From a virus, in IMG/VR virus record IMGVR_UViG_3300048587_000983: a DNA stretch of 64,000 nt, one strand, 5' to 3'. A model generated the notes under the pieces. The model was given only the letters and a program-made list of their open reading frames with translations, ran no database searches and had not been told where the DNA came from. Position 1 is the stretch's first letter; each line of letters opens with the position of its first letter. This document shows positions 1 through 64,000 of this stretch, one piece after another. Made by a program: the position numbers and the translations under genes.

Positions 1-2
1 AA

Positions 3-479
3 AAAGTAAGCGACACGAGCTTTTGGAGCAAGGACAACGCCGGCAGGCGTCTTCAGGATTTTGAAGCCAAAATCGATTTCTCCGCTCTGAGCTTTATCTC
101 GCTCAACTACGGCGACGACGCCATTATAAGCCGGGAGGACGAGACTGCCTATATCGAGCAGATGAACAGGATGTTTGAAAGCCTCGGCGAGGAGGGTCGC
201 GTAACGCCTGGGAAGTACGTCCACAAAACAGCCGTCGTAAAAGCCACGCAGCACGGGGTTCTTCTCAACGACCTTCAGATACGGCGCGTGCTCGGCTATC
301 TTTTTGACCGCATTCAGAGAATAGAGATTGCCAAAGCCGGGTCGAGCCTCAGGCTTCTTCCGGAGACGATCCGTGTGACGCTCAGCGATGGCAACCAATC
401 GAAGTCGATGGACTTTGGGACCTTCATCGCAACGCTCGATACGCTCTCGTTCTATAAAGCCTACAAAGCCGCGGAGTAA
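3..479 (+). CDS. cas7: Cas7fv-like (type I-Fv/I-F2 Cascade backbone) protein, 5'-truncated by the window edge
   Basis: Frame +3 is open from base 3 (KVSDTSFWSKDNAG...). The motifs DTSFWSK, LSFISL and KYVHK...HGVLLNDLQIR match, in order and spacing, my recollection of the Shewanella putrefaciens Cas7fv C-terminal half (STSFFSK, LQFISL, NYVRR...CGILLNDDAVK). It is followed by a Cas5fv-like gene and the array. Recalled comparison, not a computed alignment. Confidence 0.72.
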   Translation, partial: KVSDTSFWSKDNAGRRLQDFEAKIDFSALSFISLNYGDDAIISREDETAYIEQMNRMFESLGEEGRVTPGKYVHKTAVVKATQHGVLLNDLQIRRVLGYLFDRIQRIEIAKAGSSLRLLPETIRVTLSDGNQSKSMDFGTFIATLDTLSFYKAYKAAE

Positions 480-481
480 GC

Positions 482-1588
482 ATGCACCTTCTCATTCGGG
501 CGCGCAGCGGCGGGCTCATTATAAAAACGGACACAAACGGCTACTGCGCCATGGACCTTTGCGAGGGTGAGGGGGAAAGGTTTCTGCCCCTCTGCGGCGA
601 GTCGATGCGCCGGGGAATGCTCTCTTATATCCTTGGTGAGGTGAGGCGAGTGCATGCCAAGCACTCCGAGCCGCCCCTTTTCGATGACCCCATGCGCGAG
701 ACCATGCTCGCGCGGATGAAGTGCCGCGTTGTAAGAGAGCCCTTTTGCCACACGGTCTTCGGACAGTATTCGTCGAAGGTCCTTCCGAGCAAAATAAGGA
801 TTGACGATTTCGGCTGGCAATATGCGAATACGCTCATCGCGCACCTCCGCCCTGCACTGACGAGGGTCACGGGCGCCGAGAGCCTTGGCGACGTGAATGC
901 GGCCCTCCAGGATGCCCTCTCGGTGTCCGCGGTGAGACAGAGGCGATTTCATGTGGCACTGAAGAAAAAGAGCGAAGGCAAGGAGTTGAAAGAAGTCGAT
1001 CTTCTGGCGCTTCGCTACAAGGACGAGCTCGAAGCCGCCGTACCAAAGCTCGACCGTTTTAATGCGACTTCCAAAATAGAGAGCAAGTTCCTCGAATACC
1101 TGGGGCAGGCCGCAGGGTATATCCACAATGGCTTTTCCGGACGAAAGATTCCGGTATCAAAGACCCACTTTGAGCTGCTCGGGGAGATTCACCGCCTCTG
1201 CGGCGACCCCACATGGCGCGACCGGTTGAACGATGTGAAATCCACGAAGTTCTCGATCATTCCTTATCCGCAGCACACCGGCCAGTGGGTGGATATCCCG
1301 CCGGAACGTGTCCTTTATGTTCGCGGCGCACCCATGACTTTTGCGACCACGGATTTCGACCTTCTCATTGAAAATCTGACCGAAGAAGAGGAGGCGCGTG
1401 TACGAAGTGGCCCCATGAGCTGCTTTTACGGCAAGTGGGGCACAGGTTTTGTGTCTCTCGAATACAGCTTGCCAAAGGGCGATTTCGATGCGAGTTTCCC
1501 TGTTTTAAGCGAGGCTTCTCTAAAAGCCGCGGGCGTCGATTTTCCAAGGGTAAAGACAGAAGCGGGCAGCGAGGAGGAGGAGCGGTAG
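482..1588 (+). CDS. cas5: Cas5fv-like RAMP protein (368 aa)
   Basis: N-terminal RGMLSYILGEVRRV resembles Cas5fv MGVLNRLIGDQRKL. C-terminal SCFYGKWGTGFVS resembles the Cas5fv Gly-rich loop SSFYLGKKGLAYVS (both recalled). Size and position after cas7fv fit the I-Fv gene order. Confidence 0.6.
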   Translation: MHLLIRARSGGLIIKTDTNGYCAMDLCEGEGERFLPLCGESMRRGMLSYILGEVRRVHAKHSEPPLFDDPMRETMLARMKCRVVREPFCHTVFGQYSSKVLPSKIRIDDFGWQYANTLIAHLRPALTRVTGAESLGDVNAALQDALSVSAVRQRRFHVALKKKSEGKELKEVDLLALRYKDELEAAVPKLDRFNATSKIESKFLEYLGQAAGYIHNGFSGRKIPVSKTHFELLGEIHRLCGDPTWRDRLNDVKSTKFSIIPYPQHTGQWVDIPPERVLYVRGAPMTFATTDFDLLIENLTEEEEARVRSGPMSCFYGKWGTGFVSLEYSLPKGDFDASFPVLSEASLKAAGVDFPRVKTEAGSEEEER

Positions 1589-1621
1589 AATGAGCTAATA
1601 ATCCTGTGCATTGAGAGCTTT

Positions 1622-2985
1622 GCTCCTCGGAGCGTTATGCGTCGCTTACATCGGCTCTCGCGGCCCCAAAAAAGGGGGCGTCAGGTCGCGCACAAGGCGT
1701 GCGCGGTAGGTGAAGGTAGGAAATAAAAAATCAGGCTCGAAAGAGCGTTAGAAAAGAGTAGAAGCTTGGGCAAGGGCACGCCGCTCGGTAAAGAGCGTTA
1801 GAAAAGAGAAAATGATGCGACAGACGCCCGTCCGCTCAATAGGGAGCGCTAGGAGAGAATAGTCGAGAAACCAGATATATTTCAGCTCGTGAGAGCGCTA
1901 GAAGAGTATCGAAGCTGTGACTCCCTGCTCGTGAGAGCGTTAGGCAAATAAGCCAGTATTTGGTGCACACGGTGCGCGATAGGAGATAGAGCGGGGAACA
2001 TCGTGAAAGGCGCGATAGAAGGAAAGGATCCGCGAAACGCGGCCTGCAAAGCTCCTTCGGGAGCGTTAAAGGGATAGAAGGCACGCCAAGCAACGCCTTT
2101 GCTCGTGGAGCGCTATACCAGCGCTCGCAAGAGCGGTAGGAGGAAGTCCACGGAAATCCCCATAGAGGGCAGCTCTTACGCGAGCGGTATTTGAAAGGAC
2201 CTTAATGTTCACAGCGGCTCGAAAGAGCGATAGACGGAAAGACTGTGTTTCTGTGGAGGGCTCCCTTGGGAGCGATAGGCAGGGCTGGTGGGCGGGTGGA
2301 ATGAAAGCTCCACATCTACCGAGCGATAGGCAGGATAAGTTTGCGTGCTTGATTGGCTCGAAGGAGCGATAGACGGTGCATTTCACGATGCGAACAAAGG
2401 CTTCAGAAGCGTTAGACGGTGACCGTGCGAGCGGCAGAGTGTTCTTTGGAACGTTAGAAAAATAGACGATATCGCACCACTACGGCTCGAAAGAGCGATA
2501 AAGGTCAGCTGAAACGAAGTCCCGTAATGCTCGATGAGCGATAGAAAAGGACAGCTAAAAGTTAGCTATGCAGTGAGCTCCTTGGAGCGATAGCAGACAT
2601 TCAACCTCACTGTGGGCCAGCCTTGCTCCGTGGAGCGTTAGATGGAAGGTAGGCCTCCTTAGACCGATGGGCATGACCTGCTCGCTTTGGAGCGTTAGGA
2701 GACAAGTGCAGGAGCAGGGATTTGATTAAAGCTCGAAGGAGCGATAGAGGAACTATAAATTCATTTACATGGTCGGCTGTGCTCGAAAGAGCGTTACGAA
2801 ACAAGCCTTAGAAGGCGGGAAATCGGAAAGCTCAAAGGAGCGATAAGCGGCAAGATTACGGATAGGGTTTCAAGAAGGCTCGAAAGAGCGATAGCAGAAA
2901 GCGGCATTAGGTCGGCCTCGCAGAAGGCTCTGAGAGCGGTAGAAGGATTTAATCATAAATTGATGCGTGCCGGAAGGCGCGAGCG
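1622..2985 (+). CRISPR. Degenerate CRISPR-like hairpin array, about 29 units (plus 2 weaker units)
   Basis: 29 hairpins are each followed by GNTA(G). The GNTA motifs start at 1634, 1705, 1747, 1797, 1848, 1897, 1939, 1978, 2014, 2065, 2112, 2135, 2186, 2229, 2274, 2325, 2368, 2411, 2453, 2497, 2540, 2589, 2637, 2694, 2743, 2793, 2842, 2890 and 2938. 24 of 29 stems are GCTC/GAGC. Intervening sequences are unique. Weaker units at 1663-1684 and 2967-2985. Confidence 0.85.
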
Positions 2986-3020
2986 AGTGTGCCAATTTCT
3001 GTAATTTCACGCGGGAAATT

Positions 3021-3040
3021 GGTATAAGGCTTTTGTAGGA
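3021..3040 (+). promoter_or_regulatory. GGTATAAG phage promoter-like motif
   Basis: GGTATAAG GCTTTTGTAGGA. The upstream TTTCTGTAATTTCA (2996-3009) is repeated exactly at 26665-26678 with the same spacing. Confidence 0.65.
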
Positions 3041-3109
3041 AGAGGACTTAGCTTTGAGCTGAGTCCTCTTTTTAATTTTGAAACATAAAAATTTAAATCA
3101 GGAGAGCGC

Positions 3110-3499
3110 ATGAATTTGGATTTTGGATCTGAAAGCGTTTTGCAGGCTATTACGTTCAGCATCGTACCCGTTGTTGTTCTGCTCATAATTCTTTTCCGTC
3201 AGAAAGAAAAGCACGCTTCGCCCACCGAGGATGTAAATCTGGGCCGTCTGAAAAATCTCATGGATTACGTAGCTCGCAACCTCAGGAGTGCCGAGTGGCC
3301 CCTGAAAGACCCGGCACCCGCACTGGCCCTTTACAATGTGATGCGAACGCTGGAAGCTGTGCACCGCGACCTTGTCGAGGCCAAGGCTGCCGGATCCGGT
3401 GGGCTTGCGGAGATACTCCCGCAGCTTGAGAGACTTGTAAAGGAGGTTGTTGACAAGCAGCGGTCGGAGCTTGAACTCGACTATGAGGAGATTGCGTGA
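3110..3499 (+). CDS. Hypothetical protein with N-terminal TM helix
   Basis: SD AGGAG; hydrophobic stretch ITFSIVPVVVLLIILF. Confidence 0.75.
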   Translation: MNLDFGSESVLQAITFSIVPVVVLLIILFRQKEKHASPTEDVNLGRLKNLMDYVARNLRSAEWPLKDPAPALALYNVMRTLEAVHRDLVEAKAAGSGGLAEILPQLERLVKEVVDKQRSELELDYEEIA

Positions 3500-3963
3500 T
3501 GACAAAGGAAGAGATGCGAATGATGCGGGCCGTTCTTGAGGGGATGACCCAGGGTATGGATTTTACAGGGCGCTGCAAAACCTGGGAGGCCATGCTGAGG
3601 GGCTCAAGGAAAGAGGATTGGGGCCTTGAGTTTGAGGCCAGGGAAAGCAGGCGCTCGGAGCTGGAAAAGGAGGCCGAGCGCTATGAAGCACTGCTGCCCG
3701 AGATCGAGATCAGTTCCGACGAGTACCACAAGGTCGTGACGGAGGCCTGCAAGGAAGGAGCGCGGCAGGAGCCTACGCTCGCTTATCCGGAGGCCTTCAA
3801 GGACCTTATGACGGTCAGCAGTTTTGAGATCGACACAGGACACTCGCCAGAATACCTCATGCTCAAAGGTCAGAGCCTTATGATCGCAAGACTTAAGGAG
3901 ATGGCGAAGAGCAAAAGACTTCGGGAGGATCTGGCGCGAAGGGTTATGATCAGGCTTGTCTGA
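3499..3963 (+). CDS. Hypothetical protein
   Basis: TGATG overlap with the upstream stop codon; 154 aa. Confidence 0.7.
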   Translation: MTKEEMRMMRAVLEGMTQGMDFTGRCKTWEAMLRGSRKEDWGLEFEARESRRSELEKEAERYEALLPEIEISSDEYHKVVTEACKEGARQEPTLAYPEAFKDLMTVSSFEIDTGHSPEYLMLKGQSLMIARLKEMAKSKRLREDLARRVMIRLV

Positions 3964-3981
3964 AAAATCCCTGGAATTATT

Positions 3982-4001
3982 GGTATAAGGTTACTGTAGG
4001 A
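3982..4001 (+). promoter_or_regulatory. GGTATAAG promoter-like motif
   Basis: GGTATAAG GTTACTGTAGGA, intergenic. Confidence 0.65.
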
Positions 4002-4074
4002 GAAAATGTAGCATGCCTCGGGCTGCTGCATTTTTTTGTTTGGGAATCGAAAAATTTATACATCAGGAGTCGTT

Positions 4075-4338
4075 ATGCTTAGTCTAGTCAAAGAGATATT
4101 CAAAGCTATTATTAAGTCTCAGAGTCGCTTCTACTGGTCGATGTTTCTTCTTTGCATCGGAACTCAGATTGCTGCATTTGCCTTTATCCTTCCCTTCGGC
4201 TTCTGGTACGCACTCGCGGTAACCAGCGTGCTCCAGTGGCTTTGGATTCCAGCTCTGAACCACTGGTTCAACTGGGAGAGCTATGTCAGCGCTCTCTTCG
4301 TTCCTGACGAGCTTCGCGTTTCAAGGAGCAGAAAATGA
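4075..4338 (+). CDS. Small membrane protein (2 TM)
   Basis: SD AGGAG at 4065; two hydrophobic segments. Confidence 0.7.
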   Translation: MLSLVKEIFKAIIKSQSRFYWSMFLLCIGTQIAAFAFILPFGFWYALAVTSVLQWLWIPALNHWFNWESYVSALFVPDELRVSRSRK

Positions 4339-4616
4339 AAGGTCTGACTCACAAAGAAACCCGGAACTACTGGAAGAAAGTTATAGACGATGCCAGGAAA
4401 TCTGGCATTACCGGTACACGGTACTGCAAACTTAACGGCATCCACTTGGCATCCTTTCGGAAATGGAGCCAGCGATACGCAACAAAATCGCAGAAAAGAC
4501 TACTGGCTCGGGAAGCTGAGAGACGGAAAGAAATTGAGTTGAAAATGGTCGCCATCAAACTAATGAGAACCGCTCTACGCGAACTGGTCCTGGAAATAAA
4601 AGGCCGAGATATTTGA
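4335..4616 (+). CDS. Stand-alone IS66 TnpA-like HTH protein
   Basis: YWKKVIDDARKSGITGTRYCKLNGIHLASFRKW resembles the IS66 TnpA HTH pattern; no tnpB or tnpC nearby. Confidence 0.55.
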   Translation: MKGLTHKETRNYWKKVIDDARKSGITGTRYCKLNGIHLASFRKWSQRYATKSQKRLLAREAERRKEIELKMVAIKLMRTALRELVLEIKGRDI

Positions 4617-4632
4617 ATTTGACAAACAAACT

Positions 4633-4812
4633 ACCAGGAGAATGCAACATGAAACCCATTATACTTAAGTCTCTTTCCTACAAAATAAAATCAATCGGTC
4701 AAGCTCTGCATGCAGTTTTCGATCCTTCCAAAGCCCGCCGCAAAACGGTGTGGGAAAATCTGAATCGCTACTAAAAATAACAACCAGGAGAACGCAACAT
4801 GAAAACCATTAT
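4633..4812 (+). repeat. 30-nt direct repeat covering SD and start codon (4633-4662 and 4783-4812)
   Basis: ACCAGGAGAA(T/C)GCAACATGAAA(C/A)CCATTAT, 28 of 30 identical. Confidence 0.85.
4649..4774 (+). CDS. Small hypothetical protein (41 aa), not in the ORF track
   Basis: Strong SD (CCAGGAG) followed by MKPIILKSLSYKIKSIGQALHAVFDPSKARRKTVWENLNRY*. Confidence 0.55.
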   Translation: MKPIILKSLSYKIKSIGQALHAVFDPSKARRKTVWENLNRY

Positions 4813-5533
4813 GATCCTTGCCGCTTTGGCTCTTAACGCATGTGCTACCAATGACTACAAAGTCAAAACCATCTCGACCGCACTCGATCTCAAAGGGAAT
4901 GTGAACGGCCAAAAGCTTGGACTCAACGGCGAAAACGAAGCCATTCTTCAGGAAGAAGTTCGTGCCCAGGACGAGCTGCGTATCGCTGAAAACGTGAACG
5001 CCTATTTTGAAGAAAAGATTGCAAGCGAAGCTGCTGAGATCAAGCGCTGCATGACGGACCTCGCCGACCCCCGCCTTGGTGGCCGCGGTGAACTGCCAGC
5101 GGAAATCGACTACGACATGCGCCCCTTTGAAAAGGTCAAAGAGGAGTTTGGCCTCGCTGAAGATGGCGATCTTAAAATTGTCCGCAAAAGCTATTACGTG
5201 GACCGTCTTAAGGCCGCCAGGAGCTACGACGTGAGCCTCCGCAAGATGCTAAAGGTCGTCAAACGCCAACACGAGGAATGCATGTTCAAGCTGGGCATAG
5301 CCCGGAACAAGGCAGGTCTTCCCAGTGAACGTGTGATGGCTGAAGGCTATTTCACAAGCAACGGCAAATGGGTTGAAACCCGGAAGGGTGAGAACTCAGT
5401 TGGTGATGCTTTCGAGATCCAGGCTGAAAACAAAGCCCGCTCAGGCGCTGTCAGAATCGAAGTCGTTCAGCCAGGAACCGCTTACATTTACAAGCCCGTT
5501 AAGGTCGACGAGTACGGCAACGTGCTCGACTGA
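4799..5533 (+). CDS. Predicted lipoprotein
   Basis: Signal peptide MKTIMILAALALNAC with a lipobox-like Cys. Confidence 0.75.
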   Translation: MKTIMILAALALNACATNDYKVKTISTALDLKGNVNGQKLGLNGENEAILQEEVRAQDELRIAENVNAYFEEKIASEAAEIKRCMTDLADPRLGGRGELPAEIDYDMRPFEKVKEEFGLAEDGDLKIVRKSYYVDRLKAARSYDVSLRKMLKVVKRQHEECMFKLGIARNKAGLPSERVMAEGYFTSNGKWVETRKGENSVGDAFEIQAENKARSGAVRIEVVQPGTAYIYKPVKVDEYGNVLD

Positions 5534-5563
5534 TCTCTCTTTGGTAGGTGTAGGATTCACTTG

Positions 5564-5592
5564 AGGCCGGCCTTCGGGCTGGCCTTTTATTT
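5564..5592 (+). terminator. Rho-independent terminator
   Basis: AGGCCGGCC-TTCG-GGCTGGCCT followed by TTTATTT. Confidence 0.8.
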
Positions 5593-5613
5593 CAAAAAAC
5601 TTAGGAGTCCAAA

Positions 5614-7188
5614 ATGAAATCGCAACTTTTGTATTCGCTCGTTCTCTACAGTACCCTTGCCGCCTGCGGTGCCGATTCCGGCTCCGGTGTGGCGCCCGTA
5701 ACCCTTCCCACCAGCGTTCCAGCACCGGTCGCAAAACCAACTGATGAAGCCAAAGTAGAGGCGAAGGCTGAAAGCAAAGTCGAAGCCCCTATCGAAGCTC
5801 AAAAGACGGCGACCCCCGCAGTCGAGGAGACTGCTCCTGCCAAGGCTTTGAAGCTCACAGACCCGGACTGCGTTGACCCCAACCTGGCCGAAGTCAAAAC
5901 CGGTGTTCAGCTGATGCTCTGCGACGGCACGATCGCCACGGGTACGCTTGTCATCCCCGCCGCCCCTGACCTTAGCAACCTCACAGCCGGAAACGTAAAA
6001 TCGGGTGTGACGATTGCCGGTGTCACAGGAAACTATGCTGGCGCTTCCTACAGCTCCTGCTCGGCCAACGGCGAGGAAGGCTGCGTAACGAACGCCAGCT
6101 TCAAAGCTGCCAACCTCAGTAACCTTTCAGCTGCCAACGTAAAGTCGGGTGTGACGATCGCTGGCATCACCGGATCGCTTGCCGTGGAGTCGCATGTCGA
6201 CTGCAGCGCAAACGGTCAGTCGGGCTGCGTCGCCACATCCACCTACAAAGCCGCTGATATTGCAAACCTCTCGGCTGCCAACGTAAAGTCGGGTGTGACG
6301 ATTGCTGGCGTTTCCGGTTCGCTCGTCGTTGAGTCGCACTCGGACTGTACTAGCAACGGTCAAACGGGTTGCGTTACGGGCGAGACCTACAAGGCCGCTG
6401 ACCTTACAAACCTTGTGGCTGCAAACCTCAAAAATGGTGTGGCCGTCGCCGGTGTGACCGGTACCTACCCTTCGGCTTCGGCCCCTCTGGCCTCGGCCAC
6501 CGCAACTGCCGACCTCGATGCGGCCACGTTCAACCTGAAGATCAAATCGGACGCCCAATTTGAATACTTTGATTCAACCGGCGCCCGCCATACCCAGACA
6601 GGTAACTCGGCCTTGACAGCCGAAAACATTAAATCCGATGTGACCCTCTTCAATGTCTCGGGTACTCTTGAACCCGCAAGTGAAATCACGATCGACCCGT
6701 GGGATCTTCGCTTCGGCAAGACTGTCAATGGTGTCTCGGGTAAACTCAAGGCTCACTGCCGGACTCACGACAGCGGGACCGTTCCCGTTGGCGAAAGCTG
6801 TGCTCAAAATGAAATCTGGCAGGACCTGACCTCGCTCTCGTCTTCGACAGCATCGACCTGCGCCGGGGACCCCTCCAACTGCATGTGGAAGGACCGCATC
6901 TCGGGACTGTACGTGTCCAAGCAAATGGGTAGCGGTAACCGCAACACAGCCGTCAACGGTTGTCTGAACCTCGTCTACGGCGGTTTCGATGATTGGCGTC
7001 TTCCTTCCTCCGATGAGGCTATCACGCTCTCAACCCACGGTGCCGCCGAAAACAGCGTTGTCGCATGGTATGGCTCGTGGACGTCGAGCACATACTCGAT
7101 GAGCTATTACATCGCTATCATGGGGGCTAGCGTCGGCGCTCTAAAAACGGCCAGCGACACGGCCAACTACTTTTGCGTTCGCAAGTAA
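5614..7188 (+). CDS. Lipoprotein with 48-aa Cys-containing repeats and a C-terminal DUF1566/Lcl-like domain
   Basis: Lipobox LAAC; Pro/Ala linker; repeats; GGFDDWRLPSSDEAITL and terminal YFCVRK are typical of DUF1566. Confidence 0.7.
   Translation: MKSQLLYSLVLYSTLAACGADSGSGVAPVTLPTSVPAPVAKPTDEAKVEAKAESKVEAPIEAQKTATPAVEETAPAKALKLTDPDCVDPNLAEVKTGVQLMLCDGTIATGTLVIPAAPDLSNLTAGNVKSGVTIAGVTGNYAGASYSSCSANGEEGCVTNASFKAANLSNLSAANVKSGVTIAGITGSLAVESHVDCSANGQSGCVATSTYKAADIANLSAANVKSGVTIAGVSGSLVVESHSDCTSNGQTGCVTGETYKAADLTNLVAANLKNGVAVAGVTGTYPSASAPLASATATADLDAATFNLKIKSDAQFEYFDSTGARHTQTGNSALTAENIKSDVTLFNVSGTLEPASEITIDPWDLRFGKTVNGVSGKLKAHCRTHDSGTVPVGESCAQNEIWQDLTSLSSSTASTCAGDPSNCMWKDRISGLYVSKQMGSGNRNTAVNGCLNLVYGGFDDWRLPSSDEAITLSTHGAAENSVVAWYGSWTSSTYSMSYYIAIMGASVGALKTASDTANYFCVRK
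5971..6462 (+). repeat. Intragenic tandem repeat, 144-nt period, about 3.4 copies
   Basis: Units start at 5971, 6115, 6259 and 6403 (L.NL.AANVKSGVTIAGV.G......C..NG..GCV....YKAAD). Confidence 0.85.
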
Positions 7189-7495
7189 GAAACGGCTGCC
7201 TTCGGTGTTCACCGTGAACGACTCGAGGGCGGCATCTCACCGCGGCGAGCGATCTTTTCCTCTCCAAAGCACCTTCTCGCCAGATTTCTTTTTTGCACAC
7301 AATCTAAAGGCGCTTCCCAAAGAGTCCATGGTTTCAAGCTCTTCCGCAGGGTCAAAGTCTTCGCCCTGATGTGCAAAAAGCATAAGGCTTCACGCAGGCC
7401 TTTGATTCTCCTGGTAAACCTTTCAGCGCTCAACCAACAAGGGGCAGAAGTCGATCCTGTTCCTTGTAGGTTGAGCCATTCCCCTGGAGACAAAC

Positions 7496-7873
7496 ATGAG
7501 TACCGAAACCGCACACTTCCTCGTCCTTCTTCTCACCTACTCGATTCTTTCGATGATGCAGGATACTTTCCGGCGAATGCTGGAGCAATTTCTGGCTGAC
7601 GAAATTCTTTCGGCGCGCGGTAAATCGGAAGAAAGAGCGCGAGCCGCTTTTCAGAGACGGGTGAGGGGTATGGAGAAAGCCTCGCGCTCCATGGAGAAGG
7701 CTCTCATCTACTGCTTTCCGCACGCCAGGGGCTTCGTCCTCTCCCTTTTTGCAGTCTCGGGCTGGGTTCTTTGGCCCCTGAGTCTTGCCCTTTCGATCAG
7801 AAGCTACATGAAGACACCTGAAACGAAGGAGATCAGTGATGACGGGACAGTATCATTCAACGCTCGCGGTTGA
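7496..7873 (+). CDS. Hypothetical membrane protein
   Basis: SD GGAG; hydrophobic N- and C-terminal segments. Confidence 0.65.
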   Translation: MSTETAHFLVLLLTYSILSMMQDTFRRMLEQFLADEILSARGKSEERARAAFQRRVRGMEKASRSMEKALIYCFPHARGFVLSLFAVSGWVLWPLSLALSIRSYMKTPETKEISDDGTVSFNARG

Positions 7874-8123
7874 TCTATGTGAATGGACATTTGACATCTC
7901 TATTGAAACGCCGACAGGGGACCTTCTTTCCAGACACCTGGAAATACCGCCCGCCGGGCTTTTACGCGACCTCTGTCAGGGTAGAAAAAGGCTGCGCCTT
8001 ACCGTAGGGCGTGATATCGTGACGATTCCCGAAGAGCTGTTTGAGGCTCTTTTCAGAGAAATTAAGGATTGTCAGAACACTATCAGGAGACATCATGCAG
8101 GAGCCTATAGACATCTCGATTGA
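7836..8123 (+). CDS. Hypothetical protein
   Basis: Fills the gap in the operon; start uncertain. Confidence 0.4.
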   Translation: MMTGQYHSTLAVDLCEWTFDISIETPTGDLLSRHLEIPPAGLLRDLCQGRKRLRLTVGRDIVTIPEELFEALFREIKDCQNTIRRHHAGAYRHLD

Positions 8124-8514
8124 TCTTTTGCTTACCGAAACTCTCGAACTGATCCCCTCCCTATTCGCAAATGACCCCAAAACCAAAATGCTTCTGACAA
8201 AGCAGATTCCCAACATAAAGGCCTACACAAAAAAAATGTGGCGCGGGATCGGGGCGCGGTCGTCGGTGGACTACGTCGTCCTCAGTGCGAATCTTTCCAC
8301 AGCTTTTGTAACGGCGCGGCCGGGCACGGTTCTTAAGTGCGGCAGCTACGCAGAGTTCCTGGACAGTTGTGCAAAGTGGATCGCCGAGGAGTTTCAGATC
8401 GACCTTACCCCGGAGGAGATCGAAGGCAAGGAGGCTCTAATCATTATCACCTCGGCACTCGGCGAACCTGTGAACCGAAAACTCGCAACTCTTGGAAGCA
8501 CGCGAAAATCCTGA
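8095..8514 (+). CDS. Hypothetical protein
   Basis: SD AGGAG before the ATG at 8095 (MQEPIDIS). Confidence 0.65.
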   Translation: MQEPIDISIDLLLTETLELIPSLFANDPKTKMLLTKQIPNIKAYTKKMWRGIGARSSVDYVVLSANLSTAFVTARPGTVLKCGSYAEFLDSCAKWIAEEFQIDLTPEEIEGKEALIIITSALGEPVNRKLATLGSTRKS

Positions 8515-8639
8515 TGGAAAAGGTTTTGGTCAAAATCCCCCAAACGCGGTAAAATACCTACAAGTATGAACGTGCTGGATTTTTCCTTCCGAAAAGTTCA
8601 AAGTCGCTTAACCGCAACTTCACAATGGAAGGGCCTGAC

Positions 8640-9047
8640 ATGAGAAGGCTTCGGGGGCTTTACGTCGAGGACGATGAACTGACCGCAAGACTTGTTCAAA
8701 GAGGTTTCAGAAGCAGTGCTTTTCTGCAGGTCGCTGCAAATCGCGCCATGTATATGAGTCTGATACAGAGTCCGGCCTTTGACTTCGTCATCCTTGACGG
8801 CGAAGTCCAGGGTTGGCCGCTTTCGGACTACGCCCGGGAAGTCTCTGAAACAACAGAGCTTCCCCTTTTTATTTTTAGCGCTTCGCCGGCCAGAAACCTT
8901 CTTCCGCTGATGGCTCTTAAACCAAAAGCCTTTGTTCGGAAGACGGATGGGGTTCAGGTGCTTGTCGATGCAGTTCTTTCTTATTTTTACGCATTGGAAA
9001 CCTTTACTCTTGCCTCAAACGTGCCGACAGTATCGCAACTGTCATAG
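8640..9047 (+). CDS. Single-domain response regulator (receiver domain)
   Basis: Acidic pocket YVEDD, phospho-acceptor VILD, PLFIFSA, conserved Lys in FVRK; alternative start at 8625. Confidence 0.8.
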   Translation: MRRLRGLYVEDDELTARLVQRGFRSSAFLQVAANRAMYMSLIQSPAFDFVILDGEVQGWPLSDYAREVSETTELPLFIFSASPARNLLPLMALKPKAFVRKTDGVQVLVDAVLSYFYALETFTLASNVPTVSQLS

Positions 9048-9064
9048 GATTTCGAGGGGGCTCG

Positions 9065-9730
9065 ATGAACTGGGTCAAAAAGCTGATCGATTGGATGGCG
9101 ACGCGTTCCTTTGGTCGGAGGGACCCGGAAAGAATGCCTGAGCCCCCTCCCGTTTCCGATGCTCCTGAAAAGGCGAGGGCGGCTCCCCCTCTTTTCATCC
9201 TCGTGGACTTCCGCCGTGAACTCATACGCGAGGCGGAAAAGTGGATCGGCGTGCACGAGGCGGGAGGCAACAACAAAGGGCCCGAGGTCGTGCGGTTCCA
9301 AAAAGCGGTCGATGGCAAGGCGCTCGGCGAGCCGTGGTGTGCCTGTTTCGTCCAGTTTTGTGTGAAAGAAGTCCAGATGCGCTTTGGAGCGACCCTCGTC
9401 ATGGCCGTCAGCGAGCACTGCATGACGATCTGGAATAGAACTCCAGGTGTCCATCGCCACCGTTCACCCAAGGCGGGCTTTGTCGTCATCTGGAACTACG
9501 AGGGGACAGCGAGCGGGCACATCGGGATTGTGAGTCGGGTGATCGACGAGTTTACAATCGAAACTATTGAGGGGAACACCTCGCCTGACGACAATACGAT
9601 TGAGCGTGAGGGCGATGGGGTTTATCGTAAGATAAGGTCAACAAAACAGATTGGCAAAATGCGCCTCGTCGGCTTTATTGCCCCATTCAACCCCGACTCG
9701 GTCGAGCGCCCGGAGGTAAAGCAGAGCTGA
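9065..9730 (+). CDS. CHAP-domain peptidoglycan hydrolase (endolysin-like)
   Basis: EPWCACFV (catalytic Cys), GHIGIV (His), TIEGNT. Confidence 0.85.
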   Translation: MNWVKKLIDWMATRSFGRRDPERMPEPPPVSDAPEKARAAPPLFILVDFRRELIREAEKWIGVHEAGGNNKGPEVVRFQKAVDGKALGEPWCACFVQFCVKEVQMRFGATLVMAVSEHCMTIWNRTPGVHRHRSPKAGFVVIWNYEGTASGHIGIVSRVIDEFTIETIEGNTSPDDNTIEREGDGVYRKIRSTKQIGKMRLVGFIAPFNPDSVERPEVKQS

Positions 9731-9758
9731 CCTCGCGGCCGCCGCCAAAGGATACCCG

Positions 9759-10250
9759 GTGGCCACAGAGATCAATGTCAAAGTTCCCCCTCTTCCGCAA
9801 AAACCGATCGCGCAGGCGACTCTCCCGCAAAAACCGGCCTCCAAGGCGTCCTGGGTCATGGATGGTTCTGAGCCTGTGGCCGACACGGTAAAAATCCCCG
9901 AGGGAAGGCCCGACGTTCTTGTCCTTATCAAAACGCCAGCCGGCTACGTAAAGGCGATGGAGATCGACCGCGGAGGAGACTCCCTTTTCGGCACAGGGCC
10001 TGTGGCCACAGAGTTCACAGAAATTCTGACTGAGGCCATCTCACAAAAGCTTTCCGTCACCTGCAAAAGCAGCCCTGACGGGGGAATCGAGGCTCTCTCA
10101 AAGCAAATCAGCATCGTTCAGGGGCAGCTCGACGCAAGGCGCCGTCAGGATGATTTCGCCCTGACCCTTCTCATCATCGGTCTTGCAGCGGCCGTTCTCT
10201 GCACGATCGTCTATCTCGTGCTTGCGAGGCTTCAGCGCCCACGGCGCTAG
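9759..10250 (+). CDS. Hypothetical protein with C-terminal TM helix
   Basis: GTG start after AAAGGA; C-terminal TM; next to the endolysin. Confidence 0.65.
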   Translation: MATEINVKVPPLPQKPIAQATLPQKPASKASWVMDGSEPVADTVKIPEGRPDVLVLIKTPAGYVKAMEIDRGGDSLFGTGPVATEFTEILTEAISQKLSVTCKSSPDGGIEALSKQISIVQGQLDARRRQDDFALTLLIIGLAAAVLCTIVYLVLARLQRPRR

Positions 10251-10258
10251 AAGTTTTC

Positions 10259-10278
10259 GGTATAAGAGTTTTGTGACA
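10259..10278 (+). promoter_or_regulatory. GGTATAAG promoter-like motif
   Basis: GGTATAAG AGTTTTGTGACA. Confidence 0.6.
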
Positions 10279-10300
10279 TTTTTAAAGGATCGGGAGGCCC

Positions 10301-10759
10301 ATGGAAAAATTCGATTCGGACGCGTTTGCACTCGACTTTCTTCAGATCATGCGCGAGGTCGCCGGCAATCCCCGCTGTCTGACAGATCTGATGGATGGTC
10401 TTTTCACGGGGCCTGAAAACGAGCCCGAGCTTCATAGGCTCATTCGTGCCGTGACGCGGCTTCGTTATCTTGAGATCGCCCTTCTCGAATCTCTGAGCGA
10501 TGGCGTTGGCCTTGGCCCCATAGGCGCGGCCGAGAGTTACCGCGATCTTTCCAAAAGCGTAATAATGGCCGCCCTTGTCCACAAGGAGGAGACGGCGGCC
10601 AGGCTCCGCTGCTACTACCCCCATCTCATGACCGAGGCCGACCTCGAAAGGGTCCGCCTGACCGTGAAAACGGGCATGAGCCGCGAGGATGCCGCCCGCG
10701 CTGCGGAATATCTCGTCGAGATCCAAAAGCGCCTCAGGGACCGCCTCTCGCCCTCCTGA
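10301..10759 (+). CDS. Hypothetical protein
   Basis: SD GGAGG; 152 aa. Confidence 0.7.
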   Translation: MEKFDSDAFALDFLQIMREVAGNPRCLTDLMDGLFTGPENEPELHRLIRAVTRLRYLEIALLESLSDGVGLGPIGAAESYRDLSKSVIMAALVHKEETAARLRCYYPHLMTEADLERVRLTVKTGMSREDAARAAEYLVEIQKRLRDRLSPS

Positions 10760-10857
10760 CAACTGCGTCAAATCAAGCAGAGTACCGACATCCCGGTTTA
10801 TGCCGATTCCAAACTTTTGTCGTTAGGAACGAAGGCCCTTGCATAAACCTTGATTTT

Positions 10858-10890
10858 ACCCAGGCTTCGGGCTCCGGGGCCTGGGTTTTT
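10858..10890 (+). terminator. Rho-independent terminator
   Basis: ACCCAGGC...GCCTGGGT followed by TTTT. Confidence 0.7.
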
Positions 10891-10928
10891 CGGCCACTTT
10901 GGCACTAACAAAATAAAAAAAACGTAAA

Positions 10929-11395
10929 TGTCACCGCTGGATCGGTGACAGAAAGCCTCTCCGGTGACAGAATCGGTGACAAAAAAAATCCGCATAAAAG
11001 CCAATGATTAAAGCCCCATATAAATCAAAACATATAAATGTCACCGTGTCACCGCAAGAGTCATTCTTTTTCCCATAGAGGATTTTTTTCGCGTCTCTTT
11101 CCCGATTTCATGCACACCCGGATTGGCGCTCTGAGTAAAAACAATTAGCGATGTTTTTCACATAGGGGGTTTAAAAAGGGGGTTTTCGCGGTGACGCGGT
11201 GACAGAATCGGGTAAGCCTCCGATATGGTTTCAAAAAAAGCGTCACCGTTGCGCAAAAATCGCAAAAATTTCACTGGTGACACGGTGACAACGGATGTAA
11301 TGTAACGAAATAACTGAAAAATACGGCACCACCCAAATCACCAGCCCTTTCAAAAAACGATCGACGGACAAGTTCCGCTCCGCGGAGCGGTGACA
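10929..11395. repeat. GGTGAC(A) iteron-like cluster, putative replication origin
   Basis: 12 copies in a non-coding, A/T-tract-rich region: GGTGAC at 10944, 10963, 10975, 11190, 11198, 11276, 11284, 11389; reverse-strand copies at 10929, 11039, 11047, 11241. Confidence 0.7.
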
Positions 11396-11442
11396 AATCC
11401 ATTTCAGAATGCGCCAAGTGTGCGCAAAAGGAGTTTTCGACC

Positions 11443-13110
11443 ATGCTTCTCTACGTCAAAATGTCAAACTTCCGTGGGGTGGACTCTCAAGTTCATCTTG
11501 GCGATCCGTCAAAGGGTGTCGCCTCGCGTGTGCAGCTTAAAGGGCGAAACGGTGCCAGAAAGACTACCATACGCGAAGCCATAGCCTTCGCTTTCACAGG
11601 GAGGGATAGTCAGGGCAGCACCAAACCGACGCACCTTATCAGCTTCGGCGAGGACGCCTGCGAGGTGGAGGTGATGACGAGAAAGGGCGCCGTCATCAAC
11701 AGACGCCTCACCATGCAGGGGGGCGGTCACCTTTGGATCATGACAAGCGGTGCCCAGAGGGTCCTCTCTCAGGCGGAGCTTGAGACGATGCTCTGCCCCG
11801 CAGACGTTTTTCTCTCCGTCCTCGTTCCGGGCTACCTCATGGGGACGCTTCCCAAAAACCGGCAGACGGCGGTCCTCTCCTACGTTCTTCCTCCGGTTGA
11901 CAGGCGGGCCATCGTCGAGCGTCTGACGGGCTATCCGCCCTCGATGACCCTTGACCTTGATTACTCCCTTCAGCCGCACATCCTTCAAAAAAGGCTTGCC
12001 GACCAGAGGAACAAAATCACAAACCGCACAGCCGAACTTCGCGGCGAGCAGAAGGTTCTCCGCGAGCGACTTTCCATGCTGCCATCAAAGCCGGTTGAGC
12101 CGCCCGAGGTTAAACTCCTTGAGGCCGAGGAGAAGCTTCGCCGCGAGTGGATCGTCTATGAGGCAAGTCTTTCAAGAGAGCAGATCGAAGCCGAACTTTC
12201 CGAACTCCGTGAGGTCCCGCTGCCGCCTGTGATGAAACCCTTCGATCTTGAGCGCCCCGTCGAGCCCAGGACGCCCCTTTACCTTCCCGATGAGGAGAGG
12301 GACCGCTGCCCTGCGTGCGGTCAGACGGTTGGAATGAAACATAGGGAACTCGTCCGGGCCCACAACGACAGGCTTCGCGCGGCTTATGAGGTCGAGCACG
12401 CAGCCTGGCTAAAAAACCTTGAGGCGTGGAGCACAGAGTCAAAAGCCTACATGGCGGCAAAGGAAGCGCGCGATCGGGCGTTTGCCGAAGCGAAGGCCAC
12501 CAACCTGCGAATCGAGCACAGACGACGGATGCTTGAAGAGACGCTGCGCGCGATGCCAGGAGGCGAGGGCGTCGAGGCGAAAAGGCCGCGTGATGAATTT
12601 TCAAAGGAGCGCTATGCTGAGATGAATAGGATCGCTCAGGAATATCAGCGGCAGCTCGGCGCTTTCGAGAGCTGGCAGAAATCGGCGGCCAGCTCAGAGC
12701 TGAGGCTCATCGAACTTGAGCAGGCCATCATCGATGCCGCGGCCGAGGTGGACCTTCTTAGGGCTCACGAAGCTGCGCTCAAGCAGCTGCCTGACGAGGA
12801 GCTTGAAGAGCAAAAGGCGCACCTTTCTCTTCCGGGCTTTGACATCCGCGTAGGCGAAGGTCTTCAGCTTTGGGACCGCAACGGCTGCCCCTACGAGATC
12901 CTCTCGCGCGGTGCCCGCATGCGTGCAGACTTTGAGCTGTGTCTCAGAATCAACGCGCTGCTCGAACGCAAGGTGGGGATGATTTTCCTGGACGACTTTG
13001 ATCTTGCCGACTGGTCGGACCTTCTCCGGGACACCCCCGGGGCAATTCAGATCTTCTCGGCCCACGTGGGCCTTTCTGAGCTCAGCGTAGGCCTTTCCAA
13101 CTACGTGTAA
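11443..13110 (+). CDS. SMC/Rad50/SbcC-like ATPase (gp46-like)
   Basis: Walker A GRNGARKTT, coiled coils, zinc hook CPACG, signature LSRGARMR, Walker B IFLDD. Confidence 0.85.
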   Translation: MLLYVKMSNFRGVDSQVHLGDPSKGVASRVQLKGRNGARKTTIREAIAFAFTGRDSQGSTKPTHLISFGEDACEVEVMTRKGAVINRRLTMQGGGHLWIMTSGAQRVLSQAELETMLCPADVFLSVLVPGYLMGTLPKNRQTAVLSYVLPPVDRRAIVERLTGYPPSMTLDLDYSLQPHILQKRLADQRNKITNRTAELRGEQKVLRERLSMLPSKPVEPPEVKLLEAEEKLRREWIVYEASLSREQIEAELSELREVPLPPVMKPFDLERPVEPRTPLYLPDEERDRCPACGQTVGMKHRELVRAHNDRLRAAYEVEHAAWLKNLEAWSTESKAYMAAKEARDRAFAEAKATNLRIEHRRRMLEETLRAMPGGEGVEAKRPRDEFSKERYAEMNRIAQEYQRQLGAFESWQKSAASSELRLIELEQAIIDAAAEVDLLRAHEAALKQLPDEELEEQKAHLSLPGFDIRVGEGLQLWDRNGCPYEILSRGARMRADFELCLRINALLERKVGMIFLDDFDLADWSDLLRDTPGAIQIFSAHVGLSELSVGLSNYV

Positions 13111-13127
13111 AGGAAGGAGTAAGCGGC

Positions 13128-13463
13128 ATGATTTCGGGAGAGGCTAATCAAATTCTGGCGAATTCCGAAAAAGGGGCGAACGCCCATCGCGGCAGAAATT
13201 TCGAGGAGGCACTTATGCTGCTTCGTCTTAGGACATGCCCTGCATGCCAGTATTCCCGCCGTCTCGAATTCCATTCACCAAAGTATGACCATCTTTGCCC
13301 AAAGTGCGGACACAGCGAAAAACCCACGGAAGCACGCTTTATGACGCAAACATTAAGCGCAAGTAAAAGCGATGCTCTTCTTCCGATTGGGGTTGCAATT
13401 TTGATGTCGCTGGTGTTTGCTCTCGTCGTATTCTGGATAGCCTTTGGGCTACCTGCGAGGTAG
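13128..13463 (+). CDS. Zn-ribbon protein with C-terminal TM
   Basis: CPAC...CPKC motifs and a hydrophobic C-terminus. Confidence 0.6.
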   Translation: MISGEANQILANSEKGANAHRGRNFEEALMLLRLRTCPACQYSRRLEFHSPKYDHLCPKCGHSEKPTEARFMTQTLSASKSDALLPIGVAILMSLVFALVVFWIAFGLPAR

Positions 13464-13736
13464 CGGCCATTTTTGAAGCGGGCACTCGGCTTCAAAAAGC
13501 GCTGCCTTGACGCTTACGAAGCACCCACATTTTTGACAGCGAAGACCTCGCTTTTCTTCGCACGCGGCGCAAATCTCAAGGCGCTCGCGTAAGGTTATCT
13601 CCGTCACACCCGCCCCATTACCATTCGCAATACTTCGTAGCGTTCTGAGAAGAGTGTAGGTCAGATCCTGGGCACGGCCCAGGTGCTTATAAGGATTTCC
13701 GCAGCATGAGGGCATAAAAACCTCCAGCACCATCAT
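13449..13736 (-). CDS. Small Cys-rich protein (DUF6171-like)
   Basis: RLEICAAC...CQKCGCFVSVKA...ECPLQKW. Confidence 0.65.
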   Translation of the reverse strand: MMVLEVFMPSCCGNPYKHLGRAQDLTYTLLRTLRSIANGNGAGVTEITLRERLEICAACEEKRGLRCQKCGCFVSVKAALFEAECPLQKWPLPRR

Positions 13737-13754
13737 TCACAATAAGGATAGAAA

Positions 13755-14528
13755 ATGGAACAGGATTTGGGCATCGGCATAGACGACCTGCCGAAAACCC
13801 TCAGGGACAAAGCCATGAAAGGCGAGCCCATAGGCATCCCGGGCACGAGCACTTTCGTCGATTTCATCGCGCAGACCGAGGAGTTCAACCCAGCCTTGGC
13901 AGTCCTGGGTATGAAAGCGTTTAGAGCCTCCTTTCGGACGACGTTCGAGTCGCTTGAGTGTTACCCGAAAGGAGTGGAGCGCGGCGAGAGAGCTTTAACT
14001 GAAGTAAATAAAAAGATCGCACAGGGCCTTTCCAAAAGGAAACAAAATGGCGATCCGCCGCCTACTTGCAAATCAGGCTGTTCGGCCTGCTGTCACATAC
14101 AGGTGACACTGACTGACAGTGAGGCTGATGTGCTCGTAAGGCACCTTCGTGAAAAAGATGTGAAGCTCGATCGAAGTCTTGTTCTTCACCAGTTCGAGCA
14201 TGGCAGGGATAATCTAGCTCATGTGAAGATGCCTTACGAAAAACGCGCATGCCCGATTTTAGGGGAGGACGGCAACTGCCGAGCTTACGAGGCTAGACCT
14301 CTTGTCTGCAGGAAGTATATGGTGGCGACGCCCGCGTGGATGTGCGACATGAGGCTTTCTGAAGCTTCGGGGATTATCGTCGCGCCGGGAGCCGAAGGCG
14401 CAGTATCCGCGATGATGGCCCTGGAAATGAAAGACGATCCGAGTGATGATAACCTTCCCCAACAGCTTTTACGGAGGATACCTGAAGATGACGGACTCTG
14501 GAAACACACCAAACCATTGGAAGAATAA
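13755..14528 (+). CDS. YkgJ/FliB-like CxxxCxxCC cysteine-cluster protein
   Basis: CKSGCSACCH, CPILGEDGNCRAYEARPLVCRKY. Confidence 0.85.
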   Translation: MEQDLGIGIDDLPKTLRDKAMKGEPIGIPGTSTFVDFIAQTEEFNPALAVLGMKAFRASFRTTFESLECYPKGVERGERALTEVNKKIAQGLSKRKQNGDPPPTCKSGCSACCHIQVTLTDSEADVLVRHLREKDVKLDRSLVLHQFEHGRDNLAHVKMPYEKRACPILGEDGNCRAYEARPLVCRKYMVATPAWMCDMRLSEASGIIVAPGAEGAVSAMMALEMKDDPSDDNLPQQLLRRIPEDDGLWKHTKPLEE

Positions 14529-15084
14529 TGATCTCGGCGGGCACAGCTACACTGACGAGGAGGCTGCCGTTATTCATGCGATCGCCATGCTCCTTAAAGG
14601 CCGCGATCCCAGCCTTACGATGACGGCTATCGTGGGCGGCGGCACGTGGAGACCGCGTGAGTACATGAAGCTCTATACGAAGGCCGCCGGCGTTGTCTAT
14701 GAGCTTGCAAAAAACCTGGCGGCGTTCCCGCTGCCGCCAAACATCCCACAAAAATCGGTGGCCGCATGGGCGGACCTCATAACGGGAAGGCTCGTGAAAA
14801 GCACAACCCAGGCGGCCGTGCATACGGATGGAACGCCTGACGACATCTATGGCGAGCGGCTCGTGATCGAGGAAACCCTTCGCCCGGTTGTCCCCCTCGA
14901 CCACATCACCATTCGCCTGAGCATCGGCAAAGAGGCAACGACGGTCGAGGATATCGACCCTGAGAAAGCGAAAGCTGTTGTCATCGACCTTTGTAAAAAA
15001 TTTCCTGGTCTTTTGACGGATGAAGCTGTCGATGGGGGTGAGCTTCTGATGGAAATGAGCGAGCAGCTGCGGGCGCTTCTTTGA
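14443..15084 (+). CDS. Hypothetical protein
   Basis: Long ORF in the operon; start uncertain. Confidence 0.6.
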   Translation: MMITFPNSFYGGYLKMTDSGNTPNHWKNNDLGGHSYTDEEAAVIHAIAMLLKGRDPSLTMTAIVGGGTWRPREYMKLYTKAAGVVYELAKNLAAFPLPPNIPQKSVAAWADLITGRLVKSTTQAAVHTDGTPDDIYGERLVIEETLRPVVPLDHITIRLSIGKEATTVEDIDPEKAKAVVIDLCKKFPGLLTDEAVDGGELLMEMSEQLRALL

Positions 15085-15121
15085 GCGTTCGGCAAACCTT
15101 AACTTTGAGGACTTCGATTGC

Positions 15122-15532
15122 ATGAGAGATGAACTGAAAGACTTTACCGAGGACGCGCAGTACGTCATCGAGCTTAATGATGCTCTTCAAAAGGAGGCGG
15201 CGCGTCTGCGATCGCACTCGATCGTGGTGGTGCCCACCGTCTATCAGGTGCTCACCGCGTTTGTTAAAGACGCCTGCGACTCTGCCGGTCTCATCTGTTA
15301 CGATAGCGACGATAAAGAGGTTGGGTATATATCTGTGGCGGGGGTTGTCTCGCTTTTTAGAAAGAACATCGCAGATATAGCAAAACGTCTTGAGGCTGAG
15401 ACCGAGGGATCGCTTCGAGAGGACGACCCTCATATGCCTGACGAAAGAGTCGCAGCCATTCTTAAGGCCTGCCATCACACGGGGCGCACGCTTCGTGAAG
15501 CGCTTCTGGCCACTGAAAACACAGCACCCTAA
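15122..15532 (+). CDS. Hypothetical protein
   Basis: SD GAGGA; operon context. Confidence 0.65.
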   Translation: MRDELKDFTEDAQYVIELNDALQKEAARLRSHSIVVVPTVYQVLTAFVKDACDSAGLICYDSDDKEVGYISVAGVVSLFRKNIADIAKRLEAETEGSLREDDPHMPDERVAAILKACHHTGRTLREALLATENTAP

Positions 15533-15543
15533 AGGAAGACACT

Positions 15544-15978
15544 ATGATCAAAATAATGGATGAAGCAAGCGGACAAACAGCCGTCATTTTAAGAGTGATC
15601 CAGTCAGGGCCGGACCTTGACATTCTTGGCCTAGGCATCTACGCGGGCGATCACGATTTCACAAAGAGCAGAAAACCTCTTCAGATTCTTTATTTCCATG
15701 AAACGCTCGACTTCATTGTAAATAACATCACAAGGGATGTGATGAAGACCGAAGGCCGCGCGCCCGAGCGCGAGGAGTTTTTGAAAAAGTATAGAAAAGT
15801 CGAAGACCAGGTAAAGGCGCATTTTAAAGGTGAAGCCCAGGATCCACCTGATGATATCGACTGGGACGCCGTCCGGTTCCCTGAAGAGATCATCGAGGAG
15901 GAGTCGGCTGAGGATCTGGCTGAAAAGGCAATGCAGACAGTATCGGCCATCTTCAGGAAGCCTCCTGTGAGGATGTGA
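15544..15978 (+). CDS. Hypothetical protein
   Basis: SD AAGGA; operon context. Confidence 0.7.
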   Translation: MIKIMDEASGQTAVILRVIQSGPDLDILGLGIYAGDHDFTKSRKPLQILYFHETLDFIVNNITRDVMKTEGRAPEREEFLKKYRKVEDQVKAHFKGEAQDPPDDIDWDAVRFPEEIIEEESAEDLAEKAMQTVSAIFRKPPVRM

Positions 15979-16033
15979 AAAGACTTAACGAAAAGACCGG
16001 CTCATGCTAAATTCCTAAAAAATAGGAGACATC

Positions 16034-16279
16034 ATGAGCCAGGCAATCGTAAAGGATCTGCGAAAAGACCTCGCAGCCCTCTCAAAGCGTCAGGAAGTTT
16101 TTGAAGACAAAATCCTCTCGGGGACTCTCGCCAAGGATGACGCGGACTACTTCAAGAACATGGCCCTCTACTACGCGGACGAGTGCAAAAAAATCCGCGC
16201 AAAACTGATGGAAATGCTCTCTGAGCTGGGGGATGTCGCCGATGTCACAGTCACAGTCTCCGACGCCCCCGTCATGTAA
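16034..16279 (+). CDS. Hypothetical protein
   Basis: SD AGGAG. Confidence 0.7.
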   Translation: MSQAIVKDLRKDLAALSKRQEVFEDKILSGTLAKDDADYFKNMALYYADECKKIRAKLMEMLSELGDVADVTVTVSDAPVM

Positions 16280-16532
16280 AAGAACATACGCCGAAACCCT
16301 TGCGGCTGCCGTGATAAAGGACTGGGAGAGAAGGCCGAGGCTTAGAAAGTCCGGCCAGCCCTTCATCAAGACCATCGTACTTGATGCGCACCTTTACCCG
16401 GAGTCCGAAAAGGAGCTGGCGGAGCTTCTCCACGCCGCCGGTCTTGAGTTTGAGTGTAACCAGATCTTCCAGGGTGGTAAAATCGGGAGGCAGACAAACA
16501 TCATCCACGTATGGAGGTCCGAGCCCGAATGA
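16233..16532 (+). CDS. Hypothetical protein
   Basis: ATGA overlap with the next gene; start uncertain. Confidence 0.5.
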   Translation: MSPMSQSQSPTPPSCKRTYAETLAAAVIKDWERRPRLRKSGQPFIKTIVLDAHLYPESEKELAELLHAAGLEFECNQIFQGGKIGRQTNIIHVWRSEPE

Positions 16533-17008
16533 GCAAGCACCCCGCTCTTTTTTTAGATCTGGACAGCACGGTTCGCACGACAAACGTCAAAGGGCGCTCC
16601 TATCCGCGCGCTCCCCACGAGCAGGAGCTCATGGAGGGACGCTATGAGAAGATCTGGGAGTGGAAAAACAAGGGCTATAAGGTTTTTGGCGTGACAAACC
16701 AGGGCGGGATCGGGATGGGCCTTATCTCGAAAAAAGAGTGCGAGGACTGTCTCAGGGACCTCAACCAAAAGCTCGACGGCGCTTTCGACGATATTCTCTA
16801 CGCACCGGCGCACCCGGAGAAGAACGACCCTTTCCGAAAGCCCAATCCGGGCATGATCCACGCACTCCGCGACAAGCACGGCGTTGACCTTAAAAAGTCG
16901 ATTATGGTGGGCGACCGCGATACGGATAAAATGGCGGCCATAAGGGCCGGCGTGAAATTCCAGTGGACAAAGGATTTCTTCAATGACCAAACTCGCAAGA
17001 AGTCTTGA
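16529..17008 (+). CDS. HAD-IIIA family phosphatase (GmhB/PNK 3'-phosphatase-like)
   Basis: FLDLDST, VTNQGGIG, RKPNPGM, MVGDRDTD. Confidence 0.9.
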   Translation: MSKHPALFLDLDSTVRTTNVKGRSYPRAPHEQELMEGRYEKIWEWKNKGYKVFGVTNQGGIGMGLISKKECEDCLRDLNQKLDGAFDDILYAPAHPEKNDPFRKPNPGMIHALRDKHGVDLKKSIMVGDRDTDKMAAIRAGVKFQWTKDFFNDQTRKKS

Positions 17009-17201
17009 GTACGTTTGCTATGACCGTCGCTGCAAATCCCTGCGCCTCAGCTGCCACGAGCACTGCCCGGCGTGTGGCGAGCCGCGCTTTATTGTGAGGT
17101 TTCAAAATGGGTCGGAAATCGCCTTCGCGGGTGTGGCCAGAGGACACGGGTGGGATGGGAACCTACGAAGCCTCGGAGATTCTGAAGGAGCTCCTTCATA
17201 G
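16983..17201 (+). CDS. Small Zn-finger-like protein
   Basis: C..RRC...HCPACG. Confidence 0.45.
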   Translation: MTKLARSLEYVCYDRRCKSLRLSCHEHCPACGEPRFIVRFQNGSEIAFAGVARGHGWDGNLRSLGDSEGAPS

Positions 17202-17412
17202 AATGCCCGATCTTTGCGGGGTCACGATCGGCCCCTGGTCGATGACAGTCCGTCTGGACCGCACGGGCACCGTCCTCGCAAAGCTTGACTTCAGCATGCG
17301 AAAAAAGGGCTGGAGCCCTCCCAAGCCGCCGCCGGAGGAGCCTAAACCCGCGAAAAAGAAAAAGGCCACGAAAAAAGCCGCTGGCCGAAAAAGAGCGAAA
17401 AGTGCAGGATAG
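17107..17412 (+). CDS. Hypothetical protein with Lys-rich tail
   Basis: C-terminal KPAKKKKATKKAAGRK; the start may be 17155. Confidence 0.55.
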   Translation: MGRKSPSRVWPEDTGGMGTYEASEILKELLHRMPDLCGVTIGPWSMTVRLDRTGTVLAKLDFSMRKKGWSPPKPPPEEPKPAKKKKATKKAAGRKRAKSAG

Positions 17413-17451
17413 GTCAAACATCGAAAAACCTATCAGGCATGAGGAATCCCC

Positions 17452-17841
17452 ATGGATAAGGATCTTGGTATCACGAGCCCCGAGGGTTTGCGCGCGGCAG
17501 TTGCAGACGTAGAGGTACACGGTGACCCTGGGTTTTGGATCTGCATAGCCAAGGCGTCGTCCGGTGCGAAGGGGTGGATGCACTCGACCAAGGTTGCGCT
17601 CGTTCGTGGGCAGGGGCTTCTCATCCAAACCTCGTCGGAACTTATCGCGTCGCAAGGCGGACCTCGATCGACCTCGCAGGCACTTCAGTATATCCCAGGC
17701 GCCTTCCTCGATGGCGTCACGGTCGAGGGGAAGCCTGTTTATCAAATCAAATCGTCCAATGCTTTCGACCATCCGCCGGGCAGCTGGTTCATGGATGGGC
17801 GGCGCATTCTGACCAAAGGTGAAAGGCCGGAGGGTCTTTGA
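17452..17841 (+). CDS. Hypothetical protein
   Basis: SD GAGGA; TGATG overlap with the next gene. Confidence 0.7.
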   Translation: MDKDLGITSPEGLRAAVADVEVHGDPGFWICIAKASSGAKGWMHSTKVALVRGQGLLIQTSSELIASQGGPRSTSQALQYIPGAFLDGVTVEGKPVYQIKSSNAFDHPPGSWFMDGRRILTKGERPEGL

Positions 17842-18110
17842 TGGAAACAAGTCTGACGGCGCTCCATGAGAGGGCGCGCGAGCTTTGCGGGCGCGATGTG
17901 GAGATCGACCGCACAAAAGATGGTCAGTTCATCGTCCTTTATATGTGCTTTGGGAAAGCGCCTCCACCGAAGGGCTCAACCCACGAGGAGGCCCTCACAC
18001 GCTTTATCGAGTACATGGAAAGCTCAAGAACGGTGGATCCCGGAACGGACGAGGACTATAAAGATCTAATGCAGCGGCTCGACGCCGATCAAAAAGGAGA
18101 TGACGCGTGA
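17841..18110 (+). CDS. Hypothetical protein
   Basis: Translationally coupled at both ends. Confidence 0.7.
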   Translation: METSLTALHERARELCGRDVEIDRTKDGQFIVLYMCFGKAPPPKGSTHEEALTRFIEYMESSRTVDPGTDEDYKDLMQRLDADQKGDDA

Positions 18111-18754
18111 AGGTTGAAATTGAAATCAGCGAAGACCTTATGAAAAAATTCAAAGCGCTCGCCATTTTGCGCCCGCTTGAGGGAGGCATCGACGCTATTG
18201 TAAACGAAGGCCTCGAAAAGTGGGTGACTCAGGAAATCATAGGGACGCTCGTACCCGATAGCCGTTATCCGTTTGTCTATACGGGACCAAGGCCTGCGCC
18301 GCAGGAGACCGCGCCTGCGTTTTCACCCTCCAGACGGAGATCGCGGTCGGCGTCCGTGCCTGTCCCGAGTGAGAGTGAGTTCGACGCCTTTGACGCTTCA
18401 GGCATCTCCGAAGGTCTTGCTGACCAGGATGACGATATCGAGGAGGATGCTCGAACGAGCGACCCCGAGGCCTTCATCACATCGCAGGGCGGCCTTACAG
18501 AGGAAGCCCTCGACCGTGACATGAGGATCAACGACCCCGACCACGAGGCCAAGGTCGATGCGAGTTCGATCAAGGAAAAAAAGTTGACTGGCTCAGCTTC
18601 CTATCAGACGCCTGAGCAGCTTTTCGCCGAGCATTCAGGTCTTCCCACGCCGCCCCCTGTAGCGGAGGATGACCGGGCCCGCCGTCGGCGCAAGACTCAA
18701 ACTGGAAAAGGCCGAGCCTCGCATTTCACAGGCCATGAGGAGTTCACGCTATGA
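18107..18754 (+). CDS. Hypothetical protein with possible N-terminal ribbon-helix-helix and acidic disordered tail
   Basis: MKVEIEISEDLMKKFKALA; GTGA overlap. Confidence 0.65.
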   Translation: MKVEIEISEDLMKKFKALAILRPLEGGIDAIVNEGLEKWVTQEIIGTLVPDSRYPFVYTGPRPAPQETAPAFSPSRRRSRSASVPVPSESEFDAFDASGISEGLADQDDDIEEDARTSDPEAFITSQGGLTEEALDRDMRINDPDHEAKVDASSIKEKKLTGSASYQTPEQLFAEHSGLPTPPPVAEDDRARRRRKTQTGKGRASHFTGHEEFTL

Positions 18755-19122
18755 CGGAAGCAACAAAGACGGCCGACTGTCCTAAATGCGGCGGTCTCGC
18801 TTCTCTCATAATCCCTCTTAAAAAGGTGGAGCAGGCGCTTGCCGTTTACGGCTGCTCGGCCTGCGGTTTCGTCTTCGATGCAAACGGCAAAGCCTTTCTT
18901 CGGGACACGGGTGAACTCCGCGACGTTTTCCGTGGAGCGACGCTCGCCCACCAGACGCTCGCGGACGCTTTTGGTGGAAGCACGATGAACGCCGCGACGC
19001 GGGCCGTGCTCACGGCTCAGCTTTTGGAGTACGGAATGATGATGTACTTCGATGGGCTGAAGCAGGGTCTTCTTCTCGGAACGATTCAAACTGTGAAAGG
19101 GGGCGCAGAGTCAGCCCCGTGA
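18751..19122 (+). CDS. Zn-ribbon protein
   Basis: CPKCG...CSACG. Confidence 0.7.
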   Translation: MTEATKTADCPKCGGLASLIIPLKKVEQALAVYGCSACGFVFDANGKAFLRDTGELRDVFRGATLAHQTLADAFGGSTMNAATRAVLTAQLLEYGMMMYFDGLKQGLLLGTIQTVKGGAESAP

Positions 19123-19137
19123 TTAAAGGAGACGGTG

Positions 19138-19347
19138 ATGGAGAAGTATGGAATCGAGCAGGACGAGCTGACCCTCGCCCTTAGAAATGAAGAGGCTGAG
19201 CTCATGGGGAAGATGGCCAGCCTTATGTCGCGGCATCAAAAGACCGCAGCCGAGGAATCTGAGGCGCAAAGAGTCCAGTCGCGGCTCCTGGATGTTCGTC
19301 AAAAACTGACCGAGCACGACCTGAAAAAGAAGCCCACCTTTGGGTAA
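19138..19347 (+). CDS. Small coiled-coil protein
   Basis: SD AAAGGAG. Confidence 0.65.
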   Translation: MEKYGIEQDELTLALRNEEAELMGKMASLMSRHQKTAAEESEAQRVQSRLLDVRQKLTEHDLKKKPTFG

Positions 19348-19390
19348 AAGAATTTTGTGCAGCATTTAACCGATCAAGGAGCTGATCAGT

Positions 19391-20515
19391 ATGCCGATTC
19401 AAATGGTTGCCCAAAGACGCCGTCTCCCTATCCTTGGAAAGATTCGCCTCGGCGTGCGCAAGGAGTCTTCCAAGGGAAGCCTCTATCCTGCTGAGGTCGA
19501 GTATTTTGTCCTGACCGACGCCCCCGGTGTCGAAGAGGTTTATGGCAAAGACCCGAAGGAACTCGACGCCTTTTTCCCGGGGGACGACCTTGAGATTGTC
19601 CTGCCGACGTGGTTCAAGTCCTACGGCGCGGGCCGCAAAGACCAGACGGGCCGCATTATAGGTGGAAAACTCAATTGCATGGGTAACGGCCCTAGAACAG
19701 ACGTGATCGACGAAGTGCCTGTCACAAGTCCCGGGACAGCGCAGCACTTTGCGGCGCGCGATCCTGTTACGAAAGTGGTCCCGATCCGCCCCTGCATGGG
19801 TCAGGAGTGCCCTGACTATATCGCTAAAAAATGCCGACAAACAATGAAGGCCATCGTAATCCTGCCGCGCGTATCCATCTACGGGGCCTATGAGATCGAC
19901 ACATCGAGCTGGCATTCGATCAACAACTTCGATAGCCAGATCCACCATATCATGAGCACACGCGGAAGCATCAAGTTCTTCCCCTTCAAGATTTACCGAT
20001 CCGAGACGGTGACGACGCACCAGGAGAACGGGGTGGACATGACAAAGATCCACCACATCATGAAGATCCGTCCAAATGAGAATCTTTATGAGCTTCACGG
20101 CGAAGAGATCCGAAGAAAGATCGAGCAGTTCCAGACGGCCTCTTTCCTTCTGCCAGCCACGGCTGATGAGATAAACAGAAGGCCCTTCGAGGACCACTTC
20201 CCGGTTCTTCCGGAAGGCTCTTCGGATGATGTCGTGGACATCGATACCGGGGCCGCAAGAAAGCAGGACGCGCAGGACATCCTGAACGATCCCGAGGTTC
20301 AGCAGGCGTTTGCAGCCTATGAGCAAATCTCCGGGAAAAAGTTCAGCACCGAAGTGCGTCTCAAGGCTATCGACAAGAAAAAGGGTGAGGCAGACCCCAA
20401 GGCCGCCGTGCTTTCTGAGATCAACCGTATCGTCACAGATCTCACAGCAAAGGCGAACGAAAAGCAGGAAAAGATTAAACCGGCCGTAAAAGCCGCCGGC
20501 GACTCCATTCTCTGA
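19391..20515 (+). CDS. Recombination directionality factor-like (Gp3-like) protein
   Basis: LGKIRLG...P.EVEYFVLT N-terminus, KLNCMGNG, CMGQEC...C, YEIDTSSWHSINN. Confidence 0.6.
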   Translation: MPIQMVAQRRRLPILGKIRLGVRKESSKGSLYPAEVEYFVLTDAPGVEEVYGKDPKELDAFFPGDDLEIVLPTWFKSYGAGRKDQTGRIIGGKLNCMGNGPRTDVIDEVPVTSPGTAQHFAARDPVTKVVPIRPCMGQECPDYIAKKCRQTMKAIVILPRVSIYGAYEIDTSSWHSINNFDSQIHHIMSTRGSIKFFPFKIYRSETVTTHQENGVDMTKIHHIMKIRPNENLYELHGEEIRRKIEQFQTASFLLPATADEINRRPFEDHFPVLPEGSSDDVVDIDTGAARKQDAQDILNDPEVQQAFAAYEQISGKKFSTEVRLKAIDKKKGEADPKAAVLSEINRIVTDLTAKANEKQEKIKPAVKAAGDSIL

Positions 20516-20601
20516 TGCAGGTAAGCAAAGGCCAGGGCTGCTTTGAGCGGCTCTGGTCGATTTCATTCAGGCGATGATTTTTACATTTAAAGGCAGGGAT
20601 T

Positions 20602-21204
20602 ATGCACATCATTCTTTCAGGCAAGCACGGCAGCGGCATGCGGGAGGTCGGGGAATACCTCAAATCAAGGTGGGGCGCGCTCGGAACGGCGGTCTACGTT
20701 CACGACGCGAAGGCCCCGGTACGCCTTATCTGTGATGCGGCGCGAAGCGTGGCGCAGCAGTTTTCCCCTGTGCCGGAGAACCCGGACCTTGATCTTCATC
20801 TGGAGCAGGCGATCCTCGACTGGGGGCGTGAGCAGGACCTCCAGCATTGGGGCAAAATTGCCAAACGGCAGGTCGATGACGTGACGGGACGCTGGGAGAC
20901 CATGGGGCTTTTCCACGTCACAGTCATCCAGGGTCTATGCTTTTGCGAGGACTATAAGCTTTTTCCGCGCGCCTATAGGGTTTACCTTCTTCCGCCGACG
21001 GATTATAAGCCTCACATGATTTACGGCCACCATCCGAGCGAGACGGCCCTTGATGCTTGGGTTGAAGATTCCCTCACGGCCAGATACCCTGTCTTCGATG
21101 AGGTGCTTCACTCCGACAGGAACTCGGCCGAGGCGGTGGGAAAGCTCATCTTTGAAGGCTTCAACGAACGTTTCAGAAGCGGCCTCCGTACCCTCATGAA
21201 TTGA
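20602..21204 (+). CDS. dNMP kinase-like P-loop protein (degenerate)
   Basis: IILSGKHGSGM P-loop variant, HPSETALD. Confidence 0.6.
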   Translation: MHIILSGKHGSGMREVGEYLKSRWGALGTAVYVHDAKAPVRLICDAARSVAQQFSPVPENPDLDLHLEQAILDWGREQDLQHWGKIAKRQVDDVTGRWETMGLFHVTVIQGLCFCEDYKLFPRAYRVYLLPPTDYKPHMIYGHHPSETALDAWVEDSLTARYPVFDEVLHSDRNSAEAVGKLIFEGFNERFRSGLRTLMN

Positions 21205-21205
21205 G

Positions 21206-22096
21206 ATGGCTATGCACGATCTAACGGAAGCAATGACAGCCCTTGGGTTTCCGCCCAATACCAACCCGACCTATAGCGAAGTCAAAAGGCGCTGGAAGGA
21301 TCTTTGTCAAAAGCATCATCCTGACAAGCCCGGCGGCAGCGCCGACGCTTTTCGGAAAGTGACGCATGCCTACAAGATGCTGACCGATGCCGAGTACCGG
21401 CAAAAGGAGAGGGAGCAGGCTGTACGACGCGGCAACATGAACGCGCGGGGCGCGCTGGACATCCGCATGATGATACCCGTCAGTTTCGAGGATGCGTTCT
21501 TCGGCAGGCGCATCCACCTCTCCTACTCCATCTGCCAGCTCGACGAGAACCTCCAGCCCATTGCTGCAGAGGATGGGGGGCAGGTAGAGCTTGATCGACT
21601 GACGATCGACCTCAACCCCAACACAAGCGACGGCTACCAGCAGCTCCTTTCGGGTCGTGGGCATCGCTGCGGCGAGGAGAGGGGTAACGCCATGGTCATC
21701 ATCCAGGTCCTCCCGCACGCCCGTTTTAGCATCCGTGACGGCAATGTTCATTCGGCGGAAAACCTGCCGCTTGACGTCTGTCTCAAGGGCGGGCAGATCG
21801 ATATTCTAACGATGTATGGGCTGCGGCCCGTTCGGGTGAAGGCCGGGACCAAACCAGGCGACGTTCTTCGCATAAAGGGCTGTGGGCCGGTCCGCGACAG
21901 TGCCTTTGGGATAAAGCAGAGAGGTGACCACCTTCTTACGGTCAACATAAGCTTTCCGACGCGTGATGAGCTCAAAAAGGCCAAGGCCTGGGAAAAGCTT
22001 GATATCGACTGGAAGGAGGACACCGACCTCGACCAGGAGAGCGATGAATGGCTTAGGCTCTTTGAGGAACTCCACGGAAAACAGAGAGGGCGCTGA
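21206..22096 (+). CDS. dnaJ: DnaJ/CbpA-type J-domain co-chaperone
   Basis: KHHPDK (HPD motif), SFEDAFFG, HARF, GQIDILTMYG, GDHLLTVNISFP; no Zn finger. Confidence 0.9.
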   Translation: MAMHDLTEAMTALGFPPNTNPTYSEVKRRWKDLCQKHHPDKPGGSADAFRKVTHAYKMLTDAEYRQKEREQAVRRGNMNARGALDIRMMIPVSFEDAFFGRRIHLSYSICQLDENLQPIAAEDGGQVELDRLTIDLNPNTSDGYQQLLSGRGHRCGEERGNAMVIIQVLPHARFSIRDGNVHSAENLPLDVCLKGGQIDILTMYGLRPVRVKAGTKPGDVLRIKGCGPVRDSAFGIKQRGDHLLTVNISFPTRDELKKAKAWEKLDIDWKEDTDLDQESDEWLRLFEELHGKQRGR

Positions 22097-22551
22097 TGCA
22101 GGAACTTCCCATTGTTGGAACGAAAGAGGGCGACAAGCCGCGCCTTGTCATCAAGTACACGCTTGACGGCGAGGTGCTCTGTAAAAAAGTCCACGACGGA
22201 TACATTCCCGAGCCTCTTAAAACGGTGGAGCTGGCGCCACCCTTCGACCTCAAGTGCTACATCGAGCCCATCTCCCGCATCTGGGCGCTCGTCGAGGCCA
22301 CAAAAAAGCACGACCCTGAGCGCGAGGTCCCTCTCACCGCGCAGGACATAAAGCGATATATGATCTGCTCGAAGGGCTGCTACAGGGAGATGATCAGCAA
22401 GGGTCTTTTAAAAGAGGCCCTGATTCCTATCGTCGATAAGACCACAGGCAAAAACCTCGGCTCACGACGACTCTTTTTTTTCACACCGCAGGGGCGAGCC
22501 TTCGTGCGGAAGTACATTGACGGAAACTACTGTCTTACGGAGAACCGATGA
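22096..22551 (+). CDS. Hypothetical protein
   Basis: TGATG overlap. Confidence 0.7.
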   Translation: MQELPIVGTKEGDKPRLVIKYTLDGEVLCKKVHDGYIPEPLKTVELAPPFDLKCYIEPISRIWALVEATKKHDPEREVPLTAQDIKRYMICSKGCYREMISKGLLKEALIPIVDKTTGKNLGSRRLFFFTPQGRAFVRKYIDGNYCLTENR

Positions 22552-22817
22552 ACATCACAGAGCAGGAACAGGCCGCCGTGACAAGGCTTCAGGCGATCGT
22601 CGCGCAATTTAATGCGGCTTTCCATTCATGGCGAGGGGAGTTTGGAATGCAGGCCGACTTTGGTTGGAGCTACGACACCTCCGGAAGAGGCGACGTGGCA
22701 CCCAAGTACATGGAAATCGCGGCGATCGACCGGACGATTTACCGCCGGCCGCCACCGAACGAGGATGAGTTCAGAGCGAGACTGCAGGCTCTTTCCGGGA
22801 CGGAGGAGGGGGATTAG
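22548..22817 (+). CDS. Hypothetical protein
   Basis: ATGA overlap. Confidence 0.65.
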   Translation: MNITEQEQAAVTRLQAIVAQFNAAFHSWRGEFGMQADFGWSYDTSGRGDVAPKYMEIAAIDRTIYRRPPPNEDEFRARLQALSGTEEGD

Positions 22818-23526
22818 GACCGAAAGCCGGAACGCAAAAAGCGATGCGGTTCGGGTTTTCGTAGGCCCCTCCCACAATGTAGCCGCGATCGCAAAAGCTT
22901 CCCCGCCCGTTGATGTATTCGTAAAGCGCGTAGGCACCAGCGAAGTCGTCAGCTGTCAACCCGGGTACATCGAAGAGGCGGTTCATGATACCTGCCGGCT
23001 GCCCTATGGGCTGCTGGTAGCCGCCTTCCGTATACGTATCGGCCAGCCCGAACATATGCCCGAATTCGTGAAGAATGACGCGCTCTGCGTAAGGGTCTTC
23101 GGGGACGCTCGTTGCGTGGGCGAGGTAAATCTGATTTTGCCCGACGAGGGCATAGCCCCGACTGATTGTTGGGTCGAGGTAGACCTGCACCGTACCAGCT
23201 CCCGCCTCACCCCACGCAACGCGGGCTATACCGCAGTCCCAGAAAGGGTTATTCAAGAGAGCGCTGGTCCACGCGGCCACAGCTTTTTCAATCGAGCTTC
23301 GCACGAAAGCGCTTTGGCTCGCCGGAACCTGAACTCCGCTGAAGGTGTAGAGTTGAACGGGCAGCATGCAGGCTCTTTCTTCTATTGTTGTGAAGGCTGA
23401 CCACACTCTCATGGTCTCGCGGCCGGGCGTGAACGTCGCGTAGCTCAAGGCCGACGTCTCGTCATCCCTGCCACCACAAGCGAAAAATTGGAATAAGCAT
23501 AAAAGAAGGAAAACCATCCTTTGCAT
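22771..23526 (-). CDS. Zn metalloprotease lipoprotein (metzincin/matrixin-like)
   Basis: Signal peptide with lipobox FFAC; HEFGHMFGLAD; Met-turn GIM. Confidence 0.8.
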   Translation of the reverse strand: MQRMVFLLLCLFQFFACGGRDDETSALSYATFTPGRETMRVWSAFTTIEERACMLPVQLYTFSGVQVPASQSAFVRSSIEKAVAAWTSALLNNPFWDCGIARVAWGEAGAGTVQVYLDPTISRGYALVGQNQIYLAHATSVPEDPYAERVILHEFGHMFGLADTYTEGGYQQPIGQPAGIMNRLFDVPGLTADDFAGAYALYEYINGRGSFCDRGYIVGGAYENPNRIAFCVPAFGPNPPPPSRKEPAVSL

Positions 23527-23585
23527 AGCTGCCTCTCCTTTGTTTGAGGGTCGGCGCTATTCTACCACACGAAAGGATTTGAGAC

Positions 23586-24113
23586 ATGCACACGGCATAC
23601 CCCAACGCCGAATTTTTCCTGGCCGAGAGGACCACGTACGATCGGAAACGCTTTTTACATTGGGCGTCGCTGCCCGGCTGGTTTTTTGACGGGACTGCCA
23701 CCCAAATCCCGTTGGCAGAAGGGCATTTCGATCTTGGCAGCGTGCCTGAGTTGGAAGCGATCTATGGACCGAAACCAGGGCTGCTAAACATTTGGCTTGA
23801 AGGTACAATCTGTCAGAAGGTTTTCAGAATAATTGATCAGACGGGCGAGGTTCCTCAGGTTGATGATTTGCCACTTATGGTTGGGGAAACGGTCGGATTT
23901 GCGATCGTGTTTAAAATTGCCGACAGTGGCACTACAAAGGATTATTTTATTATGGCACCGCCTGATGACACCGCTTACGAGCTCGTAGAGACTCTTTTGG
24001 AGGAGAGCACAAAGCCCTTTTCCTACTTCTGGCGAGAGCCCCAATACTTTGAGCTTGGGTTTTTCCCTTCGCTGAAGCTCAAACGGACGCGAAGGTTAAA
24101 AATCGTGGATTAG
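23586..24113 (+). CDS. Hypothetical protein
   Basis: 175 aa; SD-like AAAGGA/GAG upstream. Confidence 0.65.
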   Translation: MHTAYPNAEFFLAERTTYDRKRFLHWASLPGWFFDGTATQIPLAEGHFDLGSVPELEAIYGPKPGLLNIWLEGTICQKVFRIIDQTGEVPQVDDLPLMVGETVGFAIVFKIADSGTTKDYFIMAPPDDTAYELVETLLEESTKPFSYFWREPQYFELGFFPSLKLKRTRRLKIVD

Positions 24114-24115
24114 TT

Positions 24116-24135
24116 CGTATAAGGTCTTTGTGAAT
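24116..24135 (+). promoter_or_regulatory. Promoter-like motif variant
   Basis: CGTATAAG GTCTTTGTGAAT. Confidence 0.55.
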
Positions 24136-24175
24136 AGCAACTTTACAGAAGGCGCCATGACGGTGCCTTTTTATT

Positions 24176-24409
24176 ATGGAGAATTGTATGACGGTTGATG
24201 TTGAAAATCCTGGAATTAAAGTGGTGCTGAAAGAAGCCGTGAAAAAATACGGCTGGTGGAAGGTCGGCGCCGCGCTGGCACGGCAATTCCTCAACCCCAT
24301 CTTTTGGGTGAAGTTTACAGGCACTGTCCTGCGCGATTCTTTGAGTGCGCTCACTTATTCGGTAGCATTTCGCGTCGTAACAAGAGCGAATTATAAAAAG
24401 TCTGCTTAA
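24176..24409 (+). CDS. Small hypothetical protein
   Basis: Follows the promoter motif and a hairpin. Confidence 0.55.
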   Translation: MENCMTVDVENPGIKVVLKEAVKKYGWWKVGAALARQFLNPIFWVKFTGTVLRDSLSALTYSVAFRVVTRANYKKSA

Positions 24410-24452
24410 TCGTGGTCTGAGGTGGAAACGCCGTAAATTTCACAAATTCTTT

Positions 24453-24472
24453 GGTATACGGTCTTTGTGAAT
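24453..24472 (+). promoter_or_regulatory. Promoter-like motif variant
   Basis: GGTATACG GTCTTTGTGAAT; downstream 12 nt identical to the 24116 copy. Confidence 0.55.
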
Positions 24473-24535
24473 AGAAACCGACCCCTCGTGGAGTCGGTTT
24501 TTTTTATTGTCCAGCTCATCGAAAGGGATTTCGCC

Positions 24536-25780
24536 ATGCTCGTCACGTTTCTAAAGCGCGCCTTTGTCGGCGCTGTAGCCATCGCTCTCACGTTTGCCAT
24601 GGTCAAGGTCGTAAAGAAGGTTTTCGGCGCAAAAGAGAAGGCTGAAGAGGCTGCGTCTGAAGAAGCCAGGGCCACGGCGAATTCCGACATCGCCCCGCGT
24701 GCCCTTTTGAAACCTGTGAAGAAAGACGAGCCGCGTCCCGTCGAGCCGGTCGACATCGAGCTGGAAACCCTGAAGGCTCAGATCGCAAAAGAGCTGCGCG
24801 CAAAGCTCTCGCTTCTTGGAAGCGTGGCGCTTCGCTTTATGGGCGACATCGATGCCCAGGCCGAAGCCACAGCCCGACATTTCCTCGCGCTGCAAAGAGA
24901 GGAGGCACGGCAAAGCATGATGTCGGAGCTTATCCCCATGATGGATGAGAGGATTGAGGTCGAATACGAGCAGTCGGGAAGCTACTTCGCTCGCGGCTTT
25001 GGACCGGAGGATTTAAGGTTTCGCGGCATCTATAAAGACGAGATGCTTTTCAAACAGAACTCGATAATCCTAAGACCTCTTATGGAGCACAGCGTTCGTC
25101 AGGAAACGCCAGGCACCAAAGAGTTCATGCATAAATATAGAAAACTCTACGCTGATACCCTTCCAGGCGGATGGCTTGTGCCAAGGGGCGAGATTCGGAT
25201 GACCGGCTTCGACGAAATCTCTCTCATGAACCGCTTTTTAAAATATAGGCAGTACGGGCTCGATGAGCCGATGGACCTCGATAAATACAGGCCCGAAGTG
25301 CTGACGGTTGATACTGACAACAAGGTGCGCGATCCGCTTGGGATCCAAACCCGGCTCCTCCTGAAATCGGAGTCCGTCTTCAAAGATCACAAGGCTTCAC
25401 CGCTTCCGAGGAGCTGGAGACAGCGCGTCTATAAGCTCAGCCATGAGATAAAAGATCACATCGAAGGCTATACCGATGACGCCATGGACCGGGCGTTGAC
25501 CCACCTTGCCTGCCTCTACGCTGCAAGAAACTGTGTCTGGGGAATTCCTGGAAGTGATATGGCCTACTTCGATATAGCTTCGCCCCTCTTCAAATACTGC
25601 GTCTTCCGCCTCCGCCACGCGCTCTTTACAGAGGAGTGCTTTGGGGGTGAGGACGTAAAGGTTGACAACGGGCTTGCCGTAGATGCGTTCGAGGAACTTT
25701 TAACCCTTATCACGATCCCGAACCCTATCAAAGGTGATGTCCTTGGACACACGCCTATGATCAGAGTTGGCAAGGCCTAG
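24536..25780 (+). CDS. Hypothetical protein with N-terminal TM anchor
   Basis: MLVTFLKRAFVGAVAIALTFAMV; SD AAAGGGA. Confidence 0.75.
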   Translation: MLVTFLKRAFVGAVAIALTFAMVKVVKKVFGAKEKAEEAASEEARATANSDIAPRALLKPVKKDEPRPVEPVDIELETLKAQIAKELRAKLSLLGSVALRFMGDIDAQAEATARHFLALQREEARQSMMSELIPMMDERIEVEYEQSGSYFARGFGPEDLRFRGIYKDEMLFKQNSIILRPLMEHSVRQETPGTKEFMHKYRKLYADTLPGGWLVPRGEIRMTGFDEISLMNRFLKYRQYGLDEPMDLDKYRPEVLTVDTDNKVRDPLGIQTRLLLKSESVFKDHKASPLPRSWRQRVYKLSHEIKDHIEGYTDDAMDRALTHLACLYAARNCVWGIPGSDMAYFDIASPLFKYCVFRLRHALFTEECFGGEDVKVDNGLAVDAFEELLTLITIPNPIKGDVLGHTPMIRVGKA

Positions 25781-25887
25781 TCTGCAAGGGTTTTGCTGCA
25801 CCTTTTGTGAGTCAGCCGACCTGCGGATAGTCGCGGGTCGGCTCTTTATGGTCAAATTCCGAGATTTTACAAACCAGGAGAAAGGAC

Positions 25888-26019
25888 ATGGATAATCCCG
25901 GCGTTGGAATGTTTGAAATCGCAGTCCTCTTTGTCATGCTATGGGCAGTGGTTCGCAGCGTTACAGGAGGCCCACTTGAACCGAAGGACATCACTATAAA
26001 CACGAGGAAAAAGGAGTGA
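25888..26019 (+). CDS. Small membrane peptide (43 aa), not in the ORF track
   Basis: SD CCAGGAG/AAAGGA; MDNPGVGMFEIAVLFVMLWAVV... Confidence 0.55.
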   Translation: MDNPGVGMFEIAVLFVMLWAVVRSVTGGPLEPKDITINTRKKE

Positions 26020-26022
26020 GTT

Positions 26023-26487
26023 ATGGAACCGTTTACTGTAAGTATTGCGCGCGGCGCAGCCTGGGTGGGCGGCGCTGTCATCGGCACGTTTTTTCTCAAA
26101 CTTATGAAGTCCGGCATGGACAACGTCAGATCACAAAAGGAGGATCCGCACGCACCAGGGAGACATCACATCATAAAGATCATGGCCACAACCACCATGG
26201 CCCGCTTTGATTCAGCCGCCACGCTCTATGGAGATGAGCTTGAGGAAAATCAGGCCATGCGGGAAAACTTTGACCTTCTTCGGCTCAAAGCCAAGGAGGT
26301 TCTCGACAAGGTGAATGAGTACGTGGCCTTTTCGCAGGAAACCGCCGACAAACTTCGCAGCAGGCTCCATCTTATCAGGGAGAGTCTTTCGCAGGTTGAA
26401 GAGGTGCTCAAGACCTCGATGCAGGCTAAAGCCAGGGCTCGCCATGAAGCCGAAAAACAAAAAAAGAAGGGGAAGGAAAGGGGCTAG
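26023..26487 (+). CDS. TM plus coiled-coil protein
   Basis: SD AAGGAG. Confidence 0.7.
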   Translation: MEPFTVSIARGAAWVGGAVIGTFFLKLMKSGMDNVRSQKEDPHAPGRHHIIKIMATTTMARFDSAATLYGDELEENQAMRENFDLLRLKAKEVLDKVNEYVAFSQETADKLRSRLHLIRESLSQVEEVLKTSMQAKARARHEAEKQKKKGKERG

Positions 26488-26490
26488 AAG

Positions 26491-26673
26491 ATGATGCCTC
26501 CATTTGAAAAAGTCTACCATTGGCAGGCGGGCGAGGGCTTTGTCCCGGGCTCGCCTTTTGAAATGCCGCAGCAGGATATCACGGTGCAGCTCGCCGTAAG
26601 CGCTGCGGCTCTTATCGTCTGCGCGATCTGCGTCTTCGCCTCAATTGACTACTCGACGGATGAGTTTCTGTAA
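26491..26673 (+). CDS. Small membrane protein
   Basis: C-terminal hydrophobic helix. Confidence 0.55.
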   Translation: MMPPFEKVYHWQAGEGFVPGSPFEMPQQDITVQLAVSAAALIVCAICVFASIDYSTDEFL

Positions 26674-26689
26674 TTTCAAGGGTTTTCTG

Positions 26690-26709
26690 GGTATAAGAAT
26701 ATTGAAATG
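26690..26709 (+). promoter_or_regulatory. GGTATAAG promoter-like motif
   Basis: Preceded by the same TTTCTGTAATTTCA 14-mer as the 3021 copy. Confidence 0.65.
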
Positions 26710-26735
26710 AAATCTTTAAAAAGGAGAGAAAAATC

Positions 26736-26879
26736 ATGTTGAAAGATTTTAGCGTCAAGTCCGGTATTATCGGTGGTGCAGTTGTCGGCGCTGTGTGGCT
26801 CGGTGTTTGGGGCTTTAAGAAGGTCTTCAAAGGATCGAGTGACAGCACAGATAATAAAGCGGACAAAAAAGCCGCCTGA
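26736..26879 (+). CDS. Small membrane peptide (47 aa), not in the ORF track
   Basis: SD AAGGAG; GIIGGAVVGAVWLGVWGF. Confidence 0.6.
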   Translation: MLKDFSVKSGIIGGAVVGAVWLGVWGFKKVFKGSSDSTDNKADKKAA

Positions 26880-27059
26880 CGTCAGGGGCGCCGACGGGCG
26901 CCTCATTTCCTTTTTTTATCGTGGAGACTCGAATGACACAAAATTCACCTGACTCAGGCACTGAGATTGCAATGCTTGAAGCGCGCGTAAAACGCTCGCT
27001 TTTTTTTAGGTATCAGTCCAATGTAGGAAAAATCATCTAAATACCATGTGGGGCGATTT

Positions 27060-28139
27060 ATGCGGGTTGAACTGCCGCGGCCAATCTTCAAGGCCGCCAT
27101 TGAACGGCTATCGGTTTTGAATGCAGGCGGGAAGGTCAAGGTGGACGCCTTTGCTCATATCAGGCTGGAGGCCAGCCCCTCAGGCCTCAGGCTCTCGACC
27201 TTTAACCGCGTGATGCAGGCGGAGCTGAATATCACAGAGGTGCGTATGGAGGGGGGCCTCGTCTGCGGCCTTCCCATGGAAAAGCTCCGCGACCTTTCAT
27301 CGACCCTTCCGGAAGCGGACCTTGTCACGCTCGATTTCGACGGTACGGGTTGCACGATCTACTGCGGCCCCGTGAAGTTCCGCATAAAGGTCCTGGTGGA
27401 GGATGCCTTCCCCCCTACCGCCCATTCGGAATTCGACTACACCCCTATCAACCTCGGCTTTCTTTTCCATTCGATCGGCCTTGTCTCGCACTGCGTCGAT
27501 CCGTCAAACCATAGGACGTTTGCACATGGGATCATCATCACCCCGGAGTCCATCGTTGGGACGGACGGTATGAGGCTCGCTAAAGTGCGGGACGAATGGA
27601 TCAAACCGGCAAAGACCATAGCGATGACCATGGAGACCGTCACGAGGCTCCAGAAGCTTTTTAAGGGCTACCAGGAGGGCGGCATTATGCTGCGCCAGGG
27701 CGAGATCGTCATGGCCGGTGGCGGCATCACGGCTGTCACAAAACTCGCCGCGTGGCCGATCCCGGGGGTGGAGTCGGCTTTTCCCAAAGGCCAGGCCGTC
27801 AAGGTTACCTACGGGAAGGCGGAGCTCTGCCAGGCGCTGGAGCGGGCGCTCATCATTGCGAGCGAGCTCGGCCCGCAGACAAGCCTTCACTTTGGAGAGG
27901 GTGGGCTTAGGCTTGAGACCGAGGAGGACGGGCAGCTCGCCGAGGACTTTCTTGCCGGCGATCGGGCGCCCCCCATGAGCCTTGTCATCAACCCCAACTT
28001 TCTTCTCGATGCCGTTGAGTCGATCGAGGGCGATAAGGTTGTCTTTGAACTTCGGGGGCCAGAAACCCCCCTCGCAATCACGAGTGAAGCAGGAGACCAT
28101 GTAAATGTCATCATGCCTTGGCAGTGCTCTAAACGCTGA
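27060..28139 (+). CDS. dnaN: DNA polymerase III beta sliding clamp
   Basis: About 360 aa; GTDGMRLA, INPNFLLDAVESIEGDKVVFELRGPETP, terminal VIMP. Confidence 0.88.
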   Translation: MRVELPRPIFKAAIERLSVLNAGGKVKVDAFAHIRLEASPSGLRLSTFNRVMQAELNITEVRMEGGLVCGLPMEKLRDLSSTLPEADLVTLDFDGTGCTIYCGPVKFRIKVLVEDAFPPTAHSEFDYTPINLGFLFHSIGLVSHCVDPSNHRTFAHGIIITPESIVGTDGMRLAKVRDEWIKPAKTIAMTMETVTRLQKLFKGYQEGGIMLRQGEIVMAGGGITAVTKLAAWPIPGVESAFPKGQAVKVTYGKAELCQALERALIIASELGPQTSLHFGEGGLRLETEEDGQLAEDFLAGDRAPPMSLVINPNFLLDAVESIEGDKVVFELRGPETPLAITSEAGDHVNVIMPWQCSKR

Positions 28140-28152
28140 AGAAAAAGAGCGG

Positions 28153-28389
28153 ATGCGGGAGATCAGGGAACAGCAGTTGCGCGAAGAGTTCAGGAACGCT
28201 ATTGTGAGGGATCTGCTGACACTTTATACGACTCCTTCTGCGGTCCATGGCGAAAACCCCGTGGACGCGCTTTTGGAGAACATGGATCGTGTGCTTGATA
28301 TCGATAGAAAGCGCATTTTTATATCCGTACTCAAGGACGCAATACCCATTCTGGAGGCCGCCAGCGATGCGCAAAGTGGGAATAGTTGA
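28153..28389 (+). CDS. Hypothetical protein
   Basis: Operon context; start uncertain. Confidence 0.55.
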   Translation: MREIREQQLREEFRNAIVRDLLTLYTTPSAVHGENPVDALLENMDRVLDIDRKRIFISVLKDAIPILEAASDAQSGNS

Positions 28390-28942
28390 CTACCGCCCCG
28401 ACCATACCGTCAAATCCATGGAGCCTGTTCGGGCCTCCGCCGGTGCCGCGGGCTGGGATCTTTACACCGCCGAGGATGTAACGCTGGAGCCTTACCGGGC
28501 GATCCTCGTGCCGACGGGGATTAAAGCCGCGCTTCCTCAGGGGACTGTGCTTCTGATTCTCCCTCGCTCGGGGTTTTCCCTCAAAAATCAGATCATCATG
28601 CCCAACAGCATGGGCGTGATTGATGAAGACTACCGCGGGGGCATAGGCATCACAATGATGTGGGCGCCCCCTCTCGACGCCCTCTTTGAGACCTCGGTGG
28701 AAGAGAAAAGCGAGGACTTTGTTGTGTCAGGCGGTGCGGTTTATGCGAAGACGGTGCCGCCTTTTTTCATCCCAAAATTTACACGCATAGCTCAGGCGCT
28801 CTTGCTGCCGTACTATGAGCAGGATTGGAGGAGGGTCGATGAACTCCCGGAAACCGCACGAGGAACAGGCGGATTTGGACACACTGGCCTTGGAACCGAA
28901 CATGCCGGGCCCGCTGGCGATAGGGACAAGGTGTCCCAATGA
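28367..28942 (+). CDS. dut: Trimeric dUTPase
   Basis: AGWDL, PRSG, GVIDEDYRG, RIAQ, RGTGGFGHTG motifs. Confidence 0.92.
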   Translation: MRKVGIVDYRPDHTVKSMEPVRASAGAAGWDLYTAEDVTLEPYRAILVPTGIKAALPQGTVLLILPRSGFSLKNQIIMPNSMGVIDEDYRGGIGITMMWAPPLDALFETSVEEKSEDFVVSGGAVYAKTVPPFFIPKFTRIAQALLLPYYEQDWRRVDELPETARGTGGFGHTGLGTEHAGPAGDRDKVSQ

Positions 28943-29046
28943 TCCAAACGAGATCCTTCTCGATGACGAGGAGGCTTCGGCGATTGTGGGCGACGACGAT
29001 TTCATGTCGATAATCAACGAAGACAAGGGCGATGAGGAGCTGGACG

Positions 29047-29367
29047 ATGAGCAATAAGACACTCGGCGACGCATACGTGGAAGCGGCAACGGTCATTAAC
29101 GGTGCATACCAGCGTTTTCAGTACGGCTTCGGCGGGCAGATCGAAGTCCTAATGACCCTTCTTGAAAAACAGCATTATCAGGCGGCGGCGGACATCATGC
29201 CTCTTATTCAGCGCGAAAAGGTGGGGTTTGAAGCGATCCTTCTTGAGGCGCATTCGTCCTTTTTGAATAGAGCCGAGCACCTTAGAATTGTGGCCATGTC
29301 CGAAGAGGCCGCGGAGATCCCTCCTGTGGGTCAGCCCGAGCCGGGCGCGCTCGAAGCTGCAGGCTGA
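29047..29367 (+). CDS. Hypothetical protein
   Basis: SD GAGGAG. Confidence 0.65.
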   Translation: MSNKTLGDAYVEAATVINGAYQRFQYGFGGQIEVLMTLLEKQHYQAAADIMPLIQREKVGFEAILLEAHSSFLNRAEHLRIVAMSEEAAEIPPVGQPEPGALEAAG

Positions 29368-29399
29368 CAAAGTTTTCATCGGATGCCGGCTCAAATTAA

Positions 29400-29415
29400 G
29401 GTATAAGGTTTGAAG
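29400..29415 (+). promoter_or_regulatory. GGTATAAG promoter-like motif
   Basis: GGTATAAG GTTTGAAG, intergenic. Confidence 0.55.
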
Positions 29416-29446
29416 AAACCCAACTTAATTTTCTGAGAGTACGCCG

Positions 29447-30637
29447 ATGAAGCTCAACTTCGGGCCCTACAGCCCATCGCGCCTTGACCGGGCTGTATGC
29501 CGCTATGCTTTCGGTCGCCAGTATATCGACAAAGACCCTTCGGTGCGTGAAGTCGAATCTCTCCCGCAGGCCCGCGGCTCTGCTGTTCACGAGGTCCTCG
29601 GTCATCTGACTGAAGAGATGCTGAAGGAAAAGAAAACATTCAAAGACGAGGAGATCCGATCTCTCGTTGCGAAATCGATCACGGCTCACCCGGCCGCAGT
29701 GCAGGAGACGCGCGAGATTTTCAAGATGGCGCGAGCCTACCTTTTTAACCCGCCGAACCCGCTCCATTCCGATGCTGTTGTCGAACAGGCGCTTGCCGTT
29801 AAAATGGTGGGGGGCAGCTTTCAAAAGTGCGACTACGATGACCCTGAAGCGTTCGCGCGGGGCCGCATCGATATCATGATGACAGCCGACGGCGACCCCA
29901 CAAAGGCGATTGTCTACGATCATAAGACCCAGCCCAACATGGAAGACGCCGACACTTTCCAGCTTGGCTTCTATGCCTGGCTTGTTTTTAAAACCGACCT
30001 GTTTGTGGACGAAGTACAGACCGTTCTTCACTTTGCACGCTACGGAAAATACTCAAAACCCTACGTCTGGCGACGCGAGGAGCTTACCGAGATCGAGGAC
30101 GAGATCCTGACAAGAATCGAGGTCAACGAGTCGCGCACAGACAGGACCGCGACCCCGAATAAGCACTGTCAATACTGCCCTTATATGGCGGAGTGTCCGG
30201 CACTTGCACCTTACGTTGAGTATGATAGCGAGGGGCGGTTAAAGCCCAAGAAAGGTGTGATTAAGATCCTCGGCAATACGGATAAGGCTGTGGGTATCCT
30301 CGGCGCCCTTTACGTACTCGAAAACCTCTCGAAAGAGATGAAAAAAGAGCTGCGGGCGCACGTTGAGGCTTCCGAGTCGCCTGTCGCCATACCGGGGGTT
30401 GTCTTTGGGCCTGAAGTGAAAGCGGACGAGATAGACGTCGACCATCTCAACAAGCACCAGAGACGGGAGGTCTTTGAGATTTTCGAGAAGCACAAGGTCG
30501 ATGTCAGGCATTTTATGGTCTTCAGCGCACCGGTTCTGAGAAAGCTTTGGCAAGCGGAGAATCCGAGGCTCCTGGCGGAACTGAGTGCCGTTCTTAAGCG
30601 CCAGTCTTCCACGGAATTCCGGATGAGAAAGTGCTGA
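29447..30637 (+). CDS. PD-(D/E)XK RecB/Cas4-like nuclease
   Basis: YSPSRL..AVC, RGSAVHEVL, GRIDI, YDHKT, QLGFYA, HCQYCPYMAEC (possible Fe-S cluster). Confidence 0.85.
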   Translation: MKLNFGPYSPSRLDRAVCRYAFGRQYIDKDPSVREVESLPQARGSAVHEVLGHLTEEMLKEKKTFKDEEIRSLVAKSITAHPAAVQETREIFKMARAYLFNPPNPLHSDAVVEQALAVKMVGGSFQKCDYDDPEAFARGRIDIMMTADGDPTKAIVYDHKTQPNMEDADTFQLGFYAWLVFKTDLFVDEVQTVLHFARYGKYSKPYVWRREELTEIEDEILTRIEVNESRTDRTATPNKHCQYCPYMAECPALAPYVEYDSEGRLKPKKGVIKILGNTDKAVGILGALYVLENLSKEMKKELRAHVEASESPVAIPGVVFGPEVKADEIDVDHLNKHQRREVFEIFEKHKVDVRHFMVFSAPVLRKLWQAENPRLLAELSAVLKRQSSTEFRMRKC

Positions 30638-30729
30638 CACCATCCGCTCGGGTCCGCAAAAAATCGTAGCCTTTTCCTGCTGAAAATACGATACTCCTTG
30701 CATTACAACCAAGGAAAATAGGTGAGACT

Positions 30730-31182
30730 ATGGGCTGGCTCGATGAGGCCGAGTACGAGTTTCAATTCGAGTGCCCCGACGGGCACATTAGCAGTTGGAA
30801 GGAAAAGTCCTGCGACAAGGAGCCGCGCGCGTGCCTTGTCTGTGAGAAGACGGCTGAGTACAAGCGCTTTGTTGCTGAGCCGCTTCTTCTTCGCGGGAAG
30901 GTCGCCTATGAGCATAACGGGCGGCTTGGCTACCGCATCACTGACGGTAAGGGCGGCGTTCGCCATACCTCGGCGACCAAGGAGCACTACCTTGAGACGG
31001 GCGACATCAAACCCGCCTACACCCCTGCCTACAGGGATCAGCTTGTGAAATCCGGCCAGATTGATAAGCTGATCCCGTACAGTCGGCAGGAAATCATCGA
31101 CGAACGGAACAAGGCCCAAAAGGCCAAGGTCTCTGTTTTGAAGGGGAAGGATCCTGCAAAAAATAAGGAGAAAGCCTCGTGA
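30730..31182 (+). CDS. FmdB-like zinc-ribbon protein
   Basis: YEFQFECPDGH...CLVC. Confidence 0.65.
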   Translation: MGWLDEAEYEFQFECPDGHISSWKEKSCDKEPRACLVCEKTAEYKRFVAEPLLLRGKVAYEHNGRLGYRITDGKGGVRHTSATKEHYLETGDIKPAYTPAYRDQLVKSGQIDKLIPYSRQEIIDERNKAQKAKVSVLKGKDPAKNKEKAS

Positions 31183-31556
31183 GATTTAAAGGCGTCGTAA
31201 CGAAAAAAGGCAAGAGCCGCGGGGACGTCATCGAGTATAGCCCCGAGGAAAAGATTCGCGTGGGCCTCGGGCTGGCGTTGATCCAGCACGGGCCACTTCA
31301 GGAGTATGTCGTCCACCCGGCAAAGGTCGAAATCAGAGGCCTTGAGGTTTCCGAGAAGGGCGCTCTTTTGAAAAAGCTCTGGAAAAACAATTCCTACACG
31401 GCCTGGGGCCGGGTTGAGGTTTCACGCCGCCACAAGGCAAGAGATCGCATCCTGCGCCCGGAGACGTTCGACTTTTCCGTGCAAATAGACGATTGTCTTT
31501 GCCACAACGGACTTCCCGAGCTTAAGGTCGTGAACTTTGAATTGACTCCTGTCTGA
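31179..31556 (+). CDS. Hypothetical protein
   Basis: GTG start; SD AAGGAG. Confidence 0.65.
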   Translation: MRFKGVVTKKGKSRGDVIEYSPEEKIRVGLGLALIQHGPLQEYVVHPAKVEIRGLEVSEKGALLKKLWKNNSYTAWGRVEVSRRHKARDRILRPETFDFSVQIDDCLCHNGLPELKVVNFELTPV

Positions 31557-31607
31557 GAGACAGTTCTCTGTCGAAAAGTTAACTTGTCTGATCAATCCCT
31601 GTCAGGG

Positions 31608-31637
31608 GCCGGCGCTTTTCAGCGGCCGGCTTTTTTT
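31608..31637 (+). terminator. Rho-independent terminator
   Basis: GCCGGC...GCCGGC followed by T7. Confidence 0.7.
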
Positions 31638-31660
31638 ACGTTAAAATCCCGCCTACATTT

Positions 31661-31680
31661 GGAATAAGACCTTTGAAATC
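31661..31680 (+). promoter_or_regulatory. Promoter-like motif variant
   Basis: GGAATAAG ACCTTTGAAA. Confidence 0.45.
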
Positions 31681-31981
31681 AACTACTTTAGGAGTAGACC
31701 GTGAAACCTCTTTTGTTCCGGGAGCGCAATGCCGTCGGCAGGATGGTCTCCTTGCGTGTCGGAAAGATCAGCTTTGATTCGGTCCGAAAGTCCGACGGCT
31801 TTTTCCTCATGCAGCTCGGCAGGCGCAGGACCTGGTTCGTCTGCCGGCTTGCAGCGCACGCGAAAAAACCGCCTCTTTTTCTTTTCAGGCGGACGTCTGT
31901 AATCAAATGGATGCTTGGCGATTTTATGCTGGGTTTTACGATGGAACCTATGACACTTGATGACTATTGGAGAGCCAAAGG

Positions 31982-33169
31982 ATGGTTGACTACCGATCGG
32001 AATACATCCACACCAACGATCAGCAGTGGTACGGGCGCAGGCGTCAAAGAAGGCCCCAGCATATTGAAAGGCTTATAAACGAGGGCTATCCCGGGCTTTT
32101 CGGCGACTATTTTGGGTACGACGACGATTGCGTAAATTTTATTCTGGAGCAGATGGAAAGAAACGGCATCCCTATCAATGACGGTACGGTTTCGGTTGCG
32201 AATTGTGGTGCCTACCAAGGCATTGGATTTGTAAGTTGGAGCGACCCTTACGTTCTTTTCACGAGGGGTCTTTCTGATGTGAAGATGGCAGACGACTGGC
32301 ACGAGTGTACCTACCAGATCCCTAAACAAATGCCCAACGGCAGAACCATGATGATCGAGCCGGATTTCGATGAGGTGGAGGCTTTTTCGCTCGATATCGC
32401 TCAGGGCGAATGGGCTTTCCGCGAGTTTCTGCGGCGTCCGTTTCTCGATCTTGAGCCAGCCCTCTACGGTTCCGGGCGCATCAAGGGCTATTCTAATGGA
32501 GAGCCCATCTATGAGGTAACGCCTCACGCACTCCATGATATTGCGGTGGGCCTTGCAGACTGGACCACAAGGGAACTTTATGAGTGCGGTTACGATGAGA
32601 TTCTGGGTGAGACGGAGTACCGTCTTTTGGAGCAAACCTGCTCTTATGTGCAGGAGGGTACGGGCAAGATCATCGTTGACTACGAACGCATCGATTTTCT
32701 TTGTATATTTGCCGCCTGGGCCTCCTTTGTATGGGTCCTCAGCCCAAGGAGTCGCAGGTGGCGTTGTGAGCAGAGCGGGATCATCCACGCCGTCCATGAG
32801 GAGGGCGAGGCGATCACGATCGGCATCACGGACGTCTTTGGCAGAAGCCAGTACCAAAAGTTCAGGCGTCCGGCTCAGAGCTGCTACCTGTGCGAAGTTG
32901 AAAGCTGGTGCCTTACAACGATCTTTGCCGAAAATACATGGCTCCATATCTGCAATGCCTGCGACAGCCGCGGTCTTCCCGTAAGGCCACCGGCCAACTG
33001 CGGGGCAAAGCTTTGCCGCATGCCTCAGTGCAAGCACCATCCGTTCTTCATCTTCCCGACCGAAAGAAGACTTCACGAGTCGTTAAGGAAAGACGGCCTT
33101 CTTACCGCAAAAACCGGCCAAAACCCACTTCTTGCTGCGCGCCAGGCCGAGCAGAAACTTCTCCAGTAA
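31982..33169 (+). CDS. Hypothetical protein with C-terminal Cys/His clusters
   Basis: About 395 aa; CYLC, CNAC, C...C...CKHHP. Confidence 0.75.
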   Translation: MVDYRSEYIHTNDQQWYGRRRQRRPQHIERLINEGYPGLFGDYFGYDDDCVNFILEQMERNGIPINDGTVSVANCGAYQGIGFVSWSDPYVLFTRGLSDVKMADDWHECTYQIPKQMPNGRTMMIEPDFDEVEAFSLDIAQGEWAFREFLRRPFLDLEPALYGSGRIKGYSNGEPIYEVTPHALHDIAVGLADWTTRELYECGYDEILGETEYRLLEQTCSYVQEGTGKIIVDYERIDFLCIFAAWASFVWVLSPRSRRWRCEQSGIIHAVHEEGEAITIGITDVFGRSQYQKFRRPAQSCYLCEVESWCLTTIFAENTWLHICNACDSRGLPVRPPANCGAKLCRMPQCKHHPFFIFPTERRLHESLRKDGLLTAKTGQNPLLAARQAEQKLLQ

Positions 33170-33234
33170 TTTCATAGGAAAGCCCCTTCGCCTCGTGGTA
33201 GTTTAGGCCTATATCCTGAGCAATGGGGTTTTCC

Positions 33235-33657
33235 ATGTCCGACACGAACAAGGTGTGGCTCAGCGGCGTTGCCGTGAGCCGCCCGTTTTTGTCCCGTCTT
33301 CCTGGCAAAGGCCTCCCCTTTTGCTGGTTCGAGCTTTTGGTCCGGGAGGACTACGTGAGCAAAGGGCAGCCGTCGAGCCGCGACATGCTCATCCGTGTCG
33401 AGGCTCTCGGCCAGCAGTCAGAGAAGGTCTTTGAAAAAGTCCACGAGGGGCAGCGCTATGAGGTCCACGGCTACCTGAGAAAGGGCGAGGACGGTGAAAT
33501 GCTCGTGAGAGCCTTCAACGTCCTTCCGGACCTTTCGGCCGAGGGTCGGGCCCACGAGGACGGTCTTCGAGCCGCCCTGGGCGTTTTGATGAAAAGCGTC
33601 GATGTAAAGTCGGCAGCCGAAAGCATTCGGCTTCTTTTTAACAATCCGAGGAGATGA
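33235..33657 (+). CDS. ssb: Single-stranded DNA-binding protein (OB fold)
   Basis: NKVWLSG....RP, GQRYEVHGYLR. Confidence 0.7.
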   Translation: MSDTNKVWLSGVAVSRPFLSRLPGKGLPFCWFELLVREDYVSKGQPSSRDMLIRVEALGQQSEKVFEKVHEGQRYEVHGYLRKGEDGEMLVRAFNVLPDLSAEGRAHEDGLRAALGVLMKSVDVKSAAESIRLLFNNPRR

Positions 33658-33661
33658 AGCC

Positions 33662-34345
33662 ATGGATATGGCTCGCCATATAGACCTTTACTACAAATCC
33701 CTTGTTGAAGACTCGTTTGAGGGGTTTGCGGCGTTTGTGGACGCGCAAACCTTCGGGCTGGACACGGCAAGGGATCTTGTCAAGGGCAGCGCACATGGAG
33801 CCTGCAAGGCTATTAACGAAAGAGACGAGAGGGCCTACTGGGAGGCTATTGCGCAGCATCAGGCGATTTGTCTTGAGCTTCATAGGAGGTTTACAACAGA
33901 CCTTCTCGAAAAAAACCCGCTCGACGCATCCAATGTTTTTGATTTCATCCAGGAGCACGGCTGGCGGCGATTTCGCTTTACCGACCGCATCCTTCACATG
34001 GAGATGCGGATAGGTGAGGAGGACTGGCTTGTGAGCATCGTAGCGAACTACCTTCCCCATACGCTTGAAAAGCTTAAGGGGTTTAGCGGAATCTCCGAGC
34101 GGCACGTGACTCTGGACGCCCTTGAGATGGAGCGCCTGTTACTGTACGGCAACCCCAGGACGATCCATCTCGTGCTCCAGGAAAAGCTTGAAGGTTTTGC
34201 GGACAGCCGACACATTGTCACGGGCGAAGAGCACAACCCCCGCTTTGTCAAGATCTCGCTAAAGAATACGAACTCAAGCCTCCACGTAAGTGACTGGATT
34301 CTCCCTCTTAGGAGTCAGTATGGCGACGGAAAACGACTTCAATAG
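33662..34345 (+). CDS. Hypothetical protein
   Basis: SD GGAG; 227 aa. Confidence 0.7.
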   Translation: MDMARHIDLYYKSLVEDSFEGFAAFVDAQTFGLDTARDLVKGSAHGACKAINERDERAYWEAIAQHQAICLELHRRFTTDLLEKNPLDASNVFDFIQEHGWRRFRFTDRILHMEMRIGEEDWLVSIVANYLPHTLEKLKGFSGISERHVTLDALEMERLLLYGNPRTIHLVLQEKLEGFADSRHIVTGEEHNPRFVKISLKNTNSSLHVSDWILPLRSQYGDGKRLQ

Positions 34346-34775
34346 CTACCTCTCCACTCACATCCGCCGTATGGGCAAGGCTTTCAAAGCCGTAAAGATC
34401 GCCGACAAGGTCAAGACGGGGATACCTGACTTTCTCGTGTTTCACGAGGGGCGGGCCGTCGCAATCGAGTGCAAGCACATAGCCGAGCTGCCTTCCGGCG
34501 AGCGTCTCGCTCTCAGACACCCGGTGTCGGGGCCGCAGAGGACCTTTCTCATCGCGCTCGGCTTTGCCGGCGTTCCGGGCTTTGTCGTAATTGCCTGCGC
34601 GGCGGACCGGACGATGACCATTGTCCCGGCGGCTTACGTGCCGCCGTCCGGCAACTGGACAAGAGAGGGGATTTTGGATGCTCGAAAGGCTTACGGCGTC
34701 TACCCTTACATGGAAGCTCAACGCATGATAAACGAGCTCTTTGAGGTAAAGGTGCCGTTAAGCCTTCCCGCGTAA
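34320..34775 (+). CDS. Holliday junction resolvase / VRR-NUC-like nuclease
   Basis: GIPDFLVFHEGRAVAIECK, Q..FL. Confidence 0.8.
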   Translation: MATENDFNSYLSTHIRRMGKAFKAVKIADKVKTGIPDFLVFHEGRAVAIECKHIAELPSGERLALRHPVSGPQRTFLIALGFAGVPGFVVIACAADRTMTIVPAAYVPPSGNWTREGILDARKAYGVYPYMEAQRMINELFEVKVPLSLPA

Positions 34776-34802
34776 AATTGGTGTTTTCACGGAGGACAAT
34801 CG

Positions 34803-35354
34803 TTGTCAAAATCAAAGAAGGGGATGTTACTCGACGAGTTTTTTGGAAAAGAGCATTCGAGTTCGTCCAGAAAGGCTTTGCTTCGAGAAATTTACGACAC
34901 GCCGAAAGAAGATGTGGAGCAGTTTTTCGAGGCCATCTCGCAAAACGTCTCCGAGGAACTTTTCCCGGGTGCCCCAAAGGAGTCGAGTCGCAAACTCATC
35001 TCGGGCAAGCCCGACGCCGTAAAAGGGCCGAAAAATCTCAGCCAGGAGGTTTCCGGCTTTGTCCGCATCTGGTCCGGCTGGCATGACGACGCCTTTGTCT
35101 GGCATATAGAGCCTGCCCAGATCCGGCGGCCATGGAAGGTTTCCGATCAGCACGTTATGTATGCCGTGGCACAAACCATGAATAAGGTCATCCCGAAACG
35201 CATCAAGGTCGATATCTGGAAGCCGCAGCGGGACTGGGAGATCAAGACCTTCACTTTCAAGGCGCAGGAGATTCGGCTCGAATGGTCGATCCAGGAGGAG
35301 GACCTTCAGCGGCTGACACGGTTGCTCTTTGAGGTGCTTGCGCCAATGGTGTAG
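34803..35354 (+). CDS. Hypothetical protein
   Basis: SD GGAGGA; TTG start. Confidence 0.7.
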   Translation: MSKSKKGMLLDEFFGKEHSSSSRKALLREIYDTPKEDVEQFFEAISQNVSEELFPGAPKESSRKLISGKPDAVKGPKNLSQEVSGFVRIWSGWHDDAFVWHIEPAQIRRPWKVSDQHVMYAVAQTMNKVIPKRIKVDIWKPQRDWEIKTFTFKAQEIRLEWSIQEEDLQRLTRLLFEVLAPMV

Positions 35355-35355
35355 C

Positions 35356-35580
35356 ATGCTTCGATTTTTTTTAGTTCTCCCTCTGCTCCTTGCTGCCTGC
35401 AGTCACGCGTCGAGAGTCGATCGCCTCGAAAAAGAGGTGCGCTCTCTTAGGCTGCGACTCTCCGAACTCGAAACTGAATGGGCGCTTTACGATGCGACTC
35501 CTGGCAGAGAGCCCGACCCCCGGACCAAAGAGGGTCGTGAGCGCGCCGGACAAAAAAATGAGCGGAGAGCAAAAAGATGA
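35356..35580 (+). CDS. Small lipoprotein
   Basis: MLRFFLVLPLLLAAC lipobox, then coiled coil. Confidence 0.65.
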   Translation: MLRFFLVLPLLLAACSHASRVDRLEKEVRSLRLRLSELETEWALYDATPGREPDPRTKEGRERAGQKNERRAKR

Positions 35581-35777
35581 GTACAAATATTTCCAGTTGG
35601 AGTAGAAAAGACCTCGCCTCGTCAGGCGGCGGCGCTGAAGTCGGAAAAGCCCGTCAGTATTGGGTTTGGGGTGAATCCGGCAGGGGTTTATCCTTATTCC
35701 CGAACTCACAGAATGAAGGTCTCTTTGACTTTCGGTCATATAACCGGGAGCTTTCGGGGCAGGGCGGGGGCCCATGA
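35577..35777 (+). CDS. Hypothetical protein
   Basis: ATGA overlaps at both ends. Confidence 0.55.
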   Translation: MSTNISSWSRKDLASSGGGAEVGKARQYWVWGESGRGLSLFPNSQNEGLFDFRSYNRELSGQGGGP

Positions 35778-36043
35778 GGGGCGACGAAGGCGATCTGTCA
35801 GAGAAATCCCCCCGGCTGAGCGTCTTTCTCCTCCGCTCGCGCCTGCCGCCGAGGGAGGATCTGGAAAGACTGGCATCATATCTGCAAAAGGATTACCTGC
35901 GGCAGATAAACGACCCCGACAAGGTTCTTGGTATTCTTGCCGAAACGAGAGCTATGCTTTTGAGTATGGCAAAGGCTCTTGAGGGCTATGATTCCGTATT
36001 AGGAGGGATGGAGAATGATCACCCAAAGACGCAGAAGCCGTAG
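35774..36043 (+). CDS. Hypothetical protein
   Basis: ATGA overlap. Confidence 0.6.
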   Translation: MRGDEGDLSEKSPRLSVFLLRSRLPPREDLERLASYLQKDYLRQINDPDKVLGILAETRAMLLSMAKALEGYDSVLGGMENDHPKTQKP

Positions 36044-36380
36044 GTGCCTCTCGGAGAACCGGGACATTGCCATAGAATGTCTCTCCTGCCAAAAGACTTT
36101 CTATGCGGTCGTGCCGCTCCTTTCCCACATCTGCCCGGACTGCCAACTGCAGCGTCCGAAGCGGCCGGAAAGATCGAAGTTTTCAGTCACCGAAGCCTTC
36201 GAGGGGCGGAGGGTTTTTATCGTAAAAAAATTCATGGAGGTTGGCGGAAAGCCCTACTGGCAGCATTATCATGAGGCTGACGATATCGAAAACGCAAGGA
36301 CGGTAATCCCTGAGGGCGCGCGGCGCTATAGCAAGGGGATCCTTGACCCGTCGGATGTCGTCGAAACCTGGATAGGCTGA
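36015..36380 (+). CDS. Zn-finger protein
   Basis: CLSC...CPDC; SD GGAG. Confidence 0.65.
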   Translation: MITQRRRSRRCLSENRDIAIECLSCQKTFYAVVPLLSHICPDCQLQRPKRPERSKFSVTEAFEGRRVFIVKKFMEVGGKPYWQHYHEADDIENARTVIPEGARRYSKGILDPSDVVETWIG

Positions 36381-36388
36381 GGAAATCC

Positions 36389-36691
36389 ATGCTTTTTTTC
36401 AGAGGGCATCCCGTTCGGGTTCGCCAGGTCGTTGCCAATGCTGTGACCGCCGCCGGCATTCGGACTGGCTGGCAGAATATTCCCGTCCAGGACTCAGGCA
36501 GCCTTGAAATTGGCTTTTTCCAGATGAGGCCGGTGCACATCCATTTTGAAAGGCTCGGTGACACCCTCTGGCGAATTCAGGGCCCCGAGAACCCCTACCC
36601 GATCATTCACGGCTGGGCGCATGCCTACCCGTCCTGGCTAAGTCTTCTTCAGTCCGTCTCAGGGATCACGGTCCTAAATTCCGACGCATAG
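36389..36691 (+). CDS. Hypothetical protein
   Basis: SD GAGGA. Confidence 0.6.
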   Translation: MLFFRGHPVRVRQVVANAVTAAGIRTGWQNIPVQDSGSLEIGFFQMRPVHIHFERLGDTLWRIQGPENPYPIIHGWAHAYPSWLSLLQSVSGITVLNSDA

Positions 36692-36709
36692 GGTTTTCCT
36701 TGAGATCCC

Positions 36710-36730
36710 GGTATAAGGATCCGGGTGAAA
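36710..36730 (+). promoter_or_regulatory. GGTATAAG promoter-like motif
   Basis: GGTATAAG GATCCGGGTGAAA, intergenic. Confidence 0.55.
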
Positions 36731-36746
36731 TTTACCAAGGAGGACT

Positions 36747-37190
36747 ATGAGTGTGAATGACGACAGTTCCGGCCCCTCGCTCTCTATCCGGATTACAGCC
36801 AAGGGCACGCTTGAGTACCGAACAAAGGGCGATCACATGGTGATCATGCCGCCCCGGCAGCTTCTTGTCTGCCTTCACTGCGGCTACTGGCTCAAGCCTT
36901 TCCCTGAGTCCAACTGCGTATCGCTATCGGTCCGGATTTACTGCGCCATCTCCAAGGCTTTTAACGCCGACCACAAACACTGCAAGCCTTCCCCTGAAGG
37001 CCGCAGCACCTACATCATCCTGAAAAGGGAGTGGGACGATTTTATGGAGAGTTACCCGAAAGAGCGTGAGGAGTGGGAAAAGGACCACGAAACCAAATGG
37101 GAGCGGCGCGATTGGGGCAAAGAGTACGACGAGTGGTTTAATCTTCCGTTTAAAAAGAAAGGCGGGAAGAATGAAGGCATATCAGGGTAG
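36747..37190 (+). CDS. Hypothetical protein
   Basis: SD AAGGAGGA. Confidence 0.7.
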   Translation: MSVNDDSSGPSLSIRITAKGTLEYRTKGDHMVIMPPRQLLVCLHCGYWLKPFPESNCVSLSVRIYCAISKAFNADHKHCKPSPEGRSTYIILKREWDDFMESYPKEREEWEKDHETKWERRDWGKEYDEWFNLPFKKKGGKNEGISG

Positions 37191-37473
37191 TTTTCACATG
37201 GGCGGCATGAGCGAGCAGAAAAGGCCGTTCGCAGAGCTTCTGGAAGGGGAAACGCTGACCGTAAGGCAGCTCATCCACCACTGGAAAAATCCGGAAGAAG
37301 CCGTCCCCGGCCAGCCTCACATTGACAAGATGCGCCAGGAGATTCCGGCCCCGCCCGGCTACCGTTTCTCCGTGCTTTTCCTCGGGCGCCACCATGTGGA
37401 TGAGCCTTTTTCCGAGGAGGAAATTGAGAAGCGGCTTAACAGCCTCGGCTGGTTTCGCCGCGAGAATGGCTAA
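37171..37473 (+). CDS. Hypothetical protein
   Basis: Overlaps the upstream gene end; start uncertain. Confidence 0.55.
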   Translation: MKAYQGSFHMGGMSEQKRPFAELLEGETLTVRQLIHHWKNPEEAVPGQPHIDKMRQEIPAPPGYRFSVLFLGRHHVDEPFSEEEIEKRLNSLGWFRRENG

Positions 37474-37568
37474 GTTGTAAAAAAACACCTCTTGCATTAG
37501 ACTGGCCCCTACACAATGGGGCCAGTTCTCCCCCAAAATCAGATTTTCTTTAAATATCGGAGCAGCCC

Positions 37569-37970
37569 GTGAAGAAGAATACGGCGAAGAAAAACGAGGT
37601 CCCTGTTGACCATAACGCAAAATCAAACCAGGCGATTCAGCGCCAGCTGAAGCTTGTTGCCGGAAAGCTTTCCGAGCTTGACCAGCTTTCGAGTGAGCTC
37701 CGCACGCTTGTGGCGGATACTCAAAGCGCCCTGCGCCCTCCCCAAAAAGCCAAGTCTTCTGTTACGGGAAGACCTGAAAAAACCGAGACGCAGGTGACCG
37801 TCAACGAGCTGCAGGCCCTTCGTGAGCGGCGCTCGAAAAAGCTGAAGGCCGGGGTCGATGCCGAGAAAAAGGCAGCTCCCGTGAAAGCCGTACCCGCTGC
37901 TAAAGCCCAAAGCAAGGCCTTTAGCGTCAGTCGCCCGGCACAGCCTGCAAAGAAGAAAAAACCTGCTTGA
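37569..37970 (+). CDS. Basic Lys/Ala-rich (histone-like) coiled-coil protein
   Basis: GTG start after GGAG; KKAAPVKAVPAAKA...PAKKKKPA tail. Confidence 0.7.
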   Translation: MKKNTAKKNEVPVDHNAKSNQAIQRQLKLVAGKLSELDQLSSELRTLVADTQSALRPPQKAKSSVTGRPEKTETQVTVNELQALRERRSKKLKAGVDAEKKAAPVKAVPAAKAQSKAFSVSRPAQPAKKKKPA

Positions 37971-38011
37971 TGTCCTTGTGATGGATAGATAAATTCTGAC
38001 CGCTGTTGGCG

Positions 38012-38042
38012 CCCGGCACAAATGTTGCCGGGTTTTTATTTT
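38012..38042 (+). terminator. Terminator at the end of the + strand block
   Basis: CCCGGCA-CAAATGT-TGCCGGG followed by TTTTTATTTT. Confidence 0.7.
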
Positions 38043-38067
38043 TAGGGCTTCTATGGTACTCTGGGTA

Positions 38068-38150
38068 GGCTCAGGGAGGGAAAAGTGGGAATCCGCCGAG
38101 GTCTCCGCGCCGAGGAGAAAGACGGTTCGACTCCGTCCCCTGGGCCCTCA
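38068..38150 (+). ncRNA. Atypical tRNA-like RNA (possible pseudo-tRNA, GCC in the loop)
   Basis: T-arm GACGG-TTCGACT-CCGTC is directly followed by CCCTGGGCC, which pairs with 5' GGCTCAGGG. D-like arm GGA-AAAGTGGGAA-TCC. Stem TCTCC-GCGCCGA-GGAGA. Linker lengths are non-canonical and there is no CCA. Confidence 0.6.
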
Positions 38151-38220
38151 GAAATCCCGATCCCACGCCTGAGGGCTGGAGCTTCTGCTGTGCAGCGGCA
38201 ACGATGGCCCCGGTCGTGGC

Positions 38221-38565
38221 CTACTCCTTTTCCATCTTTTGGAGCTTATCGTAGTACGCCGGATCTTCCGTAAGATGATCCTTGGCGATCTCCTTGGCCA
38301 GCTCCGGGTCTGAGGTGTGCTCCCGCTCGACCTTCTGTCCCTTGCGAAGATCCTTTGCCGCAAATCCGCTGTCAGGCGCATTGTCCGCGAGCCCGCCCGG
38401 GATCTTGTCCTTGGCGGCCTTCTTCTCATTGTCGGTCTTCATAAGGTCTCTTTGCTGCGCCGCCTGCTGGGGAAGCTCTTTTTTGAGCTTTTGAAAAGCG
38501 TCGCTCTCGCTCAGAAACCCTGGGCGGCCCATTTTGCGTGCGTTCTGCCAAAATCCGCTTGTCAT
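38221..38565 (-). CDS. DUF5661-like protein
   Basis: GGLAD...KGQKVEREHTSDPELAKEIAKDHLTEDPAYYDKL. Confidence 0.75.
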   Translation of the reverse strand: MTSGFWQNARKMGRPGFLSESDAFQKLKKELPQQAAQQRDLMKTDNEKKAAKDKIPGGLADNAPDSGFAAKDLRKGQKVEREHTSDPELAKEIAKDHLTEDPAYYDKLQKMEKE

Positions 38566-39098
38566 GCTGCTCCTTTCCTAAACCCTCGCCAAAAGGCCTC
38601 TTTGAGACCCCCGGCAGGTTTTAAGGTTTCGTTTTCTTCCGAGAGGTTGAGGCTGTCGAGAAGGATATTGCGACCGAGCGGCACGTGAAGGTTGTCCCGG
38701 ATCTCCTTGGGGAGCCCGCCCGGCATCGGGATCCATTTCCAGCCGTGAACCTCGTCGTCGGGGTCGTTGCGCGTCGTAGTTCTGGGCAGGCGGTCCGAGC
38801 CAAAGAAGACCTTGAAGGCATGGATCTTGAGCTTTTCGCCGCCGGGCTTGGTCACGGTCTTTGATTTTATGTGAATGAGATCGTCCTCGCCGAGGCTTAT
38901 TCCGGCCTCCTCCTTCACCTCACGGATCGCTCCGTGGATCGGGGTTTCGCCGGGGTCGAGGTGGCCTCCTGGATTCGTCCAGCGACCGTTATCCTTTCTT
39001 TTGCCCATGAGGAGCTTTCTACCATCGACATCTATGATCCCGACAGTCGCCACCTCTTTCATGGCTCTTTTCTGAAAGCCTTCCCAGAAATCCCGCAT
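38562..39098 (-). CDS. NUDIX hydrolase
   Basis: PGGHLDPGETPIHGAIREVKEEAG Nudix box; FWxGF motif at both ends. Confidence 0.9.
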   Translation of the reverse strand: MRDFWEGFQKRAMKEVATVGIIDVDGRKLLMGKRKDNGRWTNPGGHLDPGETPIHGAIREVKEEAGISLGEDDLIHIKSKTVTKPGGEKLKIHAFKVFFGSDRLPRTTTRNDPDDEVHGWKWIPMPGGLPKEIRDNLHVPLGRNILLDSLNLSEENETLKPAGGLKEAFWRGFRKGAA

Positions 39099-39106
39099 GC
39101 CCTCTC

Positions 39107-39298
39107 CTATGGCCAGTAACGCTGCCAGGTATCCGGTGTAAACCCTTCCGAGAGTTCACGCGGATCCACCCGATAGGGTCGTGTTTTTTTCTCATCAATC
39201 GTCTTTTGCTCATCCTCCGCTTCCTGCAGCCAGAGTGCAAGAGGGTCTTCGGTGGCCTCGGCCGCCCGTTTTTTAAAGCCGGTCCAGAAGTCTTTCAT
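39107..39298 (-). CDS. Small virion-module protein
   Basis: MKDFWTGFKKRAA leader. Confidence 0.75.
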   Translation of the reverse strand: MKDFWTGFKKRAAEATEDPLALWLQEAEDEQKTIDEKKTRPYRVDPRELSEGFTPDTWQRYWP

Positions 39299-39305
39299 GC
39301 CTACC

Positions 39306-39599
39306 TCAAAATTTGGCGGGAGTCTGCGCTTGCGCCTCCAGTTCGGCCGAAATCAGATTTGCGGCTTTCAGGGCACCCTCGATACTCATATCCAGGACCT
39401 CGATTTCCAGTGAGACCTTGAGCGCCCTTAGCACCCCATCGGTCAGCGCGCGGGTAAGACCCTGCTCCCTTTGCGCGAGTTCCTGGCGTAAAGCGGAGCC
39501 CAGCGGTAAAAGGTCAAGTTCGATAAACAGGTCCGCGACGCCCACCGCGACGGCACCTTTGATTGCGGTCTTCAGCTTTTCAATATCGGACATCAACAT
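39306..39599 (-). CDS. Hypothetical protein
   Basis: Operon context; start uncertain. Confidence 0.65.
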   Translation of the reverse strand: MLMSDIEKLKTAIKGAVAVGVADLFIELDLLPLGSALRQELAQREQGLTRALTDGVLRALKVSLEIEVLDMSIEGALKAANLISAELEAQAQTPAKF

Positions 39600-39676
39600 C
39601 CCCGAAAAGAAACCGCCTGACACGGGCTTGTCCCGGCAGGCGGCTTTGGTTGCGTCTTCCCATTTACCGGCGAGAC

Positions 39677-39976
39677 TCAGTAGTACGCGGCTTGTGCCCC
39701 ATACTGCATCGGAGTCTCGCTCGGCCTCGTCAGGGCATAGGTCCCCGCCGCTCCACCCGCAACGCCAGCTGCAAGAGCCCGCTGCGGGGTTTTCATGACG
39801 GCCTGCTGCCCTTTGGTCGCCATGGTTTTACCCTTGGCCACTGCCGATTGCATAACGGGACGTGCCTGCTGCCAGGCGGCCTGGGCTTTCGGCACCATGC
39901 GCTGAACAAAAGCCCGCCCTGCATTCATAAACGAGGCCTGTTTTTCAAAGCCTATCCAGAAAGACTCCATGATCAA
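39677..39976 (-). CDS. Small virion-module protein
   Basis: SFWIGFEKQAS leader; Gly/Ala-rich. Confidence 0.75.
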   Translation of the reverse strand: MIMESFWIGFEKQASFMNAGRAFVQRMVPKAQAAWQQARPVMQSAVAKGKTMATKGQQAVMKTPQRALAAGVAGGAAGTYALTRPSETPMQYGAQAAYY

Positions 39977-40380
39977 TCCTCTTTTATTCGGCGCGGGCTG
40001 TAACGGCCGTGGATCTCGCTGGCTTTGCGACCGTGCTGACCTACCATGGAGCCGATAGCTCCGCCCAGGTAAGAACCCCCGCCTGCACCCAGGGCTGCGA
40101 GAAGTTTTACCGCCTCCGGGTCAATCCTTTTTGACTTCGCCAGCGACGCCAAAGCCCCGGCAGCAGCACCGAGTCCTGCGCCCCCGACACCGCCTATACC
40201 CATGCCTTTGAGGCCTTGGATCGTTTGGTGTTTAAATGCTTCGCCGAAGCCCTGCATTTTTTTTCCCGGTTCCGCTTCGATCGCAGTCGAGATGGGGTTG
40301 CCGAGCAGAAAACGGCGGCCGTGGTGACCCTCGGGGTTCCCGGCTGCCGCTTTTTCAAAACCTTCCCAGAAAGAGTTCAT
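39973..40380 (-). CDS. Small virion-module protein with glycine zipper
   Basis: MNSFWEGFEKAAA leader; GGVGGAGLGAAAG. Confidence 0.75.
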   Translation of the reverse strand: MNSFWEGFEKAAAGNPEGHHGRRFLLGNPISTAIEAEPGKKMQGFGEAFKHQTIQGLKGMGIGGVGGAGLGAAAGALASLAKSKRIDPEAVKLLAALGAGGGSYLGGAIGSMVGQHGRKASEIHGRYSPRRIKED

Positions 40381-40392
40381 GGTTTGCTCCCA

Positions 40393-41100
40393 TTAAAACG
40401 CATCGACGTTCAGCGGTACGAGGCGATCGTACTGGACGCTGACACCTTCCATGATCAAGACAGAGCCCGATGATACCGTCATCTGGTGGCCTTGAACATA
40501 GGAGTCTTCGACATAAAAGCCGCCCACCGTGTCCGTGTTTGCGTCCTTGAAGTAGACGGCCAGACCGGTCGGCTGCGCGAAGAGGTCGGAAGCGAGGTCG
40601 ATGATGAGATAGCCGTAACCCGGGTTTCTCTTCAGCTCGTGAAGATCCCCCACGGAAAAGGTATCGAGAAGCGCCGCGCTGGGGTCCGGGACCTCATTGC
40701 GACCTTCAGGAGAGGTTACCGTTGCGCCTACCGCCGCCGTACCCAGATCAAAGGTGCCGGCGTTGCTTCGGTAGTACGCGTAGAGCACGCGAAGCAGCGA
40801 GGGTCCAAAGTAGAACGTCCGGCCGATCGAAATCGAGCCGACGGTCCTGCCGGGGATAAAGTAGGACCGGGTGGAGCCGATCTCAAAAATCCGCTGCAGC
40901 TGGCGGCTTTGCTGAATACCGAACGTCTCAAGAAGGCCAATCGGGTAGGCGATCTCCGTCCCTGCACCACCCTCCGTGGTCAGCCGGGGAGGGCCGGCAG
41001 CGATGAGCGTGGACTCAGCGCTGACGAACTGCCCACCGACAAGCTCCTGCTGAACCCTGTAGTTATAAAAGTCCCAGTTGCTGTAGCTCGTGGTAGCCAT
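40393..41100 (-). CDS. Putative tail tube protein
   Basis: Directly downstream of the sheath; IGLLETFGIQQSRQLQRIFEIGS...YFIPG; size fits. Confidence 0.7.
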   Translation of the reverse strand: MATTSYSNWDFYNYRVQQELVGGQFVSAESTLIAAGPPRLTTEGGAGTEIAYPIGLLETFGIQQSRQLQRIFEIGSTRSYFIPGRTVGSISIGRTFYFGPSLLRVLYAYYRSNAGTFDLGTAAVGATVTSPEGRNEVPDPSAALLDTFSVGDLHELKRNPGYGYLIIDLASDLFAQPTGLAVYFKDANTDTVGGFYVEDSYVQGHQMTVSSGSVLIMEGVSVQYDRLVPLNVDAF

Positions 41101-41112
41101 GTGTACTCCTCC

Positions 41113-43587
41113 TTAGACCTGGATGGTGATGTCGATGTTGTTGAGCGGGATCGGTATCTGAAAGTTGAACAGCACATCGACGGTGTCGATCTGTGTTTCA
41201 GATTCCGTAAGAGAGACAAGCTTTCCGGCTCGGATGACGCCACCAAACCTTGGGACGCGGGTGGTGTCGCGGAGAAAGATGATTTCCCCTTCCCCGGTCG
41301 TCTTCAGGGCATCAAGAGTGGTGTCGATGATGTTGTACTGGCCGATGTATGGCGCATACGTGCTCCGAAGGTGCTTGGCCATGAAATCGACGTTTTTGGT
41401 GACCGAATACTCCTGGAACTTGATGCTCGACAGATCCGTCGTCAGCTGGTGACGAACGTAAAGAGGCGTGTCGGGCGTGTCCTGAGCAAAGATCAGCGTA
41501 CCGCCACCTGCAATGGTGTCGAGCTGCGCTTCGGTGAAGTAGCGCGTCGAGTGTTTGAAGCCGAGAAAGCCCGAGACTGCGAGGTTTGTAAAACCTTGCT
41601 GGGTTGGAAGACCTGACGTCAGGGCGGCGATGGTACACGCTCCGTAAAAGCCAGGGACATCCTCTGTCTCCGATCCGACGGGCGCCTGAAGAACATCGGG
41701 CCAGCAGTGGACAACGCGGCGATCGGCAAAGGCCTCACTGTAGGAGGCGACCTGAGCTGCCTGCTCAGCCTTGGTCAAATCGCGGTTGATCTCGTAGGTG
41801 ATTCCCGTTTGAAGGGACACGATGCCTGGGATTGCAGTCGCAAGGGTCAGCTGACGATCGCTTTGAACGGAGCCGATTTTGTAGCGACCCTCAAACGAAA
41901 CTCCGCTGATCTCGATGTAGTGCCCGGCGGCGACGCCGTTGGCAAGAAAGGCCGCATTGCGGTCGTAAAAAATAAGACCGCCGGCCGAGAGGCCATCGCG
42001 CCGGTAGATGTAATACTGGATGTCTGTGGGAGTGCCGGCCGTGATGAAGCTCGACGCCAGAGTGAGCGAGTTGTCGCTCGTCTTTGTCGTGACGACATAG
42101 GTTCCGGGGTTGACGTTGGTACCGCCAACGATCACAACCGAATCACCGAGGGCCACGTTCAAAAACGCGTCGGGCGTGGCGTCGTTGAGCACGGCGGGGT
42201 TTGTGACAAAGCTGCCTGACCCATCGACTTGTGTGTTGACGATAACTCTGGAGTTATTCGCCGTCGTGACCGTCGTCTGCTCCTCCTGAAGCAGAAGGGT
42301 TGTCTTCAAAAGACTTGAAATCAGTACCACGCGCTCCTGCTTTCTCTGTGGCTGAGACAGCTGATCGACGTGGTTTTTGAAGAGTGTGTGGACAACAGGC
42401 GACTGCGAAAGAGGCGCTAGTGCGTACATTTCGGTGGTTTCGAGAACCTCGGTTGCCGCGGTGTAGGAGAGCACTTCGTCAGTGACCGCGTTTTCGTCAA
42501 GACCAAGGCCGTTGACCGGAGTCACCGTGTTTTGAAGCATGATGGAAAGCCCGTAGCCAAGCGGGTTCGATGGAACCAGCTGCCCGCTTCCAAAGACGCT
42601 CGTCAGGTCGGTCGTGCCCTCATACTCGCGCACCTCGGCTGCGAGGTCGTTGCGGAGAGCTCGATAGCTCGCATAGAACGTACCCGAGAGCACGTCGTAG
42701 AGAGTGGAATCGACTTCCGTCTGAAGACCAAGCGGGAGAGTGACCCCGTCAGCGTCAGCCGTGAAACCGTTTCCGGGTGAATCCAGGTACTCGACCTCGA
42801 TTTCACCGATGCGGCGCTTGATGGAATAGGTCAGCGGCGCTTCGGGAGTATCAAGAAACGGCGTTTGCAAAACGAGCGTGTTGTCGTCGGTTTTGCTTTT
42901 GATTACGTAATCGCCCTGGTTGGTCGTTCCGCGATCGCCGGAGATCGAGTAGGCAACATCCGTTGATGCGCCGACGCCATCGTTGACATCCGCGTCGAGC
43001 AAAAGCAGCGAGTCGGAGAGTTTTGCAGTGACAAGGTAGGTTCCGGTATTCGTGTTTGTACCGGCTGTGACAACAACCTCATCGCCGGCCTTCACCTGCG
43101 CGAATTGGCCTACGACACCGGCCGTGAGGCGGTTGCGCTGTCCGGCGGTGTCGGTCGTAACACCATCAGTTTGCGCGGCGACGATTTCAACGCCGGTTTC
43201 CTCGACGATTGTGACAATATCCCCTGCCACGACGTCCGCGAAAAGGGTAGGCGAGCTATCGTCGGTGAGAACATCACCCGCGCCCGATCCGTTTGTCTGC
43301 TCCGCCAGCACCTGGATAATGGTGTTTCGCATGACCCCGGACAGCTGTTTTTTGGTGGCCGGGAACATTTCGTCTTCAGCCGTAAAGCTGAGGTCGACAA
43401 CTGCTCCACCGAGAAGCCCAGCGTAGGCGTAGGTTTGCTCAGCGCCCGAATAGGTGCCAAGCAGATCGTTGTTGACGACCTGGTAGGCTGGGCCAATCAC
43501 GCAACATGGTAGCGCAAATGCTGCCAGAGCGGGCGCTGCATTCTGAAACTCTTGAGTGACAATCACTCCGGGGCGGCGATAAGCCAT
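41113..43587 (-). CDS. Tail sheath protein (contractile tail)
   Basis: Starts MAYRRPGVIVTQE; about 824 aa; beta-rich inserts; sheath-type C-terminus (VRHQLTTD...EYSVTKNVDF...DTVDVLFNFQIPIPLNNIDITI). Confidence 0.88.
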   Translation of the reverse strand: MAYRRPGVIVTQEFQNAAPALAAFALPCCVIGPAYQVVNNDLLGTYSGAEQTYAYAGLLGGAVVDLSFTAEDEMFPATKKQLSGVMRNTIIQVLAEQTNGSGAGDVLTDDSSPTLFADVVAGDIVTIVEETGVEIVAAQTDGVTTDTAGQRNRLTAGVVGQFAQVKAGDEVVVTAGTNTNTGTYLVTAKLSDSLLLLDADVNDGVGASTDVAYSISGDRGTTNQGDYVIKSKTDDNTLVLQTPFLDTPEAPLTYSIKRRIGEIEVEYLDSPGNGFTADADGVTLPLGLQTEVDSTLYDVLSGTFYASYRALRNDLAAEVREYEGTTDLTSVFGSGQLVPSNPLGYGLSIMLQNTVTPVNGLGLDENAVTDEVLSYTAATEVLETTEMYALAPLSQSPVVHTLFKNHVDQLSQPQRKQERVVLISSLLKTTLLLQEEQTTVTTANNSRVIVNTQVDGSGSFVTNPAVLNDATPDAFLNVALGDSVVIVGGTNVNPGTYVVTTKTSDNSLTLASSFITAGTPTDIQYYIYRRDGLSAGGLIFYDRNAAFLANGVAAGHYIEISGVSFEGRYKIGSVQSDRQLTLATAIPGIVSLQTGITYEINRDLTKAEQAAQVASYSEAFADRRVVHCWPDVLQAPVGSETEDVPGFYGACTIAALTSGLPTQQGFTNLAVSGFLGFKHSTRYFTEAQLDTIAGGGTLIFAQDTPDTPLYVRHQLTTDLSSIKFQEYSVTKNVDFMAKHLRSTYAPYIGQYNIIDTTLDALKTTGEGEIIFLRDTTRVPRFGGVIRAGKLVSLTESETQIDTVDVLFNFQIPIPLNNIDITIQV

Positions 43588-43598
43588 TGAAAACCTCC

Positions 43599-44267
43599 TT
43601 ACTCGTTGTCGATGAGAAGATCCGTAACGATTTTCTGCAGTTTCCTCTCCGCGACTGTGTCGAGAGTCCAACGATCCTGGATTTGTGCGGTGAGATAGAT
43701 AGGGACGATGTAAGTCTTGTCGTCAGCCCCTTCCGACTCGATCAACTGCTCTGCACCGATGTTTAGGCTCTTGATGGAAAGAAACCCATATTTTCGCAAG
43801 ACAGGAGCAAACCATTTGAACGAATTGAACACGATGTGCCCAATCTGTTCGGCCTCCACGCCTTCACGCGAAACGCAGGAAATTGCCAGGGATCCGGTGA
43901 GAATGTCGTTGAACGTGTATTTGCCGGTTGCGACTTTACGCTGCTCGAGGCTACTGCCCCCAAGACCTGTTCCAGTCCACGTCAGCGGCCCACGCACGGC
44001 CACGATTGCAGGACGGCTGCCCACAGTCTGAAGATCGACCGCATGAACATCCGCTATGATGATTTCTGTCTGCTCGTCATCCTGGTCGAAGTGAAACGAC
44101 CCTGGTGCCCTTTGGGAAAAGATCACCTGGAGGAATTCTAACGCTGTTCTCTTTAAAAAAACAGCCACATTCGGAATGAGATCGCCGCCGGCAATCGACT
44201 GCCTGCGGATGCCAAACCCGGTGTCGCTACCAGGCGAGGTCGGGTTGCCCTTCTTCATCGAGACCAT
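43599..44267 (-). CDS. Putative tail completion / neck protein
   Basis: Position upstream of the sheath; size. Confidence 0.55.
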   Translation of the reverse strand: MVSMKKGNPTSPGSDTGFGIRRQSIAGGDLIPNVAVFLKRTALEFLQVIFSQRAPGSFHFDQDDEQTEIIIADVHAVDLQTVGSRPAIVAVRGPLTWTGTGLGGSSLEQRKVATGKYTFNDILTGSLAISCVSREGVEAEQIGHIVFNSFKWFAPVLRKYGFLSIKSLNIGAEQLIESEGADDKTYIVPIYLTAQIQDRWTLDTVAERKLQKIVTDLLIDNE

Positions 44268-44287
44268 CGGCTAAAATCCTCATCGGT

Positions 44288-44449
44288 TTAGCCGGAAGGG
44301 GCTTTGGCGGCCTTTTTGGCCTTGACGGCCTTTGCTTTCTCCCGGCTTACAGTTGCGAAATGCTGCTGCTCCATCTCAGCTCCGATAGCTGAAAGGGCGT
44401 CCTTGATTGATTTATGGACAGTCACTCCCGGGATGCGCCCGCGTTTCAT
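44288..44449 (-). CDS. Small basic protein (53 aa), not in the ORF track
   Basis: SD AGGAG; MKRGRIPGVTVHKS...KAKAVKAKKAAKAPSG*. Confidence 0.6.
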   Translation of the reverse strand: MKRGRIPGVTVHKSIKDALSAIGAEMEQQHFATVSREKAKAVKAKKAAKAPSG

Positions 44450-44457
44450 GACAGCTC

Positions 44458-45633
44458 CTATATCCAGCTGCCCATAAGGCGGCTGCCGTAACTCATGGGT
44501 TTTGGGACGTTTGCGGTCAAAACCTGACTGTTTGCCGCGCCCGGTGTGCCCGCATTTGGCGGCTTTGTCGGTGAGGGCGTCGGGCTTGGCTTGCTCCTTG
44601 GGCCAATCGACTGCCCCGAGACGGGTCTCGCGGTTCTTATCTTGCCGAAAGATTTCATTGTTCTGAGGCCCGAGGTGACCCCTGGCATGACCCCTATGAG
44701 GCTCGCTGCGGTCTTGGCCCTATCGAAGCCTTGGAGGGCACCGGAGGCCGTTTTGCTTGCAAAGTGGCGATCGACGCTTTTTTGGATATCGCCGCTCCTG
44801 AGTTTTGCCGCGAGATTGCCCACCGCCTCCGAGATGGCAGGTCTCGCAAGGGTCGTGACATAGCCCGTGGCAAGGGCGCTCCCTGCCAGTGCGAGTGCGA
44901 GGTGGGGAAGAGTCCCTGCGGTTCCAGGGCCAAGCACCTTGCTGGCAAGCCTGTCGGCAACCTGTCGCGCCCAACCTGGCTTCGCGTTTATGACGGGTCT
45001 CGACGCTTTCAAGAGCTCATAGCCTGCGAGGACGCCTGCTGTTCCCGCTGCGACCTCAGCCGCCCGCGCCCCCACGCCGCTTGCCGACGCCAGAGCAGAG
45101 AGTGAACTGGTATCCTCCTGCTCGAATTCATCGCTCTTCAAAAGAGCGCTCATCGTCCGGTCCTCTATTCCCTTCTTTCGTACGCCACGCACCTTCTCGC
45201 CAAGGGCTGCGCCCGGTGTCAGGGCGAGTTTATTGCCGAGGTCACTGAACATGCTGCCCCAAAGATTACGGGCCAGGGCCGCAGAGGCATCGAAAGCGGA
45301 CTTTTCCCCCGCCCACTCCCGCTCCTTCGCTCGATTGAAGCCCGCATCGAAGGCCGCAATTTTCTTCCAGGCCTTATAAGCGCTACCGCCTCCGAGAAGA
45401 GCACCACCGAGGCTCCCAAGGCCGGGCGCAGTATCGAGAAGCTTATTGCGGAGGTTTCCTTTCCTGGGATCCGCAAAGCTATCCTTGCCGAGACCTTTGG
45501 CTATATCACCGACCCCGCCCCCGGCAAGAGATCCTCCGGCGACGCCTGCGAGGATACTGAGCCCCTTTAAAAGCGTGAGTGCAGGGCTACGACCTTGTGC
45601 TCTTTTATTGAAACCCGCATCGAAAGCGCTCAT
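44458..45633 (-). CDS. Gly/Ala-rich virion protein with repeated AFDAGF/KxA motifs
   Basis: MSAFDAGFNKRA, KIAAFDAGFN, EKSAFDA, KTAS...KTAAS. Confidence 0.75.
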   Translation of the reverse strand: MSAFDAGFNKRAQGRSPALTLLKGLSILAGVAGGSLAGGGVGDIAKGLGKDSFADPRKGNLRNKLLDTAPGLGSLGGALLGGGSAYKAWKKIAAFDAGFNRAKEREWAGEKSAFDASAALARNLWGSMFSDLGNKLALTPGAALGEKVRGVRKKGIEDRTMSALLKSDEFEQEDTSSLSALASASGVGARAAEVAAGTAGVLAGYELLKASRPVINAKPGWARQVADRLASKVLGPGTAGTLPHLALALAGSALATGYVTTLARPAISEAVGNLAAKLRSGDIQKSVDRHFASKTASGALQGFDRAKTAASLIGVMPGVTSGLRTMKSFGKIRTARPVSGQSIGPRSKPSPTPSPTKPPNAGTPGAANSQVLTANVPKPMSYGSRLMGSWI

Positions 45634-46499
45634 CAGAATTCCCTCTGCTTTTCCCGTTTTTCAGCTTCAGCAAGAAGCGCCAGCTTCCGGGCCTCGGGCA
45701 CATCAAGTCGCTGCTCCACATCGGAAGGGTTGATTGCGTCGAGCCGGGCAAACTGGAGCATGACAGTGCGGTTTTTCTCCGGCCCTCTGACGTTGGAAAC
45801 CTTCCAGAAGCGCCCAGGCTTGAGTTCGAGGATCACGTCGTCGTTGTTGAGGAGCGGGTAGTTTGTGAACATGATATCGGTCTGAGTCGGCTGGCGCTTG
45901 CCCCACTCGGTGACCTGCTCGACACGGGGGTCGGGCTCAAAGCTCATCCAGACATCGATGGGCGGATAAAAACCCCCGATGCGGCCCGTTCCGTAGCAGG
46001 TTTGGCAGTTGCTTTTGGTGACGCGCTTTAGAACCTGATCCCAGCACTCGGGGCAGTTGGTTCCCTCGCGTCTTTTTTTATAAACCATGGCCGGCACACC
46101 AAAGACCCAGCGCATCGCAAAAAGATGCTCGTCGACCACGTAGATGCCGACAAGGTCAAGGTCACCGTCCCAGGTCGTCTCCTTTGAGGTGAAGGTCTGA
46201 ACCGGGGTATCGCCCTCGTACTCAACGGCGCGCACCCTGTAGTAGTAGATCTTGTTGAGGTCCTTCAGGTTCGCCGTGAAGTCCACGTACTCGGGAAGAT
46301 CCCCGATCGTAAGAGGCTCGGCATTGAGCTGGCGCATCTCGCTCGGGCTCTCGCCCCGGTCGATAAAAAAGCGCAGCCGCGACAGGTTTTGTGCGGATTT
46401 GGCGAGCCTCCAGCCAACCCTTACGCGCGATATGTGTTCGATCGAAAGGATCGTCACAGATATTTCCGCGAACTCTATGCGCCTAAGGATTGCTGGCAT
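45633..46499 (-). CDS. Putative head-tail adaptor / neck protein with Zn finger
   Basis: CPEC...CQTCYGTGRIGGF; position between capsid and sheath. Confidence 0.65.
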   Translation of the reverse strand: MPAILRRIEFAEISVTILSIEHISRVRVGWRLAKSAQNLSRLRFFIDRGESPSEMRQLNAEPLTIGDLPEYVDFTANLKDLNKIYYYRVRAVEYEGDTPVQTFTSKETTWDGDLDLVGIYVVDEHLFAMRWVFGVPAMVYKKRREGTNCPECWDQVLKRVTKSNCQTCYGTGRIGGFYPPIDVWMSFEPDPRVEQVTEWGKRQPTQTDIMFTNYPLLNNDDVILELKPGRFWKVSNVRGPEKNRTVMLQFARLDAINPSDVEQRLDVPEARKLALLAEAEKREKQREF

Positions 46500-46511
46500 G
46501 AAAGCCCCTTG

Positions 46512-46904
46512 TCAGTCGGCAAGTATTTTTTCGTCCTTTTTGAAACGTGCTTCGAGGGGCGGCGGCTGAGAAAGAAGAGCGCGCTGCTGCCGAAGGAGCT
46601 TCAAAAGGATGGCATAGTTGGCAAGATCGAGAAGCGTGTCTTCCACGGACTCGTCTGTGACCATGGCCTGCTTTCCCTTTATAAGAGAAATGACCCGCTT
46701 GAACTTATCGGTCATCCGAGTCAGCAGTCCGATTTCCGCAGGACATACCCCCAAAAGCTCCACGGCCATGAAGTTGTCGAACGGGTCGTCGGAGACGGTG
46801 TAATCATTATTTTTCTTCTCGGCCGTCCGCGCCATCCTCTCGATGGTTTCATTGAAGGCTGAGAGGAAGTGCTCCTTGTCCATTCCGGTGGCGTACATGA
46901 TCAT
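46512..46904 (-). CDS. DUF1599 / nucleotide-modification-associated domain protein
   Basis: KNNDY...DNF...RMTDKFKR...ESVEDTLLDLANYA. Confidence 0.75.
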   Translation of the reverse strand: MIMYATGMDKEHFLSAFNETIERMARTAEKKNNDYTVSDDPFDNFMAVELLGVCPAEIGLLTRMTDKFKRVISLIKGKQAMVTDESVEDTLLDLANYAILLKLLRQQRALLSQPPPLEARFKKDEKILAD

Positions 46905-47095
46905 CCTTTGAAAGTTTCAAACTTTCCGCGATCGCTCTCCATCGTCAAATCTGAGAGGACCGGGCCAGATTTGGAAATGCTTCGCTGCATGATGGGAGGC
47001 GGGACCTCGCTATTTTCACGAGGCATCGCCTTCTCCGCCACTGCGAGGACTTCCGCCTTTTTGTAGAACCCTTGCCAAAAGCTCTCACCAGGCAT
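46901..47095 (-). CDS. Small protein with FWxGF leader
   Basis: MPGESFWQGFYKKAE. Confidence 0.65.
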   Translation of the reverse strand: MPGESFWQGFYKKAEVLAVAEKAMPRENSEVPPPIMQRSISKSGPVLSDLTMESDRGKFETFKG

Positions 47096-47564
47096 AGCCG
47101 ATCCAATCGTACTCACTGTTGACACCGCCCCAACCACGATTGATGTTCTGCTGGATTTTCATGTTCCTTTTTTTGGTTTCGTACTCGTTGGCGAAGTTTA
47201 CCATCCAGCTCATATAGTAGTTGCTCTTGTTGGAGCGAATGAAGCTGGAGCCACCGGCTGAGTAGTTGAGCTCGTTTCGTGCCTGCCGCAGACCCTGCGA
47301 TTTAAGCAGCTGAATGGCAGCACCGTGCATGAGCAGGTAAAGGCTCGGAAAGTTCCCGATGTCCTTTGCACCAATAAGAGGCGTCGTCGAATTCCAGTCA
47401 GAGATTGTCATCTCGATTGCGAAAGTCAGCATCTCGTCATCCGACTCGTACTTGTTGATGAGCCGGTTGAGTTCAGGAGTATCCATCATGAAAAGGCGAA
47501 GATAACGCTTCGCTTTTGCCATGCGCGAGGTATCGGTCGTTGACTGCTTTGTGCTCGTGGCCAT
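47085..47564 (-). CDS. Putative head-tail connector protein
   Basis: Helical 159-aa protein two genes after the capsid gene. Confidence 0.6.
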   Translation of the reverse strand: MATSTKQSTTDTSRMAKAKRYLRLFMMDTPELNRLINKYESDDEMLTFAIEMTISDWNSTTPLIGAKDIGNFPSLYLLMHGAAIQLLKSQGLRQARNELNYSAGGSSFIRSNKSNYYMSWMVNFANEYETKKRNMKIQQNINRGWGGVNSEYDWIGYAW

Positions 47565-47575
47565 GGGTGCCCCGC

Positions 47576-48097
47576 TTAACGTTGACGCCGCTGACGTGGA
47601 GGAATGGAATTTTTAGTAGCCGTGACGGTGAAGTTCGGCGTTCCATCCGGATTCACAGCCCCCTCAAGCTCAGGCTTTGTCGGCATTTTCTTTGCCTGGC
47701 TTTCAAGCTCGGTGACGCCCGTCTCGTTCTGGGCTTCACCCATAAGGCTTGCGCGGGCCTGTCTTGCCCTTTGGCCTTGAGCTGTCGCAACTGCGACTTC
47801 AGAATCAACGCCGCTCTTTGCCTGCTTCTTACGGCCCTGGTTGCTGTGGCCTTGCAAGGCGTCCGTGATATCTTTCAGAGGCTGGCAGGACAGATAGCCC
47901 TGGCTGACGAGCGTTATGATGTCGTCGTTGGGCTCGTTGATGATCTTCACTTCGTCCGGACGAAGCATGATCACCTTGTCCTGAGCGTTGCGATAGCTTA
48001 CGTAGTGACCTTTCTTTTGGATCACTGTTCGCGTATCAGGACCATGGAGGGGCCTTGGTAACTTCGTGATGTTTCGGATTTGAAATTTTTGCCGCAT
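47576..48097 (-). CDS. Hypothetical virion-module protein
   Basis: Start MRQKFQIRN after GAGGA. Confidence 0.7.
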   Translation of the reverse strand: MRQKFQIRNITKLPRPLHGPDTRTVIQKKGHYVSYRNAQDKVIMLRPDEVKIINEPNDDIITLVSQGYLSCQPLKDITDALQGHSNQGRKKQAKSGVDSEVAVATAQGQRARQARASLMGEAQNETGVTELESQAKKMPTKPELEGAVNPDGTPNFTVTATKNSIPPRQRRQR

Positions 48098-48164
48098 GGT
48101 ACAATTCCTCTCTAATGTGAAAACTGCCGGGCGTTTCCACCCGGCAGCCTTTGGAACCACGATC

Positions 48165-49091
48165 TTAGATCGTACCGCCCGTTGGGATTGGGTTTGGTAC
48201 ATCCATCTCGATCTTGGCGATCGACTTGATGTTACCGAAACCTTGGGCAATATACTCCCAAGTTTTCCAGACGATCAGATCGGCCTCTTTCTTGATCCAA
48301 AACTTGACGTCGTTCAGGATAAAGAAGTTGCCGAGGTAGGCGGGCTCAGTGAAGGCCCAGGTTTCGCCGGGAAGAACGAGGTCGTGCTTGTTGGTTACAA
48401 CAAGACGGCGCTTGAGGATCGACTCGTACTTGTAGCCATCCACGGTGATCTCGGAGGCCAAAGGCGAACCGATTTCGCTCGCGGGCTGGATCATGTAGTC
48501 GTCATAATCCACGGTGTTCATGAGGCAGCAGCCGACGGTCAGCTGATCGAAGTCGATCATTTTGAAGAGACTGTTCATCTCCTTACGATCGACCTGAGTC
48601 GCAGGCGACACGAGGCGCTTTCCGGTGATGGAGATGGCAGCTTCAGCGTGCTCCAAAAAGCGGAAATCTTCCACCTTCTGGATGTCCTTGATGCTGTTCT
48701 CCTCGATCACCTTTGTGATGGGGTAATCGTAGGCCAGCAGTTCGCCTTCGGACTTCACGAACTTCTCGGATTCGATCTTGTAGAAGGGAATCGCGTAACG
48801 TTTCCCTTGGATGTAGCGCTCGCTGGCGGTGCCAACGAAGTTTACAGCCATCGCTGCCGAATCGTGTTCGATGTCCACGATTTTGATCAGCGTATCATGA
48901 TCGGTCGAGCGGGTCAGATCCGCGCGAGTCACTGACTCTGGCGGGAGGATCCGGCGGGCGAAACCAATTTCACGAATCTTCGCGCGAATGAACGCGGCAC
49001 CTGCAGCTGCTGTTTTTTGCAAGCCCTCGACTGTGTCCAACTTCTCGATAAACAAATTGTTGAACGTCTGGGCGTCAAGACCTTCGTACAT
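48165..49091 (-). CDS. Major capsid protein (HK97-like fold)
   Basis: 308 aa; downstream of protease and scaffold-type genes; IGFARRILPP, YDYPITKV, WKTWEYIAQGFGN. Confidence 0.8.
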   Translation of the reverse strand: MYEGLDAQTFNNLFIEKLDTVEGLQKTAAAGAAFIRAKIREIGFARRILPPESVTRADLTRSTDHDTLIKIVDIEHDSAAMAVNFVGTASERYIQGKRYAIPFYKIESEKFVKSEGELLAYDYPITKVIEENSIKDIQKVEDFRFLEHAEAAISITGKRLVSPATQVDRKEMNSLFKMIDFDQLTVGCCLMNTVDYDDYMIQPASEIGSPLASEITVDGYKYESILKRRLVVTNKHDLVLPGETWAFTEPAYLGNFFILNDVKFWIKKEADLIVWKTWEYIAQGFGNIKSIAKIEMDVPNPIPTGGTI

Positions 49092-49146
49092 CTATTCTTC
49101 TCCTTGATGTCTCAAAAGTGGTTGAATGTCGGAATCAAAGCTTCAA

Positions 49147-49635
49147 TTAAGGAGCTTCAAATCCGCCGCCCAGGGTTTCGTATTCCAGCCAGCCTGAGCC
49201 AACTGCAATCACGCGGGCCAGGGCTGCCTCACCGCTCGCGGCCTTGGTCAGTGCGGACTCGCCGCCGCCAAGGTCTTTCACAGTGAGCAGGTCACCGACA
49301 GCGTAGCTTTGCCCATCGTCATAGACGCTGGACTTGGCCTGAATCGGCCAGCTTGTGATGAGTGTTACCTGGCCAGTCGCCTTCACATCGAAACGGTCTG
49401 TTCCGGCGAAGACGAGATAAGTTTGGCCCACGGGAACCGCGCCTGCACGCTCGGCTTTACCGTCGGCATTCAGAACGGCCCACTCGCCAAGCCCAAGGAC
49501 TGTGTCCGCGGTGTTAAGCTTGACGTCCTTGCGGAACATGGACTCGAGACCCCGTGTAACAGACAAACGCATTTCGCTCGTCGTCAGGTCTTCGGTGATG
49601 GGCGCCACGCGGGCATCCGAAATGGCAACTACCAT
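49147..49635 (-). CDS. Putative capsid decoration / cement protein
   Basis: SD GGAGGA; immediately upstream of the capsid gene; beta-rich. Confidence 0.55.
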   Translation of the reverse strand: MVVAISDARVAPITEDLTTSEMRLSVTRGLESMFRKDVKLNTADTVLGLGEWAVLNADGKAERAGAVPVGQTYLVFAGTDRFDVKATGQVTLITSWPIQAKSSVYDDGQSYAVGDLLTVKDLGGGESALTKAASGEAALARVIAVGSGWLEYETLGGGFEAP

Positions 49636-49665
49636 TCAGCATTCCTCCAAAAAAAGATTGTTCGC

Positions 49666-50547
49666 TCAATCGAGGAGGTCAGCCTGGAATTTCTCACTGG
49701 GCGTCAGACCTTGCGCGGCATCGCGGGACGAACCGTCCAGCTCACCGAGTTTCATCGTGCCTCCAGCTAACTCCACAGCCTTCTCCAATACCTTCAAATC
49801 CTCATTTACGAGCGACGCCAACTTTGATTGGAGTTCGCTATACGACTCGGGCGGCTGTTCGAGGCCACGCTCCACCTGTTTCCAGAAGATGCGTTCGGCC
49901 TGCGCCCGCTTCTCATGCTCCCTATTCTTCGCGTGAAGTTGGAGCATCACAGAAGCAACTTTTTCCCGCAGGTTTTGGTCCTGCGCTGAGGATTCAAGCG
50001 ATTGCGACGGTCTATTTGTTAAATGCTTCATGCCTTTTTCCAAGCCTACACCTACAATGATGGGGGTTGCAATATCTCTTGCCTTTGTAATTGGACCAAG
50101 AGCGGAAGATCGCATGACCTCCCGATGCAGCTTACCCTTCCAGGGGATGTTTTCTTTCACCCGGAAAAGGCGATCGCCAACGAGCGGCGTCTTTCTAAGG
50201 ACGTTGCCTACAGCGGTATCGGCCGCAAGTGCCGGGCCGCTTATGTGCTTCCAGATCGCGTTACGAACCCGTTCCTTGCCAAACATCTTTTCGGCTGCAA
50301 ACTGAGCGGGGAAGAGGAGAAGGGACTCTGCGCCTCCGCCCCCTTCAGTTGCCTGGGACTTGTAACCCTGCCATGCTCTTTCAACATTTTTCGTGTCGAT
50401 GCCTTTGGCAAAACCTTTGGGGATCCTGCCGACCGAGTTGGCCGCAGCCCTCATAACGGACGGAGCGGAACCCGCCTGTCCTTTGAGCCGCCGCACAAAC
50501 CCTCTCAGAAAGGCTTCCTTTGTCGTTTGTCCAAGGCTTATCGTCAC
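49666..50547 (-). CDS. Head-module protein
   Basis: AFLRGF leader variant; coiled-coil C-terminus (scaffold-like). Confidence 0.7.
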   Translation of the reverse strand: MTISLGQTTKEAFLRGFVRRLKGQAGSAPSVMRAAANSVGRIPKGFAKGIDTKNVERAWQGYKSQATEGGGGAESLLLFPAQFAAEKMFGKERVRNAIWKHISGPALAADTAVGNVLRKTPLVGDRLFRVKENIPWKGKLHREVMRSSALGPITKARDIATPIIVGVGLEKGMKHLTNRPSQSLESSAQDQNLREKVASVMLQLHAKNREHEKRAQAERIFWKQVERGLEQPPESYSELQSKLASLVNEDLKVLEKAVELAGGTMKLGELDGSSRDAAQGLTPSEKFQADLLD

Positions 50548-50549
50548 GA

Positions 50550-50948
50550 TCAGTTCTCCGTATGAAACCAGGGCATCTCACTGAGGACCGAGCGGAACTG
50601 GATCCCGGCAGTCTTTTCGAGCTGCGCGGTGATTTCGGCATCGCTATAGCCCTGGGCTTTGGCGGAGTCTTCAAACTGCGCGACCTTGATCAGGGTCGGC
50701 AGATTCAAAAGCGTATCGACGAGGGCCACGGCGTGCGCGATCTTTTCACGCATCGTGAATTCGAGGTCTTCATTCTGCGAGGCCTTTTTCTCGGTGGGGA
50801 CCGAGGGGGCTTTGCGAATTTGCTCGGCGAGCTTAAAGACATCGTCATCAGTCAGCTCGTCCTGTGAAGGCGAGGCTGTTTTCTCCGACACCCGGCGGGA
50901 TACGATCTCATCTGTGTCGCGGATGATTTCGGAAAGAGGTCTAACCAT
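50550..50948 (-). CDS. Head-module protein with KxA motifs
   Basis: EKTAS, EKKAS, EKTAG. Confidence 0.75.
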   Translation of the reverse strand: MVRPLSEIIRDTDEIVSRRVSEKTASPSQDELTDDDVFKLAEQIRKAPSVPTEKKASQNEDLEFTMREKIAHAVALVDTLLNLPTLIKVAQFEDSAKAQGYSDAEITAQLEKTAGIQFRSVLSEMPWFHTEN

Positions 50949-51002
50949 GAGGGCGACTCCTTAAGAAATGACGGGAGAGCAGGTGCCCTCCCGCAGCCGT
51001 TT

Positions 51003-51674
51003 TTAGTCGTCCTTTTTTCTGCTCGCCGCGTAGCCGGCCGCGCCGCCAGCCGCCAGGTAAGGCGATGCTTTGGCGAGGGCCTTGCCGCCCGCTGCCGCGC
51101 GCTGCTTGGCGTTCAGGTTGCCCTTGACGCCGACGTTATCCATAAAGGAGTTACGACCGGTGGCTGCTGAACGAGCGTCGTCAGCCATTCCCTTGTGATA
51201 ATCCTTCACGGCCTTGCCGGCCTGACTGGCTTTGTCCTTGGCTTTGCCGGCAAAGTCTTTCGCCTTTTGCGCGCCGCCTGCCATAAACTTGCGGAAGCGG
51301 TCGAGGCCGGCCTTGGCTGCAGCCGAAGCCACCTTTTCTTCAACGAATGGTGCTATGTAGTGCCACTCGTTGCCATGACGATCGGAGCCCAGCTTGCGGA
51401 GACCATCATACTGGCCGCGCTCGATGAAGGCACCCATCTGCGCCGCGATTTTCTCGGCTTCCGGGTTATTCAGCTCGTCGCTTTCGCTGGCGATCTTTTC
51501 GGCTTCAGCAGCCTGCTTGTCCATGGCGTCGGCGATGTTCAGGGCAATTTCGAGGCCCTTATTGTACATCTCGCCGGCGACCTTGGCCTGCTCAGCGGCG
51601 ACCTTTTCAGTTTCTGCGCCGAAGTCGGTACTGAGGATGGCTTGCTGCTCTGGGGTCAGATCTTGAATACGCAT
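51003..51674 (-). CDS. Head-module protein with KxA motifs
   Basis: Start MRIQD after AAAGGAG; EKVAA, DKQAA, EKIAS, EKIAA, EKVAS. Confidence 0.75.
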   Translation of the reverse strand: MRIQDLTPEQQAILSTDFGAETEKVAAEQAKVAGEMYNKGLEIALNIADAMDKQAAEAEKIASESDELNNPEAEKIAAQMGAFIERGQYDGLRKLGSDRHGNEWHYIAPFVEEKVASAAAKAGLDRFRKFMAGGAQKAKDFAGKAKDKASQAGKAVKDYHKGMADDARSAATGRNSFMDNVGVKGNLNAKQRAAAGGKALAKASPYLAAGGAAGYAASRKKDD

Positions 51675-51745
51675 ATCACTTGCTCCTTTTTGTCTATTTT
51701 TAGTTCGACTGCTCTGGAACCGGCTCATGCTGCCAATGGACTATT

Positions 51746-52387
51746 TCAGTCTTCCAACTGAGCCAGCAGCAGGTGCTTGGTCAGAGCCAGAGCTGCGGCA
51801 TGCTTTTGCTCGAAATGACCAACGGTGGACGCATTGTTTTTTGCCTTCACTTCGTCCTGAATGCTCACAGACTTGGTGTTGACGGCAGACGACGAGTCCG
51901 CGGGTTTGTTGTTGGCCTGGCCTTGTGGTGGCTCGACATCGGTTTGAACGGGACCGTCGTGATGAGCGGCGGTCGACGCGCTGATGGTTGCGCCGCCAGT
52001 GAGGGCCTCGGCAGCAATCTTTTCGATGCGACGATCCCACTGACTTGCATAGTGATCGAACGCGCGGGCGCCAAGGGCTTCCTCGGCTGCGTTTTTCTCT
52101 TCCTCGGCAGTCTTCACTGCGATGTCACGATCCTCTGGAAAGAGGGCTCCGTAGACGCCGTCAAGGTTAAACGAGGCGGATTTTTCCTCGTCCTTGTCTT
52201 CCTTGTCGTCGTCCTCCTTCTCCTCCTTTTCCTCTTCCTCGGCCTGCTTTCCGAAAAAGCCGTCGAATTTCAGTTCTTTTGCCAGCTTGGTCAGGGCATC
52301 ATCAGATTCCTGAGAGTTGACGGAAGCGGTTTTTGTCGAGGCGTTGTCGCCAAACGATGCTGCGAGCAGATCCTGAAGTGTAGCCAT
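51746..52387 (-). CDS. Acidic scaffold/core-like head protein
   Basis: Start MATLQD after GGAGGA; TKTAS, GKQAE, EKSAS, VKTAE, EKIAA. Confidence 0.75.
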   Translation of the reverse strand: MATLQDLLAASFGDNASTKTASVNSQESDDALTKLAKELKFDGFFGKQAEEEEKEEKEDDDKEDKDEEKSASFNLDGVYGALFPEDRDIAVKTAEEEKNAAEEALGARAFDHYASQWDRRIEKIAAEALTGGATISASTAAHHDGPVQTDVEPPQGQANNKPADSSSAVNTKSVSIQDEVKAKNNASTVGHFEQKHAAALALTKHLLLAQLED

Positions 52388-52422
52388 GGTTTCCTCCAAA
52401 AAAATGTCTGATTGCCACGAGA

Positions 52423-54444
52423 TCAACTGCGCTCGGACTTCTTTCTTCGAGCGAGCCAGGAGCCCCCGGCCATGATTCCCGAATCAAGAAGCCCGCCGAC
52501 GATTTTCCCAGGAAGGTTGACCTTGCCCGTGGCCAAAGGCCAAAGAAGGGCATTGCTCGCCAGTTCCTGGACATCTGCCGTCTTCATAGGGGCGCTCTCG
52601 TCACCAGTGCCGTCTTCAGCGACTTTTTTTAAGCCGCCGAGAACATTCTTGATGACCTTATGAGTTCCGCCTCCTCTGGCAGACTGCATGGCGTCCGCAA
52701 TCAGACCACCGCTTACGACGTCAGGGTGTTGCCGAAGAAACGCGCTCAATCGGCCCTCCGTCTCGTAGGGGTTTGCGTCTCGATGCGCCGCTAAAACTCC
52801 TGAGCCCATGTAGGCAGCTGGAATGCCTAGAAAGAGCCGCCTACCCGCTGCGCCGAGGTTTTGGGTAACCCCGCCGAGTTTGAGATACGGCTTTTGCTTC
52901 AGATCCTCGATCCGAGAATGCATGTCGTTGGCATCAGGGTTCGTATAGTCGCCGGTATTAAATTGTCCCTTAACTTTAGGTCCAAACGTACTATGAAATA
53001 CGGACAGAAGTCCAATGCCGAGTGCAGTCGCCAGACCTAAACCTGCATTTGATTGTAGCAGCTTATCTATTCCTTGAAGACTCCCTGCCGGGGCCTTTTT
53101 TGAAAGGGCTGCGTAGGCTCCCGCGGCCGCGAGCATAATCGGAACGATCCCCAGCGGGGTTCTATCCTTGGGCTTGCCGTCTTCGCCAATCTTCATGAAG
53201 GTCGGCAGATCGCTCCGGTTTTGAGCAGAGCCGGTTTTGATAAGGATGGCGATCCGCTTGGAAAGATGGGGGCTCGCATAGCTTCTCTCCGGCAGGAACG
53301 GCAAAAGGCTCTGCATCGCACCCTCATCGAAGTGGCGATGGCTGATATCAAAGGCGCCCATATCCGAAGCTCCGGGGTCGGGGCGCATCATTGGATCAAA
53401 GCAGAGGGCTCTTTGCTCCAGGGCGTCGGCCAATTCGCGCAGACCTTTGGAGAGCAAAAAGAGTCTTTGGAACTCCTCGGGCTTCGGAAGGATGCCGAGC
53501 ATCGTCATGGTGGAAAGTGAGCGGCTGAGGGGCAGTTTTGAGAGCCCATCGAGGACTTCCTTGGGCAGTCTCCGCTCCCGCGCCTTCACATCGGGGATCA
53601 TGCGGGCGATATCCTTCAGCGCCTCCCCGGCAGTCTGACTTGAAGGAGGGTCTTTGGCTGTTCCGGCCGGCACATGCTTTTCTATGGTTGCCGCCTTCGC
53701 AAGCTGGGCGGCTTTTTCCGCGAGCGCAGCCGAACTTACCCCGTAATAGATAGGGCGCGCGTGGGCGACCTTGCGAAGTGTCTTGGCGATCCGATCGGCG
53801 CCGATCAGCACATAGCTGATGTCAAAGAACTTCGGCTTGTAGTTTCTCACGAAGACCTTTTTGCCTGTCTCGGGATCGATTCGCCCCATGAGGTACTTTG
53901 CATGGTGGCAATAAAACTTCATGTTGGGAGCCTTGTTGCCGCAGATGCTGCAGACGTCGTAGGGTATCCGTGTTCCCATGGACCAGTCGGGGTACTGCCC
54001 GTGCTCAATCCTCTCGGCAATGTCAGGGGCTTTTGCGTCGTCCAAAAGAACGATGAGCTCCACCCTATGAAACTGTGCATTATAAACGGCGAGCGGGACA
54101 TCGCCGAAGGATGCCGCCGGGTTTTTGTTTACATGGTGCTTATAGATTTTTGCGTATTTTACAAAGGTTCTATAGCCGTAGTCCTCATCCCCTTCGTAGG
54201 CCAGCTCCGATTCCGGGAAGTAGTCGCCGTTGGCGTTATCACCCCAATACTCCCCTGCGCCGAGCGCCGTGAGGAGGATCTGCGTTTTGCCTGGAATCTT
54301 TTTCGCCGCGCCGATATACGAGGCAATCGTCGGATGGTAGGCGCCCTGCGAGGCCGTCTTCGTGAGGTAGCCTCGCTCGTAGTCGATAAGGTGGGTGAAA
54401 ATACCTTGCTCGGTTTTACCCGGAAAAAGAAGGAGCTTATCCAT
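52423..54444 (-). CDS. Prohead (capsid maturation) protease with long hydrophobic C-terminal extension
   Basis: NANGDYF, KHH (His), DWSMG (Ser), CSICGN, FFDISYV...AD. Confidence 0.75.
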   Translation of the reverse strand: MDKLLLFPGKTEQGIFTHLIDYERGYLTKTASQGAYHPTIASYIGAAKKIPGKTQILLTALGAGEYWGDNANGDYFPESELAYEGDEDYGYRTFVKYAKIYKHHVNKNPAASFGDVPLAVYNAQFHRVELIVLLDDAKAPDIAERIEHGQYPDWSMGTRIPYDVCSICGNKAPNMKFYCHHAKYLMGRIDPETGKKVFVRNYKPKFFDISYVLIGADRIAKTLRKVAHARPIYYGVSSAALAEKAAQLAKAATIEKHVPAGTAKDPPSSQTAGEALKDIARMIPDVKARERRLPKEVLDGLSKLPLSRSLSTMTMLGILPKPEEFQRLFLLSKGLRELADALEQRALCFDPMMRPDPGASDMGAFDISHRHFDEGAMQSLLPFLPERSYASPHLSKRIAILIKTGSAQNRSDLPTFMKIGEDGKPKDRTPLGIVPIMLAAAGAYAALSKKAPAGSLQGIDKLLQSNAGLGLATALGIGLLSVFHSTFGPKVKGQFNTGDYTNPDANDMHSRIEDLKQKPYLKLGGVTQNLGAAGRRLFLGIPAAYMGSGVLAAHRDANPYETEGRLSAFLRQHPDVVSGGLIADAMQSARGGGTHKVIKNVLGGLKKVAEDGTGDESAPMKTADVQELASNALLWPLATGKVNLPGKIVGGLLDSGIMAGGSWLARRKKSERS

Positions 54445-55640
54445 CAGCTGCCCTTCGATGATTGGTTTTTCATGTTGACGCCAAGGTCACGCGCAAACAT
54501 CTGCCTGTTCTGCTGGCGCAAGGGCTCGGTCGTATCCTTGATTGCCGCGCGCAGGCCTTCGCCAAGCCCAAACGCTGTCGCTGCACCAGAAAAGCCAGCC
54601 ATGAAGGGGCTCGTCTGACCGGCTGAGGCAAGGTTTCGCTCGATATCGGTCAGCTGCTTGATGTCGGGGAGCTCCACATCCTGCGCCTGACCCATGATTC
54701 TGGCCATAAACGTCCGGGCCGAATCCGGGTGGAGGGCGACGTGGGGAGCAAAATGGACGAGCGTTTCAAATGCCCGGTAGGCTTCTGCCGGATTATCGTT
54801 GAGAGCCACCTGACTCTGCTGGTCAGGGTTTGTGAGCTTGTCGCGGCGCATGGCTTCTTCGTAGGATGCGCGAAGGCGCTGGGACATAACCTTGCTGTCG
54901 CGGCTCGCCTGCACCTGATTGATGACGCCATGACCAATGCCAGCGAGAAGTGGAATCGAACTCACGAGAGCCACGTTTTTGAGGGCCTGACCCACCGTCC
55001 CAGGGCGGATACCGCCAGCGGCTCTTGCGGCCATACCGCTCGCAGCGGCTCCGCCTCGGCGTATGGCATCGCCAATGCCGCCCATGATACCGGCTTCCTT
55101 GACGAGGCAGAAGACATCGGCGTACATCTCGCCGAGCCTTTCCGCAGAGGCCTTCTTCGACATTTTGCTATCGACCTTGCCTGCAAAGCCTGGATCCTTG
55201 GCCGTGTAGACGGCCTGAAGAACGGCGAGATGGTTCATGTCGTCGTTGGAAAAACCCGTGTGAAGAGTGCGGCCGATAAGGTCTTTTGCTTTTTTTGGGT
55301 CGGCGGCAATCGTCGGCGCAACCTTGGCGAGATCCGCGAAGCGCTTGTCTGCCAGCTCCAGATGACCCTGGAACGCGGGGTCCTGCATGACCGCGTCACG
55401 CGATTTTTGTATTTTGCCCACGACCCTTTGCACCTTCATCAGATCGAAAAGCTTTATACCCCCGAGGATGGCGGCACCGACGGCTGCGTTGCCTGCGTGC
55501 CTTCCGAAATGGGCGTCTGAAAAAGCTCCTTCGTCAGCGCCCAGCTTCAAAAGCGCGCTGCAGTCTTCGTAGATTTTGGCCTTTGCTTCAGGGCGAATCT
55601 CACCTGCGGAAGCCATCTTTTCAAGCCACACGATTTGCAT
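54444..55640 (-). CDS. Head-module protein, Gly/Ala-rich
   Basis: EKMAS, KKAS, VKEAG; hydrophobic segments. Confidence 0.7.
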   Translation of the reverse strand: MQIVWLEKMASAGEIRPEAKAKIYEDCSALLKLGADEGAFSDAHFGRHAGNAAVGAAILGGIKLFDLMKVQRVVGKIQKSRDAVMQDPAFQGHLELADKRFADLAKVAPTIAADPKKAKDLIGRTLHTGFSNDDMNHLAVLQAVYTAKDPGFAGKVDSKMSKKASAERLGEMYADVFCLVKEAGIMGGIGDAIRRGGAAASGMAARAAGGIRPGTVGQALKNVALVSSIPLLAGIGHGVINQVQASRDSKVMSQRLRASYEEAMRRDKLTNPDQQSQVALNDNPAEAYRAFETLVHFAPHVALHPDSARTFMARIMGQAQDVELPDIKQLTDIERNLASAGQTSPFMAGFSGAATAFGLGEGLRAAIKDTTEPLRQQNRQMFARDLGVNMKNQSSKGS

Positions 55641-55647
55641 GGAAACC

Positions 55648-55905
55648 TCACATATTGGCAGGAGCCGTCATTTTACTGGTCATAAGGTTTTTTGCACCGG
55701 TCGTGAGATCGTTCATCCGGCCAACCGACTTCGTCATGTCGTAGCCCGCACCCGCGGCCGTAGCGCTTACCATTGGATTTTTTACGAGCACCTTCCCTGC
55801 CCGGGACATACCCTGAAGTCCCATGCGTGCGACGGCCCCGATCATGGCCTCTTTGATAAGGTCTTTTGCGTCCGGAGCCAGCCTGGAGAGAAGATCGTCT
55901 TTCAC
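55648..55905 (-). CDS. Small head-module protein
   Basis: ATGA overlap; operon context. Confidence 0.7.
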   Translation of the reverse strand: MKDDLLSRLAPDAKDLIKEAMIGAVARMGLQGMSRAGKVLVKNPMVSATAAGAGYDMTKSVGRMNDLTTGAKNLMTSKMTAPANM

Positions 55906-56816
55906 AGCGCGCGCACCTTTTGTTTGATGATGCGAAGCTGATCCTGCGTGAGTTTCAGCTGCTGATCATAGTTACGAAGATCGTTGCTCTGATCGCGGAA
56001 AGTCTTGAGCGTAATGTAGAGCGGGTGGTTGCCGTTGACGATCTGCGCGGGAAGGGTGGGGCTGATGAGGCCTTCCGGGGCTTTGAGGTCAGCCCTCTTT
56101 TCGGCTTTTTCGCTGGCGGTTTTTACCTGCTCACGCGTAAGAAGCCCGTCACGGCCCAGCGAGGCTGCAACCTCCGAAACAAGGGGAGCCGCAAACTGCA
56201 TGCCGGCGCATTTGACAAACGAAGCCAGCTTATCGAGCGCTTCGAGTCGTTGTGGCTGATTCATGGCACTTGAGAGCACGAAATCACGCGCCTGCTTTAT
56301 GAAGGTGGCGGCGGTTGACTCACGCTGCATCGAGAGCATGGCGACCTTGTCCTGAAGCATCCTGTCCATGGCCTCAAGCTTTTGATTTGCATGCCGCAAC
56401 TCATGACGAAGCGAGGCCGTCTTGTCCTGCGACTCGGGTTTTACACCGAAGGCTTCAAAGGGGTCGGCTTCCGCTTTTTTGATGACAGGCTCCGGCATGG
56501 CGCTCGCAACTTTAGTTTCTCCCCCATCAGCCTGAAGCCGGCGAATGGCAACGGCGGCATCGGCAAGCGGGAAGTCGGCTGCAAAGTATTTGTCCTCGGC
56601 CGAGGCGAACTTTTGCCTATGGATTTCCTTGTTAATCTCGGCTGCCAGCACGTTGATGCTGTCAGGTGTGAGGTCTTCGGCCTGAGCTGTCTTGCAGAGG
56701 GCTTCGGTCGGAAGAGTCCCCTCATTCAGATACTGGCCTGCGATGGTCCCTGCCCATTCACGGAAATGATCCATGCTGAGCTTGCGGGCCCCGAACGAGC
56801 TGGGCTCAAAAAACAT
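55902..56816 (-). CDS. Head-module protein with many KxA motifs
   Basis: SD GGAGG; first gene of the - strand head operon. Confidence 0.75.
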   Translation of the reverse strand: MFFEPSSFGARKLSMDHFREWAGTIAGQYLNEGTLPTEALCKTAQAEDLTPDSINVLAAEINKEIHRQKFASAEDKYFAADFPLADAAVAIRRLQADGGETKVASAMPEPVIKKAEADPFEAFGVKPESQDKTASLRHELRHANQKLEAMDRMLQDKVAMLSMQRESTAATFIKQARDFVLSSAMNQPQRLEALDKLASFVKCAGMQFAAPLVSEVAASLGRDGLLTREQVKTASEKAEKRADLKAPEGLISPTLPAQIVNGNHPLYITLKTFRDQSNDLRNYDQQLKLTQDQLRIIKQKVRAL

Positions 56817-57013
56817 ATATGCCTCCCGCAGAAGGATTTAGCTTGTCATATTGTCGTGTGTATGTCTTATGGAAGTATAGCCGCAGGCAGGTTCTTAGTC
56901 CAAATATTTTATCTATTTTCCAGCCTTAGGCCACTTCTTTTTCGGAAGCGGCCTCCGTCGCCGGAGACCGCACTTGCGGGGGTTTTTCGGTAGGAGGACA
57001 GAAGAGCTAAAGC

Positions 57014-57262
57014 TCACTCTTTTCCGAGCACGCTATCGGCGATACGATTACCTAGACGCTCACCAAGCTTCCAGGCCCAACCTCTAACCGAGGAGATGAG
57101 ATGGGCACAGATAATCTGCTCGAAACTGGCCACAGCCTCCACATGCCTGTCCGTGTACCCCTTCATTCCGTGTTCCAGTTTTGCTCGAAGGGGAGGCGCA
57201 AAGAGAGGGTAATCCCGGTTTTCCTTGTGCCTCATAAAATCAATCACGTTTGACTTATCCAT
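57014..57262 (-). CDS. Hypothetical protein
   Basis: SD AGGAG. Confidence 0.6.
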   Translation of the reverse strand: MDKSNVIDFMRHKENRDYPLFAPPLRAKLEHGMKGYTDRHVEAVASFEQIICAHLISSVRGWAWKLGERLGNRIADSVLGKE

Positions 57263-57345
57263 ACGTACTCCTGCAATGGATTGACCGTCACTAGACTAAG
57301 GCAGTTTTTTATCAAACTGTCAATGTCCATCTGAAGGAAAAGTGC

Positions 57346-57585
57346 ATGTACCAATGTATTGGTTGCGAAACCCATGTCGATGAGAGCGGCCAGTGTTTCT
57401 GTGGAAAAACCTGCGTGGACCATAAGGGGCGCGTGTTTGGGGAGAACTTCATCGAGGTTGACGTATGCACAAGATCTGCTCGTAAATCCCATGTCTCAAC
57501 GTGTCCCTTCTGCGGATGGCGGGGTCTATGTGCCCCCCGTATTGGTCTGGGATGCCCGCGCCACGGGCTATGGGCGGAAAAGTAA
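57346..57585 (+). CDS. Cys-rich small protein
   Basis: Multiple CxxC motifs; SD AAGGA. Confidence 0.6.
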   Translation: MYQCIGCETHVDESGQCFCGKTCVDHKGRVFGENFIEVDVCTRSARKSHVSTCPFCGWRGLCAPRIGLGCPRHGLWAEK

Positions 57586-57646
57586 AAGCTCTTCTTTTTT
57601 CTTTCGATTTGCGCCGGTATGATGGCGAAAACATCGAGGGGAAAAC

Positions 57647-58111
57647 ATGAGGTTTGCTGAAATCGAGCGGCGCCTTCGCCGCCAGGCCAAGAGATTGCCA
57701 AAAAACGCAAGGTACACAAAACGCACCCAAAAGCTGGAGGTGGACCTTCTTCCCGAAACACGGACGGCCCCCCAGGAGCTAAAAAAGATCAAATCCTTTT
57801 TCAAGCTCGTGGCAAGCATTCCGACGACCCTTCCTGCTGAAGGGCAGATGGTCCTGCAGGCGCTCTTTGACTGTTTCGAGCGGAACGGCAATGTCCAGGA
57901 GGGGATCGTCGAGGAGCTGATGTGGGGTTTTGAGCAGTGCGGCTTTCCCAGAAAGCTGACCGCCCACGGACTCGTCTTCCTTGAAAAAGCCGGCTACGTG
58001 AAATTCCAGACCCGCGATGGTCTCTTCGTGGAGTTCGTTTCGGCAAAGCTTTCGGACAGCTGGATCCGCTACCAGCCCAAGCTTTTGGGGATGGTCTATG
58101 AAGCTGGTTGA
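57647..58111 (+). CDS. Hypothetical protein (possible winged helix)
   Basis: SD GAGG; L..LEKAGYV pattern. Confidence 0.65.
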   Translation: MRFAEIERRLRRQAKRLPKNARYTKRTQKLEVDLLPETRTAPQELKKIKSFFKLVASIPTTLPAEGQMVLQALFDCFERNGNVQEGIVEELMWGFEQCGFPRKLTAHGLVFLEKAGYVKFQTRDGLFVEFVSAKLSDSWIRYQPKLLGMVYEAG

Positions 58112-59129
58112 GGGTGAGTGTGTCATCAACTATCCTTCGCGGACAGAGCCAAGGAAGCCTCTTAGGGTCCTGCACCTTAGCGATACGCAGCTCTCTGGCA
58201 GCCCCGTGCGAATCTCAAAGCTTTTGAATAAATATAGCGACGGCCGAATCGAATCGAAGCATATCACCTGGCAGCCGACCTTCGGCTACAGGAGCTTCGA
58301 GTGCGATCTCATAGGCATGGATCTGAGGCCGGCGCAGCTCGCGTATCTCGTCTATGAATGGGCGGACGTCATCCACTATCACAACAGATGGCGGCGGCAG
58401 GAGATCTTCAGAAGAATGGAGCTGGCCCCGCCTTGCAGGCCGTCTGTCATCCAAATGCACAGCCCGCGACACGAGGGTGAGGACTTTCGGGATGAGGTCA
58501 ACTCAAAAATCCCTTTGGCCATCATTGCCCAGTATCATGTGCGTCAGTGGCCGGAGCTCTCCTTTATCGTCCCGAATGTCGTCGACATCCACTCCCCGGA
58601 AAACACAAGAGAGCCGCCGCCCGAGGTCGTCAAGCGCCCCGTGGTTTCATTTGCGCCGAGCAATACCAACGGCAGGGGCTGGAACGACAAGGGTTATGGT
58701 GTCGTTGCGCCTGTTCTCAAAAGGATGAAGATTCGGGGCGACATAAGCTTTCAGCTTCTCACGGGTCTGCCCCACCGCGACGTGATGGCTAAAAAAAGAC
58801 TTGCCCATATCGGCATCGATGAGATCGTAACGGGCAGCTACCATCTCAGCAGCCTGGAGTACCTTTCGCTCGGCATCGCCTGCTTTGCCAATATCGACCG
58901 CGCGACGGAAAGAGCCGTGAAGGATCTTACGGGTTGCGAGTGGCTGCCGTGGCTTGCGGCCTCCGAGTCAAACTTTGAAAGTCGCATCAGACACACTGTT
59001 CAGAGCGGAAGCTGGCTTGAGCAGGGGCGTTCCTCACGCCTTTGGATGGAAAGATACTGGAGTCCGGGCCGCCTTATCGAGCACTATGAGCGCATGTACC
59101 ACACTCTTGTCACGAACTTTACTCCGTAG
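58098..59129 (+). CDS. Glycosyltransferase-like protein (GT-B)
   Basis: DVIHYHN, IVPNVVD, IGIDEIVTGSYHLSSLEYLSLG. Confidence 0.7.
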   Translation: MKLVEGECVINYPSRTEPRKPLRVLHLSDTQLSGSPVRISKLLNKYSDGRIESKHITWQPTFGYRSFECDLIGMDLRPAQLAYLVYEWADVIHYHNRWRRQEIFRRMELAPPCRPSVIQMHSPRHEGEDFRDEVNSKIPLAIIAQYHVRQWPELSFIVPNVVDIHSPENTREPPPEVVKRPVVSFAPSNTNGRGWNDKGYGVVAPVLKRMKIRGDISFQLLTGLPHRDVMAKKRLAHIGIDEIVTGSYHLSSLEYLSLGIACFANIDRATERAVKDLTGCEWLPWLAASESNFESRIRHTVQSGSWLEQGRSSRLWMERYWSPGRLIEHYERMYHTLVTNFTP

Positions 59130-59137
59130 GAGAGTCC

Positions 59138-59467
59138 ATGAACGACAAGCCCTTCGATCCGGATCCCGTGATTGAAGCTCTAAGAATGCCCTATCACGTT
59201 GCGTCGGCCTTTAAAAGCATCTGTCTTGCCGCCCAGGCCTCCGCCCCTGAGGATAAGCTCATACTGATGGCGGCAGCCCAGGAGCACGTCGACAATGAGC
59301 TCGTACGTCTTCGGCTCATCCTTCAAAAGCCAAAGGAAACGTCTCAACCTGATCGGCTTTTCGGAGCTGTCCTCGATCCGGATTACGGCCTGACCGAGGA
59401 GGCTCTGAGCGAGGCTTACCAGATTAGAGATAACCTCCGCCAAAGAAAGGATGGAGGCGAAAAATGA
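59138..59467 (+). CDS. Hypothetical protein
   Basis: SD AGGAG. Confidence 0.65.
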   Translation: MNDKPFDPDPVIEALRMPYHVASAFKSICLAAQASAPEDKLILMAAAQEHVDNELVRLRLILQKPKETSQPDRLFGAVLDPDYGLTEEALSEAYQIRDNLRQRKDGGEK

Positions 59468-61410
59468 AGGTCCTCTTTCACATCCCCTTTCCGGCCGTTG
59501 GCGGTGCGGAAACGCAGATCCAGTATCTTATCCGCCACCTCTCGCCCGGCATCGCTCCCGTGGTTACATACGAATACCCGGAGGTAGAGGCCTTCGTTAA
59601 GTCGCTTCCTCGTGTCGTGGCCTATCGCGTTTTCTCGCCGATGAATCTTGCAAAAGTTATCGACCAGAGTCGCCCCGATGTGATCCATTTCTACCACTCC
59701 CATACCATGTACGGCGCTCTGAAAAAGGCAAGGCATCGCCCGAAGACGGTCGAGGTTGTCCACAATCGTCTCGGCTTTGGCGGTGATTCAACAAGCTACG
59801 CAAAAGACCTGACCGACATCGTCGTCTGCGTATCGCCCGATGCCGAGAAGTATTTCAAATCGAAGATGCCCGATGTCCTGACGAGGGTCATCCCGAACGG
59901 CGTGGACACCTCAGTCTTTACCCCCGCACCGCAGCGGACAAAGCGCGCAATCCCCAAGGGTGGGTTCACGGGACGGCTTGAGGCCGGGTGGGGCAAGGGC
60001 ATCCCGGAGCTGATAAGCCTGATGGCCGGGCAGCCCGCCGAGTTCGAGCTTGTCGGCGTGGACTACGGCGGCTACAAAAAAAAGCTTAAGGACGAGGCAA
60101 TTTTTAACGTCAAGGTCCGCGACTACACGCCCGATACGGTGCGCTACTACCACGACTGGGACTTTTTCGTGAGTTACAGCCCCAGCGAAGGTTTCGGACT
60201 TTCCATAGCCGAGGCCCTGGCTTGCGGCCTCCCAACCCTGGTCTTTAACTGCGGGGGCGTCTGTCACTGGATCGAGCGTGACAAGCATGCCTTCGTCGCT
60301 GACTCGGACAGTGAGATGCGGGCTCTTTTGCCAAAACTATGGTCGCCTGAAGGGGCAACGCTTACCCCTCTTGCGCTCGATCTTTCTGCCGCAAAGATGG
60401 CTCGCGCCTATGAAGAGCTCTGGGTTGATCTTACGCTCGGCCGCATCAGGAAAAACCCAAATCCTCCTCGTGCCGCACGCGGGAGAATTCCCTTAAGCAA
60501 CGCTGTTCTGGGTGTCACGTGCCACGACTGGTGGGGCGTCAGGCGCGCTCTTGATGGGGTGTGTACGAACTTCTCAACGCCGCAGGACGCCGTCCGGACG
60601 ATCAAGCTTACAAGGCCGAAGGTGGTGGTCTTCGGCTGTTATCAGATGGCCTGGGAGAATGTTCTTCATGCGGCAAAGGCTGAGGGCTGCACGACGGTCC
60701 TCACGTGGCACGCGAGCTACATCCTCAACGAATTCAATCACGTCAACCGCGAGTGGATGTTCCATGGGCTCAAAGCCGCAAAGGCCGGGTTTTTCGACTT
60801 CGTGGCGACCCCTCACGAAGGGCTTGCGAAAACATGGACCCATTACGGAATCGAAACCGATTTCCTGCCCAACGTCGTTGCCGCCGAGCTCCACCCTGTG
60901 CCAAAACTTGAGGGTTTTCATGTCGGCATCTGGGGTTCGGGTCAGCCCTGGAAAAATATGGATGCCCAGATAATAGCAGCGGACATGGCGGGAGCCGACG
61001 TGCATATCCAGGCCATCCAGCACCCGCAGTCCCTCGAATCGCTCGGCATCACCCCAAAGCGCCACCCAAGACTTCCATCCGATGAGGCCTACTATCGTCT
61101 TGTCGGGAGCATGCAGATCAACCTTTGCATGAGTCTCAGTGAAGTCTACAGCTACCTGACGGCCGAGAGTCTTCTCATGGGGGTTCCGATCCTGACAACG
61201 CCGATCACTCCGGTGTTAAAGGACGCCCCGGGAATCCTGAACGTTTGCCGCAACCCGCACTTTGAAGACCCTTATGAAATCGCGCAGGCGCTCCGATGTA
61301 TAGCTGAAAACCACGATGCAATATCGAAGGCGGGCCAGCAGCACATGACCGCCCTCAACGAGATGAACAAAGAGATTGCTGCCCGCGTTCGGGCCAAATG
61401 GCTGGAGTAG
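59464..61410 (+). CDS. Tandem GT4 (group 1) glycosyltransferase
   Basis: GGAETQI, VIPNGVD, SEGFGLSIAEALACGLP; second GT-B module ending SEVYSYLTAESLLMGVP. Confidence 0.88.
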   Translation: MKVLFHIPFPAVGGAETQIQYLIRHLSPGIAPVVTYEYPEVEAFVKSLPRVVAYRVFSPMNLAKVIDQSRPDVIHFYHSHTMYGALKKARHRPKTVEVVHNRLGFGGDSTSYAKDLTDIVVCVSPDAEKYFKSKMPDVLTRVIPNGVDTSVFTPAPQRTKRAIPKGGFTGRLEAGWGKGIPELISLMAGQPAEFELVGVDYGGYKKKLKDEAIFNVKVRDYTPDTVRYYHDWDFFVSYSPSEGFGLSIAEALACGLPTLVFNCGGVCHWIERDKHAFVADSDSEMRALLPKLWSPEGATLTPLALDLSAAKMARAYEELWVDLTLGRIRKNPNPPRAARGRIPLSNAVLGVTCHDWWGVRRALDGVCTNFSTPQDAVRTIKLTRPKVVVFGCYQMAWENVLHAAKAEGCTTVLTWHASYILNEFNHVNREWMFHGLKAAKAGFFDFVATPHEGLAKTWTHYGIETDFLPNVVAAELHPVPKLEGFHVGIWGSGQPWKNMDAQIIAADMAGADVHIQAIQHPQSLESLGITPKRHPRLPSDEAYYRLVGSMQINLCMSLSEVYSYLTAESLLMGVPILTTPITPVLKDAPGILNVCRNPHFEDPYEIAQALRCIAENHDAISKAGQQHMTALNEMNKEIAARVRAKWLE

Positions 61411-61412
61411 GC

Positions 61413-62357
61413 ATGAGAGTCGCTCTGATCGACACTGATAAAAACGGCTACGAGTATTCCTTCGCCCCGATTGCCAGACTTCTTCTTGAGGCAGGGCATG
61501 AGGTCATGGCCGTTTATAGCGGTGCCGTCGGCCCGTCCGACCCTCGTGTGCGGTTTGGAAGCTGCAGCTGGGCCCTTTTCGATCTCGCCCCGCTTGTGGC
61601 TTTCGACCCGGATCGCGTCATCATCTTTAATGGTTTTCATAAGGCCATCCATGCCGCCGCCCGCTGCATTGAGCAGAGGTGGCGAACGCTTTATATGGAA
61701 CACGGCTGGCTTCCCCAGAGGGAAAATAACTACATCGACCCAAAGGGGACGGGTGCGAGGAGTTCGCTTTTGACCTCGTGGGAACGTTACAAAGGAAAGC
61801 CGGATCGGGTTTTTGCGACGATGCGCGAGCTCAAGAACATCTATAAGCCCTCGCGCCCCGAAATGCAGCTGCCGCGGAACTATATCCTCGTCCCTCTCCA
61901 GCTGGAGCGCGACACCTCCATCGTCTACGACAGCCCTTACTTCAAGTCGATGGCAAGCCTTGTGGGTTTTGTGCAAAGGCATTTCCCTGACTACCCCCTC
62001 GTTGTAAAGCTCCACCCAATGGACGATACACTTTTCGACTTCAATAACGTGACAATGGTTCCGAAAAACGTGCCTATCAACGATCTCGTGCCAGGGGCGG
62101 AGTTCGTGATTGGGATCAATTCGACAAGCCTCATCGAAGCCCTCGTCCACGGAAAGCGTGTGGGCGCCCTCGGGCTCAGTGTGGCCAGCGGCAAAGGCGT
62201 TTTCTACGAAGGGGATCGCATGTGGAAAAATCCACGAGGAATCCTCAGCTGGGAAGCGGACCCTTCCATTCGTTGGCAGGTGCTCGACGCGCTCTGCCAC
62301 GCGCAGTATCCGCGCGCAAGCCCGCCACGGGCACTACTTCAAAAAATATTCAGCTAG
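61413..62357 (+). CDS. Capsule polysaccharide biosynthesis protein (KpsS/KpsC-like)
   Basis: YMEHGWLP...IDPKG, VPLQLERDTSI, VKLHP, INSTSLIEALVHGK. Confidence 0.8.
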   Translation: MRVALIDTDKNGYEYSFAPIARLLLEAGHEVMAVYSGAVGPSDPRVRFGSCSWALFDLAPLVAFDPDRVIIFNGFHKAIHAAARCIEQRWRTLYMEHGWLPQRENNYIDPKGTGARSSLLTSWERYKGKPDRVFATMRELKNIYKPSRPEMQLPRNYILVPLQLERDTSIVYDSPYFKSMASLVGFVQRHFPDYPLVVKLHPMDDTLFDFNNVTMVPKNVPINDLVPGAEFVIGINSTSLIEALVHGKRVGALGLSVASGKGVFYEGDRMWKNPRGILSWEADPSIRWQVLDALCHAQYPRASPPRALLQKIFS

Positions 62358-62360
62358 TCG

Positions 62361-62380
62361 GGTATAAGTATTGTGAAGGA
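62361..62380 (+). promoter_or_regulatory. GGTATAAG promoter-like motif
   Basis: GGTATAAG TATTGTGAAGGA. Confidence 0.6.
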
Positions 62381-62472
62381 AAAAATACGTTTTTCCGCCT
62401 GCCGCGAGAGATGGGGGCAGACGAAAGAACGGTATAGGCGACGCTGTCGTTGTCATAACTGTGGCTTCGGCC

Positions 62473-62500
62473 GAGCCGCCGGGGCAGCCCGGCTCTTTTT
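62473..62500 (+). terminator. Rho-independent terminator
   Basis: GAGCCG...CGGCTC followed by TTTTT. Confidence 0.65.
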
Positions 62501-62535
62501 AGCTGTGGACTAACCATAACCATAACCATATCCAG

Positions 62536-62856
62536 TTATGAATCCTCCCGCTCGCAGTCCCAATCGCTATTTTGGAGCTTGAGCGCAACCTCTTCAGCCT
62601 TCGCCTCACAAAAGGAAAAATCCCGCAGAGCCTTGCCAATGATGGCGTCGGGTCTACCCTCGTCTGCTTTCCTGTAGACGATCTCACAGGGGAGAACGCC
62701 GTAGGGCTCGGCCTGGATCAGGAGTTTACGGACCACTCCATTTTTTTTACAGATCCACTCCTGCTTCCCCTCTGCCGGGGTTGAGCCCAAAAGCAGAGAC
62801 GCCAAAAAGACAAGTCCTGGCAGACAAAGCCTCGGTCGCCGTGGCCTCAAATCCAT
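62536..62856 (-). CDS. Small secreted protein
   Basis: Signal peptide; W.C...C...C...W.C pattern. Confidence 0.65.
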   Translation of the reverse strand: MDLRPRRPRLCLPGLVFLASLLLGSTPAEGKQEWICKKNGVVRKLLIQAEPYGVLPCEIVYRKADEGRPDAIIGKALRDFSFCEAKAEEVALKLQNSDWDCEREDS

Positions 62857-62877
62857 GCGTGATCCTTTCAGGATTGC

Positions 62878-62897
62878 GGTATAAGCTCGTTGGAAAA
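62878..62897 (+). promoter_or_regulatory. GGTATAAG promoter-like motif upstream of polA
   Basis: GGTATAAG CTCGTTGGAAAA. Confidence 0.55.
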
Positions 62898-62926
62898 TCC
62901 TATGCTCTAATATTTTCGGAGTCTAA

Positions 62927-64000
62927 ATGAATGTCAAGCTGCTGCGAACCACGCAGGAAGTTCACGAGCTTTTGCCGACAGTCATGGGTAAGCCGGCCTG
63001 GGGTGTTGACTCGGAAACAACAGGCCTCGACCCGCTCGTGGACTCCATACTCATGTTTCAGATCGGCAACTACGACGACCAGTACATCATCGACACGCGA
63101 ACGGCCTCGCTTGAGCCCTTGAGACCTTTCTTTGAGAGCACCTCCCATAAAAAAATCGCCCACAACATGGCCTTTGACTGGAAGATGGTGAAGGCGAACT
63201 ACGGGATCGAGCTTGAAAATATCCGCGATACCTTCCTCGCCGAGCACCTTCTTTTCAACGGGAAAAGGTTCAACGGCTTCGGTCTTGACGACGTCCTCCT
63301 CTCCTATCTCGATGTCGTTATTTCAAAGGAGGAGCGAAAGATCTTCGGCAAGGGGATGATCCACGGCGAGTACAGCCGCGAGTCGATTGAGTACGCCGGC
63401 AACGACGTCAAGTTCCTCCTGCCCCTTGCCCAAAAGCAGTGCGAGGCCCTTTTCCGGGACGACCTCGCCAACGTCTGGCTTCTTGAGTGCGATGTGCTTC
63501 CCTGCTTTTGCGAAATGGAGCTGGAGGGACACTACCTCAACAGTGCCGAGTGGCGAAAGCTTATGGAGATCAATCTCAAAAAACTCCTCGATATTGAGAA
63601 CTACCTCGACGTCATGGCGAGGCCTTACGTCCAAAGCGATCTTTTCGGAAAGCCTGACATCAACTACGCCTCGACCGAGCAGATCCTGGAGCTTCTGCAA
63701 AAGATGGGCGTGACCAAGACCGAGCAGAACCGTAAGACCCGCGTATGGGAACAGGTTCCGCTCAACGACACGAGCAAGAAAACCCTCCTGAAGATAGAAA
63801 ACAACGAGTTCGTGGATGCCATCAAACAGTACCGAGCCCTTAAAAAGAGAATCACCGACTTTGGTCAAACCTTCCTCGACGCCGAGCACCCGGCCACGGG
63901 CCGCATCCACCCCATGTATAAGCAGATGGGCGCTGAAACAGGAAGACCTTCCAAGGCGACCGACGGCAAATTCAACCCGCTCAATATCCCGCGTGACCTG
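62927..64000 (+). CDS. polA: Family A DNA polymerase (3'-5' exonuclease plus polymerase), 3'-truncated; not in the ORF track
   Basis: MNVKLL...GVDSETTGLDP (ExoI), AHNMAFD (ExoII), YAGNDV (ExoIII), INYASTEQ, GRIHP.YKQMGAETGR. Confidence 0.92.
   Translation, partial: MNVKLLRTTQEVHELLPTVMGKPAWGVDSETTGLDPLVDSILMFQIGNYDDQYIIDTRTASLEPLRPFFESTSHKKIAHNMAFDWKMVKANYGIELENIRDTFLAEHLLFNGKRFNGFGLDDVLLSYLDVVISKEERKIFGKGMIHGEYSRESIEYAGNDVKFLLPLAQKQCEALFRDDLANVWLLECDVLPCFCEMELEGHYLNSAEWRKLMEINLKKLLDIENYLDVMARPYVQSDLFGKPDINYASTEQILELLQKMGVTKTEQNRKTRVWEQVPLNDTSKKTLLKIENNEFVDAIKQYRALKKRITDFGQTFLDAEHPATGRIHPMYKQMGAETGRPSKATDGKFNPLNIPRDL

What the first reader, a model, noticed from the sequence alone, without database searches (positions are those of the whole stretch)
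3..2985. Phage-borne minimal I-Fv-like Cascade (Cas7fv + Cas5fv) coupled to a non-canonical hairpin guide array
Seen: two ORFs followed after 33 nt by about 29 hairpin-GNTAG units with unique spacers. Knowledge: the I-Fv Cascade is Cas7fv, Cas5fv and Cas6f, and its repeat ends in a hairpin plus an 8-nt 5' handle (CUUAGAAA in S. putrefaciens, as I recall). Three units here (1747, 1797, 2453) read GTTAGAAA, a 7/8 match. Inference: this is an RNA-guided system whose repeat has shrunk to a short stem plus a handle core of about 5 nt. CRISPR finders that need near-identical repeats would probably miss it. No nuclease is visible in the window, so it may be a multi-guide DNA-binding or silencing system aimed at the host or at competing elements.
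Basis: partly seen in the sequence, partly recalled or inferred. Interest (0 to 1): 0.95.

Follow-up and report, generated by a model that had tools for sequence, protein, structure and literature searches.

The report
Phage Cascade with hard-wired hairpin guide array
A 166-kb phage carries a stripped-down CRISPR complex (Cas6, Cas7fv-like, Cas5fv-like; no Cas1, no Cas3) and about 29 guides separated only by a tiny RNA hairpin plus GNUA, and related phages show these guides are inherited and conserved in the 5-plus-1 pattern typical of Cascade target pairing.

Summary

**What is there**
- Window 1616-2985 holds about 29 units of a 4-6 bp hairpin (mostly GCUC-N4-GAGC) followed by G-N-U-A-n-n-n-R-R. 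The array is unique in the 166-kb phage genome.
- It follows a cas6e-like gene, which lies just upstream of base 1, then a cas7fv-like gene, then a 368-aa protein whose best full-length fold matches are the two solved Cas5fv chains.
- Cas1 and Cas3 are absent from the whole genome.
- Nine further distinct phage contigs carry the same three genes followed by arrays of 18-47 units.

**New result**
- Spacers are orthologous between phages, which gave 41 clusters.
- Their substitutions show a clean period of 6. Offsets 9-13, 15-19 and 21-25 after the G of GNUA are conserved, while offsets 14, 20 and 26 are free.
- Paired positions diverge 4-10 times more slowly than four-fold degenerate sites of the adjacent cas genes. 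Every sixth position drifts at about the neutral rate.
- This is the signature of Cascade guide-target pairing, so the guides are functional, hard-wired and vertically inherited.

**Open points**
- Targets were not found in the phage itself or in the searched phage, plasmid, viral and metagenome collections.
- The host is unknown.

**Best reading:** an adaptation-less, nuclease-less multiplex DNA-binding or silencing Cascade.

The parts
1..479 (+). 3' part of the cas7fv-like gene. The full gene is 307 aa and starts 444 nt upstream of window base 1 (L002:2571-3494:-). A 163-aa cas6e-like gene (L002:3507-3998:-) lies directly upstream of it, at about 457-948 nt before base 1.
   Evidence: Cas7: NCBIfam NF040577 Cas7fv E 6.5e-20, 71.7 bits, below the 200-bit cut-off. 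PADLOC Cas7fv 2.2e-13. PDB 5o6u_C and 9g44_F 5e-8. Homologues carry Pfam PF28157 Cas7fv-like. Cas6: the G-rich C-terminal loop matches Pfam CRISPR_assoc at 2.4e-5 and PADLOC Cas6 at 2.6e-6. The AF2 model has pLDDT 86, and Foldseek's top hits are Cas6e/Cse3 with E 6.5e-7 and TM 0.64-0.70.
482..1588 (+). 368-aa Cas5fv-like subunit: an RRM/RAMP core split by an alpha-helical insertion at about residues 111-250. Its TAG stop codon lies inside a GAGC-GGTAG half-unit.
   Evidence: No family hit in Pfam, PHROGs, PADLOC or NCBIfam. AF2 model pLDDT 66.8. Foldseek top hits are 9g44_B (I-F2 complex, 331-aa chain) and 5o6u_F (I-Fv Cascade), prob 0.96 and 0.90. VIA Z is 5.4 and 5.2 with 199-215 residues aligned, followed by the Cascade chains 4u7u_K/4tvx_H (I-E), 7tr6_P (I-A) and 8ip0_A (I-B) at Z 3.6-4.4, which I take to be Cas5 subunits. 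In the search without Foldseek it ties with generic RRM domains. There are 12 close homologues, always after cas7fv-like.
1616..2985 (+). Guide array of about 29 units. Each unit is a hairpin (4-6 bp, usually GCUC-N4-GAGC), then G-N-U-A-n-n-n-R-R, then a unique guide. Guide position 1 is inferred at offset +9 from the G. The two main unit lengths are about 43-44 and about 49-50 nt.
   Evidence: anatomy, covariation, length classes. (orthologous spacers with 5+1 periodic conservation). (the same arrays in nine other phage contigs).
3041..3080 (+). Probable intrinsic terminator closing the cas-array transcription unit: an 8-bp stem (3041-3048 with 3062-3069), a 13-nt loop and a T-run.
   Evidence: Read directly from the sequence. 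A weak sub-threshold Rfam sX14 match at 2965-3073 (E 0.029) overlaps it and is taken as chance.

Best explanation
This is a phage-borne derivative of a minimal type I-F2 (I-Fv) CRISPR effector that has lost adaptation (Cas1-Cas2) and the Cas3 nuclease. It carries a hard-wired library of guides.

**Proposed mechanism**
1. The operon cas6e-like, cas7fv-like, cas5fv-like plus array is transcribed as one unit, ending at the terminator near 3041-3080.
2. Cas6 recognises each small hairpin by shape and by the invariant GAGC-G...UA context, and cuts at its 3' base.
3. Each mature RNA keeps an 8-9 nt 5' handle ((G)NUAnnnRR, capped by the Cas5fv-like subunit), a guide, and the next hairpin at its 3' end, which is held by Cas6.
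4. Four or five Cas7fv subunits coat the guide, which gives the two length classes that differ by 6 nt.
5. The complex pairs with its target in 5-nt segments, with every sixth base flipped out. Recognition rests mainly on the first two to three segments (about 11-17 nt).
6. With no nuclease of its own, the complex most likely acts by binding, giving CRISPRi-like silencing or blocking of many sites at once. These sites lie in the host or in competing elements, not in the phage itself.

**Shown:** the gene identities (Cas7 and Cas6 firmly, Cas5 at fold level), the array anatomy, RNA-level conservation of the hairpin, vertical inheritance of guides, 6-nt periodic purifying selection, and the absence of Cas1 and Cas3 and of self-targets.

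**Inferred:** processing, complex assembly, DNA rather than RNA as the target, silencing as the outcome, and the identity of the targets.
For: **Genes**
- Cas7fv-like.
- Cas6e-like fold with an invariant His17 and a G-rich loop.
- Cas5fv as the best full-length fold match.

**Conserved module**
- Ten distinct phage loci carry the same three genes, then 1.2-2.6 kb of gene-free DNA filled with 18-47 hairpin-GNUA units.

**RNA structure on the + strand**
- Compensatory and wobble stem changes and GNRA enrichment.

**Guide function**
- In 41 orthologous spacer clusters the minimum substitutions per offset are 8, 5, 7, 0, 1 | 32 | 10, 7, 11, 10, 7 | 30 | 15, 14, 19, 12, 14 | 41 for offsets 9 to 26.
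- Flipped positions exceed paired positions in 28 clusters, against 8 the other way (Wilcoxon p 8e-6).
- Between the window and L005, four-fold sites of the cas genes differ at 0.52. Guide segments 1-3 differ at 0.06-0.13, every sixth position at 0.61 and handle N1 at 0.64.

**Length classes**
- Unit periods cluster at 42-45 and 47-51 nt. Spacers measured from GNUA to the next stem cluster at 26-27 and 32-33 nt.
- I-Fv Cascade is known to add or drop Cas7fv subunits with spacer length (PMC4937334).

**No nuclease or adaptation genes**
- No Cas1, Cas3 HD or Cas3 C-terminal domain in the genome, which CheckV rates 100% complete.

**No self-targets**
- None by BLAST or by a segment-aware search.

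**Precedent**
- Binding without cleavage through limited complementarity is known for CreA/CreR (bioRxiv 10.1101/2023.03.10.532045). The same idea was proposed for nuclease-less phage systems (PMC7162821).
Against: - No target was found anywhere, so silencing is inferred only from the lack of a nuclease.
- The Cas5 assignment rests on modest fold scores (Z about 5) that tie with generic RRM domains in the unbiased search, and it has no sequence support.
- Between the two closest phages (window and L010) whole spacers, including their 3' parts, are far more alike than neutral sites. Either longer pairing matters or the array was exchanged recently.
- A conserved unknown 398-aa gene lies divergently next to cas6 in all loci and could be an unrecognised effector.
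- I-F2 Cascade recruits Cas3 directly through Cas7 and Cas5 (PMC12956352), so use of a host Cas2-3 cannot be excluded.
- Ortholog pairs were chosen by similarity over offsets 9-31. This inflates the absolute conservation but cannot create the periodicity.
Confidence: 0.6

Rival explanations
1. The anatomy is the same, but the complex is a true interference effector. It borrows a nuclease, either the host's Cas2-3 (if the host has a type I-F or I-F2 system) or an unrecognised phage protein such as the conserved divergent 398-aa neighbour. It then destroys host DNA or competing elements.
For: I-F2 Cascade docks Cas3 through Cas7 and Cas5 without Cas8 (PMC12956352). Al-Shayeb et al. proposed that phages lacking interference genes use host Cas proteins (PMC7162821). 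A conserved unknown gene lies next to cas6 in every locus. A distant relative of the Cas5-like protein (P0014) is followed directly by an ORF of at least 578 aa instead of an array.
Against: Guide conservation is concentrated in the first 11-17 nt and decays towards the 3' end, whereas Cas3-dependent interference in I-F2 is sensitive to PAM-distal mismatches. Spacers shortened by 6 nt gave no immunity in I-Fv, yet about a third of the units here belong to the short class. No Cas3 domain is found in the phage. The 398-aa neighbour has no nuclease or helicase signature.
Confidence: 0.2
2. The locus is an anti-CRISPR device. The hairpin units act as decoy repeats (like Racr RNAs), and the phage Cas subunits poison or sequester the host's type I complex, so the 'spacers' have no targets.
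For: Phage-encoded repeat mimics and viral cas genes that antagonise host CRISPR are known (PMC10651486 and bioRxiv 10.1101/2023.06.24.545427, listed). No target was found for any guide.
Against: A decoy needs no specific spacer sequence. Here each orthologous spacer keeps its own distinct sequence with 5+1 periodicity, while neutral sites are half saturated. The repeats themselves are minimal and variable, the opposite of a faithful mimic. A complete processing-plus-backbone-plus-cap gene set is maintained in all ten loci.
Confidence: 0.07
3. The guides direct some other phage machinery, or they target RNA. For example, they could recruit the neighbouring PrimPol/SNF2 replication proteins, or bind host transcripts, rather than silence DNA.
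For: An AEP-TOTE primase-polymerase and an SNF2 helicase lie 5-10 kb upstream in all long loci. Cascades have been co-opted for non-defence jobs, as in CASTs (PMC11656645).
Against: Synteny within a single phage family is weak evidence of functional linkage. Several unrelated small genes separate the two modules. Type I Cascades with a Cas5 helical domain that reads the PAM are dsDNA binders. No match was found to an rRNA/tRNA operon used as a stand-in.
Confidence: 0.08

Closest known systems
Type I-F2 (I-Fv) CRISPR-Cas of Shewanella putrefaciens (Cas6f, Cas7fv, Cas5fv, Cas2-3, Cas1; PDB 5O6U, 5O7H, 9G44)
   Same: Both have a three-protein Cascade without Cas8 or Cas11, and a Cas7fv-family backbone. 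The cap subunit is an RRM core with a large helical insertion. The backbone can hold different numbers of Cas7 subunits. The guide is read in 5+1 segments.
   Different: This locus has no Cas1 or Cas2-3. Its Cas6 has a Cas6e-like rather than a Cas6f fold. The gene order is cas6-cas7-cas5. The repeat is reduced to a 4-6 bp hairpin plus GNUA..RR and varies from unit to unit, whereas I-F2 has 28-nt near-identical repeats. The arrays are inherited and diverge by point mutation. The Cas7 scores far below the family's curated cut-off (71.7 against 200 bits).
CreA/CreR degenerate mini-CRISPRs (Cascade-guided gene repression through partial complementarity)
   Same: Both have degenerate repeats, guides that are fixed rather than acquired, and functional pairing limited to the PAM-proximal part. 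This leads to binding and repression instead of cleavage.
   Different: CreA and CreR are single units that ride on a complete host CRISPR-Cas system and regulate its own promoter or a toxin. This locus has 20-47 or more units with a dedicated nuclease-less effector on a phage, and no match to its own genome.
Nuclease-less or adaptation-less CRISPR-Cas systems of huge phages (Al-Shayeb et al. 2020), type IV-A CRISPRi, and CAST Cascades
   Same: All are Cascade-type effectors on mobile elements that lack Cas1-2 and/or the nuclease. They are thought or shown to act by binding.
   Different: Those systems keep canonical near-identical repeats, and phage arrays are usually compact (median six repeats). 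Type IV has Csf1 and DinG, and CASTs have TniQ and TnsABC. None is described with structure-only repeats and vertically inherited, selection-constrained guides.
[quoted passage not shown]
   Same: Both are phage-associated, non-canonical guide arrays that standard CRISPR finders miss.
   Different: By published description (PMC12385481 abstract, plus recall), TIGR units are 36 nt with two spacers each, and the protein carries a Nop domain. Here units are about 43-50 nt with one guide. The proteins are RAMPs (Cas6, Cas7, Cas5-like), and no Nop domain was found.

Membership tests
Type I-F2 (I-Fv) CRISPR-Cas | Cas7fv backbone protein | tested here: met
   NCBIfam Cas7fv E 6.5e-20 (71.7 bits, below the equivalog cut-off of 200, so a divergent member). 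PADLOC Cas7fv 2.2e-13. PDB 5o6u_C 5.3e-8.
Type I-F2 (I-Fv) CRISPR-Cas | Cas5fv cap subunit with an alpha-helical (AH) domain | tested here: inconclusive
   The best full-length fold matches are 9g44_B and 5o6u_F (Foldseek E 1.7e-4 and 5.5e-4; Z 5.4 and 5.2). The model shows an RRM core with a helical insertion. The Z-scores tie with generic RRM domains, and there is no sequence-level link.
Type I-F2 (I-Fv) CRISPR-Cas | Cas6f endoribonuclease | tested here: not met
   A Cas6 is present, but its model (pLDDT 86) matches Cas6e/Cse3 best (E 6.5e-7, TM 0.64-0.70). No chain described as type I-F or Cas6f appears among the listed hits. The HMM hits are to Cas6e, type IV Cas6 and generic Cas6.
Type I-F2 (I-Fv) CRISPR-Cas | Cas2-3 nuclease-helicase and Cas1 integrase | tested here: not met
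   No match to Cas3_HD, Cas3-like_C_2 or Cas_Cas1 in the 166-kb genome, which CheckV rates 100% complete. Positive controls matched.
Type I-F2 (I-Fv) CRISPR-Cas | No large (Cas8) or small (Cas11) subunit | tested here: met
   The operon is cas6-cas7-cas5-array with only 1-12 nt between genes in most of the loci. L008 has one extra 61-aa ORF between cas6 and cas7.
Canonical CRISPR array | Near-identical direct repeats of about 23-50 nt | tested here: not met
   Tandem Repeats Finder reports nothing in 1600-3000. Only GAGC-G-N-U-A and two purines are conserved. Loops, stem length and some stem pairs vary from unit to unit.
Canonical CRISPR array | Unique spacers of regular length that act as guides | tested here: met
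   Spacers within an array are nearly all unique (a few look related). There are two length classes 6 nt apart. Purifying selection has a 5+1 periodicity.
Canonical CRISPR array | Spacers acquired from invaders (polarised turnover, matches to mobile elements) | tested here: not met
   Spacers are orthologous and largely collinear between phages, and they diverge by point substitution. There is no Cas1. No protospacer was found in the phage, plasmid or viral collections.
RNA anti-CRISPR (Racr) / solitary repeat units | Mimics the host's CRISPR repeat, with no need for a specific spacer | not testable with these tools
   The host and its repeats are unknown. The sequence-specific conservation of each spacer argues against this reading.
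TIGR-Tas | Nop-domain Tas protein next to an array of 36-nt dual-spacer units | tested here: not met
   No Nop domain in the three adjacent proteins. Units are 42-51 nt with a single guide.

The most novel reading that the evidence does not exclude
A family of large phages carries a germ-line-encoded library of 20-50 Cascade guides that is passed on vertically instead of being acquired. Each guide is kept by selection on about 11-17 seed-proximal nucleotides, and the repeats have decayed to the minimum that Cas6 and Cas5 still recognise. The phage would use this as a multiplex CRISPRi programme to switch off many host, host-defence or competitor loci at once. That would be innate rather than adaptive RNA-guided targeting.
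Probability: 0.45. Interest if true: 0.92.

Novelty: new variant of a known kind. Interest (0 to 1): 0.86.

Why it matters
- **A different evolutionary regime for CRISPR.** The array is not a record of recent infections. It is a heritable gene-like library under purifying selection, readable at single-nucleotide resolution as the footprint of Cas7.
- **The minimal repeat.** The locus defines what a Cas6/Cas5 pair needs, namely about 4 bp of stem plus GNUA..RR. This explains why CRISPR finders miss such loci and suggests that more of them are hidden in phage genomes.
- **A natural multiplex system.** It offers a compact three-protein scaffold of about 840 aa in total, with very short spacers between guides and natural tolerance of two guide lengths. 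That is attractive for multiplexed CRISPRi.
- **Phage biology.** If the targets are host genes, this would be a new kind of host take-over programme.

Tried and rejected
**Target searches**
- BLAST of all 175 then-known spacers against the phage's own genome gave only chance-level matches.
- Segment-aware searches that ignore every sixth base, with 2, 3 or 4 segments against the own genome, gave counts equal to shuffled controls.
- blastn of the array against the phage and plasmid collections at E up to 1 found nothing.
- Four segment patterns were scanned against IMG/VR. One gave a single hit inside a large ORF of an AT-rich, unrelated phage, judged to be chance. The other three gave nothing.
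- One 17-base pattern was scanned against the metagenome contigs and gave 65 hits, about the number expected by chance. Twenty-four of them belong to one homologous gene, an HTH antitoxin next to a BrnT toxin. The fourth segment matches only 3 of 5 bases. The variants seen in orthologous guides would be non-synonymous in that gene. No other guide is enriched in those contigs. It is kept as a lead only.
- An E. coli rRNA/tRNA operon used as a stand-in for universal RNAs showed no enrichment.

**Host and relatives**
- There are no close cultured phage relatives and no tRNAs in the window.
- Scans of viral contigs, genome contigs and metagenome contigs with the Cas5-like or Cas7 alignments returned nothing.
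- The protein atlas was uninformative.

**Other attempts**
- Rfam gave no family for the array.
- Whole-region folding energy is not exceptional, as expected for many tiny hairpins.
- Complex prediction for Cas7 with the Cas5-like protein returned no verdict.
- Protein coding of the array was considered and rejected, because unit lengths are not multiples of 3 and there is no long ORF.
- A decaying relic array was rejected because of the purifying selection.


Full report
**Observation.** The window is the minus strand of a 166,638-bp IMG/VR virus record that CheckV rates as complete. ORFs lie at 3-479 (open at the 5' end) and 482-1588.
- From 1616 to about 2985 the sequence consists of about 29 units. 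Each is a short hairpin, most often GCTC-N4-GAGC, followed at once by G-N-T-A. The periods are 36-57 nt.
- The motif is not a chance feature. The two 2-kb bins that hold the array contain 22 hairpin+GNTA(G/A) sites, no other bin on that strand holds more than 2, and the opposite strand has 11 in total.

**The genes.**
- Fetching the upstream DNA (L002) shows that ORF1 is the 3' half of a 307-aa gene, and that a 163-aa gene precedes it.
- The 307-aa protein is a divergent Cas7fv. It matches NCBIfam NF040577 at E 6.5e-20, below the curated cut-off, PADLOC Cas7fv at 2.2e-13, and the Cas7 chains of the I-Fv/I-F2 Cascade structures 5O6U and 9G44 at 5e-8.
- The 163-aa protein has the glycine-rich C-terminal loop of Cas6. 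Its AlphaFold model (pLDDT 86) matches Cas6e/Cse3 structures with probability 1.0 and TM 0.64-0.70. An invariant histidine (H17) sits in the first helix. From memory, this is where the catalytic histidine of E. coli Cas6e lies; I did not test that here.
- The 368-aa ORF2 has no family hit in four libraries. Its model is middling (pLDDT 66.8) and shows a beta-alpha core split by a long helical insertion.
- Foldseek's only two significant hits for ORF2 are 331- and 336-aa chains of the two I-F2/I-Fv Cascade structures, which I take to be Cas5fv. A second look gives Z 5.4 and 5.2 over about 200 residues, followed by chains of I-E, I-A and I-B Cascades that I take to be Cas5.
- In a search that does not rely on Foldseek, these ORF2 scores tie with generic RRM domains. 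Profile searches give no sequence link to Cas5fv. I therefore call ORF2 Cas5fv-like with moderate confidence.
- Cas1, the Cas3 HD domain and the Cas3 C-terminal domain are absent from the whole phage genome, and the same searches hit control genomes.

**Relatives.**
- ORF2 has 12 close homologues at 64-90% identity. Their contigs gave nine further distinct loci: L003, L004, L005, L008, L009, L010, L012, L014 and L015.
- Every one has cas6, then cas7fv-like (Pfam PF28157), then the ORF2 homologue, then 1.2-2.6 kb without genes. These gaps hold 18-47 detectable hairpin-GNUA units.
- Across all arrays, 90% of 322 GCGNTA sites are preceded by a stem of at least 4 bp. Elsewhere in the phage genome the figure is 15%.
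- Stems covary: U-A changes to G-C in 8 units and C-G to U-G in 18. GNRA tetraloops make up 38 of 126 four-base loops, where about 4 are expected. Thirty-four units contain G.U pairs that would be mismatches on the other strand. The unit is therefore an RNA element read from the strand of the cas genes.
- Downstream of the stem the conserved positions are G0, U2, A3, mostly G4, and purines at +7 and +8 (256 of 296 units).

**The key result.**
- Spacers are not private to each phage. Anchoring units at the G of GNUA and comparing across loci gives 41 orthologous clusters, largely collinear between close relatives.
- The minimum number of substitutions per offset, for offsets 9 to 26, is 8, 5, 7, 0, 1 | 32 | 10, 7, 11, 10, 7 | 30 | 15, 14, 19, 12, 14 | 41. 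The level is higher after that, with a further peak at 32.
- The free positions 14 and 20 exceed the paired positions in 28 clusters and fall below them in 8 (Wilcoxon p 8e-6).
- I calibrated against four-fold degenerate sites of the adjacent cas genes, which differ at 0.52 between the window and L005. Guide segments 1-3 differ at only 0.06-0.13. Every sixth position differs at 0.61 and the N of GNUA at 0.64, which is about neutral.
- Five conserved bases followed by one free base, with conservation decaying from 5' to 3', is what established Cascade structures predict. Every sixth guide base is flipped out and unpaired (regular interruptions of the hybrid are also noted for I-F2), and the PAM-proximal seed matters most.
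- Each cluster conserves a different sequence, so the constraint must come from pairing with distinct external targets rather than from protein preference.
- The register places guide position 1 at offset +9. That implies a 9-nt handle, or an 8-nt handle if Cas6 cuts after G0.
- Unit lengths fall into two classes 6 nt apart, at 42-45 and 47-51 nt. This matches one Cas7 more or fewer, which I-Fv Cascade is known to tolerate (PMC4937334).

**Targets and host.** None was found.
- The own genome shows only chance matches, both by BLAST and by segment-aware scans.
- The phage and plasmid collections give nothing.
- Four patterns scanned against IMG/VR gave one chance-like hit.
- A metagenome scan with a 17-base pattern gave about the chance number of hits (65).
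  - Twenty-four fall in one conserved HTH-antitoxin gene next to a BrnT toxin in soil-type metagenome contigs.
  - The match does not extend convincingly, the variants in orthologous guides do not follow that gene's synonymous sites, and no other guide is enriched there. It is a lead, not a finding.
- The phage has no close cultured relatives.
- Expression data could not be obtained.

**Interpretation.**
- The locus is best read as a type I-F2-derived Cascade that a phage lineage has kept for its targeting module only. Cas6 cuts a minimal hairpin, Cas7fv polymerises on the guide, and a Cas5fv-like cap holds the handle and probably reads a PAM.
- Without Cas1 the repeats are no longer regenerated by duplication. 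They have drifted to the minimum that the proteins recognise. The guides have become ordinary heritable sequence under selection.
- Without Cas3, and with selection focused on the first 11-17 nt, the likeliest output is binding without cleavage. This is how the CreA/CreR regulatory guides act, and it was suggested for nuclease-less huge-phage systems.
- Rivals are recruitment of a host Cas2-3 or an unknown phage effector, a decoy (anti-CRISPR) role, and guidance of other machinery or RNA targeting. The periodic, spacer-specific selection argues strongly against the decoy reading and against a decaying relic.

**Novelty.**
- Searches of the held literature found phage CRISPR systems that lack adaptation or interference genes, Racr repeat mimics, CreA/CreR mini-CRISPRs and TIGR-Tas. 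None describes a Cas6e-like/Cas7fv/Cas5fv-like module with long arrays of structure-only repeats and vertically inherited guides.
- It fails several defining features of I-F2: no Cas6f, no Cas2-3 or Cas1, and no canonical repeats. It should therefore be described as a derived variant that works like a Cascade, not as a member of I-F2.
- Earlier notes of this scan on the same stretch had already pointed to the RNA-level conservation of the hairpin and to the 6-nt length steps. Both were confirmed here. No look-alike stretch in other genomes of the scan was on record.

Noticed in passing
L002:5106-6302:+ (about 2.0-3.3 kb upstream of window base 1, on the opposite strand): A 398-aa ORF of unknown family lies divergently next to cas6. 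Counterparts of 377-533 aa occupy the same place in all longer related loci. It has no Pfam, NCBIfam or PDB sequence match. It could be a regulator or an unrecognised effector of the system, or only a syntenic phage gene.
   Followed up: partly
L002:8805-12185:- and L002:12190-14061:-: A 1126-aa AEP-TOTE-type primase-polymerase (Pfam E 1e-34) and a 623-aa SNF2 helicase lie 5-11 kb upstream of the cas genes. Their positions are conserved in the related contigs. They are probably the phage replication module.
   Followed up: partly
protein P0014 (JGI 3300072015, 4.7-kb contig; no DNA available): A distant relative of the Cas5-like protein (E 8e-17) sits after a 183-aa gene and a Cas7fv-like gene. 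An ORF of at least 578 aa starts 1 nt after its stop, where an array would otherwise be. This may be the ancestral or an effector-bearing form of the system.
   Followed up: partly
L079:2769-3170 (match at 2854-2872) and 23 homologous metagenome loci: A 19-nt stretch identical to the first three segments of guide W_2368/L010_7756, including the two free positions of the L010 version, lies in an HTH (XRE-type) antitoxin gene next to a BrnT toxin gene. It recurs in contigs from many samples (accessions that look like soil or sediment metagenomes). Statistically it cannot be told apart from a chance hit amplified by an abundant conserved gene.
   Followed up: partly
array offsets +17, +23, +29 (all loci): Besides the main peaks at every sixth base, the middle base of each 5-nt segment is slightly more variable than its neighbours (11, 19 and 33 substitutions), which gives a weak period-3 harmonic. 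This may reflect lower mismatch cost in mid-segment, or it may be noise.
   Followed up: no
L003_10487, L012_7072, L015_3398 versus W_2368 and its cluster: Two guide clusters carry almost the same core (TGCA..TCACGATGCG), but shifted by one nucleotide relative to the handle. The same target may be addressed in two registers in different phages.
   Followed up: no
window 2694 and 2842; 1705 and 1787: A few units within one array resemble each other beyond the repeat (for example both begin CAAG. and share GGG.TTT). This hints at occasional unit duplication as a way the array grows.
   Followed up: no
window 6121-6413: A 144-bp tandem duplication (2.0 copies, 77% matches) lies inside the 524-aa ORF at 5614-7188, which has no PHROG match.
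   Followed up: no
L008:6861-7046: In one relative (and in a second contig that carries the same Cas5-like protein P0008) a 61-70 aa ORF is inserted between cas6 and cas7, and its Cas6 has a 22-residue N-terminal extension.
   Followed up: no

Follow-up and report, generated by a model that had tools for sequence, protein, structure and literature searches.

CRISPR arrays are defined and found by repeats of identical sequence, and each is taken to record recent acquisitions. The phage locus examined here carries a row of short hairpins whose sequences differ from unit to unit, directly behind three genes of its own strand. It raises the question of whether such hairpins can form a crRNA array at all and, if so, which part of the repeat is read. 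The window is a 64,000-nt stretch from the minus strand of IMG/VR virus record IMGVR_UViG_3300048587_000983, a record rated 100% complete. We conclude, with a probability of roughly 80%, that the region is the crRNA array of a phage-encoded, minimal, Cascade-only CRISPR-type system with Cas6e-like processing, a Cas5fv-like cap and a variable-length Cas7fv-like backbone.

Array anatomy and the adjacent cas genes

The array consists of 29 head-to-tail units spanning 1622-2949 on the + strand. In each unit, a hairpin of 3-6 bp, in most cases GCUC-N3-10-GAGC, precedes a handle of about 9 nt (G-N-U-A-g-r-n-R-R), after which comes a guide that varies. The gene order on the array's strand is cas6e-like, cas7fv-like, cas5fv-like, array. 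The features are as follows, with L001 coordinates for the parts lying upstream of the window and L002 to L005 denoting homologous loci.

L001:3458-3949:-, array strand, just upstream of the window and two genes before the cas5fv-like gene: cas6e-like gene, 163 aa (Pfam, TIGRFAM, Foldseek)
3..479, +: 3' part of the cas7fv-like gene; the full gene (307 aa, L001:2522-3445:-) starts 444 nt before the window
482..1588, +: cas5fv-like gene, 368 aa (predicted RAMP core with a central helical insertion; synteny)
1622..2975, +: guide-RNA array, 29 units (motif scan, covariance model, same array type in all homologous loci)
1688..1704, +: unit 2, variant stem GCGCAC/GTGCGC; guide-defined orthologues have GCAC/GTGC (L002, L005) or GCTC/GAGC (L004)
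1963..1977, +: unit 8, variant stem GTGCAC/GTGCGC with one U.G; orthologues have GTGCGC/GTGCGC (L002) or GCGC/GCGC (L005)
2003..2013, +: unit 9, the weakest, 3-bp stem GUG/CGC; identical in L002; no predicted fold in isolation
2101..2122, +: unit 11, truncated to hairpin, handle and only 6 further nt
2400..2410, +: unit 18, variant stem GCUU/AAGC; orthologues have GCTT/GAGC, a U.G intermediate (L005), or GCTT/AAGC (L002)
2441..2452, +: unit 19, variant stem GUUC/GAAC; the L002 orthologue lacks clean pairing
2976..2993, +: terminator-like hairpin right 3' of the last unit (consensus scan, weak)

Our recount reproduced the figures of an initial annotation made from the sequence alone. Stems were GCTC/GAGC in 24 of the 29 units, and the five exceptions (1688, 1963, 2003, 2400 and 2441) all pair. 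Loops ranged from 3 to 10 nt and included eight GNRA tetraloops (GAAA five times, GTGA twice, GCAA once), and one unit had a C(TTCG)G loop (cUUCGg, 2051-2064). GNTA directly followed the stem in all units (29/29), with G at handle position 5 in 22.

The motif GCTC-N3-10-GAGC-GNTA occurred 24 times in the 64-kb window, always on the + strand and within 1622-2941, compared with 0.39 ± 0.65 occurrences (maximum 3) in dinucleotide shuffles of the window. A covariance model was built from 14 units of the window's array; 27 of its 28 matches below E = 1 in the window lay on the + strand between 1616 and 2949, and no match was obtained outside the array in the 166.6-kb (166,638-bp) genome. Tandem Repeats Finder (TRF) reported no tandem repeat in positions 1-6000, and Rfam and tRNA scans of the window were empty. 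The near-identical direct repeats of about 23-50 nt that characterize canonical CRISPR were absent from the array, and only about 12 positions per repeat were informative (the 4-bp stem and handle G1, U3, A4, R8 and R9). Unique spacers between the repeats were present, as 29 different inter-unit sequences whose lengths fell into classes 6 nt apart. The shortening of unit 11 reflects a unit-precise deletion, because L002 and L003 carry the full guide plus one extra unit at that place.

When folded in isolation, the hairpins had a mean energy of -4.2 kcal/mol, compared with -0.65 kcal/mol for shuffled sequences, and 28 of 29 adopted the proposed fold. They are thermodynamically weak: with 36 nt of upstream context, the MFE fold kept 16 of the 29 and lost 13. 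The global MFE fold of the whole array joined arms of different units and was uninformative.

Directly upstream of the array, the adjacent cas genes of a canonical CRISPR locus were present, encoding a Cas6e-fold, a Cas7fv-like and a Cas5fv-like protein. The 163-aa protein matched PF08798 at 25.1 bits and TIGR01907 at E 9e-4, and it has the C-terminal glycine-rich loop of Cas6. Its structural model (pLDDT 86.5) matched the Cas6e structures 4tvx_M/4dzd in Foldseek with TM 0.65-0.69 and probability 1.00. His17 was invariant across nine homologues and sits near what we take to be the position of the Cas6e catalytic His. This protein is likely the reader and processor of the hairpins. The Cas7fv-like protein matched NCBIfam NF040577 cas_Cas7fv at E 6.5e-20 and 71.7 bits, which is under the 200-bit equivalog cut-off, and PDB 5o6u_C (Cas7fv) at E 5e-8; its homologues carry PF28157 Cas7fv-like. 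On these sequence matches, it is a relative of Cas7fv and not an equivalog.

The 368-aa protein gave no match in Pfam, NCBIfam, PADLOC or PHROG. The best Foldseek matches of its AlphaFold model, which is mediocre (pLDDT 66.8), were 9g44_B (E 1.7e-4) and 5o6u_F (E 5.5e-4), both from I-F2/I-Fv Cascade; VIA Z scores were 5.4 and 5.2, respectively, with a TM of about 0.25 and the model pLDDT at only 66.8. The length of these two chains suggests that they are the Cas5 subunit. The next structural matches were type I-E, I-A and I-B Cascade entries. Sequence profiles of the family reached no PDB chain, hence no PDB Cas5, and distant relatives of the protein had no NCBIfam match. The gene was always found directly downstream of the Cas7fv-like gene, in 11 loci with DNA and in one by listing. 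Because the structural model is mediocre, the assignment as a putative Cas5fv-like protein is only moderate, leaning on that model and on synteny.

Models of Cas1, I-F Cas2-3, the Cas3 core, the Cas3 HD domain and DinG-type helicases (including TIGR02562, TIGR01587, PF18019 and PF01867, with Cas2 covered only as part of the I-F Cas2-3 fusion) gave no match in the genome, which is rated 100% complete. Family and fold searches of the neighbouring genes returned nothing but Cas RAMP matches.

Conservation of the repeat across homologous loci

Twelve relatives of the 368-aa protein were identified, at 64-90% identity. We examined 11 loci for nine of these (64-88% identity), which yielded eight further non-redundant arrays. 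In all 11 loci, the three cas genes were followed by 1.2-2.7 kb of non-coding DNA holding 20-50 like units. The window-derived model had 216 matches in eight non-redundant loci, all but five of them on the + strand and inside arrays. The arrays of the window, L002 and L003 were colinear, the differences being insertions or deletions of whole units and point substitutions in the guides.

Other searches for relatives gave nothing of this kind. The Cas7fv-like protein had no relatives in IMG/VR and, by tblastn, no match among 50,697 phage records, and the Cas5fv-like alignment drew no confirmed relatives from metagenomes. A 17-nt unit pattern detected no arrays in bacterial genomes; there were almost only single matches and one locus with two, a number that we estimate to be about that expected by chance. 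Distant relatives of the 368-aa protein also occurred in triads with cas6e-like and Cas7fv-like genes, followed by a large ORF instead of an array. In one such triad, this ORF encodes 831 aa with a weak DEAD-helicase match, and AbiE genes adjoin it.

Within the window, covariation is confined to five units, so that statistical support has to come from homologous arrays. Stems of the window and L002 were 96.0% identical, compared with 88.2% for guides, 85.7% for the handle and 75.2% for loops, as counted from well-aligned blocks only, which somewhat favours guides. At third codon positions of the adjacent cas genes, identity was 68.4-68.7%. Loops thus evolve close to neutrally, as their identity is near that of silent sites. 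The initial annotation had proposed selection on a folded + strand RNA, of which the stem shape and the handle, but not the loop sequence, are read. The comparison of homologous arrays supported this, with selection evident on the + strand hairpin and its handle and with loops free to vary in sequence.

Three tests that are independent of choosing paired stems bear on the fold. First, sites were chosen by their handle motif with no regard to pairing; in 231 of 286 (81%), a stem of 4 bp or more ended exactly at the handle, compared with 15% of random positions in the same arrays. Second, 25 of 48 non-GAGC 3' arms paired with their own upstream sequence, compared with 19% in arm-swap and 14% in shuffle controls, which by our arithmetic is about six standard deviations over the null; many of the other non-canonical 3' arms were 3-bp GCC/GGC stems. 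Third, units that are orthologous by guide alone carried different yet paired stems. One series ran through GCTC/GAGC, GCAC/GTGC and GCGCAC/GTGCGC, and another from GCTC/GAGC through the U.G intermediate GCTT/GAGC (L005) to GCTT/AAGC (window, L002). Further orthologous pairs were GCTC/GAGC and GTGCC/GGCGC, GCGT/ACGC and GCTC/GAGC, and CCGC/GCGG and GCTC/GAGC. Some orthologous units had broken stems. As the loosely anchored orthology grouping was full of spurious anchors, only its clear families were used and not its totals. The RNA strand is +, because U.G wobbles (about 19) far outnumber A.C mismatches (3); nearly all covariance-model matches also lay on this strand.

Two further expectations of the initial annotation were borne out in part. 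A covariance model had been suggested as a check: its best 150 matches were all canonical and showed no covariation, whereas a set of 100 matches, with 99.7% of cells paired, contained three U-A to G-C double changes, a number reached by 0 of 500 shuffles. Such model-fitted alignments hold little formal covariation because most stems are invariant and the model selects against variants. The stable tetraloops that had been described persist as an enrichment, with GNRA accounting for 50 of 184 tetraloops (27%) against about 3% expected, but not as a fixed feature, since no loop sequence is fixed and loops are near-neutral.

The handle was more uniform. Among 231 canonical hairpins from nine arrays, G1 was present in 231, U3 in 229 and A4 in 218. 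Position 5 was G in 62%, and positions 8 and 9 were purines in 93% each. Nothing was conserved in the sequence 5' of the stem in these 231 hairpins.

Guide lengths, substitution pattern and rival explanations

The distance from the handle start to the next stem peaked at 24/25, 30/31, 36/37 and 42/43 nt, that is, in 6-nt steps. This natural series of guide lengths corresponds to about 2 to 5 six-nt segments. Grouping the units of 11 arrays by guide similarity gave 49 variable orthologous families, for which we counted the minimum number of substitutions per position from the handle G.

Positions 10-14: 9, 8, 9, 4, 5
Position 15: 37
Positions 16-20: 12, 7, 14, 14, 12
Position 21: 35
Positions 22-26: 19, 23, 24, 19, 17
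Position 27: 41

Substitutions were in excess at every sixth guide base (binomial p = 6e-14 and 6e-16), as seen in families such as AAAGA-n-TGTGT-n... and TGCAT-n-TCACG-n-TGC..., and the constraint was strongest beside the handle and weaker further out. A free base at every sixth position together with a handle-proximal seed is the geometry of Cas7-bound guides in type I Cascades. The I-F2 structure shows interruptions at regular intervals (PMC12956352), and I-Fv Cascade adds or omits Cas7fv subunits according to guide length (PMC4937334). The 5+1 phase implies a handle of 9 nt, not the canonical 8 nt, or a cut 1 nt past the stem.

In canonical arrays, turnover through Cas1-Cas2 leaves related genomes with spacers that are either identical or not shared at all. 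The present array bore no sign of spacer turnover by acquisition: its spacers were orthologous across phages and differed by point substitutions, and no Cas1 match was found. PAM-distal guide parts were fully diverged between distant phages, so that full-length pairing to one common target cannot hold. With blastn, the array had no target among 50,697 phage records and 72,556 plasmids. Matches of the guides to the phage's own genome were at chance level both with blastn-short and in a search ignoring every sixth base. One guide pattern searched in metagenome and viral contigs gave only two chance-like matches, one within a coding region and the other on a contig with terminal C4A4 repeats.

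Phages carry CRISPR repeat mimics, and the units could be an RNA decoy of the RNA anti-CRISPR type, mimicking host CRISPR repeats and soaking up host Cas6 or Cascade subunits, with the inter-unit sequence as mere filler. Conservation limited to the Cas6-bound hairpin and handle would suit such a decoy, as would the absence of a target in the phage itself and in the phage and plasmid collections. However, in every locus the array is part of an operon that also encodes Cas6e-like, Cas7fv-like and Cas5fv-like proteins. The inter-unit sequences are constrained (88% against 68% at neutral sites), and a 5+1 periodicity starting from a handle-adjacent seed, combined with lengths quantised in 6 nt, is unexpected for filler. 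Racr-type solitary repeat units are recognized by a lack of cognate cas genes and by unconstrained inter-unit sequence, neither of which applies to this array. We consider a decoy unlikely.

A decaying relic of an ordinary CRISPR array, left after the loss of adaptation genes and with loops and handles varying through functionless erosion, appears very unlikely. It could explain the absence of a Cas1 match and the non-identical repeats, and also the truncated unit at 2101, the 3-bp stem at 2003 and the orthologous units with broken stems. Against this, nine non-redundant arrays of 20-50 units keep one architecture over 64-88% protein identity, stems are 96% conserved where silent sites are at 68%, and stem changes are compensated. 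Moreover, erosion gives no position-specific constraint on guides.

The remaining reading, a TIGR-Tas-like RNA-guided system or hairpins with a regulatory or terminator role and no relation to the genes beside them, has the lowest probability of all, in our view only a slight one. The stem-loop arrays of TIGR-Tas likewise escape repeat finders and are conserved at the level of structure (PMC12045711; 10.64898/2026.09.09.750476), and TRF found no repeat in the array region. A TIGR-Tas unit, however, holds two 8-12 nt spacers flanked by box C/D motifs (PMC12045711), whereas each unit here has a single continuous guide with no second conserved motif inside, its tiny-loop hairpin does not enclose guides, the neighbouring genes give only Cas RAMP matches (Pfam, NCBIfam and fold searches), no T-runs follow the hairpins, and the 6-nt periodicity fits Cas7. 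The TIGR-Tas identity was dropped because the array definition differs and the neighbours are Cas RAMPs.

Proposed mechanism and relation to known systems

For the preferred reading as a crRNA array, we propose the following course. Transcription of the array would run along the + strand and probably take in the three cas genes as well. The Cas6e-fold protein would bind each short hairpin by its shape and remain on it after cutting at the stem's 3' base or 1 nt beyond. The 8-9 nt after the cut (G-N-U-A-g-r-n-R-R) would then form the 5' handle, capped by the Cas5fv-like protein, which may read G1, U3 and A4, and Cas7fv-like subunits would coat the guide in 6-nt steps. If nothing beyond the paired stem and a few handle bases is read, the loops and the rest of the handle can drift, and the repeat survives as structure, not as sequence. 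The guides, passed on vertically and maintained through selection on their 5-nt segments, would amount to a hard-wired set. Because no Cas1, Cas3 or DinG-type helicase match was found, the output is most likely DNA binding (silencing) or the use of a host nuclease.

We put at about an even chance the further proposal that this is a non-adaptive germline guide library. In this proposal, the phage clade domesticated a Cas3-less minimal Cascade whose 20-50 guides are as old as the cas genes, with purifying selection mainly on an 11-17-nt seed (5+1+5...) and with shape-only repeats. The library would then regulate or block conserved sequences of the host or of rivals, as an innate, multiplexed RNA-guided device and not as adaptive immunity, and such a system would be invisible to every CRISPR finder.

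The guides of this array are old and common to diverged phages, and the constraint on them falls exactly on the positions at which a guide bound by Cas7 pairs with its target. If the crRNA reading holds, repeat-based searches miss a class of Cascade arrays, and Cascade appears to serve phages as a fixed device for multiplexed DNA binding. The natural variation over about 300 units would also lay out the minimal RNA needs of a Cas6e-type enzyme and a Cas5/Cas7 complex, and the guide-length series and the free loop could be useful for designing compact type I tools. Our literature search found no published description of such a structure-only array, which is not proof of absence.

Several known systems share parts of this organization. 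Like the Cas3-less, adaptation-less Cascades of type IV, Tn7-linked I-F3 CAST and the compact loci of huge phages, the present system is Cascade-type, lacks Cas3 and resides on a mobile element. Those systems act by binding or by recruiting another effector. They keep sequence-identical repeats, however, and the phage has no DinG-type helicase match. Nothing transposon-like was noticed beside the operon.

The 163-aa protein has the same fold as Cas6e (CasE/Cse3) of type I-E. Cas6e acts on a short GC-rich stem with a tetraloop. Its cut falls at the stem's 3' base and yields an 8-nt handle, and Cas6e remains bound to the hairpin. In the phage, the protein is shorter (163 aa against about 200) and so is the stem (4-5 bp against 6-7), and, unlike in the type I-E repeat, the loops of a single array differ in sequence and length between units.

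With TIGR-Tas (PMC12045711), the locus shares a phage-borne array that is invisible to repeat finders and conserved as short motifs plus pairing. It differs in that its neighbouring genes match Cas RAMPs, where TIGR-Tas has the Nop-domain Tas, and in placing a single guide between constant mini-hairpins, where TIGR-Tas has dual guides enclosed in a variable stem's loop.

Among known systems, the one that comes closest is the type I-F2 (I-Fv) minimal Cascade found in Shewanella putrefaciens CN-32, with Cas5fv, Cas7fv and Cas6f (PDB 5O6U, 5O7H, 9G44; PMC4937334, PMC12956352). Common to both are a Cas7fv-like backbone, the absence of Cas8 and Cas11, and the crRNA order of 5' handle, guide and 3' hairpin (predicted for the phage). 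The putative Cas5fv-like protein of the phage, with its predicted helical insertion, may correspond to the Cas5fv of I-F2/I-Fv, in which a helical (AH) domain takes the place of Cas8. In both, the backbone can grow or shrink with guide length in 6-nt steps, which for the phage is read from the guide lengths. The U-A-G core of the phage handle also resembles what we take to be the I-F handle (CUUAGAAA). Unlike I-F2/I-Fv, the phage genome has no Cas1 or Cas2-3 match, its Cas6 matches Cas6e structures and Cas6e Pfam/TIGRFAM models and not Cas6f, and its gene order is cas6-cas7-cas5. The identical 28-nt repeat of I-F2/I-Fv is replaced by a 4-5 bp hairpin with a free loop and a degenerate handle of about 9 nt, and the guides fall into several length classes, mostly under 32 nt, and are inherited, not acquired. 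The locus is a derived, Cas3-less and adaptation-less variant of the I-F2/I-Fv Cascade with a Cas6e-type processing enzyme and structure-only repeats.

Guide lengths and array boundaries

The distance from the start of each handle, the GNTA-initiated segment that follows the hairpin, to the next stem was counted in the window array (1634-2975) and in the arrays of eleven homologous phage loci (L002-L012). Across the 275 units, these distances peaked at 24/25, 30/31, 36/37 and 42/43 nt. Guide length is thus quantised, corresponding to about two to five six-nucleotide segments plus 3-4 nt.

At the 5' side, the first hairpin-handle unit overlaps the final codons of the cas5fv-like gene in two of the homologous loci (L012:5684-5697 and L010:6124-6153), and in the window (1580-1590) the stop codon of this gene is overlapped only by a GAGC-GGTAG half-unit. 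Because a unit or half-unit overlaps the gene end, the array begins within the cas5fv-like coding sequence or exactly where it ends, and the arrays in L012, L010 and the window have no separate leader. On the 3' side, one conserved element was observed:

Window 3020-3028: conserved TTGGTATAAG, after the array and ahead of the next gene block

It resembles an extended -10 promoter element, and in L004, L005 and L010 it is likewise kept just 3' of the array.

Irregular units and interruptions

Window unit 11 (2101-2122) carries only 6 nt after its handle, whereas at this position in L002 and L003 there is a complete guide plus another unit. This difference indicates that units are lost through recombination between hairpins. 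Two further irregularities were found in homologous arrays:

L009:6196-7643: aberrant handles; GATG, GATC, GCTC or GGTT replaces GNTA after many canonical hairpins
L010:6908-7100: array interruption of ~190 nt inside a 50-unit array, containing a different short repeat

The non-GNTA hairpins of L009 roughly alternate with normal units; they may carry a second type of handle or belong to dead units. The short repeat in the L010 interruption is of the CTAGTTATTT / CTAGATAC.TCTAGTGA type; this segment may be an insertion, or else a promoter or operator lying within the array.

Operon head, upstream genes and distant relatives

In the window's own phage genome (L001), the following genes lie upstream of the window:

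L001:3458-3949, minus strand: Cas6e-fold protein of 163 aa, first in the operon, upstream of cas7fv
Within L001:8756-14012, minus strand: AEP-TOTE primase-polymerase of 1126 aa (PF22548, E 1e-34)
Within L001:8756-14012, minus strand: SNF2-family helicase of 623 aa

The Cas6e-fold gene precedes the start of the window by 457-948 nt, and His17 is invariant in its product. The primase-polymerase and helicase genes share the strand of the cas operon, and their region lies ~5.7-11 kb upstream of where the window begins.

P0019 and P0020, distant relatives of the Cas5fv-like protein, are encoded in cas6e-like/Cas7fv-like/Cas5fv-like triads, one of which adjoins AbiEi/AbiEii. Each triad is directly followed by a large ORF (578+ aa in one case, and 831 aa with a weak DEAD-helicase match in the other), which may be the effector that is missing from the phage version.
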